Positions 1-64,000 of a stretch of DNA of 64,000 nt are shown piece by piece. Source of the DNA: Pseudomonadota bacterium. GTDB lineage: Bacteria > Bdellovibrionota > Bdellovibrionia > Bdellovibrionales > SG-bin7. The DNA is taken from NCBI GenBank assembly GCA_034439715.1, contig JAWXAY010000029.1, forward strand, positions 32,001 to 96,000, given 5' to 3'. Within the stretch, counting starts at the first letter, position 1, and every line of letters starts with the position of its first letter. The notes below the pieces were generated by a model, which worked only from the letters and a program-made list of their open reading frames with translations, made no database searches and was not told the origin of the DNA. The position numbers and the translations under genes are program-made.

Positions 1-79
1 TTGGCGATAAAAATCTCAACTTGAGACACTAAAAACCTCTCACTATTTTCCCTAGACTAATAGATTAAGTCCCTAGACT

Positions 80-106
80 TAAGCCCAGGTGTTTTTGAGC
101 CGATAT
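80..106 (+). promoter_or_regulatory. sigma28 (FliA)-type promoter
   Basis: TAAG-N15-GCCGATAT versus consensus TAAA-N15-GCCGATAA. It overlaps the ORF-track start at 89, so the true start lies downstream. Confidence 0.75.
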
Positions 107-142
107 AATGTAATCGAGCTCACAAACAAAGGACGTCTAATA

Positions 143-1759
143 TTGAGAATTTGGATACTTGTTTCCATTATCGCGCTTCTGACCACATCATGTAAGAAAG
201 ACAGCCAAGAAACATCAGACAATAGCTCTGAAAATCAAAATTCAGTTTTGGTGTTAAGTGGTCCTTCGCTATTAATTGCCGATGAGTCAAGTACCGTAAC
301 TTACACTCTAGCCCATCATAACTCTAAAGAAGTAAATCTCGAAATCGCCGATGTAGTACAAAACCTGACGGGCACTGCAGCTTGCGCACAAGAACTCTCT
401 GGTAGCGGCACTAAGTCCACAACCATTACTTTAACCTCATGCAAAGGTGTTGGCACAGTTGGAATTACCATAATGGGTAAAAAAGCAGAAATCATTGCGG
501 GCCCAAGTCGCACATTTGATGTCGACAACTGTACACCTGCACCCGAGCAGATATTCTTTGCTTCTCAGTTAAGTTTAAACGGAACTTTTAATGTTCCCTC
601 GCCCAATGCAACTTGGAATATCTGGAGCATAACCAGCGATGGTAATATATTAAAACCTGTAACAACATTTACACGAGGGCAGACAAGTCGTATTCCGCGT
701 GGCTCTATCAACGGAAGATATCTCTTTTTCTACACTATGGCTAACCTTATGGGTAACGATACCGATGATTTATCACTGTCAGCAAATATTTGGATGATAG
801 ATAGAAGATACGACCAAGACTTTACCCTTTTGACTCAAAACTCCAAGGCAAAAGGTTTAGATTCATACAGTGGCGCTCGCTTTGACAGTAAATCAAAAAT
901 ATTTTTTGATTCGTTCATGGATGTCAGCGGAGAGTGGGACGGAACGCCTTCGCTTTCACCAAACCTATTCATGTTAGATGAACCAGGAAAGAACCCAATC
1001 GCCATAACCCAAAACACAAAAGATGACTACGATTCACATTTTGACAAAATGTCTCCACAAGGGGACAAAATCGCGTTTTTATCCCGAGGTGACCTCACCG
1101 GCATACCGGACGGCAAGGCCGCAGGTCCCTTAAACCTTTGGATCCTTAACACTGAAACCAACGAAAAAAAGCCACTCACAAGAAACGCTATAGTGGGTCT
1201 AGAAACTCGCGGCTCCAGTTTTTTTCCTGACGGTAAGAAACTGGTTTTTATTTCTGGCACTTCGCTTACAGGTAAATGGAACGGGCCTAAATCTCAGAAA
1301 CTTAATGTTTGGACAATTAACACTGATGGCACGGGCCTAAAGAATCTTACTGCACTCATAAATACTGCGGTTTACAGTGTTTCTGTTACGCCAGACGGAA
1401 AAAAGATTGTTTTTCGGTCCGATATGGCGCTCGATGGGTCCGACAAAGCTATGGCTCTTACTAATATCTGGATGATGGACTCTGACGGCAGCAACAAGGT
1501 TCCAATAACAAAAAATACAAAGGCCGGTCACCACAGTTTACCACCAGAAATTTCGCCAGATGGTAAGCGGATTTCTTTTTTCTCTAACACTAATCTGTCG
1601 GGTGTATGGAATGGCGCTCCGGAGGCTTCTTACAATCTTTGGCTAGCCAATATAGACGGTACTGGGCTAATCCCCATAACTCGCAACTCCAATCCAGCAA
1701 TGGATCCTTATTCGTCAACTCCCCACACCTGGTCCGCGGCTGGGGCAAACTGCAAATAA
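143..1759 (+). CDS. TolB-like (PD40/WD40-type) beta-propeller lipoprotein
   Basis: TTG at 143 after AAGGA; lipobox-like LTTSC; about 7 repeats of N(I/L)Wxxxx(D)GxxxxxLT, with (S/T)PDGK motifs. Confidence 0.75.
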   Translation: MRIWILVSIIALLTTSCKKDSQETSDNSSENQNSVLVLSGPSLLIADESSTVTYTLAHHNSKEVNLEIADVVQNLTGTAACAQELSGSGTKSTTITLTSCKGVGTVGITIMGKKAEIIAGPSRTFDVDNCTPAPEQIFFASQLSLNGTFNVPSPNATWNIWSITSDGNILKPVTTFTRGQTSRIPRGSINGRYLFFYTMANLMGNDTDDLSLSANIWMIDRRYDQDFTLLTQNSKAKGLDSYSGARFDSKSKIFFDSFMDVSGEWDGTPSLSPNLFMLDEPGKNPIAITQNTKDDYDSHFDKMSPQGDKIAFLSRGDLTGIPDGKAAGPLNLWILNTETNEKKPLTRNAIVGLETRGSSFFPDGKKLVFISGTSLTGKWNGPKSQKLNVWTINTDGTGLKNLTALINTAVYSVSVTPDGKKIVFRSDMALDGSDKAMALTNIWMMDSDGSNKVPITKNTKAGHHSLPPEISPDGKRISFFSNTNLSGVWNGAPEASYNLWLANIDGTGLIPITRNSNPAMDPYSSTPHTWSAAGANCK

Positions 1760-1762
1760 AAA

Positions 1763-2575
1763 TCAAATAGCCGTTCGGTACCTAATCAGCAAACGATTTA
1801 ATCCAGTAATAAAAAGCAATGTATGAATGATAGATTTACCTACACATTGAAGCGTATGAATCAGAGCGCTGACTGGGTAGGTAGAATAATACTTTCGGAG
1901 AATTAGAATTGTCATCAAATTACTCTTAACGAGTTTCCACCAATTAAGAGTCGCAAACTCCGTATAACAATACCCCACGTCCCGAGAAATACCAAAAGGG
2001 TGCTTTAGTAATATTTTTAAAAGATAGTCAAAGTCCTCGACAATTCGTAAAGTCGAATCAAACGAAAAGCGTTTCGCTACTTCCATTCGGATCATAGAAG
2101 GGGCATGAGGGATTGGGAGACGCCATACGCCTTTAAGAGGGGCTCTGATATCTAGTGATCTAGACTTTGTAAAATGTCTGAGTCCAACGAGCTCGTCATT
2201 GCTACCTACTATGGCCATGGAACACGCTACTAGGGACAAATCCGATCTTCGCTCTAGATGATTAATCTGGAACTCGATTTTACTAGGTAAAATCCAATCA
2301 TCAGAATCCACCATGCAAAGGTACTTACCCTTTGCCTCTTCTAGTCCCCTCTGTCGCACAAATCCTCTGCCACTGTTTTTTGGCAACTCAATATACCTAA
2401 ACCGTGAATCTGAAAATGCTCCCATGATTTCGCTAGCCTTATGTATTGAACCATCATCGATCACTATGCATTCCCAGTTTTTATAGGTCTGAGTGTGAAC
2501 AGAAGCCAGAGCACGCGGCAGCGTTGAATTGGAGTTGTAACAAGGAATAATAATGCTAACAAGTGGCTCACCCAT
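1763..2575 (-). CDS. GT2 family glycosyltransferase
   Basis: VSIIIPCYN, IDDGS and DSDD (DxD) motifs. Confidence 0.9.
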   Translation of the reverse strand: MGEPLVSIIIPCYNSNSTLPRALASVHTQTYKNWECIVIDDGSIHKASEIMGAFSDSRFRYIELPKNSGRGFVRQRGLEEAKGKYLCMVDSDDWILPSKIEFQINHLERRSDLSLVACSMAIVGSNDELVGLRHFTKSRSLDIRAPLKGVWRLPIPHAPSMIRMEVAKRFSFDSTLRIVEDFDYLLKILLKHPFGISRDVGYCYTEFATLNWWKLVKSNLMTILILRKYYSTYPVSALIHTLQCVGKSIIHTLLFITGLNRLLIRYRTAI

Positions 2576-2699
2576 TTATCTTAATAATTCTATAAGAGAA
2601 TACTTACATATTCACTAACATTTTTTTGCACCTGTAATCGTTTAATTTGATAGAAAATTCTCGAGAAGGCATATACATTAATTCATTGCATGGGAATTT

Positions 2700-3452
2700 A
2701 TGAAAAAACAACAAGAAAAGGTAGTTGAGTTTTATAACTCAATCGCGAAAAATTATAAGTCCAGGTACGATAAGAACAACCCCTTCTTTCAGTATTTCTT
2801 TATCGGAAGAATGATCGAAGCTACAAGAAACGAGAATTTTGAAGGAAAATCGATTCTCGATATAGGTGCTGGCCCAGGAAATCTTTACGATTTTATTAAA
2901 AAAGAAACAAAAGAGTTTGAGTATTTTGGCACGGACATTACAGAAGGAATGTTGGAACACAGTTCAATTCCCGCAGAAAGAAGATTTGTAGGGCATTGTT
3001 ATGATCTAAAGCTTCCCCTAAAAGAGTATGACTATATTTTTCTTTTGGGTGTTACCACCTATATGCCACCTGATGAATTGCAGAAAACTATTAGTTTTGT
3101 TGAGCGCCATCTAAGCCTGAAGGGAAAAGCAATAATAACATTTACGAATAGGGGGAGCATAGATTATTTCACAAGATTCGTGTTGGGATTTTTTATTAGA
3201 CCACTAGGTTTAAAAAACAGTGTTTTAGGACAAAATATGGCTATATATTCATATACTAAAAAGCAAATCGTAAAAATACTTTCTCCAAAATTTAAAATTG
3301 AGCGAATTTCACATCTCAACCAAACGGTATTTCCCTTTAACAGAGCGTTCAAAAATTTTTCTATTATTGTAGCAAAAGTAGCGAGAAAACACTTTAGTGA
3401 GTTTTTTATAGGGCCATTGAGTAGCGACATTCTCATCGTATTTAAGAAATAA
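2700..3452 (+). CDS. class I SAM-dependent methyltransferase
   Basis: ILDIGAGPG motif I; GTDITEGML. Confidence 0.85.
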   Translation: MKKQQEKVVEFYNSIAKNYKSRYDKNNPFFQYFFIGRMIEATRNENFEGKSILDIGAGPGNLYDFIKKETKEFEYFGTDITEGMLEHSSIPAERRFVGHCYDLKLPLKEYDYIFLLGVTTYMPPDELQKTISFVERHLSLKGKAIITFTNRGSIDYFTRFVLGFFIRPLGLKNSVLGQNMAIYSYTKKQIVKILSPKFKIERISHLNQTVFPFNRAFKNFSIIVAKVARKHFSEFFIGPLSSDILIVFKK

Positions 3453-3479
3453 ATCTATTAGAAAGACCTAAATACCTAT

Positions 3480-4283
3480 TCACCGGAAAACAAAATCAAC
3501 TAAAACGATATCTGGTTTATATTGGCAATAGTCTTTGGCTTCGCTAGCAGTATCAAATGTCCATATGATTGTCTTTAGCTTGAGGATCTTATTAATCCAC
3601 ACTTGAAACTCATTGGTGGTTCTAAAGTTCGTGCTCCAAAGACTTAGTCCGAGTGCCCAGTTCGCAATAACGCCCTGTGATTCACAGCCGGATTTTATAT
3701 TTAGCTCTCGCTCGATTTGACGAATCAAACGGCACGACAGCCCAATGACGTTGAATTTTTCTTTATCATCTAAAAAACTAAGCTGCTTAAAAAGATCGAA
3801 TGCTGCTTCCCTGGCAACGTTTACCTCTTTGATGTCGACAATAATAACGTCAAAAGATCTGGAATATAAATTCAAAAACTCCTGAAGAGTCAAAATCTGA
3901 GGATGGTGCAGTAAAATTAATTTCGGGTTATTAATTTCTTCAAGTGTGAAATTATCATGCATAAGATATATGTTATTACTGACTATGTTAACGTCAATCT
4001 CGATAGCCCTAACTTTACTTTGAATCGCGGCTTCAATGGCAGTTCGTGATGAGTCTTGGTACATATTGATGTTAGCAAACCCACGATGGGCGGCAACTTG
4101 GCTATTACAACCCACGGGAGACTGACTCGGGTGTAACATAGAACTTACCCAAGAACCCACATGCCTCTCAAATAAAGTAAGAGGAAAAACAAAAGCGTTA
4201 AAATTTAAAACAGCAATGGCGCACAAGAAAATGAGGACCACAATGCTTAGATGAAAAAATCTAATCATTCTTTTTCTGTTCAT
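3480..4283 (-). CDS. glycerophosphodiester phosphodiesterase-like protein, membrane anchored
   Basis: AHRG, IEIDV and MHD catalytic motifs; N-terminal TM helix; overlaps the upstream gene. Confidence 0.75.
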   Translation of the reverse strand: MNRKRMIRFFHLSIVVLIFLCAIAVLNFNAFVFPLTLFERHVGSWVSSMLHPSQSPVGCNSQVAAHRGFANINMYQDSSRTAIEAAIQSKVRAIEIDVNIVSNNIYLMHDNFTLEEINNPKLILLHHPQILTLQEFLNLYSRSFDVIIVDIKEVNVAREAAFDLFKQLSFLDDKEKFNVIGLSCRLIRQIERELNIKSGCESQGVIANWALGLSLWSTNFRTTNEFQVWINKILKLKTIIWTFDTASEAKDYCQYKPDIVLVDFVFR

Positions 4284-6027
4284 TCTTAAGTGCGGTCCAA
4301 TAGAAGTTCGTTAACCACTGTTCAGATTTTTCGCAAGAGGCAAATTCGCACTTATCCGTCATCGGATCGCCCCACTTACGAGAGAATTGGTATTTTCCTT
4401 GATCTACATTATAAAGAACGAGGCCCTCCTTTTTTGAAAGGATCTGCACCAAAAAATCAAATGTTCTATAAAATAAAAATACGGGTTTTTCAGTTTTTAA
4501 ATTATGACCAACCAGGTACTTTCCTGGGGAATTGGTTAATTCTAAAATCGCTCCGCTGAGATCCATATGACTGGTCGGAAAATCCACGACCGTCGGTTCT
4601 CTTGTATCCTTATTCTGGTCGAATACCAATAGCGGGACATGAAAAGTACTTTTAGTGAGCTGGCCAGTTTGACTGGACTTTTGAAACAGCAAGCCATGAT
4701 CACCTGTTACGATTACTACAGTGTTGTTTAGGAGCCCATCAGACTTAAGCCTTTCAAAAAAATTCTTTAATACTAAGTCTTGGTAAGCAAATGCGTTCAG
4801 ATAGGGATTACTATTTTTTTGAATTTCCCTCCCTGACGGAACCCAATAAGGATGGTGAGAATTTATAGGAATTATAATAGAAGCAAATGGTTGGTGGGAC
4901 GGGGCCCAATCGGCGAACGCATTGTAAGTGGCTTCATCGTCTATACCCCAAGAATTTCCCTCATAAATCTTTTCATTTGCCTTCGTCCGGTCCCAAATAA
5001 AATTTACTCCCTGGCTCTTAAAGAACTTTCCCATATTGTCATACTTAAGATCTCCTGAATAAAAAATGGCCGTTGAATAACCATTGGCTGAAACTGGTCC
5101 CAGCCACCCCTGACACTTTCCGTCCGGAAAAATCCGAAACTCTATAACACTACTAAGCATGGGAGGATAGCCGCAGACAGCAGAATACAAGGATTTCGAA
5201 GAAAATGGCCACGGCGTAAAATGTTCTTTATAGAACGTGCTAAATTTAGATTTTGTGAGTTGTGAAAAAAAAGGCATTATTTTTGAAAACTCTTCTTCGT
5301 CCAAACCCAGATTAAAACTGGCTGTTTCCAACATAATTAGTACGACATTTTTTTTTGGAAGGTTACTCGAAACTGGCAAATGCTCCTGGTATTCAAGTAG
5401 AGCGGGCACGTGTTTTAGCTCGAGCTCCACTTGTTCTAATTTTGTAGGATACTCCGAACCAATTCTTTGAAAGGCCTGAAAAAAGGAGTTATAGGTGCTA
5501 ATTTGATATTTCTTATCTGCAGAAACAGCCGCAACTCCGACTCCCAATATCAGCAAACAAAGGGGATAGAAAAGCACTTTCAATTTGTCTTTAATTAAAG
5601 ATAGTCCACCGATCAATGTAAAGTATCCTGCAAACAATCCAAACAGTAACCATAACAACCTGCCACTTGATTGGTCCGAAATAGACGTACGCAAATCTAA
5701 GACATTGCTAACTTGAGAAATAAGATCCAAAGTAAGCGGATTCTCCATTTTAATATAAAATAAAACTGAAATGATATTTAGAAGAACCAACAGCAATGTT
5801 ACAAGTAGCGCCAACCAAGGCTTGAAAACAATATAAAAAAGAATCGATGCTATACCGATGATAAATATGTCTTCGCTCGGAGCGACTAAATAATATTTAA
5901 ATTCTTTAGGAATCAAAAGAATTGCGGCAACCAGGCGAGAGCGTACAACGTATAGAATTGGTAAGGTACTGAGAAAAATAGCCGGCCAATAGACCTGGGC
6001 CCGTAGAAGCCTTTTCTTGAGACTCAT
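4261..6027 (-). CDS. LTA synthase/sulfatase-family membrane phosphotransferase
   Basis: About 5 N-terminal TM helices; NVVLIMLET, SHHPY, TGDHG, VPL and SHMD motifs of the alkaline phosphatase superfamily. Confidence 0.8.
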   Translation of the reverse strand: MSLKKRLLRAQVYWPAIFLSTLPILYVVRSRLVAAILLIPKEFKYYLVAPSEDIFIIGIASILFYIVFKPWLALLVTLLLVLLNIISVLFYIKMENPLTLDLISQVSNVLDLRTSISDQSSGRLLWLLFGLFAGYFTLIGGLSLIKDKLKVLFYPLCLLILGVGVAAVSADKKYQISTYNSFFQAFQRIGSEYPTKLEQVELELKHVPALLEYQEHLPVSSNLPKKNVVLIMLETASFNLGLDEEEFSKIMPFFSQLTKSKFSTFYKEHFTPWPFSSKSLYSAVCGYPPMLSSVIEFRIFPDGKCQGWLGPVSANGYSTAIFYSGDLKYDNMGKFFKSQGVNFIWDRTKANEKIYEGNSWGIDDEATYNAFADWAPSHQPFASIIIPINSHHPYWVPSGREIQKNSNPYLNAFAYQDLVLKNFFERLKSDGLLNNTVVIVTGDHGLLFQKSSQTGQLTKSTFHVPLLVFDQNKDTREPTVVDFPTSHMDLSGAILELTNSPGKYLVGHNLKTEKPVFLFYRTFDFLVQILSKKEGLVLYNVDQGKYQFSRKWGDPMTDKCEFASCEKSEQWLTNFYWTALKNEQKKND

Positions 6028-6191
6028 GGTGCCAGGCTCCTTCTGAAACTAATTAAAGTCAAATATTACCTTCAGAGACAGTTTGCCCGACTAAAAGCTA
6101 GTGTTTGCAAAAATTAATAAAAATCGTGGTCTTGATACTAAGAGTTTAAAGTAAACTAGTGGAGCGCGATTTACTTGGGCTGGAGTTAGAT

Positions 6192-6833
6192 ATGTATCGT
6201 GAAAGTGTCGTCAAAAGAATTGTCAGTGGCATGCGAGTTTTAGATTGTGGAGGCGTTGACCATTGGGCCTTTGAACAAAAGTCAGCCAGTGGCGAGTGGC
6301 TACATGATATAATTTGTACTCACGCAACAAGTTGTTTAGGCGTAGATATTCTCGACGATAACGTTCGTCGGATAAATGATATTGGCAAATATCGCTTTGA
6401 AGCCAAAAACGTAGAATCCATGGATTTTTCAGCAGAGTTTGATGTCGTCGTTGCGGGAGAAATAATTGAACATATTTATAATGCCGGTTTATTTTTGGAC
6501 TCCTGTTGGAGGGCATTAAAACCAGACGGCAAACTCCTAATTACGACTCCAAACGCTTACTCACTTTCAGCGATGTTAAGTGCAATATTCTTTAGAAAAG
6601 AAATGTGTCATCCAGAACACACCTGCTATTATTCGCGACAGACTTTACGATACATTGTTTCAAGGCATGGTTTCGAAATTGAAGAACTGCACGTGCTTCC
6701 GAGACGTTCAAATTTTAAGCTGATAGAATGGATGCGAGGGCTATTGTCTTCTGCCTCACCTCTAGTTGCCGACACCCTAGTTTTAGTCGCTAAAAAACTA
6801 CCGCAGCAAAACAAATATACTGGTAAATGGTAA
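6192..6833 (+). CDS. class I SAM-dependent methyltransferase
   Basis: VLDCGG, GVDI, FDVVVAGEIIEH, LKPDGKLLITTPN; ATG at 6192 follows GGAG (ORF track starts at 6159). Confidence 0.85.
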   Translation: MYRESVVKRIVSGMRVLDCGGVDHWAFEQKSASGEWLHDIICTHATSCLGVDILDDNVRRINDIGKYRFEAKNVESMDFSAEFDVVVAGEIIEHIYNAGLFLDSCWRALKPDGKLLITTPNAYSLSAMLSAIFFRKEMCHPEHTCYYSRQTLRYIVSRHGFEIEELHVLPRRSNFKLIEWMRGLLSSASPLVADTLVLVAKKLPQQNKYTGKW

Positions 6834-6834
6834 A

Positions 6835-8013
6835 CTAAGACTTGAGAACTTCTAAAAAGGTTTTTTGAAGATCTTGACCCAATCGATTCTCTGAGAATTT
6901 TTCTAATGCTCGGGCTCTGGCTCCAGCTCCAAGTTGGGATCGAACCTCCGGATGATCGACAAGATATAGAATATCTTTGGCCATAATCTCACCGGCATTT
7001 TTTTTATGAAGACCATTCTCTCCCACTATATGAGTAAGAAAACCTGATTTTAAATGATCAATAATCTCTGGAATGCCTCCCTTTGGAGTAAATGATGCAA
7101 GGACGGCAACTCCTGACGATACTCCTTCAAGAACGGTGAACGGCATATTTTCCCACGATGATGGAATCATCGAAACATCGGAACTCGCAATGATTTCGGC
7201 TAGCTCATCTCCTGATTTAAAGCCTAAAAAATGTACGTTCGAGTAGGAATTGCATCTGGTGCGATTGACCTCTCTGATGTTACCAACAATTATAAAGTCT
7301 ATTTTTTGCCGCTGGCCCGTGTTGTTAATTAACTCAATGGCATCAATAAGCTGGGAAACTCCTTTTCGGGGCTCGTTGTCGCGACCCACGTGAAGAATTT
7401 TTACCGAATCTTTAGACAGTCCAAGACGAGCCCATAACTCAGGATTTTTCTTGTCGGGAGAAAATTTAGCGCCATCAATTGCATGATAAATTGTTTTAAC
7501 GAATTCTTTATACCCTTCGCCCAATGTATTAATGACATGGTTACGGCGACTGGCCGAGGCTTCAAGCCAAAGATCAAAAAGAATATTTTTTTCCATCCAC
7601 CCAGGAGTATCTGTGTTGCGAATGGGAAGATTCGTGACATTCGGGCCGACAACAATTTTTTTTCTTAAGATTTTTGCTACCAAAGCTGCTAGGAGCGCTG
7701 ATTTTAAGCCCGCTGGCACATAGATGAGATCGACACCAATAGCATGCTTAAAAAGTAAAAGTAGATTGTAAAAAAATTTAATGGGCTTTGCAGGCTCAAA
7801 TCCCAGTACTAGTTTAAATTTTTTCTCTTTCATATAGGGTTCATTGGGATCCACTCGACCAACCAACAAGGTCATCTGAATATCTTTTAAGCGATTCAAA
7901 GCATTAAGTGAGCCCACGACGTTTCTGTGTGGTCCTGAAATCCCAAAGGCATGATCAACTACAAAAAGTAACCTCAATGGAGACATTCGTAATTTTGTCT
8001 CGAGCCATCGCAA
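6835..8013 (-). CDS. GT4 family glycosyltransferase
   Basis: RKG motif and ENMPFTVLE (EX7E); start either TTG 8013 or ATG 7986. Confidence 0.88.
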   Translation of the reverse strand: MRWLETKLRMSPLRLLFVVDHAFGISGPHRNVVGSLNALNRLKDIQMTLLVGRVDPNEPYMKEKKFKLVLGFEPAKPIKFFYNLLLLFKHAIGVDLIYVPAGLKSALLAALVAKILRKKIVVGPNVTNLPIRNTDTPGWMEKNILFDLWLEASASRRNHVINTLGEGYKEFVKTIYHAIDGAKFSPDKKNPELWARLGLSKDSVKILHVGRDNEPRKGVSQLIDAIELINNTGQRQKIDFIIVGNIREVNRTRCNSYSNVHFLGFKSGDELAEIIASSDVSMIPSSWENMPFTVLEGVSSGVAVLASFTPKGGIPEIIDHLKSGFLTHIVGENGLHKKNAGEIMAKDILYLVDHPEVRSQLGAGARARALEKFSENRLGQDLQKTFLEVLKS

Positions 8014-8147
8014 TCTGTCAAAGACCTTCTAAGAATCAATGTGGGCTTTAAAAAAAAGACAAATTTCTCTACTCGACACGGGAAACACTTTATATTTAAA
8101 TGGTATTAGGTCTAGGATACTAATTGTTCATTCTTGATGAGGTAATA

Positions 8148-8867
8148 ATGAGTCGCTTCACCGATCATTCAAATGCTATTTACTCAAAAACCCAAAAAGA
8201 TTGCTCTGATTTTTCAGCCCGACCCGCAGTAAAAACAGCTCAGCAAAAAATAATATCCGTGATACGCGACGGAAAATTACTGGGAGAACACAAGACATTT
8301 TTAGATGTTGGATGCGGAGCGGGGCAGTTTGTGGCACTAGTTAAAAAAGAACTCAACGCCGAGGCTACAGGAGTTACCCTAAGTAAAGATGAAATCCAAA
8401 CTGCCCAAAAGAATAGTGTTTCTCTTATTTATTCAGATATGCACGACATAAATTCAAGCGATGGCTCCTTTCAAGTTGTATATGCAGGCCATGTCATTGA
8501 GCACAGTGTCGCTCCACTCGTGGCTTTGTTTGAGTGGCGACGTGTTTTAGCCCAAAATGGCTATTTACTTATTTGGAGTCCCGTTGGACGGGATTTTAAA
8601 GGATTTGATGACGGTACCGTCGTCTATGGATGCTCCGACCATTTGTTAACTCCTACTGAATGGCAATACAAATGGATGTTTCATCTGGCTGAGTTTGATT
8701 TGGTAGCTGAATATGACCTTCCCTACCAATCATGGGGAAGGAAGGCAAAACTGAAAAGAGCTCTTACTCGTTTTGCCGGCAAGATACTGTCCGTGTTAAG
8801 ACTGAGTATAGCCCCCAGATACACTCCTGGCACTGCGGCACTTTTTGTTTTAAAAAAAAGGCCTTAA
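8148..8867 (+). CDS. class I SAM-dependent methyltransferase
   Basis: FLDVGCGAG, HVIEH, RVLAQNG; ATG at 8148 follows GAGGT. Confidence 0.85.
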   Translation: MSRFTDHSNAIYSKTQKDCSDFSARPAVKTAQQKIISVIRDGKLLGEHKTFLDVGCGAGQFVALVKKELNAEATGVTLSKDEIQTAQKNSVSLIYSDMHDINSSDGSFQVVYAGHVIEHSVAPLVALFEWRRVLAQNGYLLIWSPVGRDFKGFDDGTVVYGCSDHLLTPTEWQYKWMFHLAEFDLVAEYDLPYQSWGRKAKLKRALTRFAGKILSVLRLSIAPRYTPGTAALFVLKKRP

Positions 8868-8899
8868 ACCGTCTCAAAACGATACATAGATTTGAGCCT

Positions 8900-8926
8900 T
8901 AAGTCCTGGAAAAATCCAGCCGATTA
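8900..8926 (+). promoter_or_regulatory. sigma28-type promoter
   Basis: TAAG-N15-GCCGATTA, 25 nt upstream of ATG 8952. Confidence 0.75.
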
Positions 8927-8951
8927 GACCATACGAATGTCGGAGGTCACC

Positions 8952-9245
8952 ATGTACAGTCCAGATCAAGTATTAAGCGTTTACGAATTCCTGTTGCATA
9001 CTCCTGAAGGAGCACTGAGAAAGATGCTAAAAGACGAAAAGACAACAGATGTGCATATCAATCTTCTTTTAAAGATAGTTAAAGGTGCCACCAAAGATCA
9101 ATTTATCGAGCACTTTACTAAAGCTACATTTCCGGTAATTAAATTTAATGCCAACGACCTAAAAATTAAAGAAACCTTTTGGGTAAACTGTTGCGGAAGT
9201 TTAGAGTCCATAGGACTGTTGAGCAAAAAGAAAGTAGCTGCTTAA
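8952..9245 (+). CDS. small hypothetical protein (97 aa)
   Basis: GGAGG RBS at 8942-8946; own sigma28-like promoter; fills the gap between genes. Confidence 0.75.
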   Translation: MYSPDQVLSVYEFLLHTPEGALRKMLKDEKTTDVHINLLLKIVKGATKDQFIEHFTKATFPVIKFNANDLKIKETFWVNCCGSLESIGLLSKKKVAA

Positions 9246-9251
9246 CAACCT

Positions 9252-9962
9252 CTATTTGCCGAGCGGTTCAGCTTCTAAGGGCTGGCTATTTGAGGGCATC
9301 GGTTTTATCAATTGCTCCTTTTTTTTCATTCTTGCACGTTCTTTAATATAGTCGTTATATGATTTTAAAAGCTGGTTGAATTCGGAAGTTTTAGACCTAG
9401 CCGAGAACTCAAAATCCTTTTGTTTTGTTCTCATTTGTTCCTCAAAAGACATTCGCTTTTCTCGACTATCTGCAAAAGTTGCCTCGCGCTTTTGAGACTG
9501 TAATTCGCTAAAATATCGACGCTCGTCAGAACTTTTTTTTGACCGATTAAATCCATCGCGATCACTTTTTTGTTCCTGCAAAAACTTTTCTCGCGAGATT
9601 TTTTCAATACGAGTAAATTCATCACGCTCGGTCTTCAATCCGCGCTGAAATTCGTTTCTTTTTTTTTGCATAATACGATTAAATCTGTTGCTGATCTCAT
9701 ATGACGGAAGAATATTCTCACTGGTGTTAGGATTCAATGAGTTCAGCAAGAGAGCAAGTTCGTCGTTTTCCTTTTTTATTTCGCTAGGTAAATCTTTGCG
9801 AAGCTCATCCAGTCTAGAGCGGTCCTCAGATAAACTAACTTCGTTATCTTTGCCTTCATAGTCATTAGTACCGGGACTGGTAGCACAGGCACCTATCCCG
9901 AAAGCGAGTCCGGCCCACAAGATAGACGAAATTTTGACATGCGACTTAAGCTCAATCTTCAT
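9252..9962 (-). CDS. putative lipoprotein with long charged coiled coil
   Basis: Lipobox IGAC; E/K/R-rich helical body. Confidence 0.7.
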   Translation of the reverse strand: MKIELKSHVKISSILWAGLAFGIGACATSPGTNDYEGKDNEVSLSEDRSRLDELRKDLPSEIKKENDELALLLNSLNPNTSENILPSYEISNRFNRIMQKKRNEFQRGLKTERDEFTRIEKISREKFLQEQKSDRDGFNRSKKSSDERRYFSELQSQKREATFADSREKRMSFEEQMRTKQKDFEFSARSKTSEFNQLLKSYNDYIKERARMKKKEQLIKPMPSNSQPLEAEPLGK

Positions 9963-9990
9963 TCATTTAGCTTAGATTTCCTTCATTAAA

Positions 9991-10659
9991 ATGACAAGGT
10001 CTAATAAAATAATAGTCATGTGGATTCATAAGCTGCCACCCAAAAGAGAGTCTGGCCATTTCCATCAACGTCGAAGTGTTTACTTGAAAAGGCAGTTTCA
10101 GTCTAAGTATTCACTTTACTTAATGGGATCACTCCTTGCCGCACTTTTAGTCGCAGGAATACCGGTCTATTATTTCCTAAATCAAAATTACCGCATTTTT
10201 ACAGAGCTTGCCATCAATCAAGCTCCTGAGCTTATTCAAACGCTCGAAATGGAGCAATCCTGGCTGGTCAGAGTATTAGTGCTAACCCTTTTATTCTCGC
10301 TCCTCTTCTTTTTTTACTTCGGATTAAAGTGGACCTCGCGAATTGTCGGACCGCTGCTGGTGCTACAAAGTCACATGCAAAAAACGTCAAGAGGAGACTT
10401 TAATTCGCCTCAATTAAAAGTTAGAGAAAACGATGAATTTCAAGACTTGATTGCGACCTATAACTATTTCTATTTGCTCTTAAGGCAAAAGACAATTGCT
10501 GATTTAGAAAAGCTAAAACGGATTGAGCCTAACCCCAGCGATCGATTGGCACATATTCTTTGGTCGGAATTAGTAAATGAGCGTTTAATTCAATTACAGA
10601 AATCCGCGATAAATGAGACTGCTAAAACTGTTACGAACCAAGTCAGCCGAGTATCTTAG
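9991..10659 (+). CDS. two-TM HAMP-domain membrane protein
   Basis: Two TM helices, then SRIVGPL...GDF...RENDEFQDL HAMP signature. Confidence 0.75.
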   Translation: MTRSNKIIVMWIHKLPPKRESGHFHQRRSVYLKRQFQSKYSLYLMGSLLAALLVAGIPVYYFLNQNYRIFTELAINQAPELIQTLEMEQSWLVRVLVLTLLFSLLFFFYFGLKWTSRIVGPLLVLQSHMQKTSRGDFNSPQLKVRENDEFQDLIATYNYFYLLLRQKTIADLEKLKRIEPNPSDRLAHILWSELVNERLIQLQKSAINETAKTVTNQVSRVS

Positions 10660-12377
10660 TGAAGTCATTACTTCAAAAATTTAAAAGAATCTCTGGGTTT
10701 ATTTCCCCCCCTGTTCTGAAATCATACCTTTTTGCTCTGGCTCTCACTATGGTCGTGGTGGTCTGCGAGATTATTTTTCCTTTCACTCTCCAGGCCTTAA
10801 TATTCAGTGCTGGGATTGCACCTGGGTCAATGACATTAACCAATGGATTTTTTGGACTTAATACCACAACCATTGTTATTGCTCTAACTGGTGTTTCGCT
10901 CATAAAAGCTCTCGCTCAAGGAATTACACTCTACCTTAGCTGTTCAATTACCCAGAGCTTTAGAGCGCACATTAGAGCAAAGTTGACGGAGTGGCTGTTA
11001 AGTGGAAAGCGAATTTCGCAGGGCAGTTTTCTATCCTTTTACGGTGAGCTAACTAATAAGGTGGGCGAAATGTTATTGGACCTTCAAGGTGCAATCACTA
11101 ATACACTGCTATCGTTGGCATTTTTTTTGGTTCTCCTCAAGCTTTCGCCAATCCTAACACTCGGAGCAGTAATAGGACTGGGCCTCGTTGTACTTCCTCT
11201 CAGAAAATCTACAGACCTCATTAAACATCACGGAGACCAAATTAATAACCTTTGGGAAAATCTAAATAAAAATCTTATTTTGATTTTTAAAAATGTCTTT
11301 TTTTTGAGAATCTATGGATTAGAAAAAGATATTAGTAATTCGTCAAACAAGAATCTCAAAGACTTTTTAGGAAGCTACCTTAAATTTGTCACGTTTCAAG
11401 CGGTAAATACTTTTCTGCCCCAGGTGATCGGTATTTTAGTTCTAGTTATAATTTGTCTTTCCGCTAAGAAATTTCATTTATTAGAAACCGAGTTAATCAT
11501 TCCTTATTTATATCTATTTTTTCGCTTTTCCCAAAATTTTTCTAGTTTTATGGGACTATTCTCGAGCATTTCATTTCGCCTTAAACCCGCGCGGCAGCTC
11601 TATGGATGGTGGCTAAATCATGATCCTCTTTCCCAAGATACTAAAACTTTAATTAGCTCTCCGTCGAACACTAATAGTTCAGTTGATCGATCGCCATTTG
11701 GATGGAAAGTCAGCAATGTTACTTTTCAATACTCAGATACTCAGCACACGGTATTTCAAAACTTTTCCGCTCAGATAAACCCTGGTGAAATCACTGTTAT
11801 TACCGGCAAGTCCGGAAGAGGAAAGTCTACGCTCATTAATTTACTCGTAGGCGAAGAAACTCAACAAGCGGGGTCTGTCTTTGTCACCTATTCTGAAGGT
11901 GGCCGTGCAAAGAATAGTAAGGTTTTAGACTCAAAATCTTGGATTCAGAATCGCCTCGGCTACGTCAGTTCCGAGAACTATCTGTTTTCTGGAACAATTA
12001 TTGATAATCTTCTTTTTGGATTAAAGTCCAAACCTACGCCTGAGGAGATCAACAGTGCACTATCCAGATCTCATTGCGATTTCCTAGTTGATGGTATGAA
12101 AAATTTGAATAATTTGCTTGGCGACCATGGTGATGGATTGTCTATTGGTCAAAGACAACGCCTCTGTCTAGCGCGAGCTTTGCTAAGAAAACCGGCGGCC
12201 CTTATCCTGGATGAAGCGACATCAAATCTCGATGTTGAAAGCCAAGCAAAATTTATGGAGACCCTAAAATCACTAAAAGGTAGTCTAACTGTTGTCATCA
12301 TTACTCATCGACTCGAACTCTTAGAGCTTGCCGACCAACACATAGATTTAGAGTCTAGTGCGGCTATTTCAGCCTAA
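10659..12377 (+). CDS. ABC exporter, fused TMD-NBD (MsbA/PglK-like, possible glycan flippase)
   Basis: TM domain; Walker A GKSGRGKS; signature LSIGQ; Walker B LILDE. Confidence 0.88.
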   Translation: MKSLLQKFKRISGFISPPVLKSYLFALALTMVVVVCEIIFPFTLQALIFSAGIAPGSMTLTNGFFGLNTTTIVIALTGVSLIKALAQGITLYLSCSITQSFRAHIRAKLTEWLLSGKRISQGSFLSFYGELTNKVGEMLLDLQGAITNTLLSLAFFLVLLKLSPILTLGAVIGLGLVVLPLRKSTDLIKHHGDQINNLWENLNKNLILIFKNVFFLRIYGLEKDISNSSNKNLKDFLGSYLKFVTFQAVNTFLPQVIGILVLVIICLSAKKFHLLETELIIPYLYLFFRFSQNFSSFMGLFSSISFRLKPARQLYGWWLNHDPLSQDTKTLISSPSNTNSSVDRSPFGWKVSNVTFQYSDTQHTVFQNFSAQINPGEITVITGKSGRGKSTLINLLVGEETQQAGSVFVTYSEGGRAKNSKVLDSKSWIQNRLGYVSSENYLFSGTIIDNLLFGLKSKPTPEEINSALSRSHCDFLVDGMKNLNNLLGDHGDGLSIGQRQRLCLARALLRKPAALILDEATSNLDVESQAKFMETLKSLKGSLTVVIITHRLELLELADQHIDLESSAAISA

Positions 12378-13387
12378 GGTTGCATAAGATTTCTTTTGAG
12401 AATACTTAAATCTCGATACATTTTTCGACCCGAAAAAAAAGTTTGGCGATATATAGCAGAGCTTTTCCAGACTTTGAAAAATGGTATTATCTGGGTATTA
12501 ATTAAGTTTGTCCAAGCCAATGCAAGGCTTTCTTCGCTAGTTTCTTTCGCTCTTTCTTTTCCGTTTTTTATCATTTGATGATAAAAATCTCGGTGTGTTT
12601 TTAAAAACTTAAGGTGCGCAATTACTGCGTTAAGATCGTTAGCAACCAGAAAATCAAGTTTTGACTTCATTTCGAACTGGTAGGCAGAGTTTGTGTCAAC
12701 GATTGCTGGTACGCCTGCATGCCAGGCATTATACAGCTTTGTTGCTGGTTTGGGTGTGAGTTCATTGTTACTGAATGATCTCACGGCAATCAGACAATCC
12801 ATTTTGGAATAGTCATTCCACTCTCCAGGATAATTTCTTTCAAGCCAGTTGAGTTGGAGACCACGTAATGCTACTTTCCACTCCTCCAGTCCAAAATGTC
12901 TGTCACTGTTTTCTTTTACTCCAAAATAACCAACGTTTTGAAATACATCATCACGAGAAATATCTCTAGGCACGAGTCCTGGTTGTGGCCAATGTCGCAC
13001 AAAGTAATCTAGACCGAGCGGAGAAAGCCATCTTTGGTTCCATGCACTACCAAATTTGCTCTCTTTGGGATTCTGCACTAGATGTATTTGAGCAAGTGGA
13101 TGGCGATCCCTATCGGCCTGTACACAAACAAACAATTGACTTGATGAAGGCGCTAGATCAATCGGTAAATGGTCACGATGTGCGAATATTATGCCCTCAC
13201 TTGGTATAACTGAAGTCAATATTACGCTTTGATCTCTGACTTTTAACACTAAGTAAGTCTGCAAAATCCAAGCAAATTCGCCGCTCAAAAAATTAGGAAA
13301 GAGATCAGTGCGATTTTGGGGGAAGGAATCGGAGAATGTTTTTTTATCTAAGTAAAAGTAAATCAATTGACCGATCTCCAAGTTCAA
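12374..13387 (-). CDS. GT-B fold glycosyltransferase-like protein
   Basis: KPATKLYNAWHAGVP motif; in an operon with GT4 genes. Confidence 0.65.
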   Translation of the reverse strand: MNLEIGQLIYFYLDKKTFSDSFPQNRTDLFPNFLSGEFAWILQTYLVLKVRDQSVILTSVIPSEGIIFAHRDHLPIDLAPSSSQLFVCVQADRDRHPLAQIHLVQNPKESKFGSAWNQRWLSPLGLDYFVRHWPQPGLVPRDISRDDVFQNVGYFGVKENSDRHFGLEEWKVALRGLQLNWLERNYPGEWNDYSKMDCLIAVRSFSNNELTPKPATKLYNAWHAGVPAIVDTNSAYQFEMKSKLDFLVANDLNAVIAHLKFLKTHRDFYHQMIKNGKERAKETSEESLALAWTNLINTQIIPFFKVWKSSAIYRQTFFSGRKMYRDLSILKRNLMQP

Positions 13388-14718
13388 ACAAGTTTTTCAA
13401 AGATCTCAACAAATGATTTCGTCATCGCTGACGCCCAATAACGTTCGCACTCTTTGTCATTTATCTTCGACTTGTCTTGGTCAACCGTAAAAAATCGAAC
13501 AAGAGTTTCAATCTGTGCGCTTTGATCTCCATCCAAAAATATTCCCAAGCCGCATTTTGTAAGCTCAGAGCGAGCTTCGCTGGGGTCTGGCACCATTGCA
13601 ATTACGGACTTTTTTAGTCCAATAAAATCTACCATTTTGGCAAAGTTGGCCCACCAAAACGCAGTCCTCCCCGGGATCAATACAACAGCTTTTGCGCCTT
13701 TTATATACTGATAAAGAACTGATTGGGAAACATGGTCCCTAAACATCACTGAATTATTTAAGTTAAATTTTTCGATGCTCTCTTCAGTCCATAATCTGTT
13801 GATTTCCTCATGCCCAACAATCAGAAACTTTAAGCCGGTACTTTTAATTTCAGGTCTTGCTAACACCTGACTGAGAATTTTAAAAAAATGATCACCATAT
13901 TCCTTTAGATATTCTCCACAAAAAAGTATATAAGGCGAATCCAGAGCTTCTACGCTGGCCTGGGACTCAAATAATTTCTCGTCGACACCGGTAGGAATAA
14001 AAACCGTTTTATTTGACCGATACAAATCGTAAAAGATATTTCGATAGCTGGCTGCCAGACCTGTTACAACATCGGCATTCCGATGAGTCATCCGCTCAAT
14101 CTCTCGTTGAAGCATAAACACTTCGTCAATTTGAGAGCATGTTGTTTGTGAATAGGTCGCAGGATCTCTAAAGTCCGCCACCCAAGCACAATCGCTCTTT
14201 TGCTTTAGTTCATTGCCTATAACGTTGCAGGTATAAGGTAAACAAGTGGTGTAAATTACTCTAATATTATTTTTTCGAATTAAATCGAGTCCCTTTCTAA
14301 TGGCCGGACGACACCAAGTCCAATACGGATCGGGTACCCATAACCAGTGAGCCAGCAAGTAATGATAAATCTTTTCAACTATTCCCTTCTTTTTGATACT
14401 ATCCATAGAAAGGTGCGTTCGCGCGGATTTCTTGATTTGAAGGTAAGATCGATCTTTACCTCCCAACCACATTCTCAAACCTCTAAGACTTGGCTCAACG
14501 TATTTTACTCGATGAATTTCTACTTCCTTGGGAAGTTCTTCTATTAAATTCGGATCTTCATTGTAGTTATAATTTCGATCTACCGTTAAGACTATTGGCT
14601 TCCAACCATATTCACATAAATATTTTGCCAATTTGTGAACTCTAAAAACTGCAGCGTGACTTTGCGGCGCAAAAAACGGCGTTACTAATAATACAGTTTT
14701 ACGGTCTGTTGGATTCAT
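13384..14718 (-). CDS. GT4 family glycosyltransferase
   Basis: N-terminal FFAP...RVHKLAKYL...GW..IVLT; WVADFRDP; AKMVDFI. Confidence 0.82.
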   Translation of the reverse strand: MNPTDRKTVLLVTPFFAPQSHAAVFRVHKLAKYLCEYGWKPIVLTVDRNYNYNEDPNLIEELPKEVEIHRVKYVEPSLRGLRMWLGGKDRSYLQIKKSARTHLSMDSIKKKGIVEKIYHYLLAHWLWVPDPYWTWCRPAIRKGLDLIRKNNIRVIYTTCLPYTCNVIGNELKQKSDCAWVADFRDPATYSQTTCSQIDEVFMLQREIERMTHRNADVVTGLAASYRNIFYDLYRSNKTVFIPTGVDEKLFESQASVEALDSPYILFCGEYLKEYGDHFFKILSQVLARPEIKSTGLKFLIVGHEEINRLWTEESIEKFNLNNSVMFRDHVSQSVLYQYIKGAKAVVLIPGRTAFWWANFAKMVDFIGLKKSVIAMVPDPSEARSELTKCGLGIFLDGDQSAQIETLVRFFTVDQDKSKINDKECERYWASAMTKSFVEIFEKLV

Positions 14719-15856
14719 TATCCGTCCAGTTTAACCCAATCCTATACATAGTCGAGTACAAATGATCTACGTAGTCTTCAATAGCAAATCGACTGAGAGC
14801 CTGAGCTTTAGCTTTTTGACCCAAGCTAATTGCGTACTGACGATCAGTAATCAAGAGGCTCATTTTTTGAGCCAGGGCCTTACTATCCAAAGCTTCATAG
14901 GTAAACCCCGTCCTGTCGGGTTCGACAATCTCAACTGGCCCACCAACATTTGGCACAATAACAGGTAAACTGCAAAGCATGGCCTCGACAATTACCATAC
15001 CAAAGGGCTCGAATGGAGCCGCATGACAGAAAGCATTGCAGGCTGCCATCACACGCTCGACATCCGAGCGCATTCCCAGAAATCGAACACTCGATTCAAT
15101 CTGATTGGCTTTTACATGAGCTTCTAACTCCGGACGTAATGGGCCATCACCACATATCACAAGGACACCTTCTTGATTGAATTTATTTTTTAGTTCTACG
15201 AGCGCATCGATTATTATATCAAACCGCTTATTTACGCCTTTTCCCATGCTACCCGCTGCACAGAACAAGAATGTGTGGGGCGTAGCCCCCAAAGCCGTGC
15301 GATCCAAGGCTAGGGCGTTAGCAAATCGATCTGCTTTGATTCCAATATGCATCACCTTAGTTTTGAATTTAAACACTTTATGAGTCGAAATATACCATTT
15401 CTGTAAACTATAACTGCATAAAATTATTTTGCTGGCAAAAAACTGCAGAGTAAAATTTGTGACCTTCCAAAAAATTCCAGTTAAGTAAATATCTCCGTGC
15501 TCAAATGCAAATCTGTTCGGGATTCTTAGCAACCAGGCAATCGGTAGGACAAATAGTCTACTCCAGCTTAAATGAACCTCCACATGTGACGGCTTATGGG
15601 ATTTTATTAATTTGAATAATTCTAGAAAAATAAAGAGAAACTTTTTTTTTGATACACGCTTTTCAAAATTGAAAACTGTGACCTCGATGCCAAGTTTTTT
15701 TAACTCGTTTTCGATGCCACCACCGCCAAAAAGAGAAACCACGTGATGCCTGCCAGAATATTTTTTTTTTGCCTGCTCGATCATCGAAACTAAATGAGTC
15801 TGGGCGCCGCCGATTTTGAGTTCATCTATAAAGTGGAGAATCAGCGGACTGTCCAA
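14699..15856 (-). CDS. GT4 family glycosyltransferase
   Basis: IGGAQ, GDGPLR, EPFGMVIVEA. Confidence 0.92.
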   Translation of the reverse strand: MDSPLILHFIDELKIGGAQTHLVSMIEQAKKKYSGRHHVVSLFGGGGIENELKKLGIEVTVFNFEKRVSKKKFLFIFLELFKLIKSHKPSHVEVHLSWSRLFVLPIAWLLRIPNRFAFEHGDIYLTGIFWKVTNFTLQFFASKIILCSYSLQKWYISTHKVFKFKTKVMHIGIKADRFANALALDRTALGATPHTFLFCAAGSMGKGVNKRFDIIIDALVELKNKFNQEGVLVICGDGPLRPELEAHVKANQIESSVRFLGMRSDVERVMAACNAFCHAAPFEPFGMVIVEAMLCSLPVIVPNVGGPVEIVEPDRTGFTYEALDSKALAQKMSLLITDRQYAISLGQKAKAQALSRFAIEDYVDHLYSTMYRIGLNWTDNESNRP

Positions 15857-15865
15857 ACGGTTATC

Positions 15866-16843
15866 CTATTTAGATTTCTGAAACCAGTGCCACGCATGGC
15901 CTATAGTTTCGTCAAGATTTGTATACTTGGGAGTCCAGCCAAGCACGGATTTGGACTTGTCAGGTGAAGCAACTAGCCGCGGGGGGTCTCCTGGCCGACG
16001 CGATCCATACTCAATTAAAACTCTTTGACCAGAAACTTTCTCAACGCACTTTATAACTTCCAAGACAGAATTACCCTTGCCTGTACCCAAATTAATTCCA
16101 GTGGTTCGACCGCCCTTATCTAAATAATTTAATGCTAAATAGTGAGCTTCGGCCAAGTCAGAGACATGAATATAATCTCGAACGCATGTTCCGTCATCCG
16201 TGTCGTAATCTTTACCAAATACAGTTATCGGCTTTCCATCTCTTAGCGCCATAAAAATAAGGGGAATTAAATGTGTTTCAGGATTGTGATTTTCTCCTAG
16301 TTCCCCCTCTGGATCAGCGCCCGCAGCATTAAAGTAACGCAAATGAACGCCTTGAAATCCAAAGGCACTTGAATAGTCTTCAATAGCTCGCTCCATGACA
16401 AACTTTGTAAAACCATAAGTGTTTATGGGCAACTTTGCCTCATCTTCAGTTATCGGCACTTTATTTGGAACTCCATAAACGGCCGCGCTACTCGAAAAAA
16501 TTATTTTTTTACAGTTAGTTTTTCTCATGGCTTCGAGAAGACTTAGCGTGCCGGAAACATTGTTTTCGTAGTATTTCTGAGGCTCTTTAGCCGATTCTCC
16601 TACATTGGTAAAAGCCGCAAAATGAAAAACTACTGACGGATTGGTTTTTTTAAAGGCGGCAAGTAATTCGGAGTGATTATTGATATCTATTTTTAAGTGA
16701 GAGCCCCACTTACACGCACTTTTGTGACCGTTAACAAGATTATCAATAACGGTGACCTCAGATTGCCGCTTTGAAAGGTGCTTGCAAAGATGAGAACCGA
16801 TATATCCTGCACCGCCGGTTACTACTATTTTATGTTCGACCAA
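15866..16843 (-). CDS. galE: UDP-glucose 4-epimerase
   Basis: GGAGYIG, FSSSAAVYG, YGFTK (YxxxK), LRYFNAAGA, DGTCVRDYIHV. Confidence 0.95.
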   Translation of the reverse strand: MVEHKIVVTGGAGYIGSHLCKHLSKRQSEVTVIDNLVNGHKSACKWGSHLKIDINNHSELLAAFKKTNPSVVFHFAAFTNVGESAKEPQKYYENNVSGTLSLLEAMRKTNCKKIIFSSSAAVYGVPNKVPITEDEAKLPINTYGFTKFVMERAIEDYSSAFGFQGVHLRYFNAAGADPEGELGENHNPETHLIPLIFMALRDGKPITVFGKDYDTDDGTCVRDYIHVSDLAEAHYLALNYLDKGGRTTGINLGTGKGNSVLEVIKCVEKVSGQRVLIEYGSRRPGDPPRLVASPDKSKSVLGWTPKYTNLDETIGHAWHWFQKSK

Positions 16844-17009
16844 TCTGTCTCCTCGCTACGACAATCTGTCTTTGAATTTTAGCTAACTCTGGGCGATTAA
16901 GCAAAAGCTTGCTTATTCAACTTAACCCCAACCTTTGGCTAGCTTTTCGCCTACACCCTTGTTAGGTAACTGCTTTTCTTCTGTTGGCAGCTATGTAACA
17001 ATTTTACGA

Positions 17010-17873
17010 ATGGAGACAAATAAAACATTAAATGCCACACCCGTAATCCCACAGATGGTTCGCTGGTTTATTAATAACGTGAGCTTCAAGTGGGGAAATC
17101 GAATTCTCAATCGCTTACCTAAAAACATCAGAGCTACACGCGCTAAAGTAAACTACCGAGATGCCATATTTAACGTAAACACAGGCGAAGAAATCGGCCG
17201 TCGCCTTTTTTATCATGGCACCTATGAACCCCTGCAAGAGGCTGCGTTTTTATCACTCATTCAGATGGGAACAAAAATCTTCGACATTGGGGCAAATTTG
17301 GGAATTTACTCGATTTTGGCGGCTAAAGCTGGCGCTCAAGTTCACTCATTTGAGCCGTCTCGAAGAGTCCACCAGTACCTGGCAGAAAATGTAAAAGCAA
17401 ATGGATTGTCCTCAGTAATCACACTTCACCAACTCGCCGTCACAGATAGCCCTAAGCAATTATCCTTTTTTGAAGGACGTGAAGGAAACTGGGGCGTGGG
17501 CAAAGTTTTTAAATTTGGAACTTCCCAAGAAAATCTTGAAACCTATATTGTAAATGCAGACTCTTTACCAAATTTAGTTCGAAAGTTTGGCCAACCTGAC
17601 CTCATAAAAATAGATATTGAGGGCGCGGAGTGGCTTGTTATTCAAGGTGCTAAGGAAATTCTAATGAAAGCCGAGGCGCCCAATCTTCTGCTAGAAATCC
17701 ATCCTGGAGAAATTGTCACTCTAGGGGGAAGTGCCGAATCACTTGTTCGGCAAATTATTGACTATGGTTATCAGCAATACAACGTTACCGACGTCATTGG
17801 AAAAAACAATCACCTCTGGCACCTTTTTTCGAAAGCAAATATTTCAAATAAACATTTTACGCGCGCGCAATAG
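17010..17873 (+). CDS. FkbM family methyltransferase
   Basis: FDIGANLG, SFEPS, KIDIEGAE; ATG 17010 preferred over TTG 16935. Confidence 0.9.
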   Translation: METNKTLNATPVIPQMVRWFINNVSFKWGNRILNRLPKNIRATRAKVNYRDAIFNVNTGEEIGRRLFYHGTYEPLQEAAFLSLIQMGTKIFDIGANLGIYSILAAKAGAQVHSFEPSRRVHQYLAENVKANGLSSVITLHQLAVTDSPKQLSFFEGREGNWGVGKVFKFGTSQENLETYIVNADSLPNLVRKFGQPDLIKIDIEGAEWLVIQGAKEILMKAEAPNLLLEIHPGEIVTLGGSAESLVRQIIDYGYQQYNVTDVIGKNNHLWHLFSKANISNKHFTRAQ

Positions 17874-17876
17874 CCC

Positions 17877-18377
17877 TTACCTTCCCCTTTTCATCCTTGT
17901 AGCTATTTCGCGATTGATATCGCGGGTTTTAATACTTTCCCGTTTGTCTTCATGTTTTTTTCCTTTTGCGATTACGATCTCTACCTTTACCATACCTTTT
18001 TTAAAATAAATTCGGTAAGGAATACAGGTCAAACTTTTTTCTTCAACTTGTCTTTGGATTTTATCTAGCTCAATCCGATTAAGTAATAGCTTTCTTTTTC
18101 TCTCAGGTTCATGGTTGTTGTAACTACTTGCTTTGTGAACAGCAATATGGGCATTTTGCAAAAAGGCCTCATGACCCACAAAAGAAACATAGGCGTCTTT
18201 GAGTTGAACCTGACCATCACGAAGTGATTTGACCTCACTGCCACGCAAAGCAATACCGGCCTCATAGCTATCCAAAAAGCTATAGTCAAATTTAGCTTTT
18301 TTATTTATGGCGATAAGTTTTTCGCCAGATCCCTTTGGAGCCGCAGCTTTTGGAGCCGATCCCTTTGCACCCACCAC
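17877..18377 (-). CDS. smpB: SsrA-binding protein
   Basis: NKKAKFDY, EAGIALRGSEVKSLR, RKRKLLL, GKKHEDKRE. Confidence 0.97.
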   Translation of the reverse strand: MVGAKGSAPKAAAPKGSGEKLIAINKKAKFDYSFLDSYEAGIALRGSEVKSLRDGQVQLKDAYVSFVGHEAFLQNAHIAVHKASSYNNHEPERKRKLLLNRIELDKIQRQVEEKSLTCIPYRIYFKKGMVKVEIVIAKGKKHEDKRESIKTRDINREIATRMKRGR

Positions 18378-18381
18378 GCAA

Positions 18382-19209
18382 TTAACCCCTTACTCCATCA
18401 AGTTTTTTAAATAGCTCAATAAACTCTTGGGCATCTAACTCCTCAGCCCGCACCTTAGATGAGTGCCCTAAAGATGCAATGCCCGATAGTATTCTATCAG
18501 CGGAATCTCGCCCCGCGACAACAGCAGCTAAATTATTACACATGTACTTTCGTCGCTGCGCAAAGGCTGCCTTAACAAACTTCAAAAATCGCGCTCCGTC
18601 TACACCCGCAATAACTTTTCTACGAAAAAGCAAAACCCGCCCTGCGACTCGAGGGGGCGGAAAAAAAGAAGACGGATTGGCATCTGAGATTTTTTCTGAC
18701 GTCCACGCCGACTGAGAAATCACACTCAGCAGACCATAATCACTTGTGCGTTTTTTTGCCTGAATTCTCTGTCCCACTTCTTTTTGAAACATTAAAACCA
18801 TTTCTTTAATCGGCGTTACTGTCGTCGATAGATCTACCAACAAGGTTGAAGAAATTTCGAATGGTAAGTTACTCACCAGAGTAATCAATGCACCCTGGGA
18901 TACCTTTGACCAATCCACTTTGAGCGCGTCGTTATCGATCACATTAAACTTTTGCTTTCGCCAATAACCTACTAAATCGCGGTCAAGCTCGACCAAAATA
19001 AGGGGACACTTGAACTCACCGAGCGGGCGCGTGAGAGAACCTAAGCCCGGGCCAATTTCGACTAAAAACTCTGGATTCAAAAGACCTACGGTTTTAATAA
19101 TTTTTTCGACGACAGCCTCATTAATTAAATAACTCTGGCCAAAAGATTTTTTTGGTTTCGTTTCAATTTCGGCCATTAGGGCCTTCATGTCTGCAATATT
19201 CTTTAGCAA
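18382..19209 (-). CDS. rsmA: 16S rRNA adenine dimethyltransferase
   Basis: KKSFGQ, EIGPGLG, NLPF, MFQKEV, AFAQRRK, RAEEL. Confidence 0.93.
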   Translation of the reverse strand: MLKNIADMKALMAEIETKPKKSFGQSYLINEAVVEKIIKTVGLLNPEFLVEIGPGLGSLTRPLGEFKCPLILVELDRDLVGYWRKQKFNVIDNDALKVDWSKVSQGALITLVSNLPFEISSTLLVDLSTTVTPIKEMVLMFQKEVGQRIQAKKRTSDYGLLSVISQSAWTSEKISDANPSSFFPPPRVAGRVLLFRRKVIAGVDGARFLKFVKAAFAQRRKYMCNNLAAVVAGRDSADRILSGIASLGHSSKVRAEELDAQEFIELFKKLDGVRG

Positions 19210-20246
19210 AAATCCCCCTCGAAAGACCTGGCACTAGGACCCAAGGATTGCGGCGAGGCTAGACCTAAGGCAAGTCGTCTCATTCCAACATAACCAATCA
19301 TTGCAGCGTTATCCGTGCAATAACGCATTGGGGGCAACACCAACAATAAGCCCGCAGCATCGGCCCATTCCTTTGCCTTAAAGCGAAGTCGCGAGTTGGC
19401 ACTCACTCCGCCACTAATGATCACTTGCTTCAATTTTGTTTTTTCTTGCGCAAATTTGAGCTTGTTAATTAGTTGATCTACAATGGCTTCTTGAAAACTG
19501 GCGCATAAATCGTTGAGCCTTAGGTCGCGCTCTTTCTCGGGCATCTTGTTAAGAAAATCTTGCGCAAAAGTTTTTAGACCAGAGAAACTAAAATTGAGAT
19601 TACCTTTTTGCGTTAGTGCACGTGGAAAGTTAAAAGCATCGACATGCCCCGACTTTGCTGCCGTGTCAACTTTGGCACCGCCAGGAAAACCTAATCCCAC
19701 CTTAATTGCAAACTTATCAAAGGCCTCTCCGGCTGCATCGTCAAGAGTCGCACCTATCGCCTTATATTTACCGAATTCAAGGGCTTCGTATATCGTAGTG
19801 TGTCCACCACTCACAACTAGACCTAAGAACGGGAAGCCAAACCCTTCGGGCGGCGATGTTTTAGCATCTCGTAAAAAAGGTGCGAGCAGATGTCCTTCGA
19901 GATGATTTACTCCGACAAAGGGAATTTTATTTACCAGCGCCAACATTTTAGCAGTCATAACTCCCACCAACAACGATCCTAATAGGCCTGGCCGACTAGT
20001 CACAGCGATTCCGCTTATATTGGCCCAATTTTTACCACTCTCACGAAAAACATTTTCGACCAATGGTAAAACAGCAATCGTGTGATTGCGACTCGCAATT
20101 TCGGGCACAATACCACCAAAAACTCGGTGCTTGTCATCTTGACTGGCCGAGAACTGCGCCAATACAAAACCCGTATTGTCTACCAGCGCGATGGACGTAT
20201 CATCACAACTGGTCTCAATAGCGAGAATAAGATTTTTATTATTCAT
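19203..20246 (-). CDS. tsaD: tRNA N6-threonylcarbamoyltransferase
   Basis: IETSCDDT, VNHLEGH, DDAAGEAFDK, CTDNAAMI. Confidence 0.97.
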   Translation of the reverse strand: MNNKNLILAIETSCDDTSIALVDNTGFVLAQFSASQDDKHRVFGGIVPEIASRNHTIAVLPLVENVFRESGKNWANISGIAVTSRPGLLGSLLVGVMTAKMLALVNKIPFVGVNHLEGHLLAPFLRDAKTSPPEGFGFPFLGLVVSGGHTTIYEALEFGKYKAIGATLDDAAGEAFDKFAIKVGLGFPGGAKVDTAAKSGHVDAFNFPRALTQKGNLNFSFSGLKTFAQDFLNKMPEKERDLRLNDLCASFQEAIVDQLINKLKFAQEKTKLKQVIISGGVSANSRLRFKAKEWADAAGLLLVLPPMRYCTDNAAMIGYVGMRRLALGLASPQSLGPSARSFEGDFC

Positions 20247-20256
20247 TAGTAAAATC

Positions 20257-20988
20257 CTATTTGATGGATTTTAGCTGCGCTTGAGCTTTCTTAGAAAACG
20301 GAGAATTCGGAAAGCGATTTGAGACTTCTTCGTAAAACGATTTTGCTTGATTCGCCTTACCCAATTGTTGAAAGGCATAACCGATTTTATAAGTGGCCTC
20401 AGAATAATATTTGCCATTTGGGTTTTGGTCTCGGTAGTCCATGTAACTTATGACTGCCTCACCCCAGGCTTTTTTATTATAATGCTCTTCGCCAGTCGTG
20501 TACGGTCCCTTACTCGAGGTTTTAGTGGGCGCACTATCGCCTGAGCTAGACTTAGAAGTTTTTTTCTCTGTCATTTTTTCTTGCGCTGCTATTTGACTTC
20601 TTAAGTCTTGCATCTCTGTAATCATTGCATCCATTTTTTGATTCAGGTTTAATGACGCTTCTTCGAGAGTTTTAAGCCGAACACTGTATTCACCAATTCG
20701 CTGATCATTTATTTTACTTTGCCCAAGCATGTTGCGATCAAGACTTGTCATGCGAGCCTCAAGAGTCTCGATTCGACCATTATAGCGCAATGTCTCTGTT
20801 TGCAGCTCCTGCAAACGAGATTGCGAGTCGGCCCGATTTTCTTGAAGATTTTTTACTTGATCTTGAAATACCTTTTTTTCTTCTTGCTGTTGCACTTGAT
20901 TGCGTGTTTGCAAACAGCCACCCAAAGAAAAGACAGAACCTATAACCAAGGCTACAAATGTCCATGAAGCAACTTTCGTCATCATCAA
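20257..20988 (-). CDS. cpoB: Tol-Pal associated CpoB/YbgF-like lipoprotein
   Basis: Lipobox LGGC, coiled coil, C-terminal TPR ending FPNSPFSKKA; downstream of pal. Confidence 0.82.
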   Translation of the reverse strand: MMMTKVASWTFVALVIGSVFSLGGCLQTRNQVQQQEEKKVFQDQVKNLQENRADSQSRLQELQTETLRYNGRIETLEARMTSLDRNMLGQSKINDQRIGEYSVRLKTLEEASLNLNQKMDAMITEMQDLRSQIAAQEKMTEKKTSKSSSGDSAPTKTSSKGPYTTGEEHYNKKAWGEAVISYMDYRDQNPNGKYYSEATYKIGYAFQQLGKANQAKSFYEEVSNRFPNSPFSKKAQAQLKSIK

Positions 20989-21332
20989 AACACCTCTCCG
21001 GATCGTAGTCGTTTAAGCCGAGCAGAGTTCTCTGCTTTTTCAGCGTAAACTCTAGCTTTTATAAAAAATGCCTTGGCCTCGGAGAAATGTTTTTCTTCGA
21101 AGCCGTCTTGTGCCAGCTTATAGGAAGTGAGACATTTATTCCAATACCCCGTCGCAAACTTGCTTGCACCCGCATTTTTTGCAGACTCTATAGCAATTGA
21201 AGCCAATGCGTAGTCTTCATGAGGGGGAGCACCTACGCACCCTAAATTTAAGACAACAAAAAAAAATAATACTAAATTAGTTCGGCAGCGGAACAAAGTT
21301 AGCTCGGCGATTTTTGGCGAATGCGGAATCAT
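20985..21332 (-). CDS. small helical lipoprotein (DUF4398-like)
   Basis: LGC lipobox; AIESAKNAGA..FA..Y...A..YAEKAE pattern; true start probably downstream of 21332. Confidence 0.6.
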   Translation of the reverse strand: MIPHSPKIAELTLFRCRTNLVLFFFVVLNLGCVGAPPHEDYALASIAIESAKNAGASKFATGYWNKCLTSYKLAQDGFEEKHFSEAKAFFIKARVYAEKAENSARLKRLRSGEVF

Positions 21333-21786
21333 TATCGCCTTTGTCGAGAGGTTTCTCTTTTCCGTAGCTAATAATTCTTAGTCGACTTCCGTCAACGCCC
21401 AAACCCGCCAGAAAGTCTTTGGTGACCTTCGCTCGGCGCTCGCCTAAGGCAAAATTATATTCTACAGATCCGCGCTCATCACAATGACCTTCAATTTGAA
21501 TAACAGAATTAGGATTTTTTTTGATCCAGTCTGCGTTCTTGCTCAAAAGTTCCTTACCCTGTTTTGTTATATTAGATTGATCGTAATCGAATGTGATTGT
21601 GTAAAGCCCACCTACACCGGCGTCACTTCCACCAGGGTTAAAATCCATATTCTGTTTAGAAACACTGGGGTCTTCTAAACCAGCTCCGCCTGCACCAGCT
21701 CCCGCTTCATCGGCGTTTTTGGGTTTTGAGGAACAGCTATTAACTAGTACGCCCACAAATAAAACTAAAAGTGCTTTTTTAAACAT
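21277..21786 (-). CDS. pal: peptidoglycan-associated lipoprotein
   Basis: Lipobox VNSC; FDYDQS, IEGHCDERGSVEYNFALGERRA, ISYGKEKP, KNRRA; AGGAG RBS before ATG 21786. Confidence 0.95.
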   Translation of the reverse strand: MFKKALLVLFVGVLVNSCSSKPKNADEAGAGAGGAGLEDPSVSKQNMDFNPGGSDAGVGGLYTITFDYDQSNITKQGKELLSKNADWIKKNPNSVIQIEGHCDERGSVEYNFALGERRAKVTKDFLAGLGVDGSRLRIISYGKEKPLDKGDNDSAFAKNRRANFVPLPN

Positions 21787-21896
21787 TGTTAGACTCCTTA
21801 TTTTTATCAACAATTTATTGTTAACTTGCATTGGGGCTATGTCAAATAGTTGATTTCAACAATTTATTTTGAATTTTTTTAGAAACATGCTGCAAT

Positions 21897-24815
21897 ATGA
21901 AAATGAAAAAAACCCATATAAGTCTATTTTTAGCCTTAGCCCTATTATTTTTCTTAAATATTATTAGTTGTTCTTTGGGAGCTCTAGCCTATTTTGACCC
22001 TAAAATTGATTGGAAGGTCACAAAAACTAAGCATTTTGACATCATTTATGATGCAAACCAACAAGAGCTGTCTAATCTTTATGCAAATTATGCCGAATCC
22101 GCACTTCAGATTCTGCGTCCAATTTTTAAGGACGTACCCGATAAAATTATTCTCATTATCAATGATCAAACTGACCAGGCAAATGGCGCAGCCACCAGAA
22201 TTCCCTATCCTCATATTATTGCTCACCCCGTTTTGCCTGATAACAGAGAAACTATTGGCGAATACGGTAACTGGGGATTTGAATTGGTTCTTCACGAACT
22301 CACCCACATTTTAACATTTGAGCCAGTGGGGGGTATTTTTAAAGGATTGCGCTACGTATTTGGCTCTATCAGCAGTCCCAATTTATTATTACCACGCTGG
22401 TACCACGAAGGTTTAGCCGTAAAGATGGAGTCCGATCTCACCTCTCATGGTCGACTGCGTTCTCCCCAGCTTGATGCAGAAATTCGTGCGCTGGTCGAAG
22501 AAGACGTCCTCGAATTGGAAAACATTGCTAGCGCCAATGAAACAGGAATTATTGAGTGGCCATTTGGTCAAAGACCCTATCTTTTTGGCTCGCTTTTATG
22601 GCACAAGATGGTGCAAGAAAAGGGCCTCGACATTGTTTCAAAACTCAACCAACGTTATGGGCGTAGGGTTCCCTTTCTGCTGGAGTCTCCCTTCAAAGAA
22701 CATTTTGACTCCTATTACAATGATCTTTTACTTGTCGCCTTTGATGATGTCGAAGAAATCGCAAAATCCCAAATTGAAAAAATAAAAAAGGGAAATACTC
22801 TGAAGGCCGAAGAGTTAGACACCGAAGGTCTTGTGTCGCACTTTCCAGTGCTGAGTCCTAAGGGTGATCATTTAGCTTTTTTGACTCGTGGGCATAACTG
22901 GAATAGCGAGATAGTGATTCTGAATCGCCAAAAAAATAAAAATTCAAAAAAAGAAGATAGCCATGACGCTGAGTTTTCGATCGTAGACCCATTAGGTTCA
23001 GGTAAAGATCGAGAAGGTGTAGTCGATCGCTTAGAGTGGCACCCGTCAGGTAACAAAATAATCTACGACAAGTCAGGTTCTGAATTTAACCGATATTATA
23101 TTTATTCTGACCTTTATGAACGTGATTTGAGTGATTTTAAAAAAGAAAAACGCCTTACTGAAGGCATGCGCGCCAAAGAAGCCGCTTATTCGCTTGACGG
23201 AAAATCGATCGTCTATGTGCAAATTTCTCCGGGCAGTACGGCGATAGGCCACTTAGATAGTTCAGGAAAAAACAAAACTATTCTCTATGCGCCGCCCCTG
23301 CAGTACCGTGTTTCACAGCCTTCGTTTCTCAGCGAGCACCTCATTGTTTTTTCTGAACGAAATACTGAGGGCAAAGAAGTCTTAATCACCTTTGATTTAA
23401 GATCCAAAAAAAGTGTTAAAATTCTAGAGAACTACTCGCCGGCTTACTCACCGCGCCCCACCCATTTGGGAGTCATGTTTGTTTCTTCGACATCAGGAGT
23501 GCCCAATCTTTATTTGGCCAGTCGTGATTTGAAATCGGCTCGCCCGATTACCAACGTCACCACAGGTATCGTAAATGGGGATGTTGATCGTCGTTCGGAT
23601 TTGCTCTATTTAGAAATGATGACGGGGCATGGTCCCCAAATTATGGTTTCTGAAAATGGCACTGCTGAAAAAGTCAATCCACCGAAAATTGAGCGTATCA
23701 ACACCCTGCCGCCGCCGCCAAAAGTAAATCTCAATGAAAAACTTGAAGCAACCACCAAAAACTATTCGGCATTTCCTTATATCTTGCCACGCTTTTGGAT
23801 CCCGATGGTGTCTTTTCTGCAAGGAGGTGGCGTAATTTATGAGGCCACAACTTTTCACTTCGATCCACTTCAAAAGCACAGCTATTCGTTGTTAGGTACC
23901 TATAATTCGCTGACCTCACTGGGCGGGGGTTATTTTACCTACACCAATCAACAGACGATTTTTCCGACGACGGTTTATGCGTCACGATTTAACGATTATT
24001 TTGTGGGCCTTGACGAATCTCGCACAAATGAAACAGCGGGAATTCTGCTAGGTTCCAATCTCTATAAAACATCTAAGGCCTGGAAGATGGGACTCGGATG
24101 GACCTACAGCAAACGTGAGGTTTTAGATATCACCTTCTATCGTGTCGGCCCGAGTGTAGGCTTTGGCTATGATAGTACGTCACAAAAGGGTCACGAGATT
24201 TCTCCAGAAAAGGGGCAGAAAGCGTCACTGGGCTATACACATTACCTTTCGCCGAAATTAGGCGATGGCCGACTTGATTATGAACAATATGATGGTGAAT
24301 ACAGCTTGTTTTTTTCTAAATGGTTGCCCGAGCGGCAAGTCGTTTACTTTCACACCAAAGGAACCTGGGGAAATTTTGACAGCCCCTTGTTAGTGGGCTC
24401 CACCACCAGTAGCGCAGCTTTTCAAACGACGCTCATTACAGGTGATTTTTTAATGCGTGGTTATCCATCGGGATCCTTTTTAGGAACAAAAATGTGGGGC
24501 GGAAACATTGAGTATCGCTTTCCCGTTTCAACTATTAACCGCGGCGCCGATACAACGCCTTTTTTTGCTAAGCGAACACACGGTCGAGTTTTTGTCGATG
24601 GTATTGCCACCAAAGGCCTCTATTATAATTTTACCGAAGAAAGCTATAAAACTAGCAAAATGAAAGATTGGTACTTTTCGGTCGGTGGTGAGCTTCATTT
24701 AGAAACTACACTTGGTTATGCACTGCCAATAACCTTCTATGCGGGCTTATATTATGGACTTTATACGCCTGTTTCGGGTGGAGATGTGGCTCCATTTATC
24801 GGAATAGCACTGTAG
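21897..24815 (+). CDS. large outer-membrane protein: gluzincin-like peptidase domain, beta-propeller and Omp85-like barrel
   Basis: Signal peptide; HELTH...WYHEGLA; propeller repeats; C-terminal MRGY...NIEYRFP and aromatic-rich beta strands. Confidence 0.75.
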   Translation: MKMKKTHISLFLALALLFFLNIISCSLGALAYFDPKIDWKVTKTKHFDIIYDANQQELSNLYANYAESALQILRPIFKDVPDKIILIINDQTDQANGAATRIPYPHIIAHPVLPDNRETIGEYGNWGFELVLHELTHILTFEPVGGIFKGLRYVFGSISSPNLLLPRWYHEGLAVKMESDLTSHGRLRSPQLDAEIRALVEEDVLELENIASANETGIIEWPFGQRPYLFGSLLWHKMVQEKGLDIVSKLNQRYGRRVPFLLESPFKEHFDSYYNDLLLVAFDDVEEIAKSQIEKIKKGNTLKAEELDTEGLVSHFPVLSPKGDHLAFLTRGHNWNSEIVILNRQKNKNSKKEDSHDAEFSIVDPLGSGKDREGVVDRLEWHPSGNKIIYDKSGSEFNRYYIYSDLYERDLSDFKKEKRLTEGMRAKEAAYSLDGKSIVYVQISPGSTAIGHLDSSGKNKTILYAPPLQYRVSQPSFLSEHLIVFSERNTEGKEVLITFDLRSKKSVKILENYSPAYSPRPTHLGVMFVSSTSGVPNLYLASRDLKSARPITNVTTGIVNGDVDRRSDLLYLEMMTGHGPQIMVSENGTAEKVNPPKIERINTLPPPPKVNLNEKLEATTKNYSAFPYILPRFWIPMVSFLQGGGVIYEATTFHFDPLQKHSYSLLGTYNSLTSLGGGYFTYTNQQTIFPTTVYASRFNDYFVGLDESRTNETAGILLGSNLYKTSKAWKMGLGWTYSKREVLDITFYRVGPSVGFGYDSTSQKGHEISPEKGQKASLGYTHYLSPKLGDGRLDYEQYDGEYSLFFSKWLPERQVVYFHTKGTWGNFDSPLLVGSTTSSAAFQTTLITGDFLMRGYPSGSFLGTKMWGGNIEYRFPVSTINRGADTTPFFAKRTHGRVFVDGIATKGLYYNFTEESYKTSKMKDWYFSVGGELHLETTLGYALPITFYAGLYYGLYTPVSGGDVAPFIGIAL

Positions 24816-24867
24816 TCTTGACATATGCCATGGGGTCTAGCCAATAATGGAGTATGGAGGGTCACCT

Positions 24868-25371
24868 ATGGAAAAATTAGATTGGGTGCGCGAATTGGTT
24901 CAGGCTGAGCAGCAAATGGAAGAAAGCGGCGTTGTCGATTTTAATTCCGTCCACAGCGATGAATTAAACCTCAAAGATGAAACAGTTTCTTTTTTAAAAG
25001 ACCTGAAAAATGTTTTTATAGAATATGTATCTGAGTTCAACCAACTTAAAGGTAGCCAAATTGGTCGTGTAAAAATTTATGGTATCTCACAAACCGACGC
25101 CGACTTTATGCTTTTTAGAAATGGCTTTAAACTCATATTTACCATGCGTGAACCCGGACGCGTTGCAATTATTTTTTCGTTTTTGGCGACTTCGTTTTTA
25201 GGCTTAAACAAAGCTTCTGAAACCCCTGCCACCACCCTACAAGAAGAAATGTTGGAAGCTCAAGTTGGGGCGTTTTTAAAAGTCAGCTGGTCGTATCAGG
25301 GCCAGCCATTTAACACAGACAACATGGTTCGCTACTACCTGACTCGATTCATCAAAGAATCGGCTAGATAA
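24868..25371 (+). CDS. hypothetical protein
   Basis: GGAGG RBS before ATG 24868; globular-looking sequence. Confidence 0.7.
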   Translation: MEKLDWVRELVQAEQQMEESGVVDFNSVHSDELNLKDETVSFLKDLKNVFIEYVSEFNQLKGSQIGRVKIYGISQTDADFMLFRNGFKLIFTMREPGRVAIIFSFLATSFLGLNKASETPATTLQEEMLEAQVGAFLKVSWSYQGQPFNTDNMVRYYLTRFIKESAR

Positions 25372-25436
25372 AAAAACACGGACTAAGATTTCAAAGTTTC
25401 GTAACGCCTTTTGGCGTAGAAAACTAGACTTGTGTT

Positions 25437-25467
25437 TATACCTAATTTACCCGATAAAATAGGTATA
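25437..25467. promoter_or_regulatory. imperfect palindrome over the promoter and start (candidate operator)
   Basis: TATACCTAATTTA-cccga-TAAAATAGGTATA, 12/13 arm match; TAAAAT -10-like box 6 nt before ATG. Confidence 0.55.
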
Positions 25468-26630
25468 TGTACGAGAGACTTCTTAACCCATTAAAAACGC
25501 GAAGTTTTTTTCTGTTCGGACCTCGGGGAGTTGGTAAATCCACTCTTCTGAAAGGTTTTTTTCAAACCAGCGAAATTGGTCTGTGGTTGGACTTGCTGGA
25601 CGAAGAATTAAATCGGCGATTACTTCTGCATCCAAAAGAAATTGAGGCAGCAACAAAAACGCTAAAAAAAGGCTCCTGGGTTGTTATTGATGAAGTACAA
25701 AAAGCACCTGGTCTTCTTAATTACGTGCAAAGGCTAATAGAATCACAGGGCCTCAAGTTCGCCCTTACTGGTTCGAGTGCACGTAAACTAAAACGGGAAT
25801 CAGCAAATCTTCTTGGCGGACGCGCACATGCGTACAGCCTTATGACATTAAGTTGCAATGAGCTTGGTGATGACTTTGAATTAAAGAAAGCTCTTGAATT
25901 CGGACTCTTACCTACAATCTGGACCGATCAGGTCATAGAATCACAAAAAGATTATTTGCGTGGGTATGTGAATAACTACATTCGACAGGAAATAAAAGAG
26001 GAGCAGGTTGTACGAAAGCTAGAGCCCTTCTTATATTTTCTAGAAGCAGCGGCACAAATGAACACTGAGCCGATTAACTTTACTAAAATGGCGCGTGATG
26101 CGGGCGTAGACAATAAAGCAATTGAACGTTATTACGAAATTTTAGTGGACACATGGCTTGGCTTTTTTCTGTTACCCTACGATAGATCGATTCGTAAACA
26201 GCAATTGCAAAGAAGCAAATTTTATTTTTTTGACAACGGAGTTTGTCGAACTCTGGCGCAGACCTTGAACGTTCCGCTCTTCACCTCTACCTCAGATTTT
26301 GGCAAGGCATTCGAACATTTTATTGTGCTCGAAATTCACAAACAAAATATTTACCTCAAGAAGGATTTTCGTTTAAGCTACTTGCGTACAAAAGATGACC
26401 TTGAGATCGATCTTGTGATCAAAACTCCACGTGGTAAAATTCTATTAGTTGAAATAAAAAGCACGACAAGTGTCGATACACAAAGTATGGCTTCAAAGGT
26501 CAGGCTCAAAAAAGATTTAAAAGCTGAGGCGTTATGGATCTTCTCACAGGACCCCGTCCGCCGTGATTACGAAGAATTCACTGTTTGGCCATGGCAAGAG
26601 GGCTTAAGACAACTTGCTAAAATGCTTTAA
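25467..26630 (+). CDS. AAA+ ATPase with C-terminal DUF4143/PD-(D/E)xK-like domain
   Basis: GPRGVGKS, IDEVQK, TGSSAR, KFYFFDNG, EIDLVI...LVEIKS. Confidence 0.9.
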   Translation: MYERLLNPLKTRSFFLFGPRGVGKSTLLKGFFQTSEIGLWLDLLDEELNRRLLLHPKEIEAATKTLKKGSWVVIDEVQKAPGLLNYVQRLIESQGLKFALTGSSARKLKRESANLLGGRAHAYSLMTLSCNELGDDFELKKALEFGLLPTIWTDQVIESQKDYLRGYVNNYIRQEIKEEQVVRKLEPFLYFLEAAAQMNTEPINFTKMARDAGVDNKAIERYYEILVDTWLGFFLLPYDRSIRKQQLQRSKFYFFDNGVCRTLAQTLNVPLFTSTSDFGKAFEHFIVLEIHKQNIYLKKDFRLSYLRTKDDLEIDLVIKTPRGKILLVEIKSTTSVDTQSMASKVRLKKDLKAEALWIFSQDPVRRDYEEFTVWPWQEGLRQLAKML

Positions 26631-27091
26631 AATCTCTTGTCAAATACGATCATGAGTTTACCTATCAAATAACGAATGGCACCGCCTCGACTTTTGTAAA
26701 CTAGAATATCACTAACGGTACCGGTCTCATGGTCAAAAACAAAAATTAGATCCCACTTAGTTTGACCATCAGTATAAACTTCATATGTTAAGTTAGTATC
26801 ATAGTTGTAATATTCTCCCGTTGGTGACCCCAGATCACTCCTAACTTGATCTCCCGTTTTTCCAATAAAATACTTTTTGCTAATCAAATCAGCGACAAAA
26901 ACCGCCTTGTCATTTGCTGCTGCCTCACGGAACTGATGAGCAATAAAAGGAGAGTTCCCCCAATACAATTGAGCCTCCCAGCCAAACATGTATCTATCAA
27001 ACCGATATGCCATAAACCCCACGAGAGCTAAAAACACAGGTGTTAACGTAATAATAGTAAACAGCCTCATCGCTCTAGTAAGACGAATCAT
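26627..27091 (-). CDS. membrane-anchored protein with SmpA/OmlA-like motif (candidate immunity protein)
   Basis: N-terminal TM; GKTGDQVRSDLGSP motif; overlaps the upstream gene; start ATG 27091 or 27070. Confidence 0.55.
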   Translation of the reverse strand: MIRLTRAMRLFTIITLTPVFLALVGFMAYRFDRYMFGWEAQLYWGNSPFIAHQFREAAANDKAVFVADLISKKYFIGKTGDQVRSDLGSPTGEYYNYDTNLTYEVYTDGQTKWDLIFVFDHETGTVSDILVYKSRGGAIRYLIGKLMIVFDKRF

Positions 27092-27899
27092 CTGGAATTT
27101 TACCTGAAGGTCGGAGTACAACTAAATCTTTATTTTTAAGACTTTTAAGAGCTAAAAGATAGAGTTCATCGGCAGTAAATTTATCCCCCAGGCTTAATGC
27201 AGCCTCAACACCTTTTTTATTATTAAACAGATCCATTTGTTGGCTTGGCGATAGGACTTCCTGCTCGCTTTCATGAGCATCTAAATAACGTTCAGCAAGT
27301 GTCTGTCCTAAACCATTAGTTAAAAAACCCGCCCATACAAAATGGCGAAAGGCATCGGCCTCACCGTCTACGCTTCCCTTTTCAAAAAGGCGACCCATGG
27401 CGTAGTCGCTTCGGAACTGGTACCAAGCCACAAGAAGGGACTCATAAGGATACTTTCGTACTAACGACTGTTCCCGGGGTTTCAATTTTGGATACAGAGT
27501 ACCCAAGCGACCTAAAGTTGTTTTAAAAAATTCATTGAGTCTCTTAGCGTAGTAATCCACATCGCCGATTACAGATGCCAATGCGATACGCTGAACATCC
27601 GGTCTTAATGGTTTTAGATAGTAATCACTTAGATCGATTGTTTGCGTGGCATCTGACGGATTGTAAATACTAAGCATTTGTGTCTCGAAACCTTTGCTAC
27701 TGCTTCTAACAATTAAATTCTTTTCTGGCACCTTAGAGAAAAGATTCTCGCTCGGCAATACATGAGTCGATCGTATACCTTCTATGTTATTTTTGAACTG
27801 GGAAAAGTCATAGTATTTGCCTTTAATAAGTTCAAAAGCGCCTTCCAAGTCCGATCCACTTACTTTATTGAGTATTGAAATTCCAGCGTCTAATACTTT
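27075..27899 (-). pseudogene. 5'-truncated gene with C-terminal DUF6973-like domain
   Basis: ADAFRHFVW...DAHE...MDLFNNKKG. The frame stays open upstream of TTG 27848 to 27899, with no ATG, and ends at the edge of the palindrome. Confidence 0.6.
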
Positions 27900-27900
27900 T

Positions 27901-28098
27901 TAAACTGATACCCTTTAGTGGTATGGATCCTCTCTCACGCGTCGAAAAGTTCAGTAAACTCAGCGACTTCTCGGACTCCTTGTGGTCCAAATACACGTAA
28001 GTGTATTTGGAGAGCAACGAGAGGACATAAGCTCTTTAAATTTGTGAGTTTTTCGAGGCGCTAGATCTAAGCCATACCCAACAAAGGGTATCAGTTTA
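27901..28098 (+). repeat. 198-bp degenerate palindrome (REPIN/MITE-like element or structured RNA)
   Basis: 16-bp perfect terminal IR TAAACTGATACCCTTT; internal 12-bp stem with two G-U pairs; central 11-bp perfect stem with GTAA loop at 27997-28000. Confidence 0.85.
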
Positions 28099-28104
28099 CG
28101 CTCT

Positions 28105-28344
28105 TTAAACTTCGATGTTAATATTAATTTCGCTATCTAAGGTAGCGACTTTAAATTGTAGGGGCCTAACAGAACTAACCACCCACAAAACTTCGTCCCC
28201 AATTTTATAAGAATGATTTGAAAGATTTTTAATTCGCGCCAGATCACCAGAAAAATTAGCCACAACCTCTCCGTCACAGGGTATTTCAATAATACGCGCC
28301 AGGATTTTTTGCCCGAGTTTTAAAAACGGCAGGATATGTTTCAT
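28105..28344 (-). CDS. small hypothetical protein
   Basis: 79 aa; ATGA-coupled to the upstream gene. Confidence 0.6.
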   Translation of the reverse strand: MKHILPFLKLGQKILARIIEIPCDGEVVANFSGDLARIKNLSNHSYKIGDEVLWVVSSVRPLQFKVATLDSEININIEV

Positions 28345-28943
28345 TTGGGCGCAGCCTGCCCCAGCGCCTCGCGATATCGATTGCCAAGCGACTCGAGTTC
28401 TTTACCTTCTTCGGGATCGACTTTGACAGCTGGGGGCTGGGCCCAGGCGGGCAATTGCGCCTCGTTAAATACCAAATTGTCTTTGTTCACTTTACTAATA
28501 AATGAAATCTCGGCAAGGGGTAGATCAATTTTATGTGAAATTTCGTGTGCAGAAAGTCCTTGGTTGGCCAATTTTGCCGCTGCAACATATTTTTGTGTAC
28601 GTTGCCTTTCGATTATTTCATCATGCGGAATTTTATCTTGAAATATTTCAGCAACTGTCAAACTTTTCTGAATGGATTGTTCGATAAGCTGTACTTGCTT
28701 TTCACTTTCACTCACTGACTTATTGAGATCCCGACACTTGCGATCGAGAAGCGCCGAAAGTTGGCTCACTTGCGTGTCGGTTTTGTCAGAAAGATCTTCG
28801 AGCACCGCAATTTTGCTTTGTAAAAGCTGTAGTCCACGACTGAGCCTGGGATCTTCTTTGGGCGGACGGCTAAATTTCATCCACAGAAGCCATAGGCCCA
28901 AAGCAAAACCCACATCGATAGCTACCTGTAATATCGTCAGCAT
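28341..28943 (-). CDS. membrane-anchored coiled-coil protein with C-terminal HTH-like DUF2802 domain
   Basis: TM, coiled coil, then YVAAAKLANQGLSAHEISHKIDLPLAEI. Confidence 0.7.
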   Translation of the reverse strand: MLTILQVAIDVGFALGLWLLWMKFSRPPKEDPRLSRGLQLLQSKIAVLEDLSDKTDTQVSQLSALLDRKCRDLNKSVSESEKQVQLIEQSIQKSLTVAEIFQDKIPHDEIIERQRTQKYVAAAKLANQGLSAHEISHKIDLPLAEISFISKVNKDNLVFNEAQLPAWAQPPAVKVDPEEGKELESLGNRYREALGQAAPK

Positions 28944-29006
28944 GTTGCAGCGCCCCTTTCTTAAATTATACCCAGTTAGAACGGCGCTCGCAACAAGACT
29001 AAAGTC

Positions 29007-30317
29007 TTACTTCTTTATCTCCTGTCTGAGTTCCATAGCTTGTGAGTTTGCGAAATCAGCATTAAAAATTCGCTTAGCAGTTAAAGTCACGATGACTTCA
29101 TTGCCATCTTCGAGATCGTCCACCTCGACATCAGGAAGCTGTGCAAGCTTTAAGGTAAATTCATTCTGGCCTTTGACAATAACGTTTTCAGGAATGACCC
29201 CCTCAAAAAGAGTTTTATTCCAAATGATGGGGCGCACTTTTTCAAACTTAACATGAAATTGAGTTGTCAGCATATCTGAGACTTGCCCTTCATCACTAAC
29301 ACGCGCCTCAAACGTAGATTCTACACCCGCAACTGATAGCTTTAATTTTTGCGCCTCTTCGGACCACATCACTTTGTTAAATGTCTCTCTATAAACATTA
29401 CTGGAATAATCAATTTGTGACTCATACCAAAGACCGCGACTCGCGCGAGAATAAACTTGTTGTGAATTGGCAGTTAAATACATTTTGGCTTCGCCAAACA
29501 AAGAAAGGGAGCGCGGCGAATTCCAAGCAAAAGTATACTTATAGTTTTTACCGCTAATAAATTCGTTGTAGGAATTACTGATGACAGAACCAGCTGCAAA
29601 TAACTGCTGTGCTCCGGATTTTTGTTGCCAAAGATTAACACTTAAAATGGGCTCGCTGCCTAAAAGATCCTTAAAAGAAATCGCTGCCTCTCGGCTTTCG
29701 GGTGGAAGAGGATTAAGACTAGGTATTAAAGTGAGTGCGCCCCAAGCACCATCGGAACCGTTGCTGCCAATAACCCTACCATTAGATCCGCTATCACCAT
29801 CGCGACAAGAATAATAGGTGTCGGTACACTTTCCGTCATTGGTACACTTTCGCACTTTCCACTGAGAGAGCGAACAGTGACAACCTCTGCCGCCATGACC
29901 AGCGCGACCACTACGACCGCCTTGCCCTCCATCAGAAATTACCGAAATACGCGAAATATTTTTTATGTCGTCAGTATAAATGATGACATTCCCACCATGG
30001 CCGCCGCCACCCCCTTGACCGGCATCTCCGCCAGAGCCGCCGTGGGCACCCGTTAAATTGTATTCGACATTATAGGGTTGATTGCAGGAACTTGCATCTT
30101 GCCCGTCTTCGGCATCCCGACCGTCTTCACCGCTTTGACCACTCAAATTTAAATTTAATACCTGCCCAGTTGCTTGAATTGTTGCCATTTGGCCATCGCG
30201 ACCATCACGACCACCACTTCCCGAGCTGCCGCTTCGTCCTGAACTCCCAAAATGCGAAGCATAAAGATCCAGTGTTAGGAATAAAAGTGCGGCAAAAATA
30301 AATTTCGGTAGTGTCAT
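29007..30317 (-). CDS. secreted collagen-like (Gly-X-X) protein
   Basis: Signal peptide; interrupted GxxGxx tracts; Cys cluster CHC...C...C...C. Confidence 0.75.
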   Translation of the reverse strand: MTLPKFIFAALLFLTLDLYASHFGSSGRSGSSGSGGRDGRDGQMATIQATGQVLNLNLSGQSGEDGRDAEDGQDASSCNQPYNVEYNLTGAHGGSGGDAGQGGGGGHGGNVIIYTDDIKNISRISVISDGGQGGRSGRAGHGGRGCHCSLSQWKVRKCTNDGKCTDTYYSCRDGDSGSNGRVIGSNGSDGAWGALTLIPSLNPLPPESREAAISFKDLLGSEPILSVNLWQQKSGAQQLFAAGSVISNSYNEFISGKNYKYTFAWNSPRSLSLFGEAKMYLTANSQQVYSRASRGLWYESQIDYSSNVYRETFNKVMWSEEAQKLKLSVAGVESTFEARVSDEGQVSDMLTTQFHVKFEKVRPIIWNKTLFEGVIPENVIVKGQNEFTLKLAQLPDVEVDDLEDGNEVIVTLTAKRIFNADFANSQAMELRQEIKK

Positions 30318-30361
30318 AGTGTCCCTCGTTTTAGTAAAAAGTTATTATTTTTTAGTCCAAA

Positions 30362-31567
30362 CTACTTTCTTGCAACGTCGATGCCAGCACAAAATCGCAC
30401 CATCCGAACTACCGCTTCCTCTAATTTTTTTTCATTCAAGGCGTAGCTGACGCGAATGTATCCCTCTAGACCAAAGGATAGCCCATCAACCGTCGCTACT
30501 AAAAAATCTTCTAAAAGTATTTTTACAAAGTCCTGAGAGCCTGAAATTTCTTTACCCTGCCATTTTTTACCTATGAACTTTCTGATATCCAGCCAAAAAT
30601 AAAAAGCTCCGGAAGGTATAGAAAAATCAAGGCCTTCAATTGAACGAAGTTTTTCGGCAAAAAAATCGCGACGCTTTTTTAATTTGACTACAGCGTGCTG
30701 AATTTCTTGGTCGGCGTTTTTAATTCCTTCTAGGGCCGCCACCTGCGAAATCGATGCAGCACAACTGACCGTCTGGCTTTGATAAACATTCATGCCCGCG
30801 ATCCACCACTTAGGACCCAAAGCCCAGCCTACACGCCAACCCGTCATAGAGTAGGACTTTGAAACACCGCTGACCACCAATACGCGGTCTCTCAGGCGTG
30901 GCTCCACTTGCAAAATGTGCGGTGCCACATTGGCCTCAAAATAAAGACGATTGTAAATATCATCGGTCAGCACAAACACGTGCGGATTTTTTAGAAGCAC
31001 TTGAGCCAACTCTCGAAGCTCGTCTTCAGAGTAAGTCTCGCCGGTAGGATTACTAGGTGAATTGATAATCAAAACTTTAGTTTTTCGCGAGATTGATTCT
31101 TCAAGGTGCTTGGCAGTTAATTTAAATCCACTTTTTTTTTCGCAAACAATGATTTTGGATTTACCCTCGCACAGCTGCACCATGTCGGGGTAGCTTACCC
31201 AATAGGGCGCTGGAATTAGTATTTCGTCGCCCGGATTACAAACTGATTGAAGCGCGCTAAAAATAATAAACTTACCGCCAGTGGAGACTGTCGCTTCGCT
31301 CAGCTCATATTTAACACCCGTCTCTATGAGCGTTTGATTAATAATAGCTTGTCGCAATTCAGGATAGCCTTCGGTCGGAGCATATTTTGTTTTACCCATC
31401 TCAATGGCTTGCACTCCACCCACTTTAGCTGCAGGAAATGTATCCCAATCGGGCTCTCCAACGGTTAAGGAAATTACGTCCTTGCCTTCTGCGGCCATGG
31501 CCTTAGCTTTCGCTGAAAGCGCTAAAGTCGGAGAGGGTCTTAGAGATTTAATTCTGTCGGATAACAT
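30362..31567 (-). CDS. PLP-dependent class I aminotransferase (aspartate aminotransferase-like)
   Basis: GEPD, NSPSNPTG, DDIY, SKSYSMTGWRVG. Confidence 0.93.
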   Translation of the reverse strand: MLSDRIKSLRPSPTLALSAKAKAMAAEGKDVISLTVGEPDWDTFPAAKVGGVQAIEMGKTKYAPTEGYPELRQAIINQTLIETGVKYELSEATVSTGGKFIIFSALQSVCNPGDEILIPAPYWVSYPDMVQLCEGKSKIIVCEKKSGFKLTAKHLEESISRKTKVLIINSPSNPTGETYSEDELRELAQVLLKNPHVFVLTDDIYNRLYFEANVAPHILQVEPRLRDRVLVVSGVSKSYSMTGWRVGWALGPKWWIAGMNVYQSQTVSCAASISQVAALEGIKNADQEIQHAVVKLKKRRDFFAEKLRSIEGLDFSIPSGAFYFWLDIRKFIGKKWQGKEISGSQDFVKILLEDFLVATVDGLSFGLEGYIRVSYALNEKKLEEAVVRMVRFCAGIDVARK

Positions 31568-32039
31568 GTAGTTTTTCTTTCAAGGCCTGAGATACATTGG
31601 GCGGCACAAAGGCTTTTAAATCTCCACCAAATTGGGCAATTTCTTTGATTGCCGAAGAGGCAATAAACTGAAACTCAGCATTTGGAAATAAAACCAAAGT
31701 TTCAATATCAGGGGCCAGACGTTTATTCATCTGTGCTATGACAATTTCATTTTCAAAGTCATTGGCAGAGCGTACCCCGCGGACCATCACTTGGGCATGG
31801 ACTTTTTTTAAAAACTCGGTTGTGAGTCCCACGTGAGTTTGCACTTCCACATTTTTAATATGTGTCAGGGCTTTTTCGATGAGAGTCCGCCGCTCAGCGG
31901 CCGAAAAAATATAGGTTTTTTTACTAGAATGCGAGACCAGCACAATGAGTTTATCAAAAACTTTTGAAACACGTTGGATGATATCCAAATGTCCAAGGGT
32001 TAGGGGATCAAAACTACCAGGGTATACAGCAAGACTCAC
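31548..32039 (-). CDS. coaD: phosphopantetheine adenylyltransferase
   Basis: YPGSFDPLTLGHLDII; RGVRSANDFENE; SSAIKEIA. Confidence 0.96.
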   Translation of the reverse strand: MSLAVYPGSFDPLTLGHLDIIQRVSKVFDKLIVLVSHSSKKTYIFSAAERRTLIEKALTHIKNVEVQTHVGLTTEFLKKVHAQVMVRGVRSANDFENEIVIAQMNKRLAPDIETLVLFPNAEFQFIASSAIKEIAQFGGDLKAFVPPNVSQALKEKLHVIRQN

Positions 32040-32041
32040 AT

Positions 32042-32584
32042 TTAACTCCGAAATACAGATAAGACCTTATCACCATAGTTTCGCTGTGTTTGTCCAATTA
32101 AATTACCATATTTAGTCTCAATGCGCTCTTTTTTTGCAGTCTCTAATGCCACTACTGTGTCGATCTTGATGGCCTTGCTCTCACAGAGCGCTAACATCAC
32201 ATCGTGCCCTATGGCCTTCGTGAATGGTGGGTCTATTAGAATGACCTCGAAAGGTTCTCCGCTATAGTCTTTTAGAAAAGCAAAGACATCCATTCCAAGA
32301 ATTGTTACTTGGCCAGTGATCTCAAATAATTTTAAATTCTCGCGTATAATAGTAAGCGACTTTTTATGGATTTCGACAAAGGTTACCTGCTCTGCGCCGC
32401 GAGATAGTGCTTCGATACCCAAATTACCGGTGCCCGAAAATAAATCTAACACTTTTGCCTCAGGTAAATCTGCGGCAATAATATTAAAAAGACTCTCTTT
32501 GACTCGATCTGTTGTGGGCCGAATATGACTTGCCGAAAATGAGGATAGTCTTCGACCTTTAAATTTTCCGCTGATGATTCTCAT
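32042..32584 (-). CDS. rsmD: 16S rRNA G966 methyltransferase
   Basis: MRIISG, RPTTDRVKESLFN, DLFSGTG, DPPF; adjacent to coaD. Confidence 0.95.
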   Translation of the reverse strand: MRIISGKFKGRRLSSFSASHIRPTTDRVKESLFNIIAADLPEAKVLDLFSGTGNLGIEALSRGAEQVTFVEIHKKSLTIIRENLKLFEITGQVTILGMDVFAFLKDYSGEPFEVILIDPPFTKAIGHDVMLALCESKAIKIDTVVALETAKKERIETKYGNLIGQTQRNYGDKVLSVFRS

Positions 32585-32931
32585 ACAAGCTCTTTTGCCC
32601 TCTTCACGACCGCGAATATATCATCAAATGGTTTTTCGATAAAGTCGTCAGCTCCAACCTGTTTAGCGGTCTCTTGGCTTTGCTCTCCCGTAAAGGCCGA
32701 CATCATGACCACTTTGCCGGTTTTTCGATTGCCTAACTCGATAAGAACTTCTGGGCCTGTCAGCTTAGGCATAATAATATCTAAAAAGGTTAAGTCAGGT
32801 GAAACTTTTAACCAAGCGTCTAGACCCTGTTGCCCATCCACGGCCAGAACGACCGTGTCGCCAAGGCTTTCCAAAACACGTTTTAGTGTGTATCGGACCA
32901 AAGGTTCGTCATCGACAATGAGAACCTTCAT
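32581..32931 (-). CDS. single-domain response regulator
   Basis: VLIVDDE, LDIIMP, MSA, KPF. Confidence 0.92.
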   Translation of the reverse strand: MKVLIVDDEPLVRYTLKRVLESLGDTVVLAVDGQQGLDAWLKVSPDLTFLDIIMPKLTGPEVLIELGNRKTGKVVMMSAFTGEQSQETAKQVGADDFIEKPFDDIFAVVKRAKELV

Positions 32932-34958
32932 TTTTCAAAACCGACAATGGGTAAAGTGATGGTGAAGGTAGTTCCTACATTGACTTGGCTCACCACTGAA
33001 ATTTTACCCCCATAGCGCTCTATAACATTTTTACTCATGCTCAGACCAATGCCTGTACCCTGTTCGGCACCTTTTGTAGTAAAGAAGGGTTCAAATATTT
33101 GATTCTGATCGGATTCGGCAATTCCATGCCCCGTATCCTGCACCGTCAACTGGGCCCAAGCTTTATCGTCGTGAAAACTTTTTGAAGTTGATATTGTTAG
33201 TTGGCCAGGCTGCCTCATGGCTTGACAAGCATTGAGCAAAAGATTGAATACAACTTGCTGCACAAGGTGACTTTCGACTTTAACGATTAAGTCTTCTTTG
33301 CAAAGCTCTACGAAATTGCGATGGTCACGCATACCTGACTGTAATAAAGGTAACGTCTTACTAACAATTTCGTTCAGAGAAAACTCTCCGACGTTACTAA
33401 TTTCAAATGGCTGAGAAAACTCTAAAAGGTTTTTGATAGTTTTTTGTGAGCGCTCTGCGGCATTTTCAATTTCTTTAAGGTCACTAGACAGTTGCGTTTT
33501 CTGGGCTAGCGTTTTCTGGGCTGTAGACGAAACATCGTGGATTAAAAACTGGGCCAAGGATCTTATTCCCGTTAAGGGGTTATTTAGTTCGTGGGCAATA
33601 TTAGCCGCAAGGGCTCCAACGGCAACCATTTTTTCGTTTTGCACCAGTCGCGAAAATAATTTTCGCTCAATGGTAACATCCACATAATGATTAATTACAT
33701 TCGTGATACCGCCACCGGGCGAAACCTCGATGGGGTAGGAATGAACTTCATAGATTTTATCTTTAGCCCTAATTCGACTCACACTTGAATTTCCTGAAGA
33801 CAGTGATTTTATCACCGGACAGCCAGGACAAATATCATCTCGGCTCGCCAAATTTTTATGACATTTTCCCGACACGCGGCTCTGGGTAAAAGATTTATTA
33901 TGTCGCACCAAATTGTAGTCAAAATCGATAATGGCGACGGGGTCTTGAATGCTATCAAAAGTCTGCTCCCACTGCTTCGAGGCAAATCGTGTCTGCTGCT
34001 CCAACAGGATGCGATCTAGTGACAGCATGATCGGCTGAATTCGTTGGAATAAAAAATCTAAAAATGTTGCCAAACTCGCGCCCGAGAATAAATACTCAAA
34101 ATAAATTACGGTTGGAATGCGTGTTTTACCGAGAGGGACCGCCACCACATTAGCAAAAGGCCTTGAAAAAATATTTGCCAAATAATGTTGATCCTCCTTA
34201 AAGCCCGCTCTCATTTCCTGAAGCTCAGGCCAAATATGAGAAGTTTCGACCTCGATAAGATCTTTACCCCTAAATGTTACCAAACGCTTGACCCCGGCAG
34301 GAGTGGTGTAAGCGAGCACGGGAGGACTGACACCATGAATTTTTCTGACCTCAACCCCAATAACTCCCAACCAATCATCGATGATATTTGCCAATGAAAG
34401 ATTCTTAATAAAACCTAAGAGTCCGCGCATAATTTTTGACTGCTGTGCGTCTTGTTCGCGCGAGCTTTCGACGCTGCGAGTTCGCTCTTCGACAAGAAAT
34501 TCTAGGTTGTGCGTAAGCTCTTCGAGTTTTTTATTTTGCAAACTGATTTCTTGTAGAATTTTAGTTTGCGACTTTGTTTTGCGACTGTGATTGGCCGCAC
34601 CCAAAACTAATTCCTTAAAGACATTCGACTCTAAGCCAGTATCGACAACTCGGTAAATACCTACTTCGTTAACCAGGCTAACTAATTCGCCCTCATTGGT
34701 AGCGCTTGAAAATATTACGCGGGCGGCTGAGGGCATATGACGTTTGGCAAAAAGCAAAAAGTCTGAACTGTCTTTGAACTTAAAAGACTTATCAACCACA
34801 ACTACTTCGACTTCTTGGTTTTTTAAAAAGAGCTGGCCAGACTCAAAGTTTGACTCAGTACGAAGATCGACATCAACGCCAGCTAAAGATTGCCTTAACT
34901 GTTCAATCCCTTTGTCATTTTGACTGATCCACAGCACCTTCGCCGGAGAACTGTTCAC
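32928..34958 (-). CDS. sensor histidine kinase with degenerate N-terminal receiver-like and PAS domains
   Basis: H-box AHELNNPL; NLLLNA, DTGHGI, FFTTK, GTGIGL. Confidence 0.9.
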   Translation of the reverse strand: MNSSPAKVLWISQNDKGIEQLRQSLAGVDVDLRTESNFESGQLFLKNQEVEVVVVDKSFKFKDSSDFLLFAKRHMPSAARVIFSSATNEGELVSLVNEVGIYRVVDTGLESNVFKELVLGAANHSRKTKSQTKILQEISLQNKKLEELTHNLEFLVEERTRSVESSREQDAQQSKIMRGLLGFIKNLSLANIIDDWLGVIGVEVRKIHGVSPPVLAYTTPAGVKRLVTFRGKDLIEVETSHIWPELQEMRAGFKEDQHYLANIFSRPFANVVAVPLGKTRIPTVIYFEYLFSGASLATFLDFLFQRIQPIMLSLDRILLEQQTRFASKQWEQTFDSIQDPVAIIDFDYNLVRHNKSFTQSRVSGKCHKNLASRDDICPGCPVIKSLSSGNSSVSRIRAKDKIYEVHSYPIEVSPGGGITNVINHYVDVTIERKLFSRLVQNEKMVAVGALAANIAHELNNPLTGIRSLAQFLIHDVSSTAQKTLAQKTQLSSDLKEIENAAERSQKTIKNLLEFSQPFEISNVGEFSLNEIVSKTLPLLQSGMRDHRNFVELCKEDLIVKVESHLVQQVVFNLLLNACQAMRQPGQLTISTSKSFHDDKAWAQLTVQDTGHGIAESDQNQIFEPFFTTKGAEQGTGIGLSMSKNVIERYGGKISVVSQVNVGTTFTITLPIVGFEK

Positions 34959-35556
34959 GGTTGTTTAACTCCAGTTTTTGAAGATTATCTTTTGCCCAAG
35001 CTAGCCAAGTGTCAAATAAATTATGTAGTTCGTATTCTACCAGGTCGGCAACCAGCACGTAATCTTTTCTTTCGTAGGCCTTCATGATTTCACGAATCAA
35101 AGTCGCAAAGTGCTCCTCAACAAACACACTCTCGGAAATATCTTTAGAGGAGCGCTTAAGTTCAATAAGTGAGTTGATGTAGTAGCGACAAGAGTCTAAC
35201 ATTGTGATAAAACTTTTTTGGCCTTTTTCGAGATCGCCCGATTGAAAATATTTTGCAGTTTCAAGTAGAACACTTTTAATGTTAGGAATCCACAGCACGT
35301 AGTTTTTTAGCAAACCCAAAACGAGTTCATCAAGTGTACCATAGACAATTTCAAGTTCATTAATGTCTTCCCGGTTTGTGCTCGCGAACTTGATCTCATC
35401 GTCTTCGCCAATACCCATACCATTCACATTGATACGGCAAACATATTCCCCAGATGGACGCCCACTTTTTTCTACGTCTTCAATTATTTCTTTGAGATTG
35501 TTACACTGCTCAAACCGGCTTTCGATCTCATTTTTTTCAAATCTGACGGTTTTCAT
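34915..35556 (-). CDS. hypothetical helical protein of the flagellar glycosylation operon
   Basis: C-terminal DYVLVADLVEYEL helix; overlaps both neighbours. Confidence 0.7.
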   Translation of the reverse strand: MKTVRFEKNEIESRFEQCNNLKEIIEDVEKSGRPSGEYVCRINVNGMGIGEDDEIKFASTNREDINELEIVYGTLDELVLGLLKNYVLWIPNIKSVLLETAKYFQSGDLEKGQKSFITMLDSCRYYINSLIELKRSSKDISESVFVEEHFATLIREIMKAYERKDYVLVADLVEYELHNLFDTWLAWAKDNLQKLELNNREQFSGEGAVDQSK

Positions 35557-37003
35557 CAAATACCCCTTCCTTGGAATTTTTTACTGGACCCAGATATAAT
35601 GATAATACATGATCGAGACCCTGACAAATCTTAAGCGTTTTCTGAGCTAGGTCCCCTACCTTTCCCGGTATTATTCGAATTTTCTCAGTCTCATACCACC
35701 GAATTAACGGAGAAAGTTCAGGACAAAGGTTTTTAATGCGCGCGATTAAGTCTTCGCTGCGATCAATTATCGCCGCATGCAGTTGGCTTTCTTTACTCTT
35801 TATAATCATCTCGATCTGCTCACCAATGACTGATAGGACTTCTCTGAGTTGGATCATACCCATTAACATTCGCTCACTTGGGGCGCTGGGCAATTCCCCA
35901 CCCATGTAAACAGCCTGGATCAATTGCCAAGGTAAAGAAAAACCTTTCGAATTAAGTTGAAGGAAGGAGGGAACATCAAATACACTTTCGGCTTCGCAAC
36001 AAAACGCCTTTTCTCCATGAATCATGTTTAGGCTCTCTAATACAACGTCAGTCGGACTAATTTCGTGCATTGATTTAGCGTAAAGTATGCGACTGCCTCT
36101 TGAACGTGGACCTGTTTCCCAAAAGTTAACTGCCGCTGAACTTAAATTAAGGCATTTGGTATCCACCAAATTGGCTACGTTCATAAGGGCACTGTCGGCA
36201 GCAACTATTAGCCGCGCCTGTTTTACAAGATCGAACAAGTCCGAAAAGCTTGTGCGACCAACCAAATTAATCAGGCGCGATGAACTAGAAACCGTTTCAA
36301 TTTTTTCAGCAATGGACAATTCCCCTTTTGTACCTATAAGCCCAATATTCAAATCACTGGAATTTAGAAACCCCTTGATAACCTCGATCCACTGCTGACT
36401 CTGAAACGTCTTATTTTTTTGGCTTGCACCAATGTGAATGAGAATTGAATTCAGAGGTAAATTAAATCTGTTTTTAGGAGGCACCTGACAGCTAAAATCT
36501 TCAGGCATGAGATTTATTCCTGCCACTTGCGCAAACATATCACAAATGTGGACACGGTTGTTTCTGCCAAGTCCTACTTGAGCATAAAAATAAGCACTGG
36601 CATCATCGGGAATATTCAGAAAACCATCAGAATGCCGCGTGTAGCCTGAGGTAAGCTTAGCTTCAGGATCCAAAATACTACACAAAAAACTCGACAGAGG
36701 GGAAAAACTTAAATTTATAATTCTGTCAAACCTATAGGATTTTAAATCTCTCGTCAGCTCGTTAACATATTTCGTCGAGTCCTCGATTTTAATAGGAAAG
36801 GCCAGTAAAGGATTTAGTACTTCTTTAGCATTAAACCGCCAGACCGCGGTGGCATCTTCAAGCGCGGTTGCTGCATCCTGAAATGTCGATCGTACGAGTA
36901 CGTGAATCTCGGCATTCGGAAAGTTCCGGCGCAGTGCTTTTACGGGCGGCACAGTCTGTAGAATATCACCGAAGCGTGCGAGTTGCGTTACCAGTATTTT
37001 CAT
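35537..37003 (-). CDS. GT9 (heptosyltransferase-like) glycosyltransferase
   Basis: QLARFGDILQ; HIGASQKNK; NLVGRTS; ADSALMNVA; ETGP. Confidence 0.88.
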   Translation of the reverse strand: MKILVTQLARFGDILQTVPPVKALRRNFPNAEIHVLVRSTFQDAATALEDATAVWRFNAKEVLNPLLAFPIKIEDSTKYVNELTRDLKSYRFDRIINLSFSPLSSFLCSILDPEAKLTSGYTRHSDGFLNIPDDASAYFYAQVGLGRNNRVHICDMFAQVAGINLMPEDFSCQVPPKNRFNLPLNSILIHIGASQKNKTFQSQQWIEVIKGFLNSSDLNIGLIGTKGELSIAEKIETVSSSSRLINLVGRTSFSDLFDLVKQARLIVAADSALMNVANLVDTKCLNLSSAAVNFWETGPRSRGSRILYAKSMHEISPTDVVLESLNMIHGEKAFCCEAESVFDVPSFLQLNSKGFSLPWQLIQAVYMGGELPSAPSERMLMGMIQLREVLSVIGEQIEMIIKSKESQLHAAIIDRSEDLIARIKNLCPELSPLIRWYETEKIRIIPGKVGDLAQKTLKICQGLDHVLSLYLGPVKNSKEGVFDENRQI

Positions 37004-37178
37004 AGTTGATTTGTTCCTTCGCGAGTTCTTTTATAATGCCTAAAATTCTTAGTTCGTCACCAAAACTACCTTGTAAGGCTTTTTCGGCAAATATCTTTTC
37101 TAGCTGGCGGCTAAGATCGCGCCAGTCATTAGCGCCTTCACGAGGGTCTACAGCCACTTTGGGATCTGATGTTTTCAA
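36966..37178 (-). CDS. small 70-aa ORF between the GT9 genes (or frameshifted GT9 C-terminus)
   Basis: GAGGA 7 nt before TTG 37178; overlaps both GT9 genes. Confidence 0.5.
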   Translation of the reverse strand: MKTSDPKVAVDPREGANDWRDLSRQLEKIFAEKALQGSFGDELRILGIIKELAKEQINYENTGNATRTLR

Positions 37179-38334
37179 GATTTGTTCCTCTCTCACCAAT
37201 TTTTACGGCCCGCCACAAATGCCCGGGCGTAAATATCGTCTTGTACATTTCAAATTTCGCTTTAGCGTTTTTAAATATTTCATTTTTTGTCAGCCACAGA
37301 GCGACGATTTCTCCCACTAAGTTGGCTCGAATATCCATAGCGCAATAGTGCTGATCGCGCGAACAGGGCAACCGGTGATGACAGGGGGCACAAGCCTGGC
37401 GAGAAGTAACTATCACACAGTCAGCTAAATACGCACCCGTAAAATTAAAATCACTACTACCGATCGCAACTTCAAGAATTTTAACACGAGCTGCTGTCGC
37501 CAGGTGCTTTATGGCAGTATCACCCGTTATCATCAAACGAGATCGCTTGATGATGCTAAAGGCACATTCGAGATCACAAATGGCGAGCCGCACAGGTATT
37601 CCCATTCTGAGCATTTCCTCATGAGCAGACTTTAGTTCGTCCTCCTCAAATCTTGAGCCCAACCACACAAATTTTTGATTCTGGACTTTGTCTGCAAGCT
37701 CAATTGTCAGTTCCGCAAAGTTATTTACGCCCCAATTTTTTTTGGGGTCGCTTGTCAAAGGTTGAATTACTATGAATCCCGTATCATTTCCAAGAATTTG
37801 TTGTGCGGCGTAGTCGCCTCGATCTGTTGATTTTAGTTTAAGCTGAGACTCGTAAGAGCGATCGTCAACTGCCTGGCCCAACAAATCTGCGTAATGCATG
37901 CCAACTTTTTTTGGCTCCAGATTCAGTTTTTTAAACCAGTCGTTGGTGAGCTCGAGTTTGCCATCAAGATCTGATACCATTCCCCACTTGTCTTTTGCCC
38001 GCAAAAGAGAAATCAAAAATGCCGAAAGAAAGTTTTGCGTGAGATTAACTACTAAATCAAATTTCTCTTCGTTAATTTTTTCGGCGAGGCTGCCGATTCG
38101 GTAATAGGCCTCCAAATAAGAGGACGAATAACAACCTAAACTGTTTTGAATTTCGATGCGATCGAAACCCCAAACTCTATCTACATCAACTAACATGGGT
38201 TCTAAAATTTTATTCTGACTATTTATAAGTAGATGAACTTCGGACTTCGGAAATTTTTTCTTGAGACGCCCAATGGCGGCGGTCGCCATAACCACGTCGC
38301 CCAGTCGCAAAAGGCTCACCACCATAATCTTCAT
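37138..38334 (-). CDS. GT9 (heptosyltransferase-like) glycosyltransferase
   Basis: LLRLGDVV; QPLTSDPKKNW; TGDTAIKHLA; CAPC...C...HYC. Confidence 0.9.
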   Translation of the reverse strand: MKIMVVSLLRLGDVVMATAAIGRLKKKFPKSEVHLLINSQNKILEPMLVDVDRVWGFDRIEIQNSLGCYSSSYLEAYYRIGSLAEKINEEKFDLVVNLTQNFLSAFLISLLRAKDKWGMVSDLDGKLELTNDWFKKLNLEPKKVGMHYADLLGQAVDDRSYESQLKLKSTDRGDYAAQQILGNDTGFIVIQPLTSDPKKNWGVNNFAELTIELADKVQNQKFVWLGSRFEEDELKSAHEEMLRMGIPVRLAICDLECAFSIIKRSRLMITGDTAIKHLATAARVKILEVAIGSSDFNFTGAYLADCVIVTSRQACAPCHHRLPCSRDQHYCAMDIRANLVGEIVALWLTKNEIFKNAKAKFEMYKTIFTPGHLWRAVKIGERGTNLENIRSQSGCRPS

Positions 38335-38966
38335 CGCACAAGCTCCCTACAAATGCGCGTCATGGCACCAAAGTTTCCAAGCTTCAGTTGATCGACCGCC
38401 ATTACTCGAGCCACATCTTTAATTGAAAGTGGTCCGTCAAGAGCGCCAAGGGATTTTTCAAGTTTAACGGCGTGAGCGCTCAACTCGGGGTTTATCTTCA
38501 TGAGAAACCTTAAGCTCGCCGGGGTTCGCCCCAATATAATCATCTCAAGATTTGAAAGCGCCGTTCTCTCGACTTGAAAGCTCGCCGGATGCCTAAGTAC
38601 AGAATAGAGTTCGCTTAACCTCGTCCGTAATTCTGGCGACGCCATAATAGCGTCTTGATTCATCACATTGAGAATCTTGACTCTCTTGCCCTGCGTGGGG
38701 CCCTCGAGCTTAACCCATTTGATGACGTTTAAATCGGGCTCAAGAACAATTATTTTATTGAGTGGAAATTTCAACGATGCCCAATGGGTGTGGTAACCGC
38801 AACCCAAACCTAAAACAATAGTAACGTCAAATTTTTCGAAGGCTAAAGAATTTTTGCTAACCCAGGCCTCGGCCTCGCGTAGCGGGTTGTTTGCGGAGGC
38901 CAGCCTAATTCCATTCTTCAAAAAAATGGCCGCGCCTGTCGAGGCATGCAGTGTTTCTAAATTCAT
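38331..38966 (-). CDS. protein resembling the N-terminal domain of Maf (motility accessory factor)
   Basis: LASANNPLREAEAW...VLGLGCGYH...IIVLEPD. Confidence 0.7.
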   Translation of the reverse strand: MNLETLHASTGAAIFLKNGIRLASANNPLREAEAWVSKNSLAFEKFDVTIVLGLGCGYHTHWASLKFPLNKIIVLEPDLNVIKWVKLEGPTQGKRVKILNVMNQDAIMASPELRTRLSELYSVLRHPASFQVERTALSNLEMIILGRTPASLRFLMKINPELSAHAVKLEKSLGALDGPLSIKDVARVMAVDQLKLGNFGAMTRICRELVR

Positions 38967-38969
38967 CTT

Positions 38970-39836
38970 TTAAACCTTAGTAAGCTCTAGTTCAATTAAG
39001 TTGAAAACCTGTTGGGCTTCGCGATTGGTGCTTTGATTTTTTAGTAAGGGTAGAATAGTTTCTCGCGCCTGTAGGTAATCTCCCTGGCAGTAAAGTATTT
39101 TACTCAATGCCAAACGCATTTCCGTGGAATCATTGACATTAGCTAAATAGTTTTTTAAAAAATTTGCGGAACTCCCGAGTCGACCGTCAGATACTCCCCA
39201 CTCAATCGAAAGAGCAAGTGCTGTTTCATTGCCTGGATTTTCATCCAATGCCCTATGAAGATCGGCCCAACTTAACTCGTGATCGTTAAACTCGCGATGG
39301 ACCAGCGCTAATCCTACCCAGGCTTTGTCATTTTTAGAATTAATTTCAATCGCTTGGCGAAATCTTTCTACCGCTTTGGCCAAATTCTTTCTTTGAATTT
39401 CAAGAATTCCATAATTCACAAAAAGGATATCGGATTTACTATCAATAGTGTGAGCCTTATTAAAATTCTCCTCTGCACCATCAAAATCAGAAGTCGTCAG
39501 CGCGATATTGCCGAGATTTTTATAAGTATCGAATAAAATCTCTAAATTATAGTGATAGGTCGTTAGTATTTGCTGATAGATTTCTGTGGCGGCCTTATAA
39601 TTACCTTTTGTAAAATTATCTCTAGCCTGAGCGTTTAGCGCTTCTATAGACAGAGAATTTTTTTGAGACTCTATTGTAAACTCTTGGTCAAACTCGCTGA
39701 GCATGCGATTGAGATCTGACTTTACTCCCGGTCTTGGACGCTGCGCTTTTGGTTCTTCGAATGTGTTCTTAACGTCGTCGATTAATAAAAATTCAATTTC
39801 AGGATCATTATTTTCTATCGACTCAAGTCCAGTCAT
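38970..39836 (-). CDS. TPR repeat protein
   Basis: Multiple TPR units; AAGGGG RBS before ATG 39836. Confidence 0.85.
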   Translation of the reverse strand: MTGLESIENNDPEIEFLLIDDVKNTFEEPKAQRPRPGVKSDLNRMLSEFDQEFTIESQKNSLSIEALNAQARDNFTKGNYKAATEIYQQILTTYHYNLEILFDTYKNLGNIALTTSDFDGAEENFNKAHTIDSKSDILFVNYGILEIQRKNLAKAVERFRQAIEINSKNDKAWVGLALVHREFNDHELSWADLHRALDENPGNETALALSIEWGVSDGRLGSSANFLKNYLANVNDSTEMRLALSKILYCQGDYLQARETILPLLKNQSTNREAQQVFNLIELELTKV

Positions 39837-39868
39837 GACACACCCCTTTTGCTTCAATACAAGTATTG

Positions 39869-39884
39869 AGCAATGAATATGCCA
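39869..39884 (-). promoter_or_regulatory. sigma54 (-24/-12) promoter
   Basis: TGGCAT-ATTCA-TTGCT versus consensus TGGCAC-N5-TTGC(A/T). Confidence 0.8.
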
Positions 39885-39979
39885 GCTGTTCAGCTGTGGT
39901 TAGATTTGTAAAGAGCTTTTAATCGCCAATTTTTTGACGAATTTAAACGCTGCGCTGTCAAATTAGGCACGGACTTACT

Positions 39980-40405
39980 TTAAACCTTTTCGTTAAGTTT
40001 ACTTTTACCTTCAACGCCAGGCTTTTCGTAGGTCTCCATGAGTTTACGAGATGTCTGGACGGCTTTAAGCTCAGCTATGATTCCCGACTTTTCTTTTTCG
40101 ATACAAGTAATGATACACAAATCTTGGTCGACGATTTTTTTGACCAGCAAATCCTTTCGATCCAACAGATTTGTCACCTTAATTTTGTTCTCTTTGCTGG
40201 CCGTACCGTCTATGGTGCGACAGAAGTGTTCTATTTGTTCGTCAAGACGACTCATCAGTTTCAGCAAATTCTCTCGACAGTCGTAAAACGACTCTAGATT
40301 ACCAAAGTCGCGGGCCTCTATATTCAATAGTTCGGCCTCATTGATAGTCGTAAATTTTTCTAGAAACATATTTTTTCTCTCTAATAAATCTAAAATCATT
40401 TCCAT
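39980..40405 (-). CDS. flagellar chaperone-like helical protein (FliT/FlgN-like)
   Basis: Helical 141 aa protein directly after fliS. Confidence 0.6.
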   Translation of the reverse strand: MEMILDLLERKNMFLEKFTTINEAELLNIEARDFGNLESFYDCRENLLKLMSRLDEQIEHFCRTIDGTASKENKIKVTNLLDRKDLLVKKIVDQDLCIITCIEKEKSGIIAELKAVQTSRKLMETYEKPGVEGKSKLNEKV

Positions 40406-40414
40406 ATGACCTTC

Positions 40415-40819
40415 CTATGCTTTCTGTTGTGATTGTTTGGCTTCGTCTTTTTTGAGCTTTTCTATGGCGCCCGTCCAGCCCTCATGCAATGTCTCTAATA
40501 TCTTGATCGCATTTCGAAGTGGGCCTGGATCTCCACTGATATTAGATTTTGTTAACTGATCTAATATGAACATGTAAAGTTGTTCCAGATTTTTGGCTAT
40601 GTCGCCACCCACTGAATGATCGAGCGTATTAGCAAGCTCCATGACGATGTCATAAGTCTTGCCAATATTGAGTCCCCGTTCTGCGATCTGCTTTTGTTCA
40701 CAAGCAACCGCTGCTTTCTTTGCGAACTTGATGGCGCCCTCATACATCATGAGAAGCAGTTTTTCACGACTCGCGCTCGTGACTGCGGTCGCCTTATATT
40801 TTTGATATGGATTCGACAT
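40415..40819 (-). CDS. fliS: flagellin export chaperone
   Basis: LLLMMYEGAI...ELANTLD..GGDIAKNLEQLY...LHEGW. Confidence 0.95.
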   Translation of the reverse strand: MSNPYQKYKATAVTSASREKLLLMMYEGAIKFAKKAAVACEQKQIAERGLNIGKTYDIVMELANTLDHSVGGDIAKNLEQLYMFILDQLTKSNISGDPGPLRNAIKILETLHEGWTGAIEKLKKDEAKQSQQKA

Positions 40820-40837
40820 AGCTCCCTATTCCTCCCA

Positions 40838-42229
40838 CTATCCGCTCATCCCGCCCAAGCTGGCTCCGCCGATGAGGCTTCCGCCACCAAGAGCGCCTAA
40901 TGAGGCTCCCTGAGACTTAAGTTTAGACATTGTTTCTTCTAACCTCGAAAATTGCTTTTTAAGTGCTTCTTCTTTTTTTTCTAGTTGTTTTTCTTTTCTA
41001 GCTATTTGATCCTCAGCCGCACTAATGTTGTGCTGAAGTCCTTTTTTTCTGTTAGCGATAGGGCCAAAAGATGCATTAAGGATCGCACCCAGTTCTCTCT
41101 TCACCATTTGAATAAATCCCGTGCTGTATCCATCGCCCGAAAAAAATGCCTGTACTGCTGCCGAATTCCTCGCAAGGGAGTTCCGAAATTTGTCTTTGTC
41201 AAAATCAAGGGTGCCCGCTCTTGTGAAAACAATACCTAGCTGATTAAGTCTTTTAATATCGCCTTTTGTTCCCAGTACCGGGTCTTGAACAATTCGATGC
41301 ATACGGGATTCAACACTTCTTAAAATGCTATCTCCCCCCAAAGTCTTGCTAGTGTCTGTCGTTTTATCCATTTTATTCTGTGTCTGAACAAAGCCCATCA
41401 CTTCATTCATGGCTTTCACAAACCCTTCGACTTTGCCGCTTACCGCCTCTTGATTTTCTTTCACTCCTACGCTCACGTTCTTTCCGGGATCGGCGCCTTT
41501 TATTTCTAGTGTAACTCCTGGAATAATATCTTCGACCTTGGTATCTGAGATCTCCATTTCGAACCCATCGATTTTGATAACTCCATTTTTGGCTTGCTTT
41601 GAGTCTTCAAAGAAAAAATCCTGATCGCCATCGAGAAAGTAAAGCTTGGGATATTCGATCTGATTGTCTTCACCCACGTGATTCGATGCCAACACCAACT
41701 TGTAGGGGTAGTCTTTGTCTTTTCTATCATTTATGATAGTTGCCTTTATGCCGACGCCCGCTTGATTAATTTTTGCAGCGACACCTTGTAGAGTATTGTT
41801 GGTGCCATCAATATAGACTTCCTTATCGCCGTCAGCAGTTACAAACGACAGGTATCCGACCCCAACTTCTGATTGATCCTTATCCGGAAAGCCATTGGTG
41901 ATCGCCGATGCCTTTTGTGGCATTTCGACAACTTCTATATTCCAGTTTCCTACAGACGTTTTTGTAGGATCAACGATGCCAGTGACAACAGCTGGATTGC
42001 TGCTATTGAGTTCGTAGTCGGTGAATCCCCGGGTTCCTGCCAACTCGCCAAGCGTACCTGTGATACCGCCAACCTTAGCTTCAAGATCTTGAATCAATTT
42101 TAATTTTATTTCTGTTTTACCTTTTTTTAGTTCGAGGTTTTGAATGGGCATGCGTTCAGCTTCCATGATTTTTTCAATCAAGTTTGGCGGTAATCCCGTG
42201 TTAATACCCTGGAAGCTAATATTTGCCAA
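40838..42229 (-). CDS. fliD: flagellar filament cap
   Basis: ISFQGINTGL, TLQGVAAKIN, IIPGVTL, LGGDS, QFSRLE; TTG start. Confidence 0.95.
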   Translation of the reverse strand: MANISFQGINTGLPPNLIEKIMEAERMPIQNLELKKGKTEIKLKLIQDLEAKVGGITGTLGELAGTRGFTDYELNSSNPAVVTGIVDPTKTSVGNWNIEVVEMPQKASAITNGFPDKDQSEVGVGYLSFVTADGDKEVYIDGTNNTLQGVAAKINQAGVGIKATIINDRKDKDYPYKLVLASNHVGEDNQIEYPKLYFLDGDQDFFFEDSKQAKNGVIKIDGFEMEISDTKVEDIIPGVTLEIKGADPGKNVSVGVKENQEAVSGKVEGFVKAMNEVMGFVQTQNKMDKTTDTSKTLGGDSILRSVESRMHRIVQDPVLGTKGDIKRLNQLGIVFTRAGTLDFDKDKFRNSLARNSAAVQAFFSGDGYSTGFIQMVKRELGAILNASFGPIANRKKGLQHNISAAEDQIARKEKQLEKKEEALKKQFSRLEETMSKLKSQGASLGALGGGSLIGGASLGGMSG

Positions 42230-42230
42230 A

Positions 42231-42244
42231 GTTCCTCCATGAAC
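42231..42244 (-). promoter_or_regulatory. CsrA-type site over the fliD RBS
   Basis: GTTC-ATGGAG-GAAC hairpin with AUGGA in the loop overlapping the SD. Confidence 0.6.
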
Positions 42245-42349
42245 CCACTATGAATATCTTCGCAGAGAAAAAACTAAATCTGTGAGTCAATAAAATGATA
42301 ATAGTGCTTTTGCCTAGGGTTAGAATTTTGACAGAATGGTGACCAAAGG

Positions 42350-42733
42350 CTAAAGGGCTTTGTTAAAAATTCGGCCTTTTTTAATTTCCTTATCGGAGTC
42401 CTTCAAAATGTGCCAAAGGTCTTTGGCGGCAACACGTCTCACGACTTTTCCGGTGGGGTCCTCTATCAAGACAAAATGCTTGCCATTGATAAGTTTTAAA
42501 TTTACCTGAAGATTATTGTCTTTTACGCCGGGATGAGCTTTTAGAGTTTCTACGACCTTATTTAACTCTTCTTCACTCAATTCTCTGGGACCTTCTTCCG
42601 GTCCTCTGTTTATCTGGCCGTTGGCATCACGTTCAGCACTCGCATCAGACTTAATTTCGGCCTTCTTTTCAGTGTCAGCCCGAGTCGTTGCTAATGTATT
42701 GTTAATAATGTTGTTAATTGAGCGTATATCCAT
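42350..42733 (-). CDS. FlaG-like protein
   Basis: C-terminal VLIEDPTGKVVRRV; located between flagellin and fliD; ATG 42733 preferred. Confidence 0.65.
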   Translation of the reverse strand: MDIRSINNIINNTLATTRADTEKKAEIKSDASAERDANGQINRGPEEGPRELSEEELNKVVETLKAHPGVKDNNLQVNLKLINGKHFVLIEDPTGKVVRRVAAKDLWHILKDSDKEIKKGRIFNKAL

Positions 42734-42799
42734 TTCATAATCACAATCGGAAGTCTCAATTAAAAACAAAAGGCCGGATCTTCGAGACTAGAAAAAAAT

Positions 42800-42839
42800 A
42801 AAAAAAAGCTGGGTAGTCCCCTCGACTGAACTACCCAGC
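42800..42839 (-). terminator. intrinsic terminator of flagellin 1
   Basis: GCTGGGTAGT/ACTACCCAGC 10-bp stem followed by a T-run. Confidence 0.85.
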
Positions 42840-42897
42840 ATGCCATTACTAGACTAATTGACGTACCACTCTTTATTTATAAATTAAGAACCAGTGA

Positions 42898-43731
42898 TCA
42901 ACCCAATAATTTCAATGCGACGGTAGGAAACTGATTAGCCTGTGCCAATACAGAAGCTGTCGCATTAAGTAAAATGCTCCCTTTAGTTAATTCTGCAGTT
43001 GAAGCAGCTATGTCAGTATCTCTGATCCGAGAATTTGCTGCTGACAAGTTTTCAACTCCAACCCCTAAATTATCATCGGTTGAGATTAGGCGATTTTGAA
43101 TGGCGCCCAAATTTGCGCGAAAACCATTTACCTTAACTTGCGCGCTTTCAATTGTATCAAGGGCTGACCGAGCACCTTCTGCACTCGAAAAATCAAAGTC
43201 GTCTATCCCCAATGCGGTGGCAGTTGCTTCAGTTTCGCCGGCATCAAATTTAATGCGGTCAACAAAATCGTCATTATTAATGTCTACTTGAAATGCAAAT
43301 TCTTTTCCGGATCCATTGAGTACATGAATATCCCCAAATCGCGTTGACTGAGCAATGCGTTCAACTTCAGCCTTTAGTTGGACTACCTCTTTGTTTACAA
43401 ATGCCCGCTCTTGGTCGCCAAGATTGTCCGATGCTGCCTGCACTCCTAACTCTCGCAGTCTTGTGATAATATTGCTGATCTCATTGAGTCCGCCCTCAGC
43501 AATTTGCACAACTGACATAGCGTCGTTAGCATTTCTTTGGGCCTGTTTGTATCCACGAATACGTGATTTTAGATTTTCACTAATTGACAGCCCGGCTGCA
43601 TCGTCCGCAGCTTTTGTGATTCGGCTTCCTGATGCTAGTTGAGCATAACTTCGCTCAACTGTTCTTTGGCTTCCTGAGAAAGCTCGTTGGGCATTTATTG
43701 ACGCTATATTGGTACTCACTGTTAATGGCAT
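42898..43731 (-). CDS. fliC: flagellin (277 aa)
   Basis: LASGSRITKAADDAAGL...RANLGAIQNR...NSRIRDTD...LAQANQ. Confidence 0.97.
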   Translation of the reverse strand: MPLTVSTNIASINAQRAFSGSQRTVERSYAQLASGSRITKAADDAAGLSISENLKSRIRGYKQAQRNANDAMSVVQIAEGGLNEISNIITRLRELGVQAASDNLGDQERAFVNKEVVQLKAEVERIAQSTRFGDIHVLNGSGKEFAFQVDINNDDFVDRIKFDAGETEATATALGIDDFDFSSAEGARSALDTIESAQVKVNGFRANLGAIQNRLISTDDNLGVGVENLSAANSRIRDTDIAASTAELTKGSILLNATASVLAQANQFPTVALKLLG

Positions 43732-43782
43732 ATTTCTCTCCTGGTGTTAGACCGTCGAGGTCTGGTTTAGCTTGCACCAACT

Positions 43783-43809
43783 CTTTCGGCCGGGTCGGGC
43801 CCCACTGAA
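43783..43809 (-). promoter_or_regulatory. sigma28-type promoter (flagellin 1)
   Basis: TTCA-N15-GCCGAAAG. Confidence 0.65.
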
Positions 43810-43980
43810 GTCACGTCGTGCAAATCTCAACTGAAGTCTTGGAGAAAATAGGCAAAGGTCGTGAAAACTACGACCAAAATAGGGATTTTTCTAAACTTAT
43901 GTCTAGACTGTTTTTTAGTAGGGGTAGACTAAACGCGATCAGCCTTTAGCTTGTACCGACTCAAGGACCGTCTCGTCCTG

Positions 43981-44023
43981 AAAAGGTACCCCAGAGGTTT
44001 TATCCTCTGGGTAGGTAAGTACC
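43981..44023 (-). terminator. probable terminator of flagellin 2
   Basis: CCCAGAGG/CCTCTGGG stem extended by GGTAC/GTACC, then TTTT. Confidence 0.55.
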
Positions 44024-44048
44024 AGAAGGGAGGATCCCCTTCAAAAAC

Positions 44049-44882
44049 TTAACTTAGCAACTTCAATCCTATTGCAGGAAATTGATTTGCCTGTGCAAGG
44101 ACTGCTACGGTTGCATTTAGTAATATATTATTCTTCGTTAATTCAGCTGAAGACGCGGCGACATCAGTATCTCGAATGCGAGAGTTAGCTGCCGATAAGT
44201 TCTCAATAGCTACGCCAATGTTATCAGATGTTGAAATCATACGATTCTGAATAGCTCCCAAGTTGGCACGAAAGCCGTTAACTTTAGCGAGTCCTTTTTC
44301 AATCGTATCGAGCGCCGAGCGTGCGCCTTCTATGTCTTTAAAATCAAAACCAGAAATACCTAGTGAACTTGCGGTAGCTTCGGTTTCACTCGCATCAAAG
44401 CTAATCCTATCAACGTCATCGTTGTTTCCAATATCTACTTGGAATGAAAAAAGACTGCCTGAGCCGTCGATCATTTTAACATCACCAAATCTAGTAGATT
44501 TAGCAATACGGTCAACCTCTGCAACTAAGTGTTGAACCTCTTTGTCTACAAATCCGCGCTCAGTATCTCCAATATTATCTGAAGCAGCTTGCACCCCGAG
44601 TTCTCTCAAGCGTGTCATGATGTTACTAATCTCGTTTAATCCACCTTCAGCGATTTGTACAACTGACATTGCGTCGTTGGCATTTCGTTGGGCTTGAGTA
44701 TACCCGCGTATTCGCGATTTCAAGTTCTCGCTAATAGATAAACCAGCAGCGTCATCCGCTGCTTTGGTAATGCGGCTACCAGAAGCCAGCTGAGCATAGC
44801 TCTTGCCAACTTCTCTTTGGCTAGTTGCCATAAATCTCTGTGCATTGATCGATGCAACGTTCGTGTTAATCAGTAAAGGCAT
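44049..44882 (-). CDS. fliC: flagellin (277 aa)
   Basis: Flagellin N- and C-terminal motifs; GGGAGGA RBS before ATG 44882 (ORF-track start at 44924 is too early). Confidence 0.97.
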   Translation of the reverse strand: MPLLINTNVASINAQRFMATSQREVGKSYAQLASGSRITKAADDAAGLSISENLKSRIRGYTQAQRNANDAMSVVQIAEGGLNEISNIMTRLRELGVQAASDNIGDTERGFVDKEVQHLVAEVDRIAKSTRFGDVKMIDGSGSLFSFQVDIGNNDDVDRISFDASETEATASSLGISGFDFKDIEGARSALDTIEKGLAKVNGFRANLGAIQNRMISTSDNIGVAIENLSAANSRIRDTDVAASSAELTKNNILLNATVAVLAQANQFPAIGLKLLS

Positions 44883-44955
44883 ATATCCTCCCTTTTGTTG
44901 TGAAGGCTCTGCCTTCTGCCACATGCCAGGAATACCTACTACCTGACCTTTAGCC

Positions 44956-44969
44956 CCGCGTCCTTACGG
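44956..44969 (-). promoter_or_regulatory. CsrA-type GGA hairpin in the flagellin 2 leader
   Basis: CCG-TAAGGACG-CGG with AAGGA in the loop. Confidence 0.55.
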
Positions 44970-45044
44970 TTGTTGTTGTTTTTTTCTTCTACAAACCCCA
45001 AGACCTTTCTTTCGAGTCGAGTCTTGTTGCTTGTTACAACCAAC

Positions 45045-45071
45045 ATTTCGGCCAGGTCTGCAAGGACATAA
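45045..45071 (-). promoter_or_regulatory. sigma28-type promoter (flagellin 2)
   Basis: TTAT-N15-GCCGAAAT; shares GACTT..GT.......GACC.GGCCGAAA with the flagellin 1 promoter. Confidence 0.6.
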
Positions 45072-45330
45072 GTCTCGTCTACTGGTTCTGGACTAATGTC
45101 ATAGGATTTCTAGACTTACGTGCAGAAAACTAGGCCAATTTCCAGACAGAGGTCTGGCATCTTCAAGACTATAGTTTTGATATGCAGAAAGTCGTGCACG
45201 ACCTTATTTTAGCAGACTTTAATCTAACTCGACATTGGCTCTATCTAGGTTTTTATATATATGGAGGAGTTTCCAGTAAACTATTGGGGCTGCAGATTGT
45301 TTTTCCGATAAATATTTTGAGGAAATATCA

Positions 45331-47178
45331 TTGGGGAAAAAAAAGAAGTTCGAGACGAGTGAGATTTTAATCCGCTTGATGGCAGAGAGAAATATAGATC
45401 CGTCTATTGCTCCTGATGGTGGTTCGTGGACTCTCTTTATTGCCGATCTAACCGAATATTTAAGTGATCTCGAACGCGACCGTGATTTGTTAGAAAAATC
45501 ACTCGAAGTCTCTACAATAGCTGTGGATGAGCGTTGGCATCACCAAGGAGTTTTAGAAAAAGATCTCCTAGAAACCGAAGCCGAACTCCGCGCCCTCTAT
45601 GATGCCTCTCCGCTAGGAATGTTTGTCTGCGACAACAAAGCCAACATTAGCTATGTCAATCGTACCTTTCGAGAAATAACCGGCTATAATCCGCAGTCGT
45701 CATTCGAAAAAGAATGGACTGACTATGTCCACCCTGAAGATCAGAAACACTTTAAAGCCCAATGGAAAGTATTAAAAAACAAACCAGATACGCCAATTGA
45801 TTGTGAAATTCGTTTTTTAAATTTAGAAAATGATGAGTTGATTTGGATCAATTTGCGAATTTCGGCAATTTATATCGAAAAAAATCTCATAGGATTTTTA
45901 GGAACAGTCGACAATATTTCTGAACGAAAAAAAGCCGAATCGCTACTGTTAGGAGAAAAACAGGTATTAGAGATGATCGCACGCAATCTGCCCCTGAAGT
46001 ATACCCTTGCCGGACTCCTGCAAATGATCGAATCTCAAATTATAGAAGTCAAAACAGCAATCTTTTTGATAGACGAGAACAGAAGCCTGACCTTTGCTGC
46101 ATCGCCCAGTATGCCACAAGATTTGATGCTTGAAGTTGGCAAAATAAAAATTCCCTTTATTTCAAACTTCTTTCAAACTTTTAAAACATCGGGCCAAAAA
46201 TTTATTATGCAAGATATTACCGAACAACAAAATTGGGCTGAGTATCTAAAAAAAATCAAACCTCTGAAGTTTAATTCTATCTGGGCCTCTCCACTTTTAG
46301 GCTCTCAACGCGAAGTTGTTGGCTTGATTGCTCTTCATCTCCCACCTGGAAAGTCGCCCCAGGACCGCCACAGTGATATTATAGAATCTTTTGCCGACTT
46401 GATATCCATTACGATTGAAAGAAAAATATTTCAGGACAACCTTGAACGTGAACAATTGAGATTAATTTCATCGTCAAAAATGGCAAGCCTAGGAGAAATG
46501 GCCGGTGGCATTTCTCATGAAATTATGAATCCATTGACCATTATTGATGGCTTTGCCTCGCGCATTGAGCGCATGGCCTCATCCCAAAATATTCAAGCTG
46601 ATAACTTGCTTCACCATACCGAAAAAATTCGCAGCACTGTAACCCGAATCACAAAAATTATTTCAAGCCTCAAAGCATTTGCGAGGGAAGGCGACCGCGA
46701 CGACTTTGAATGTCAGTCAGTAAAAAAATTAATCGGCGATACGCTTGAGTTTTGCCATCAAAAAATCAAACATCGTGGCATTAGTCTGATTATAAAGGAT
46801 TTTGATCAGTCCCTAGAGATTGACTGTCGACCGGTGCAGATTTCCCAAGTACTGCTCAATTTACTTAATAATGCGACAGACGCTATAGAACATCTCGCAG
46901 AAAAGTGGATACTACTTGAAGTTCGCGATGAAACTGATCGCCTGATAATCAGAGTCACTGACAGCGGACAAGACCTTCCCGCCGACGTTGCCGAAAAAGT
47001 AATGAAGCCCTTTTTTACCACAAAACCAGTGGGCAAAGGCACGGGCCTTGGCTTAAGTGTCTCTAAATCATTGATCGAGGGTCATAACGGCACTCTAAGA
47101 ATCGACCACGACATAAAAAACACATGCTTTGTAATTGATTTGCCAAAAATTCAGAACCGGGAAAAAAAGGCGGCATAA
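45331..47178 (+). CDS. cytoplasmic PAS-GAF histidine kinase
   Basis: PAS (YVNR...VHPED), GAF, SHEIMNPL, NLLNNA, DSG, FFTTK..GKGTGLGL. Confidence 0.92.
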   Translation: MGKKKKFETSEILIRLMAERNIDPSIAPDGGSWTLFIADLTEYLSDLERDRDLLEKSLEVSTIAVDERWHHQGVLEKDLLETEAELRALYDASPLGMFVCDNKANISYVNRTFREITGYNPQSSFEKEWTDYVHPEDQKHFKAQWKVLKNKPDTPIDCEIRFLNLENDELIWINLRISAIYIEKNLIGFLGTVDNISERKKAESLLLGEKQVLEMIARNLPLKYTLAGLLQMIESQIIEVKTAIFLIDENRSLTFAASPSMPQDLMLEVGKIKIPFISNFFQTFKTSGQKFIMQDITEQQNWAEYLKKIKPLKFNSIWASPLLGSQREVVGLIALHLPPGKSPQDRHSDIIESFADLISITIERKIFQDNLEREQLRLISSSKMASLGEMAGGISHEIMNPLTIIDGFASRIERMASSQNIQADNLLHHTEKIRSTVTRITKIISSLKAFAREGDRDDFECQSVKKLIGDTLEFCHQKIKHRGISLIIKDFDQSLEIDCRPVQISQVLLNLLNNATDAIEHLAEKWILLEVRDETDRLIIRVTDSGQDLPADVAEKVMKPFFTTKPVGKGTGLGLSVSKSLIEGHNGTLRIDHDIKNTCFVIDLPKIQNREKKAA

Positions 47179-47210
47179 AAAAAACCCCGAGGAATTTCTA
47201 TTCCCCAGGG
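47177..47210 (-). terminator. intrinsic terminator of flagellin 3
   Basis: CCCTGGGGAAT-agaa-ATTCCTCGGGG (two G-U pairs) followed by T8. Confidence 0.8.
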
Positions 47211-47344
47211 CGGGCATTCTAGTAGTTGTGGTTGTCGGACTGTGGGTCTTCTACCGAATCTCCCTTAGATCTGTAAAGTAGAGAGCGCCGGTTAAGTCAC
47301 CGGCATGCTCCTAAAAACCCTAAATAAAATTATCGAATTAAATG

Positions 47345-48172
47345 TTACGCTAAAAGTCTTAGCGCCGAAGCTCCTCGTTGATTAGCTTGCGCCAATACCG
47401 CGATAGAAGCCTGTTGCAGAATCGAAGATGAAGCGAGTTCCGCTGATTCATGCGCTATGTCTGCATCACGAAGTCGTGAATTAGCAGCACTTAAGTTTTC
47501 GTATTGAATATCCAAGTTACTGACAGTTACACCCATTCGGCTCGAAACCGCGCCAAAATCTGCACGCATCTTACCTAATTTAATAAGGGCATCGTCCACT
47601 GTTTGTAGGGAATCACGAGCAGACTCCTTATCACTAAGGGATATGTCGTCATAACCGATGGCACCCCCGGTAGCGTCAGCATTAAATTTGTAACTGACGA
47701 CGTTATCTTTATCACCAAAGGGACCGACGTGGAACTCTAGTTCTTCGCCAGAACCATCAAGCAATTTCATATTTCCGAATCGTGTGGTCTTAGCTATGCG
47801 CTCAGACTCTTCAAGTAATTGCATCGACTCTTGGTTGAGAAACTGTCTCTCAACTTCACCGATGTTGTCAGAAGCAGCTTGTACTCCCAACTCTCGGATT
47901 CGAATCATGATGTTATTGATTTCGCTTAATCCGCCGTCACTCACTTCAATTAATGACTGAGCGTTGTAGGCGTTATTACGTGCCATTGCTATACCGCGAA
48001 TCTGACCTTTTAAGTTTTCAGATATCGCTAATCCTGCTGCATCATCTGCAGCTTTAGTAATGCGGCTACCAGAAGAAAGAGCTGCCATGGCATGCTCGTT
48101 TCTTGATTGTTGTTTGTCGAGTTGTCGTTGAGCGTTGATCGACGCAACGTTTGTTGAAATTCTTAGACCCAT
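47345..48172 (-). CDS. fliC: flagellin (275 aa)
   Basis: MGLRISTNVASINAQR, SSGSRITKAADDAAGL, NSRLRDAD; GGGGAG RBS. Confidence 0.97.
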   Translation of the reverse strand: MGLRISTNVASINAQRQLDKQQSRNEHAMAALSSGSRITKAADDAAGLAISENLKGQIRGIAMARNNAYNAQSLIEVSDGGLSEINNIMIRIRELGVQAASDNIGEVERQFLNQESMQLLEESERIAKTTRFGNMKLLDGSGEELEFHVGPFGDKDNVVSYKFNADATGGAIGYDDISLSDKESARDSLQTVDDALIKLGKMRADFGAVSSRMGVTVSNLDIQYENLSAANSRLRDADIAHESAELASSSILQQASIAVLAQANQRGASALRLLA

Positions 48173-48392
48173 ACTGTCTCCCCACAAAAGACTTCATCCA
48201 TGATGAATAGTCTCAGCCCCGACTCTGGTCGAGTTTGAGCGCCATTCTGGCGTTGTTAATAATCAAAACTAACTTTTGTTGGAATTTGGACCGAAGAATT
48301 AATTACGACATTAGTTCTTTAGTCTCTTGGAGGGATCCTTTAAGTGACTGCTGAAAGGGTTCCTTCAAGCGGCTCCAACGTTTACAAAGAAC

Positions 48393-48419
48393 TAATCGAC
48401 GTTAGTCTAGGAAACTTTA
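48393..48419 (-). promoter_or_regulatory. sigma28-type promoter (flagellin 3)
   Basis: TAAAGTTT-N11-GTCGATTA. Confidence 0.85.
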
Positions 48420-48568
48420 GCCTTAGGTCTAGCAATTCTAAAACGCGAAGCGTCTAGTTGCGGAAGTTACTCACGATAAATTTTAAAGTTTTTTTTAGAA
48501 AACGGCTCGAATAAAGCCTAAAGGTGTTTGAAGGGACCGAATAGTCCCCGAAATAATGCGGCGCATTT

Positions 48569-49396
48569 CTACATTATGAGACGTAAAGCTTTCTGTGGAA
48601 GCGAGTTTGCTTGAGCTAAAACCGCCACGCCCATCTCTTGTAATATTTGAGCTTGAGCGAGCTCTGAAGTTTCATGCGCAATATCGGCGTCAATAATTCG
48701 CGAACGCGCCGCTTGGTTGTTCTCCACTTGTTGATCAAGGTTGTTGATTGCAAATTGAAAACGACTTTGCAGAGCACCAAAGCCAGCGCGCACACCCGCT
48801 AGCTTTTGTATTCCATTATCTAAATCTGGTAATATCTCAGAGGCTTCGTCTTTATCTGCGATGCTAAGTCCAGAGAGGTTCATGGCATCTCCAGAAGTAT
48901 CTGCATCTAGCGATAGCCCAATGATGTTACTCTCGTCAGAGTCAGCACCGACGTGGAACTCAAACCTTTGCCCTGATCCCTCAAGCAGTTTTGCGCTGCC
49001 AAATGTTGTGGATTTTGCAATACGATCAGACTCTTCAGTGAGAAGTTGAAACTCCTGATCTAAAAAACCCCGTTCCGCATCAGAAATACCATCACTCGCA
49101 GCTTGCACAGCAAGTTCACGCAACCTAATCATAATATTATTTTGCTCGGAAAGGCCGCCTTCAGCGACCTGGATTAGAGAAGTTCCATGCTCGGCGTTTT
49201 GACGAGCCCTCGTAAGACCCACCACTCGACCCTTAAGATTTTCGGCAATCGCAAAACCCGCAGCATCATCCGAAGCAGTGACAATTCTCTGTCCTGATGC
49301 GAGTGCTTGAATAGCGTGGTTCACACGCTCGTCAGTTTTTCCCAACTTACGTTGGACATAAAGCGACGCAACGTTTGTACCAATACGAATAGGCAT
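48569..49396 (-). CDS. fliC: flagellin (275 aa, most divergent paralogue)
   Basis: ASGQRIVTASDDAAG, RAGFGALQSR, RSRIIDAD, LAQAN. Confidence 0.96.
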   Translation of the reverse strand: MPIRIGTNVASLYVQRKLGKTDERVNHAIQALASGQRIVTASDDAAGFAIAENLKGRVVGLTRARQNAEHGTSLIQVAEGGLSEQNNIMIRLRELAVQAASDGISDAERGFLDQEFQLLTEESDRIAKSTTFGSAKLLEGSGQRFEFHVGADSDESNIIGLSLDADTSGDAMNLSGLSIADKDEASEILPDLDNGIQKLAGVRAGFGALQSRFQFAINNLDQQVENNQAARSRIIDADIAHETSELAQAQILQEMGVAVLAQANSLPQKALRLIM

Positions 49397-49512
49397 GTCA
49401 GAGCTCCCCTGTTTTGTGCCGCACTTAGAGCCGCCTTATTGGCGACCCAAAGTGAGGCAGCGAAAGATCAAGAAAACCCACAATCCGATAACCCTTTCAA
49501 CAGTCACCAAAC

Positions 49513-49539
49513 TATTCGGTGCGCTGCACTATAACTTTA
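49513..49539 (-). promoter_or_regulatory. sigma28-type promoter (flagellin 4)
   Basis: TAAAGTTA-N11-ACCGAATA. Confidence 0.75.
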
Positions 49540-49815
49540 GTCATATTTTTATATATTGCGTTAAGCTTATGAATTGGTTTTATAATTTTATGATGTTTTG
49601 CGTTAATTTGAATTTTTATCAGACGCTTTTGATAGGATCTTTAGGTGGGCCGTCTCGTTTTATGTCGAACAAGTCAAGTTATACCTTCACTTGTTCGAGA
49701 GTGGGTCAAGAGACAGGTGTTTCGCATTTTCCTGTGGGAAGAGAGATCTTAATAGTCAGTTCAAAAGTGGACACTCGCTAGCTTGGTAAGGTTAGTCACG
49801 TGATCAAAAAATCTC

Positions 49816-49844
49816 TTGATTTGATGTGCGATATACCGTACATT
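49816..49844 (+). promoter_or_regulatory. sigma70 promoter with palindromic operator for the TA module
   Basis: TTGATT-N17-TACATT, 7 nt before GTG; ATGTGCGATA/TACCGTACAT dyad (8/10) at 49824-49843. Confidence 0.65.
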
Positions 49845-49851
49845 AAAAAAT

Positions 49852-50397
49852 GTGAAGAAATTTGAGGTTCTCAAAACGATTGAGTTCGAGGAATGGTTGG
49901 CAACTCAACCGCCGAAGACCAAGGTGATTATTAAAGCTCGACTTGATCTAATTGCAATCGGTCACTTTGGTGACCACAAACGTTTTGAGGGGCTTATTGA
50001 GTTAAGATGGTTAAACGGCAATCGTGTCTACTCATTTTTGTGGGGACACTCGATAGTGGTCGCTCTTTATGGAGGTAATAAAATGCGCAAAACAGGGACA
50101 TCAGGAAAGCGAAGAAAATTAGGGACGAAATCCTTGAAGGTACACGAACCCTTCGCAAGTAAAGAATTAAAAAACCCTCACCTTGTTGCGGAAACCCTAC
50201 TTGAATGCATCAAGACTGGGGACGTAGAATCATTTCGTGAGGTTCTTATAGCCCATTTGATGACTGTCAATAAGGTTGAAATTGCAAAGAAGGCTGGTAT
50301 TGGTCGCCGAACACTTTATGATTTGATTGACCCTAAGAAGGAATTTAATCCTGAACTTTCAACTATCTCTGCAGTTATTCGCGCTTTAGCGGCATGA
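49852..50397 (+). CDS. RelE/HigB-like toxin fused in frame to an HTH antitoxin (toxin frameshifted)
   Basis: Toxin motifs FEEWL..ARL..GHFGDHK..ELRW..RVY..LYGGNK. Antitoxin starts at ATG 50083 (RBS GGAGGT) and has HTH IAKKAGIGRRTLY...NPELSTI. Confidence 0.85.
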   Translation: MKKFEVLKTIEFEEWLATQPPKTKVIIKARLDLIAIGHFGDHKRFEGLIELRWLNGNRVYSFLWGHSIVVALYGGNKMRKTGTSGKRRKLGTKSLKVHEPFASKELKNPHLVAETLLECIKTGDVESFREVLIAHLMTVNKVEIAKKAGIGRRTLYDLIDPKKEFNPELSTISAVIRALAA

Positions 50398-50404
50398 ACT
50401 AAAT

Positions 50405-50788
50405 ATGAAAATTAATTTAAAACATAAATTGTCATGCCATTGTGGTTCGATTGAGATCGAACTCACTTTACCAAACGGATTAGAAAAACCACGGCGATGT
50501 GATTGTTCGATGTGCCGCCGGCGAGGAGCAATTGTTGCTTCGGTCACCTTAGATCGGCTTAAGATTATTAAGGGACACGAAAAAATTTTCCTTTATCAAT
50601 TTGGTACTAAGACGGCAAAGCACTACTTTTGTTCAGTATGTGGAATCTACACTCACCATCAGCGCCGCTCAAATCCCACCGAGTTTGGGTTTAATGTTGG
50701 TTGTCTTGACGGAGTTAACCCATACGAATTGAAAGACGTTCCCGTTATGGACGGCGTGAATCACCCGGCAGATCGAGAGCGGCCTTAA
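50405..50788 (+). CDS. GFA (CENP-V/glutathione-dependent formaldehyde-activating) family protein
   Basis: CHCG, CDCSMC, FCSVCG, YTHHQRRSNP. Confidence 0.92.
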   Translation: MKINLKHKLSCHCGSIEIELTLPNGLEKPRRCDCSMCRRRGAIVASVTLDRLKIIKGHEKIFLYQFGTKTAKHYFCSVCGIYTHHQRRSNPTEFGFNVGCLDGVNPYELKDVPVMDGVNHPADRERP

Positions 50789-50876
50789 GAGCATCCACAA
50801 TCACTGGTTTCATTGACACTATTTAATTCGAAATACGCTGACTTCGCGAGCAAAGGCCTGCGCAGATCTTAAAAAG

Positions 50877-51947
50877 TTAAAAAGTAAAACGGACGTCGCA
50901 ACGAGCGAGTATTGTCCAATTGACATCAAGGACACGATTGCCAAGTTGGTCGTCTAAAAAGTTTCGAAATTCCAGCTTGGGCGTTACGATCATTACACCG
51001 TACATCATCGGGGCGTAGGCACCTAAAATAAAATTGCTACCCCCATCTGTAGGAGTAGGATTTGTTTGATTGGGACTCTTAAACTCTTTTTGCGACTCCG
51101 AAGTAAAACCCACATATGTACCAAAGTTCCAACTGGTTGACATTTTTTCGTAGAACACATTAAGAGCTAACACATGACCGCCTGAAAGCGTCTTTTTAGT
51201 GCTTTGAACCGTGGGGGATTGAAAATCTATGGTGCGATCGCCTTTGTATTCATAAGAGATATCCAAGCCGGCAAAACCTGAAGTAAATTTTTTCGAATAA
51301 CCCAAATAAGGTCTGTAAGATGGTCCGCCCGAAAAAGCATTTGTGTTTCCTTGACCGTCATCCGTGCCATCGCCAGGACTAAACCCAATTCTCAGACCAT
51401 AGTGAATACTGCCACTCGAAAAAGCCCAGTTACCTTTGGTGTAAAGCACTACATCTTCAATTCCATTTTTACTTCCAACATCTTCTTTGGTGGAACTCAT
51501 ATAATAAGACAACCGTCCGCCAAGTGAAATGCTTTCTAGAAGTCCAAATTCGGTCTCTACGCCTGCTCTAAAAATTTGGTCACTAACTGAGTACTGCTGT
51601 CCTCCCGGTGTTCCATTAACAAGTGTACCTTCGTTTTTAGAAAAGGCGGCCTCGATAAATGGATTGGCTAAAAGCTGGTCTGACTTTGCCTGCCAATAAT
51701 ATTGCGGAAGCGGAGCCTCACTCACGGACTCAATCGGTGCTGATCTTGCTTTAGCTTTTGGCGTGACGTATTCATCAGTGGGTTTAGCGCCGCTCTTGCT
51801 ATCGCTTTTGGGAATATCGATCAACAATTCTTCTTTGGCCGAACGACCTTTTTTTTGATCTTTTTTCTTAGTTTGCGCATTGGCTTCGCTTAAGCCTAAC
51901 GCTAAAATTAACCCACCTGAAACAGCAATTAATGTGACTCGTCTCAT
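50877..51947 (-). CDS. putative outer-membrane beta-barrel protein
   Basis: Signal peptide; amphipathic beta strands; C-terminal Phe (VRFTF). Confidence 0.7.
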   Translation of the reverse strand: MRRVTLIAVSGGLILALGLSEANAQTKKKDQKKGRSAKEELLIDIPKSDSKSGAKPTDEYVTPKAKARSAPIESVSEAPLPQYYWQAKSDQLLANPFIEAAFSKNEGTLVNGTPGGQQYSVSDQIFRAGVETEFGLLESISLGGRLSYYMSSTKEDVGSKNGIEDVVLYTKGNWAFSSGSIHYGLRIGFSPGDGTDDGQGNTNAFSGGPSYRPYLGYSKKFTSGFAGLDISYEYKGDRTIDFQSPTVQSTKKTLSGGHVLALNVFYEKMSTSWNFGTYVGFTSESQKEFKSPNQTNPTPTDGGSNFILGAYAPMMYGVMIVTPKLEFRNFLDDQLGNRVLDVNWTILARCDVRFTF

Positions 51948-52009
51948 TAGTAAAAATTTTCTCGTAAGGTGGCGGCTTTGTCCACAGATTCTCTTTAGAA
52001 ATTATAAGT

Positions 52010-52312
52010 TTAGACATGCCTGTCTAGATTTTGCCCGACGTTTTGCCCGCCAGTCCCATGGAGCGCTAACATTTTTTGATAAATCTCGATAAATTTTCGC
52101 CTTTGGGTTTGGTCGCGGTAACCATAAATTTTTGCAATAACACGACCAAGGCCTTGTTTGACCTCCCGCTCGGATTCATCGCCCACTAAATTGTTTTCTT
52201 TTTGGTTGGGTAGCACGGCACGAATAAAAACCGGCTTGGGTTTATCGAAGGGTATAGTGCTCGCTTCAAACGAGTCTATCGGAGATGTCGGAACAGCCGA
52301 CATAATTTTCAC
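52010..52312 (-). CDS. small hypothetical protein
   Basis: 100-aa ORF with GAGGTG upstream; fills the gap between genes. Confidence 0.55.
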   Translation of the reverse strand: MKIMSAVPTSPIDSFEASTIPFDKPKPVFIRAVLPNQKENNLVGDESEREVKQGLGRVIAKIYGYRDQTQRRKFIEIYQKMLALHGTGGQNVGQNLDRHV

Positions 52313-52432
52313 CTATCACCTCAATTCTCACTAACGTACTACTTAGGTCTAGGTAAGATTATAAATGACAAGAGACAGAATGCCCATTTTATCTCACAAC
52401 AAGCATTTAATTGTATCAATGTGATACTTATT

Positions 52433-53317
52433 TTAAAAAAGAGATTTTAGATCGCTGTTAGATTTGATTTTTAAAACGCGTTTGTCGATTTTGGCTTTGG
52501 CTTCTGACTCTAATAGCGAGCGGGCTTCGGCCCGCAGGCGTGAGGGTTTTGTTCGCTCACTTATTAAATTTATTTCTGATTTTTTTTGAATCATAGTTTC
52601 CACCAAATCGGCAACCCCTTTACTTTCTGTCGCCACAGTTGAAAAAACTTTTACCTTTTTAGGTGACATTGATAACTCAAAGGATTGCTTTAGCTCACTC
52701 ACCATTGTGTCCGCACCAGGACGATCTGACTTATTCACGACAAAAAGATCGGCGATTTCGAGCAAACCTGCCTTAAGTGCTTGAATGGAATCTCCCGATT
52801 CAGGAACCAAAACGATTGTCACCAGATCGGCCACATTCATAATTTCAAGTTCAGTTTGTCCAACACCGACAGTTTCAACTATTACTACATCAAAACCAAA
52901 GTGGTCGTACGCTCTTAACATTAAATAAACGGCAGCGCTGAGGCCACCGTGAAATCCTCGCGAGGCCACAGAGCGTATAAATACCTTGTCATCATTGAAG
53001 TGAGCGTGGGCACGAATGCGGTCTCCTAGTATTGCGCCCTGAGTGAAGGGGCTCGACGGATCAACTGCGATCACACCCACAGACATGTTACGAATGCGAA
53101 ATTCGCTGATTAGCGCTGACAATAACGTCGATTTACCCGCTCCCGGCGGGCCTGTAAGGCCTATTCGGAATGAATGCTTTTTAGGTGTTAAAAGCTCTTT
53201 AGCCTTAAGAGACTTCACTCCCACACGGTCAATATGACTTAGAAGTTTTGCCAAATCCTCATGAGTTTTAGTGAGAGTTACTTTTTTAATTAGGCTGCTC
53301 AGAGTGTCACTGGTCAT
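52433..53317 (-). CDS. meaB: methylmalonyl-CoA mutase-associated GTPase (MeaB/ArgK)
   Basis: TGPPGAGKST, AVDPSSP..GAILGDRIR, ETVGVGQTE, NKSD. Confidence 0.93.
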   Translation of the reverse strand: MTSDTLSSLIKKVTLTKTHEDLAKLLSHIDRVGVKSLKAKELLTPKKHSFRIGLTGPPGAGKSTLLSALISEFRIRNMSVGVIAVDPSSPFTQGAILGDRIRAHAHFNDDKVFIRSVASRGFHGGLSAAVYLMLRAYDHFGFDVVIVETVGVGQTELEIMNVADLVTIVLVPESGDSIQALKAGLLEIADLFVVNKSDRPGADTMVSELKQSFELSMSPKKVKVFSTVATESKGVADLVETMIQKKSEINLISERTKPSRLRAEARSLLESEAKAKIDKRVLKIKSNSDLKSLF

Positions 53318-53465
53318 GTCAATTCAGTGTATATTTTAAGTATATGAAAATACAGCATTTTTCCACCTGCGGCCACCCATCGCATGAAAAAGAGACATGG
53401 CATCTGCCGCCTTCCAATGGCTCCTAAAAATTATCAGTTATTTTATATAGTTATGGCCTCCCATT

Positions 53466-53481
53466 TGGCATGGCACCTGCT
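53466..53481 (+). promoter_or_regulatory. sigma54 (-24/-12) promoter
   Basis: TGGCAT-GGCAC-CTGCT (GG-N10-GC); AT-rich IHF-like TATCAGTTATTTT at 53432-53444. Confidence 0.65.
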
Positions 53482-53518
53482 CTTATTAGGATCAAGAAAG
53501 TAGATTTAAAGGAAAAAT

Positions 53519-54649
53519 ATGGAACAAAGGCGAATACTACAAATAGCATTTATCTTTTTTGCCTGTGGCTTAAGTATCGAATTACTTAAGACACTAGGTA
53601 AAAGTAGCCCGCTTAATATGAAGCCGGCGACAGTAGGTATTAAGCTTGATGACTACGAAGTTCAATTGGGTACCGAGGACGTAACCCTTGAAATGCCAGT
53701 ATTAAAATTAGCAAATAGTTTTTCTGGTTACCAAAAAATCAATGGCATAAAACTAGTTGAGGGAAAGAAAGCAGAAGGCAAAAAAGACGCCAAAAAGGAC
53801 GAACTAAAGAAGCCAGACGAAAATAAGCTAGCCAAAAAGAAAAAGAAGAAAAAGAAGAAAAAAATAGACAGCTTTGAGCCCGAAGACGACACCATCGCAA
53901 AAAAGAACAAAGACAAAAAGGACGAATTTAGTGGTTCAAATGGTCCCAGTAGCTATTTTACGCTTAATGATACGATCGCACCTAACCCACAAGATAAAAA
54001 TAAAAACCTTCCTAAAACTTTGCAGGAATGGGAGAATCTCTTACTCAAAGACCCTTCCTTTGAAGAGGCTAAAAAATTCATAGATCTTTACCGTAGTCGC
54101 GAGGTAAGCGCCGAGGTTTTTTACTCTATCGCCAAGAAAATGCTAGAGGACCAAAGACCTCAGATGCGCCACTTGGGACTATCTTTAATTGATTCCTCCC
54201 CCGGAGCTATGAGTTTTGCAGTGCTTTCTGAGGCTTATTATCAGGAACCAAATAACAGTGCATTTCGCTCAAAGATGGAGCGCCAACTTGTCAGTTATGG
54301 TCGCCCTGAAAGTTTTAATCTTTTGGTGCAAGGTCTTTCTCCTGAAAAAAGCCTGGCCGTCAATTTTACTTCGGTTACGGTTTTAAGCCGTGCCATCGAA
54401 CGCTATAAAGTAGACCAAGCAAGAGTCGCAGCAAATGCAAGTGGAAGTAATTTACCTGCACCCGCTGCAACTCCAATAACGCCCAGCCCTACTTCGAATC
54501 CCGCAGCCACGGTCCGTCCCACTCGTACCCAATCTTTGTTTTCAAGATTTCAGTCACCACTAAAAGCTTTGGTAGCGGAAAACGACCCTAATCTAGCCCC
54601 CTCAGCTGCCCAAGTTTTGAGTCAGATTCTCGCACTATTAAACTCATAG
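53519..54649 (+). CDS. membrane-anchored hypothetical protein with poly-Lys tract and HEAT-like helical domain
   Basis: N-terminal hydrophobic segment; K10 run; helical repeats; AAGGA RBS. Confidence 0.75.
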   Translation: MEQRRILQIAFIFFACGLSIELLKTLGKSSPLNMKPATVGIKLDDYEVQLGTEDVTLEMPVLKLANSFSGYQKINGIKLVEGKKAEGKKDAKKDELKKPDENKLAKKKKKKKKKKIDSFEPEDDTIAKKNKDKKDEFSGSNGPSSYFTLNDTIAPNPQDKNKNLPKTLQEWENLLLKDPSFEEAKKFIDLYRSREVSAEVFYSIAKKMLEDQRPQMRHLGLSLIDSSPGAMSFAVLSEAYYQEPNNSAFRSKMERQLVSYGRPESFNLLVQGLSPEKSLAVNFTSVTVLSRAIERYKVDQARVAANASGSNLPAPAATPITPSPTSNPAATVRPTRTQSLFSRFQSPLKALVAENDPNLAPSAAQVLSQILALLNS

Positions 54650-54682
54650 ACAAGTATCTGAATCCAGATAATCATAATTTTT

Positions 54683-55399
54683 ATGCCTCAATTTCTACTT
54701 TTCATTTTACTTTTTTTTAGTCAGACTTTATTTGCCGAAATCAAAATCCCCGTAAATCTTTCGCAATTGGACCGTTTGGAGACTTTACGAATCTTGGGCA
54801 TGGGCACGTCGAGCAAAATCCTATCTGAACCCTACCCCTTAGGAGGTTATTCGGGACTCGAGTTAGGTGTTAGCATTGAGTTTTTAGATCTGACCGATCT
54901 TTCTAGCCTAGGAGCCACCATCCCAGACAAGCAAGAAAACACGACTTACCCAAAACTTTCGTTGGGCAAGGGCCTTTATAACAACATAGACATGTTTTTC
55001 AACTTTACTCCTTACAGCAAAAACTCTGGTCTTTCGCAGTACGGAGGAATGATCCGCTGGGGATTTTATCAATCGCCCTACGTGCCCACCTGTCTGTCAC
55101 TTTTAGTTCATGGCAATGCTACCAATGTTTCACAGAATATTTTTTCGCAGTCATTTGGTGTGGACCTCGTCGCCGGCTTTACTTTAAATTATGTGTCTGT
55201 TTATTTTGGGGGTGGACAGATTGAAAGCCGCGGCCAATTTGTGGGAATAAACTCCTCGAACAATATAGAAACAGAGCATACAAGTTCTGTTCATACATTG
55301 ATGGGTACAATACTAACTTTAGACAAAGTATTTGTGGCCATTGAGCTCGATCGTTACTCTGATGCTATGATATCAGCTAAAATTGGAATCCGAAATTGA
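54683..55399 (+). CDS. putative outer-membrane beta-barrel protein
   Basis: Signal peptide; Gly/aromatic beta strands. Confidence 0.6.
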   Translation: MPQFLLFILLFFSQTLFAEIKIPVNLSQLDRLETLRILGMGTSSKILSEPYPLGGYSGLELGVSIEFLDLTDLSSLGATIPDKQENTTYPKLSLGKGLYNNIDMFFNFTPYSKNSGLSQYGGMIRWGFYQSPYVPTCLSLLVHGNATNVSQNIFSQSFGVDLVAGFTLNYVSVYFGGGQIESRGQFVGINSSNNIETEHTSSVHTLMGTILTLDKVFVAIELDRYSDAMISAKIGIRN

Positions 55400-55896
55400 T
55401 CCAATAAACTCAGGCCACTTTTGTAGCGAAGAAATGTAAAAACGGGAGTGTGCAAATCCTCCCCCTTTTTATAGGGGTCAAAATCGATGTTAATTTTTTC
55501 GTTAAAATTCTCCATACTATCTGGAATCTCTATAACCAGTTTGTGCACTCTCGCTTCGTTTATGTCGGTAATGAGAATTTTCACCTGGTACCATACAGCA
55601 GACGTGTAAACCGCTTTTGCAAGTGTAACATCCATGGAATATGGTTTGCCGCCACGCTCTGCATGCTGCGACCAATTTCCGCTATACATATGTGGATCGG
55701 ATCCGCCAATATCTTTGAGTTCGATGGAATAATCCAATGGTACTCGAGGATAAGGAAAATCCTCACACTCGTCAGCTGGGGTATCTGGAGGGCAGACAAA
55801 GATTTGCAAAGAAGACCTAAAGTAATGAGTCTCCAGTGCCTGCGCAAAGTTAGAAAAAAATACCGTTACAAAAATGCCAATTATTAATTTTTTCAT
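55354..55896 (-). CDS. secreted hypothetical protein
   Basis: Signal peptide (AQA); ATGA overlap with the histone gene stop. Confidence 0.65.
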   Translation of the reverse strand: MKKLIIGIFVTVFFSNFAQALETHYFRSSLQIFVCPPDTPADECEDFPYPRVPLDYSIELKDIGGSDPHMYSGNWSQHAERGGKPYSMDVTLAKAVYTSAVWYQVKILITDINEARVHKLVIEIPDSMENFNEKINIDFDPYKKGEDLHTPVFTFLRYKSGLSLLDQFRIPILADIIASE

Positions 55897-56324
55897 TCGA
55901 AATCCCTTTCTAAAACAGTTTTTCTGCCTTCTTCGCGCGCCTTATCGATAGCATCGTTGCAAATCCGGCGGACTTTCTCGGACAAAATATCCATTATTTT
56001 ATCCGACGTATTCATATCAGCTCGTTCCTTAATATAAGATTTTACCTTTGTAACAACTACCAGGGGTTCATGAATGGGACGCATACTCGCAATTTGGCTT
56101 GCGCCCGCTACTACCCGCCGGGGGGCCTTTCGTTCCTCAGCCCACGAATCTTTATGTTTCATAATCGGCACATGGGCATCCCAACAGGCCACACTACAAA
56201 ATACAAAACCCGTGCGCGTTTGATTACAAGTGGTTACGTTACAGACAAAATAAGCTTCACCGAATCCGATGTTTTTTTTACAGGTGTTGCATTTTTTCCA
56301 AAAATTATTTCCATTTTCAATCAA
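55893..56324 (-). CDS. bacterial histone with N-terminal Zn-finger (ZZ-type, Bd3044-like)
   Basis: C12,C15,C28,C33,C43,C47,H51,H57; C-terminal LVVVTKVKSYIK..DMNTS...LSEKV..IC..AI..A...GRKTVLERDF histone fold. Confidence 0.88.
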   Translation of the reverse strand: MIENGNNFWKKCNTCKKNIGFGEAYFVCNVTTCNQTRTGFVFCSVACWDAHVPIMKHKDSWAEERKAPRRVVAGASQIASMRPIHEPLVVVTKVKSYIKERADMNTSDKIMDILSEKVRRICNDAIDKAREEGRKTVLERDFE

Positions 56325-56788
56325 AGTTTTCTCACTTTTTCTATAATGGCGGATGACGACTTGCCTTCGACAAACGGAAGGGACTTAATTAACCCTCCAC
56401 GAGACTTTACGAAGTCAGCCCCTACTATCTTATCGACAGGCCAGTCTCCACCTTTAACTAAGATATCAGGTTCTAGTTTTTTGATCAGGTCTTTGGGTGT
56501 GTCCTCGCCAAAGACCACGACATAGTCCACACTGACAAGCGCCGCTAGAATCTTGGCGCGATCTTCTTCGCATTGAATCGGACGTGTGGGTCCCTTTAAG
56601 GATTTAACACTTTCGTCAGAGTTGATGCCGACGACCAGGATATCGCCCAAGGCCTTTGCTGCATCAAGATAAGTGACATGTCCTGCATGAAGAATATCAA
56701 AACAACCATTGGTAAAAATAACTTTTTTATTTTTTCTCTTTTGAGTTAGGGCTATTTGTAGGTCTTGGAGATTTAATACTTGTCCCAC
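56321..56788 (-). CDS. rfaE2: D-glycero-beta-D-manno-heptose 1-phosphate adenylyltransferase
   Basis: FTNGCFDILHAGH, GINSDESV..LKG..RP, KGGDW. Confidence 0.93.
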   Translation of the reverse strand: MGQVLNLQDLQIALTQKRKNKKVIFTNGCFDILHAGHVTYLDAAKALGDILVVGINSDESVKSLKGPTRPIQCEEDRAKILAALVSVDYVVVFGEDTPKDLIKKLEPDILVKGGDWPVDKIVGADFVKSRGGLIKSLPFVEGKSSSAIIEKVRKL

Positions 56789-56793
56789 GATAA

Positions 56794-57483
56794 TTAATTA
56801 TTTCGATAGAGCCTAAGGCCTGAAACTCTAGACGCTAGATCGTTGCCTAGGAGCAATGATAAAAAGGGCAAAAGAATAACTCCAGTAAAAGTCACAAATA
56901 GAGATCGGGCCAAGACCTTTAAGGGATAGCGGTCGTCCTGCTGATCACTCGGCGTTCCCAATTGAATATCAAATGCCCATTCACCAAGAGTTTGGCCGCA
57001 AAAGGTTCTGGCGATCACAATATAAAGTTGCGAGATGGCTACATATAGCACCACCAGACTCACTTGATTGGTTAAATATATACTGGTCGCACGCACGATG
57101 CTCAAAATGTCGATGCGGGTTACAAAAACGAGCGCAATTAAAAAAATCAAAGAGATGGCAAAAGAAAAAATGGCATCAAACATCATTGCCGGAAAACTAG
57201 CGGCCACAACCGGGTAAGTAATCTTAGGTTTGGGCTTTTCTAAAATTACCGAATTAAGCTGGCTCTTAAATTGGCTGCGAATAGCGTCAGACACAGTTTT
57301 TTCAGGGGTGATGCCCATAAGTTCTTTTTCAATAAGGCTTTTTGGAACTGTGGGCATATCATAACCCATTTGGGTTTTTGCAATTCGACTTTCTTCAATT
57401 TCTTTTTTTATATTTTGAGCTCTTTTGTTGAAACCTAATCCCTCAGTCAGCGGCTTGAACTCAAACTCATCTATAAAATCCAT
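56794..57483 (-). CDS. RDD family membrane protein
   Basis: TM helices; GQTLGEWAFDI; ARSL; DLASRVSG. Confidence 0.7.
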   Translation of the reverse strand: MDFIDEFEFKPLTEGLGFNKRAQNIKKEIEESRIAKTQMGYDMPTVPKSLIEKELMGITPEKTVSDAIRSQFKSQLNSVILEKPKPKITYPVVAASFPAMMFDAIFSFAISLIFLIALVFVTRIDILSIVRATSIYLTNQVSLVVLYVAISQLYIVIARTFCGQTLGEWAFDIQLGTPSDQQDDRYPLKVLARSLFVTFTGVILLPFLSLLLGNDLASRVSGLRLYRNN

Positions 57484-57491
57484 TTTGGCTC

Positions 57492-58244
57492 CTACTGCAT
57501 AAGATTACATTCGTACTTTATGATGCTAACTAAAGCTAAGCAAGCCGTTTCCACCCGCAGAACTTGTTCTCCGAGAGTTATCGGTTCTAAACCGCTAGCT
57601 TTAAAAACTTCCACTTCTTGTTTTGAAAATCCGCCTTCACTGCCTACAAAAAGCCACACATTTTTGAGGGCTTTGTTGTTACTTGAGGTCAAAACCTGTT
57701 TGACATTGCGCTCGCAATGCCCCTCAAAAGCAAATAGACCCATGGCAGCATCAGATTGGTTAAATCCTTTGATAATTTCTTCAAGTTTTATGGGTTCTGG
57801 AGTCGCCATCAGTTCAGAGCGCCCACATTGCTGCGTGGCCATTTTAACTATTTTTTCCCAACGTTTTTGTTTTCCGTTGAGCGCGTCATTCGGCTTTCGA
57901 AAGTAACTGTGTTCAGAGAAAAATGGCAACAAAGTAGAAACGCCGAGTTCCACCGATTTTTCCAAAATAGTTTCAAATGTCTGTAATTTTGGCAAAGATA
58001 TGGCTAAACTAATATGGGGAAGCGCTAGCGAGGAGATTTCTCGCTTGCTTAATACAGTGGCTTTTGCTTCTCTTTTTTTTAGTTCAACGATCTCAACCAA
58101 CAAGGCAACGTCGCCTTGGCCCAAAATTTCAAATCGATCTTTCATGCCTTGGCGACATACTCCACAAATATGATGAAAGCTCTCACCCTGGATTACTACG
58201 AAATCTTCTTTGATATCTTGGGGCTCAAGCCAATAGCGACGCAT
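57492..58244 (-). CDS. rsmE: 16S rRNA m3U1498 methyltransferase
   Basis: HHICGVCR, EKSVELGV, QQCGR, VGSEGGFS, LGEQVLRVETA. Confidence 0.95.
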   Translation of the reverse strand: MRRYWLEPQDIKEDFVVIQGESFHHICGVCRQGMKDRFEILGQGDVALLVEIVELKKREAKATVLSKREISSLALPHISLAISLPKLQTFETILEKSVELGVSTLLPFFSEHSYFRKPNDALNGKQKRWEKIVKMATQQCGRSELMATPEPIKLEEIIKGFNQSDAAMGLFAFEGHCERNVKQVLTSSNNKALKNVWLFVGSEGGFSKQEVEVFKASGLEPITLGEQVLRVETACLALVSIIKYECNLMQ

Positions 58245-59112
58245 AAAAACTAACCCAATCCCCTTTGGTTCTTGTTGCGATAAGCTTTAGACCGGTGTGG
58301 GCAAAAAAATTTTCACAAAACTCTTTTTCTTCTTCTTTCAGAACGCCGGTAAGGATGATTCCTCCGCCCGGCTCAATGGCCCTAATTAGGCTCGGTTTCA
58401 AATCTAAGAGTACTCCACTCACTATGTTCGCGACCACTAAATCAAATTTCTCACTAATTTTTTCGATGGGTCTAGCTGAAAATACAATATTTTCAAAATA
58501 ATTAAGGGCGATGTTTTCGCGCGAAACTCTTAGGCACTCAGGATCAATATCAATTCCCAATACCTTTTCCGCTCCGAGCGAGCTAGCAAGCATGGCCAAA
58601 ACCCCAGTGCCAGTGCCCACATCTAGAACCGATTTAGGATGTTTTTGCGAACGGTATACACATAGTATGAGTTCGGCTGCCATTTGTGTCGTTTCGTGAG
58701 TCCCTGTGCCAAAAGCCATTCCCGGATCTATGCGAAAAAAGCGTCGGGCCACCTTCGGCGCCTCATGCCAACTCGGCACGATCCAGTAAGGATCAGCGAA
58801 TAAAAACGGTTTAAAATTTTCTTTCCAGTTGGCTAACCAATCTTGGGTTTCGAGTTCAGAAATTGAGGCTTGCACATGCGGAAAGCCTTGTTGCAATTTT
58901 AAGAAAAAGTCTTCGTTAGGACGGGAACTAAAATAGACCACCATCTGCTTTGAATGATCTTCGAGAATGGTCGGCCGATATTTTAGTGACTTTTGCTCAA
59001 AGGGGACATCCTCTGACGTTCCTAAGCATCCCATTGCAAAGCAAAAGGCCGATAGCAAGTCCTTTTCACGACTGTAAACGGGATTTAAATTTATTTCACA
59101 ATAGGTCTTCAC
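58225..59112 (-). CDS. prmA: ribosomal protein L11 methyltransferase
   Basis: DWLANWK..F, DPGMAFGTGTHETT, LDVGTGTG, ANI. Confidence 0.95.
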   Translation of the reverse strand: MKTYCEINLNPVYSREKDLLSAFCFAMGCLGTSEDVPFEQKSLKYRPTILEDHSKQMVVYFSSRPNEDFFLKLQQGFPHVQASISELETQDWLANWKENFKPFLFADPYWIVPSWHEAPKVARRFFRIDPGMAFGTGTHETTQMAAELILCVYRSQKHPKSVLDVGTGTGVLAMLASSLGAEKVLGIDIDPECLRVSRENIALNYFENIVFSARPIEKISEKFDLVVANIVSGVLLDLKPSLIRAIEPGGGIILTGVLKEEEKEFCENFFAHTGLKLIATRTKGDWVSFYASLLA

Positions 59113-59666
59113 TACAGACTGGGTTTACCAACTGTGGTAGCGACTGGCAAGCCAGAAGGTTTAGCTTCTTCTCTTAATTCAGCCTTGAGTTCAATCTTTT
59201 GATCGACCTTAGGGTCTTCTTGTGGCTCTTCACGCTTGGCTTTTTTACCGGGAACGAGTGCCGATCCCATATCGAGGAAATCTCCAACCATGATGCCCTC
59301 AAACTCCAGAATAGGTAGCCCCACTCGGTCAATGGAACTATAGAGGCGTCCCACGCTAAACTCATTCTCGACATGAATGATTTGAATTCGGGCAACGGGA
59401 TTGGTCAGTAATCCTTGCGATTTATTTTTTAAGGTGTCGTGAACCGGGAGGTTTCTGACCACAGTAATGACCATCCCCTTTTGTAGACCCTGTTGAGATC
59501 CACCGGTGACATAGTAATCTTTATAGACAATATCTTCAGACGTTAACGGAATGTTTTTTTGCACTTCAAATACTGAAACTTCGCTAGCGCCAGCGGATGT
59601 CCCCGCAGGTAATTGCAGAACAATCACGAGGCTCAGTGAAAAAAATCCTTTTAAATATAACGACAT
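59112..59666 (-). CDS. exported protein with FlgT C-terminal-like beta domain
   Basis: YYVTGGSQQGLQKGMVITVVR...VARIQIIHV..EFSVGR; ATG 59666 after GAGGGG. Confidence 0.6.
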   Translation of the reverse strand: MSLYLKGFFSLSLVIVLQLPAGTSAGASEVSVFEVQKNIPLTSEDIVYKDYYVTGGSQQGLQKGMVITVVRNLPVHDTLKNKSQGLLTNPVARIQIIHVENEFSVGRLYSSIDRVGLPILEFEGIMVGDFLDMGSALVPGKKAKREEPQEDPKVDQKIELKAELREEAKPSGLPVATTVGKPSL

Positions 59667-59733
59667 GACAGACCCCCTCTTTCCTTGGTCTATCACCTTC
59701 CTGGTAATTTCTTGTCCAATCCTTGGTAACAAT

Positions 59734-59761
59734 TTCTCGGTTGTCCCTACCTGAGACTTTA
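59734..59761 (-). promoter_or_regulatory. sigma28-like promoter
   Basis: TAAA-N16-ACCGAGAA; leader contains a CCAA-GGA-TTGG hairpin (59716-59726). Confidence 0.5.
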
Positions 59762-59763
59762 TC

Positions 59764-61554
59764 TCAAAATCTAAAACTGGCCGTAGGCCCGAAGTTTAAT
59801 TTTCGATAGTTCCTAACCGGAATTTGAACACGCAGTGTTTTACCATTTCTTTCGATCTCAAGGTCTACTCTGGCGCTTTGGCCTAACTGAGCCACCCGTT
59901 GACCTAAATCCCAAGCTGAAAGGATGACCCTTCCGTTCAGCGTTTTAATCACATCCCCAACCTTTAGCCCCAGGTGGGAGATTTGCTGGCGACTTAGTCC
60001 GCTATCAAAATCGATTACTTTCGGACTTCCACCAGCATCAAAAACATGTAGGCCCAGGTCGGGGGAGTTAGACACCGAAAAGTTAAGACCCCTCATCCTC
60101 AACATTTCTCCCATATCTAATTCTTTAGTGGACAACAAATTCTTGACAAAAAAATCTTTTACTTCTCGGCCCATGACCTCATAAATTGTGGAAAAAATTA
60201 TTTCTAACGAAATTTCACGATTATTAATTCCATGCCGATTCCAAAGCAAACTTAAGACGTCCTTAAAGGTCTTTTTTGACCCTAGTTCTAGGGCCATGCC
60301 ATCCATTGCCATCGCCAACAAAGTCGTCTTGCGATAAATGATATCTTCTTTTTGTACTTTCCGTAACGAACTCGAAGTGTCTTCCCACAGACTTTTACTC
60401 GCATCTAGAATTGATACTGATCTCACTGCATCTTGGTTCCAATAGGATTTTTCAATCAAAAATCGAAAAACTTTATTGACGGAACTTTCAGATAACACGC
60501 CGGAATCCAATAGGCTCTTATAGGCCATATAATCGGTGGTACCCTCATAGAACCAAGCCATATTATCTTCGCCCCCATCGAACTCCCAATCAAAACTGTG
60601 AAAAAATTCATGTGCAGCCACATAGAGTGCACGCTCCAAAAATTCTTCTTTGCTTAAATTTCGCATTACCAAAGAATAAGTAGAGTCATGTAAACTCTCA
60701 CCGCCACCTGACCAGCCGGTTATTTCAATTTCTTCGGGGTAAGTATCCACCACCATACTTAAATGTTTGCGATTGTGAGCGCCCATTGACTTTAGCTGCC
60801 AGCTTATAGGAGCTTCCATCGCCTTGAAAAAATCATTGAAGCCCATCTCCCAATCGCCACCTCTAAGCACCTCAAGTCTCACGCCCGAAATCATTGCTTC
60901 TTTTCTTTCCCAATTTCCGACTGCGTAAACGTTGTTATTAATTGCTTCTTTTCTTTCACTAGCTTCAATTTCCTCGCCAATACCACAGATGTTATCTTCT
61001 ACTTGTACTGAGGGGCAAAAAACCTTCCAGCCCTCGGGTAATTCAAAGCGAATCTGAATATTTTCAAAATCACTAGGCAATTGAGCAATCTGAACAAACG
61101 TTTGCATACCTTTTATCGCCGCATGATCTTTTTGAATAATATTAAAAGCAGAGCTTAATTTCCAATATTCCTTGTAGTCGGGAGGACTAACTACGTATTT
61201 TATTTCGAGGGTGCCGGGCTCGATCTCGAGAGCTTCGTATGTCACGCTGGGAACTTTACCTGAAGCGGCAAAAAGATTTACCTTCCGCGACTTGCCGTTG
61301 GTTTTGACATCTACCTGAGAAATTAATTTTGAAAGATCTTCAGCTGTCCCAAAATTAGTGGGCATCATAAATTTGATTTTTGAGTCTCGCCATCCTTCGA
61401 TCACGATCCTGACGTTCACGCGCCTTTCTGGAAAAGCTGAAACACCAACGACATACTCAATGTTGAAAGCCTGACTGGCCAAAGAAAAAACCAAGGAAAA
61501 GCCCAAAGAAAAGAATGATGGTAGGCTTGCGGTAATTTTCAAAAAATCCTCCAT
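59764..61554 (-). CDS. M61 family metallopeptidase with C-terminal PDZ domain
   Basis: AHEFFH, WFYEGTTDY, GLKVGDVIKTLNG. Confidence 0.88.
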   Translation of the reverse strand: MEDFLKITASLPSFFSLGFSLVFSLASQAFNIEYVVGVSAFPERRVNVRIVIEGWRDSKIKFMMPTNFGTAEDLSKLISQVDVKTNGKSRKVNLFAASGKVPSVTYEALEIEPGTLEIKYVVSPPDYKEYWKLSSAFNIIQKDHAAIKGMQTFVQIAQLPSDFENIQIRFELPEGWKVFCPSVQVEDNICGIGEEIEASERKEAINNNVYAVGNWERKEAMISGVRLEVLRGGDWEMGFNDFFKAMEAPISWQLKSMGAHNRKHLSMVVDTYPEEIEITGWSGGGESLHDSTYSLVMRNLSKEEFLERALYVAAHEFFHSFDWEFDGGEDNMAWFYEGTTDYMAYKSLLDSGVLSESSVNKVFRFLIEKSYWNQDAVRSVSILDASKSLWEDTSSSLRKVQKEDIIYRKTTLLAMAMDGMALELGSKKTFKDVLSLLWNRHGINNREISLEIIFSTIYEVMGREVKDFFVKNLLSTKELDMGEMLRMRGLNFSVSNSPDLGLHVFDAGGSPKVIDFDSGLSRQQISHLGLKVGDVIKTLNGRVILSAWDLGQRVAQLGQSARVDLEIERNGKTLRVQIPVRNYRKLNFGPTASFRF

Positions 61555-61868
61555 TCCCTAACTTAACAGAATTAACGCGCCACTCCAATAAATTGGGAGG
61601 GCCGAATTTTTCGTGTATAATTTTCAAACTAAGAGATGCGTTCTGACACCATGTTTTTGTCATTTGCTAACTAGTTGCCACTAAAGGTTAAAATCGGTAC
61701 TGATAATTTTTTTTTATTCACTGCATCAAGTATGCTAATTATATATATATTTCAATTTTTAGAGAGAATTAATAGGCATCCTAGAGGTTCGGCACGAATA
61801 TTCCATAGTACTTCAGCGAGAACCAAAAAAGGGACATTAAGTTACCATTAAAATTTAGAGGGGGGAAA

Positions 61869-62360
61869 ATGAGATATTTATTAGTTTTATGCTTTTTAGT
61901 CGCTGGAGTTTTCGGTCAAGCCGAAGACATTGCCATAAGCTTGGATTCATTGAGGCCTGCCGAAGAGATCGATTTAGAGCTTGAAGCAATTGATGAAGAA
62001 AATTTAGAAGAAAACTCAGAAGAGGATTCAGAAGTAGGTTTATCGATAAGCACCTTTGATCGACGACGTCCACCGCCACCACCACGTCGGTATCCACGGC
62101 CTACTCCGTATCCACGACCTATCCCATATCCGCGGCCTACGCCTTATCCACGGCCTATGCCCTATCCGCAACCTGCACCTTACCCACGTCCCGTGCCTTA
62201 TCCGCGACCCAGCGCCACTGTTGTTTGTCATGCGACCGACGATTACGGGCGAATCTACACGGCAACGGCATATTATGCGAGCGATGCTCAAAGGTATGCA
62301 ATGAATGAGTGCCTAAGCCACTCTTACTATTGTTATGAGAGAGGCTGTAACTACTACTAA
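61869..62360 (+). CDS. secreted protein: acidic segment, Pro/Arg/Tyr repeats and Cys-rich C-terminus
   Basis: Signal peptide; GAGGGGG RBS; own terminator. Confidence 0.8.
   Translation: MRYLLVLCFLVAGVFGQAEDIAISLDSLRPAEEIDLELEAIDEENLEENSEEDSEVGLSISTFDRRRPPPPPRRYPRPTPYPRPIPYPRPTPYPRPMPYPQPAPYPRPVPYPRPSATVVCHATDDYGRIYTATAYYASDAQRYAMNECLSHSYYCYERGCNYY
62091..62210 (+). repeat. 18-bp coding tandem repeat, YP(R/Q)PxP x about 7
   Basis: Synonymously diverged units, e.g. TATCCACGGCCTACTCCG / TATCCACGACCTATCCCA. Confidence 0.9.
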
Positions 62361-62403
62361 GTCGGTGCAGCTAGTGCGGAATGTAAATAATGTAAGTATA
62401 GAG

Positions 62404-62431
62404 GGCGAGTGTTAACCACTCGCCTTTTTTT
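62404..62431 (+). terminator. intrinsic terminator
   Basis: GGCGAGTG-ttaac-CACTCGCC-T7. Confidence 0.85.
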
Positions 62432-62440
62432 ATTAAGGGA

Positions 62441-62962
62441 CTATAAGCTTGCAACAGGTAATCGTACTGCGACACCTGTGTCCATGGCTTTACTTTTAAT
62501 TGCCTGAGGCGGCGTTTGAACCACTCGTTGTTGAAGCGCCGCAAATATTGGTTCACGAATCGCCAAACTATTATCTTGTAAAACACACTGGCGGCCGAAT
62601 CGCTTTTTACTATTAATAATGACAGGTGCTTTAAGATTGGCGGTCATTTGTCTGGGATCATTGGGAATAGTGATTATACAAAACGTGTGAAATTTTTCGC
62701 CAGCAACCATTTGTAATGCATCATAGTCTCGACGATTAAACTGTATATTATATTTAGCAGCTAAAAATAGTTCGGGTTCTAAAACAGGAAATGCAATTGC
62801 AGGTGATTCACAACTCTGTAGCCAAGCAAAAATCTCATCGGTGGGATCGTCTAATAAAACAAATTTGCGTAAAGAGGCAAAACCAAGAATTCCTTCAGAA
62901 AACTCAATTATGTCTTCTGAATTAAGCTCTACTGTTCCAAACCGTGAAGTTTGAATCTGCAT
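62441..62962 (-). CDS. fliW: flagellar assembly factor, CsrA antagonist
   Basis: TSRFG, GILGF, WLQS, TANLKAPVIIN. Confidence 0.95.
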   Translation of the reverse strand: MQIQTSRFGTVELNSEDIIEFSEGILGFASLRKFVLLDDPTDEIFAWLQSCESPAIAFPVLEPELFLAAKYNIQFNRRDYDALQMVAGEKFHTFCIITIPNDPRQMTANLKAPVIINSKKRFGRQCVLQDNSLAIREPIFAALQQRVVQTPPQAIKSKAMDTGVAVRLPVASL

Positions 62963-63106
62963 TTATTCTCTCCCTCTAAAGCCAATTTAAAGTCCCACTA
63001 ACTATTGACACGCTTAATCTTTAGATCAGTTAGTCCAACATCTGTCTTTAAGCTTGAACTCAGGGCTTAGGTCAGGTCAACGATATTTTGAAATTTAGAT
63101 TTAAGA

Positions 63107-63343
63107 TCAGTTAGATTCTTTTTTGAGCAACTGATTTACAGCCCGCGTCCTGTCGGATGGCGCGTTAACAGACTCTTGGTTTTGAGCCTGAATTGCTACA
63201 TACACTTCTTCACGATGGATCTTCGTGTCTTTTGGGGCCTCTATGCCTAGGCGGACTTGCTTACCTTTGATCTGTACCACTCGGATTTTAATATGGTCAT
63301 CGATGGCAATGCTTTCACCGAGTTTTCTTGTAAGGACCAGCAT
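63107..63343 (-). CDS. csrA: carbon storage regulator
   Basis: [14 protein letters not shown]...[16 protein letters not shown]. Confidence 0.97.
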
Positions 63344-63400
63344 AGCATCTCCTTCGCTTCTGGTTTAGACACACGTCTCAAATATTAAATGCTTAACCAC

Positions 63401-63428
63401 TTAACGGACATCTTGTAAAAGAGCTTTA
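63401..63428 (-). promoter_or_regulatory. sigma28-like promoter upstream of csrA
   Basis: TAAA-N16-TCCGTTAA. Confidence 0.45.
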
Positions 63429-63438
63429 GCTATTATTT

Positions 63439-64000
63439 CTACCTAAGAAAGTCAAGTAGACTTGGCTGCATCATCTTGTTGGAAGTCGCAAGTGTGGCCT
63501 TTAGTGTGGTTTCGTTCTTATTTACATCTGAGACTGATTTAAAGGCATCTTCATCTTCCAGTTGAGAAATTGACGATTTTGTTTCAACTTTCACTTTGCC
63601 TAAAGATTCTGTCGCAGAATTTAAGTTCATTAGCCTAGACCCTAGCTCTGATCTAATTAGCGTGACTTGATTGTGAGCATCGTCAATTTCATCCAGTGTG
63701 ATTTGTAGTGAGAGTTTATCATCGGCTTCAAGCGATAATTCAATTTTTCGTAAGAGTCCAAATAAATTAATTCCCTGTTTGTTGGGGTTGGGTCCCGGCC
63801 CACCACGTGGAGAAGAGGCGGCGAATTTAATGTCCTCTTCAACACTCGCAGGCCCCCGTTGATTGGCACCACTCCCAGTGGACTCGTGACTTTGTGGGAC
63901 TTCGGACTCTAATGTTGTTCCTGGCTTTGTGCCAGGGCGAGGTTCGGGTTGGGGCTGTACTAAGCTGCCAATGTCTTTTCCTAAAAATATTCGGCTGCCA
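63439..64000 (-). CDS. flgL: flagellar hook-associated protein 3, C-terminal part (runs off the window)
   Basis: Frame translated by hand is open to the window end; RSELGSR...SQLEDED...LKATL...QPSLLDFLR; upstream of csrA-fliW. Confidence 0.92.
   Translation of the reverse strand, partial: GSRIFLGKDIGSLVQPQPEPRPGTKPGTTLESEVPQSHESTGSGANQRGPASVEEDIKFAASSPRGGPGPNPNKQGINLFGLLRKIELSLEADDKLSLQITLDEIDDAHNQVTLIRSELGSRLMNLNSATESLGKVKVETKSSISQLEDEDAFKSVSDVNKNETTLKATLATSNKMMQPSLLDFLR

Follow-up and report, generated by a model that had tools for sequence, protein, structure and literature searches.

A ZZ histone with an HBb-like fold, encoded at the end of a prmA-rsmE-RDD-rfaE2 operon in one family of Bdellovibrionales

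Here, we analysed a stretch of 64,000 nucleotides of genomic DNA (hereafter, the window) from a member of the Bdellovibrionales and identify one of its genes as encoding a ZZ histone, a member of a family of proteins from predatory bacteria that has already been named and described computationally (Schwab et al. 2024, PMC11390915). Our analysis establishes the architecture and histone fold of the protein, the conservation of its DNA-contact residues, and a dimer supported by modelling. In our assessment, the protein is probably a minor histone that forms dimers and binds DNA in the way HBb does, thereby bringing a basic two-zinc ZZ module and a short linear motif to the nucleoid, where they would serve as an adaptor or boost affinity; here, DNA binding, low abundance, and the adaptor role are what we infer. 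Under this model, the C-terminal fold would dimerise in the manner of HBb, the histone dimer would bind or bend DNA regardless of sequence, and the basic ZZ module with the basic-hydrophobic linker motif would thereby be held at the nucleoid, the ZZ module most likely contacting nucleic acid or an acidic partner.

Results

The gene and its surroundings

The open reading frame that the initial annotation had reported without a strand proved to be a genuine gene on the minus strand, encoding 143 aa from a TTG start. The gene, its parts, and its neighbours are as follows:

55893..56324, minus strand: ZZ histone gene, 143 aa, TTG start (open reading frame list; homologue, profile, and fold matches)
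56121..56300, minus strand: predicted ZZ-type two-zinc domain, residues 9-68, basic, with sites C12/C15/C43/C47 and C28/C33/H51/H57 and no acidic N-terminus-binding cage
56109..56120, minus strand: RRVV basic-hydrophobic short motif, residues 69-72, where the low-confidence linker begins
55893..56069, minus strand: alpha3 bacterial-dimer-type histone fold, residues 86-143, with the RKTxxxRD clamp and the whole predicted dimer interface
56321..56788, minus strand: rfaE2 (heptose-1-phosphate adenylyltransferase; rfaE domain II, TIGR02199 214 bits, cut-off 181.5), its stop overlapping the ZZ histone start
56794..57483, minus strand: RDD-family membrane protein (PF06271, E 1.7e-5)
57492..58244, minus strand: rsmE, 16S rRNA m3U1498 methyltransferase (PF04452; TIGR00046 above cut-off)
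58225..59112, minus strand: prmA, ribosomal protein L11 methyltransferase (PF06325, E 4e-61; TIGR00406 179.8 bits, just below the cut-off of 183)
59112..59732, minus strand: hypothetical 206-aa gene, the first of the block, kept in the family of the window and in locus L183; no Pfam match
55354..55896, minus strand: 180-aa open reading frame that overlaps the stop of the histone gene, begins like a signal peptide, and is not conserved in relatives of the family
54683..55399, plus strand: hypothetical 238-aa gene, convergent to the block; in many other families, it stands immediately after rfaE2 and ends the operon

The TTG overlaps the TGA stop of rfaE2 (TTGA) and the TGA stop of the histone gene overlaps the following ATG (ATGA), as had been noted, each overlap being one of 4 nucleotides, and profile matches in Pfam and TIGR uphold the labels prmA, rsmE, RDD, and rfaE2. 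The start is weak, with a ribosome-site match of only 3 bases ahead of it; the GC content of the gene (0.426) is close to that of the genome (0.423), and a scan for promoters and terminators returned no more sites than shuffled sequences did. The earlier description of the gene as lying inside the prmA-rsmE-RDD-rfaE2 operon stands with regard to linkage and coupling but not position: the gene is the last of the conserved block, the overlapped 180-aa frame downstream being missing from the 3 other genomes of the family. That frame also overlaps the convergent gene by 46 bp, and we found neither a paralogue of it in the genome nor a convincing match in the ESM Atlas.

An HBb-like histone fold that is predicted to dimerise

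The homologue search yielded 73 proteins among 80 candidates, 62 of which, near-full-length, were aligned. Residues 86-142 match HBb/Bd0055 (PDB 8cmp/8fvx; E 2e-11, 45% identity), and R134, T136, R140, and D141 are invariant in all 62 homologues, which bears out the histone-fold pattern with its clamp originally recognised at residues 86-143. The matches to the Pfam model CBFD_NFYB_HMF (E 0.004) and to the NCBIfam histone model (E 4e-5) both fall below the model cut-offs. The AlphaFold model (mean pLDDT 83) has helices at residues 91-102, 110-131, and 139-142. A structural search and a dimer prediction had been proposed as checks of the initial annotation, and both agree with it: Foldseek ranks HBb/Bd0055 at the top, with an rmsd of 0.8-1.1 Å over 58 columns, and a two-copy model with zinc attains a homodimer score of 0.73, whereas the best of 3 controls scores 0.00; its contacts agree to at least 77%, the partner pLDDT is no lower than 74, and the interface involves residues 86-142 only. 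As a gauge of the mark for a homodimer, 20 of 30 solved pairs attain it, as does 1 of 23 monomers. Thus, a histone-fold homodimer is supported by modelling, with the proviso that the pass may reflect the likeness to HBb.

Of the 10 HBb residues listed as making the most DNA contacts in the available text of Hu et al. 2024 (PMC11317129), 8 are identical in the ZZ histone (K93, K95, K99, N105, S107, K135, T136, and R140); of the other two, S9 is replaced conservatively by T92 and T8 is changed to V91. The same alignment also shows the RD clamp (R134/D141) to be retained. This conservation would suit non-specific DNA binding or bending of the HBb kind, whereas the net charge of the histone domain, 0, counts against strong DNA binding. 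The earlier proposal of a chromatin or nucleic-acid-binding protein is hence sustained for the histone fold and the dimer, and DNA binding is probable given the contacts that are kept. By contrast, the Arg/Asn pair of FtF dimer-dimer contacts is replaced by K128/E132 (R/N in the FtF-type protein of the same genome, at the positions that would correspond), so that the FtF tetramer residues appear to be absent.

Apart from the sequence identity, backbone fit, clamp, and DNA contacts just described, which are shared with HBb/Bd0055 (PDB 8cmp, 8fvx, and 9ezz; PMC11317129, available text), the two proteins differ in architecture and standing: HBb is a single-domain protein without a ZZ domain, abundant and probably essential, whereas the protein of the window carries a 68-residue ZZ domain and a linker in front of the histone fold.

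A basic zinc domain without the eukaryotic binding cage

In a separate alignment of the N-terminal ZZ domain, C12, C15, C28, C33, C43, C47, H51, and H57 are invariant in all 66 rows, confirming the eight Cys/His ligands first spotted at residues 12-57; K16 is likewise invariant. Judging from this pattern, the assignment of a two-zinc domain with C4 and C2H2 sites is supported. The net charge of the domain is +2 to +8 in all 80 loci (only the ZZ values of this charge table were used, its histone pattern having matched merely 4 rows).

In its predicted fold, the domain appears similar to ZZ domains of the eukaryotic proteins ZZZ3 and BIG. Together with the FtF-type histone of the same genome, which has a lysine-rich N-terminus (L003), this likeness would suit a reading in which the ZZ domain binds the N-terminus of another histone, for example the lysine-rich FtF tail, just as eukaryotic ZZ domains read H3. 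We consider this very improbable. In ZZZ3, D824 and D848 form an acidic cage for the N-terminal amine (PMC6138639, in the accessible portion); the positions that would correspond to them by cysteine pattern are N13 and V41 in the protein of the window, and neither is acidic in any of the 66 rows. The domain is, furthermore, basic, and the eukaryotic ZZ binding pocket is not conserved in ZZ histones according to Schwab et al. 2024 (PMC11390915). Thus, eukaryotic ZZ domains (ZZZ3 and BIG, as well as HERC2 and p300 in the comparison of Schwab et al. 2024) differ from the present one in the acidic cage and in charge and have no sequence match to it, and the initial suggestion of a possible reader domain, in the eukaryotic sense, is weakened. 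Other comparisons added little: the ZZ profile found nothing with an E value lower than 0.13 among PDB sequences and the viral fold library gave no match at E ≤ 0.001; the ESM Atlas provided only unnamed clusters of 69-78 aa (0.87-0.88), a mere lead, and the single-sequence fold of the isolated domain (pLDDT 53) was too poor to use.

The linker that follows has pLDDT below 50 at residues 74-80 in the AlphaFold model. An RR-hydrophobic motif occurs in 72 of 135 fused linkers, against a mean of 2.6 and a maximum of 7 in shuffled ones.

Relationship to known bacterial histones

The published ZZ histones (alpha3 subfamily; example D0LYE7; PMC11390915) have the same N-terminal C4 + C2H2 domain, the same bacterial-dimer-like C-terminal histone, and the same lack of the eukaryotic pocket. 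Compared with D0LYE7, 7 of the 8 ligand positions agree at a constant offset of 8; the fourth C4 ligand given in that paper corresponds to a position two residues before C47, which is invariant here (66/66), perhaps owing to a numbering slip. The copy in the window stands out for its linker, among the shortest of ZZ histones, and for its family-specific operon position. The family is sizeable, with 528 mentions of ZZ histones in the data file of Schwab et al. 2024 (~500 catalogued entries; PMC11390915).

Within the phylum, full-length matches were counted by hand in 74 of 201 genomes (37%). In the portion of Hocher et al. 2023 (PMC10627809) available to us, Bd3044 is a singlet histone made longer by an extension at its N-terminus, and 37% of Bdellovibrionota are said to possess it. 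Architecture and prevalence thus coincide, and the gene of the window probably belongs to the Bd3044 class. Bdellovibrio bacteriovorus Bd5 encodes a full-length homologue that is 44% identical (L182) and has neighbours unlike those of the gene in the window. Transcripts of bd3044 and bd0055 peak late in growth, according to the available part of a preprint (10.1101/2025.09.24.678257); the main text of PMC11317129 does not mention Bd3044.

The source genome encodes histones of three classes: in addition to the ZZ histone, an HBb-type protein of 74 aa (L002 1645-1869, plus strand), with a 5-base ribosome-site match, and the FtF-type protein of 71 aa (L003 1492-1707, minus strand). With separate HBb-type and FtF-type histones at hand, bulk packaging is covered. 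This bears on the idea that the ZZ histone is itself a bulk chromatin protein, its ZZ domains bridging DNA duplexes. With its two basic domains on flexible linkers, a dimer could indeed reach a second duplex, and in 12 of the 74 genomes the ZZ histone is the only profile match; however, low abundance has been reported for the ZZ histone of B. bacteriovorus (Schwab et al. 2024, PMC11390915), and the weak TTG, with its 3-base match, contrasts with the 5-base match of the HBb-type gene. We regard bridging as improbable.

The operon linkage is confined to one family

The order prmA-rsmE-RDD-rfaE2-ZZ histone is found in 4 of 4 genomes of the family to which the window belongs, and in all 4 the histone start overlaps or abuts the rfaE2 stop, which supports the translational coupling to rfaE2 proposed at the outset. 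The initial annotation went further and proposed a functional link to PrmA and RsmE, with a synteny survey as a check. This survey drew on the 73 other full-length matches: for 60 of them, all having 2.5 kb or more of upstream sequence, we took flanks of ~6 kb to either side. In these 60 other-family loci, neither prmA nor an RDD gene was found within ~6 kb; one rsmE match and one rfaE2 match lie ~4 kb downstream, and the neighbours vary by lineage. The same picture emerges from the operon side. The RDD gene was matched in 59 of 61 genomes of the order, and among the best 26 other-family operon loci, rsmE is present in 25 and prmA in 20 within a short flank; after exclusion of L129 (59 bp of flank), 25 loci with ~1 kb after rfaE2 are informative, and in none of them is rfaE2 followed by a ZZ histone, a convergent gene ending at most 125 bp from rfaE2 in 10. 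Among the 80 named loci, drawn partly from the same genomes, the coupled order recurs only in the closest relative (L149, 69%). In L183, the ZZ histone is 1.8 kb from rfaE2 with a convergent gene in between, and in 9 genomes with both the ZZ histone and the operon, the two lie on different contigs or ~250 kb apart. Thus, the prmA/rsmE linkage is not conserved beyond the family, and because family kin are not independent, the 4 genomes count as one event; confinement to one family, seen from both sides, implies a single relocation of the gene, to the end of an operon that already existed.

The functional link could take the form of a histone that is a PrmA substrate or a reader of a methyl mark, co-selected with prmA and rsmE. 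Coupling throughout the family, the proximity in L183, and the description of prokaryotic N-terminal methyltransferases as promiscuous (PMC10293735, available part) speak in its favour, but the convergent gene in L183, the separation in the 9 genomes, and the counts of 0/60 and 0/25 speak against it. Moreover, the same available part names L11 as the PrmA substrate and states N-terminal preferences that are absent from the ZZ histone. We give this reading the least credence of all. The prmA and rsmE homologues also adjoin within the Bacillus subtilis dnaK operon (PMC2952846, available text), and prmA-rsmE is a translation-modification pair found there too. The neighbourhood of the ZZ histone seems to reflect local chance, not shared function. 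In our model, the gene would have landed 3′ of the older prmA-rsmE-RDD-rfaE2 operon in the ancestor of the family and would be read by translational coupling, its operon neighbours supplying expression, not function.

Horizontal acquisition of the copy in this family was considered and is unsupported: free trees separate it from the other copies of the same order, but the AU test did not reject common descent (p 0.605), the higher score went to the constrained tree, and the GC content equals that of the genome. As a separate observation, the RDD protein (56794-57483, minus strand) bears at its N-terminus a short conserved motif that gives matches of its own in many genomes of the order; a spacer of variable length follows it.

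The ZZ module beyond the single fusion

A profile of the ZZ domain alone matched 102 of the 201 genomes of the phylum, in a single copy in 100, and ~28 genomes possess the ZZ module without the full-length fusion. Of 20 such ZZ-only loci checked, 19 have no adjoining histone. The remaining one (L104 4034-4484), a candidate split gene, is actually a frame-broken full-length copy, reflecting an assembly error or a pseudogene. Among 150 listed representative matches, 82 lack a histone match; these were not counted as standalone, many resembling fragments or mispredicted frames.

These nearly always single-copy, histone-free modules, along with the neutral charge of the histone domain, would fit a protein in which the ZZ module is the functional part and acts away from chromatin (for instance, with RNA or the ribosome as its target, or by sensing zinc or redox state), the histone fold being just a tag for dimerisation or stability. 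This is unlikely, in our view, although it deserves more weight than tail reading or bridging. The DNA-contact residues of the histone stay conserved in the fusions, which argues against a mere tag, as a tag would not need them.

Standalone ZZ proteins come in at least two forms. Those of L093-L102 (frames of 104-142 aa) have a hydrophobic-basic C-terminal tail in 10 of 10 cases, and three full-length ZZ histones (P0082, P0097, and P0137) have the same tail after the histone, which suggests that the standalone proteins lost the histone by in-frame deletion. Those of family f11 (L103 and L105-L112) are minimal ZZ-only genes (frames of 65-101 aa) that form one supported clade in the ZZ tree, and 8 of the 9 lie just upstream of genes for an H+-pyrophosphatase, exbB, and exbD. 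Another arrangement joins a ZZ domain to two tandem histone folds (P0092, P0093, P0118, P0163, P0175, P0194, and P0217), with one ZZ domain per pseudo-dimer; by eye, this applies to 7 of the 56 full-histone matches among the 150 listed.

Some fused genes retain what looks like a second start. In one genus of family f19, an in-frame ATG has been retained 10 codons ahead of the histone core in all four fused genes (L043, L044, L234, and L235). The purine-rich ribosome site that precedes this ATG resembles the one of 5 relatives (L229-L233), which have only a short histone gene, without ZZ, at the same locus. In family f23 (L041, L059, and L091; 3/3), AGGAG and an ATG are found at the corresponding place. 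In these families, a single gene may yield two histones, one long and one short. An internal start at M81 of the gene in the window was rejected: it has no ribosome-site match, and its position is not shared by 3 relatives.

Discussion

Taken as a single gene, the ZZ histone described here is unremarkable and adds a further member to a family that received its name in 2024. The case carries modest weight for two reasons: our literature search found no bench study of any ZZ histone, and three histone types occur in one genome. In addition, the survey removes a tempting false lead, namely, PrmA as a bacterial histone methyltransferase.

More tentatively, we propose that the bacterial ZZ module, rather than the histone, is the conserved unit, a single-copy nucleoid adaptor either fused to one histone fold or a tandem pseudo-dimer or free, and that in some lineages an internal start could give rise to mixed dimers, akin to a histone variant that labels part of the chromatin with a handle for recruiting partners; we see this as possible rather than likely. 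If either the adaptor or the mixed-dimer reading is true, bacteria would have a variant-type histone system. The free ZZ proteins, the ZZ-double-histone fusions, and the dual-start genes are natural test constructs. A literature search on standalone or bacterial ZZ domains returned nothing, nor did we find a report of a single-copy ZZ module, of histone-free ZZ loci, or of fused genes that keep a short-histone start; as the search covered mostly sources other than subscription journals, this is no proof that such work is unpublished.

The window holds several other features of note. Two tandem genes at 47345-49396 (minus strand), which from the appearance of their sequence we take to be flagellin-like, and a fliW gene (PF02623) at 62441-62962 (minus strand) are both present. 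A 181-aa frame at 49852-50397 (plus strand) appears to combine parts of a RelE/HigB-type toxin and an HTH antitoxin in one frame, and a secreted-looking protein without a Pfam match, encoded at 61869-62360 (plus strand), contains a tandem proline-rich repeat.
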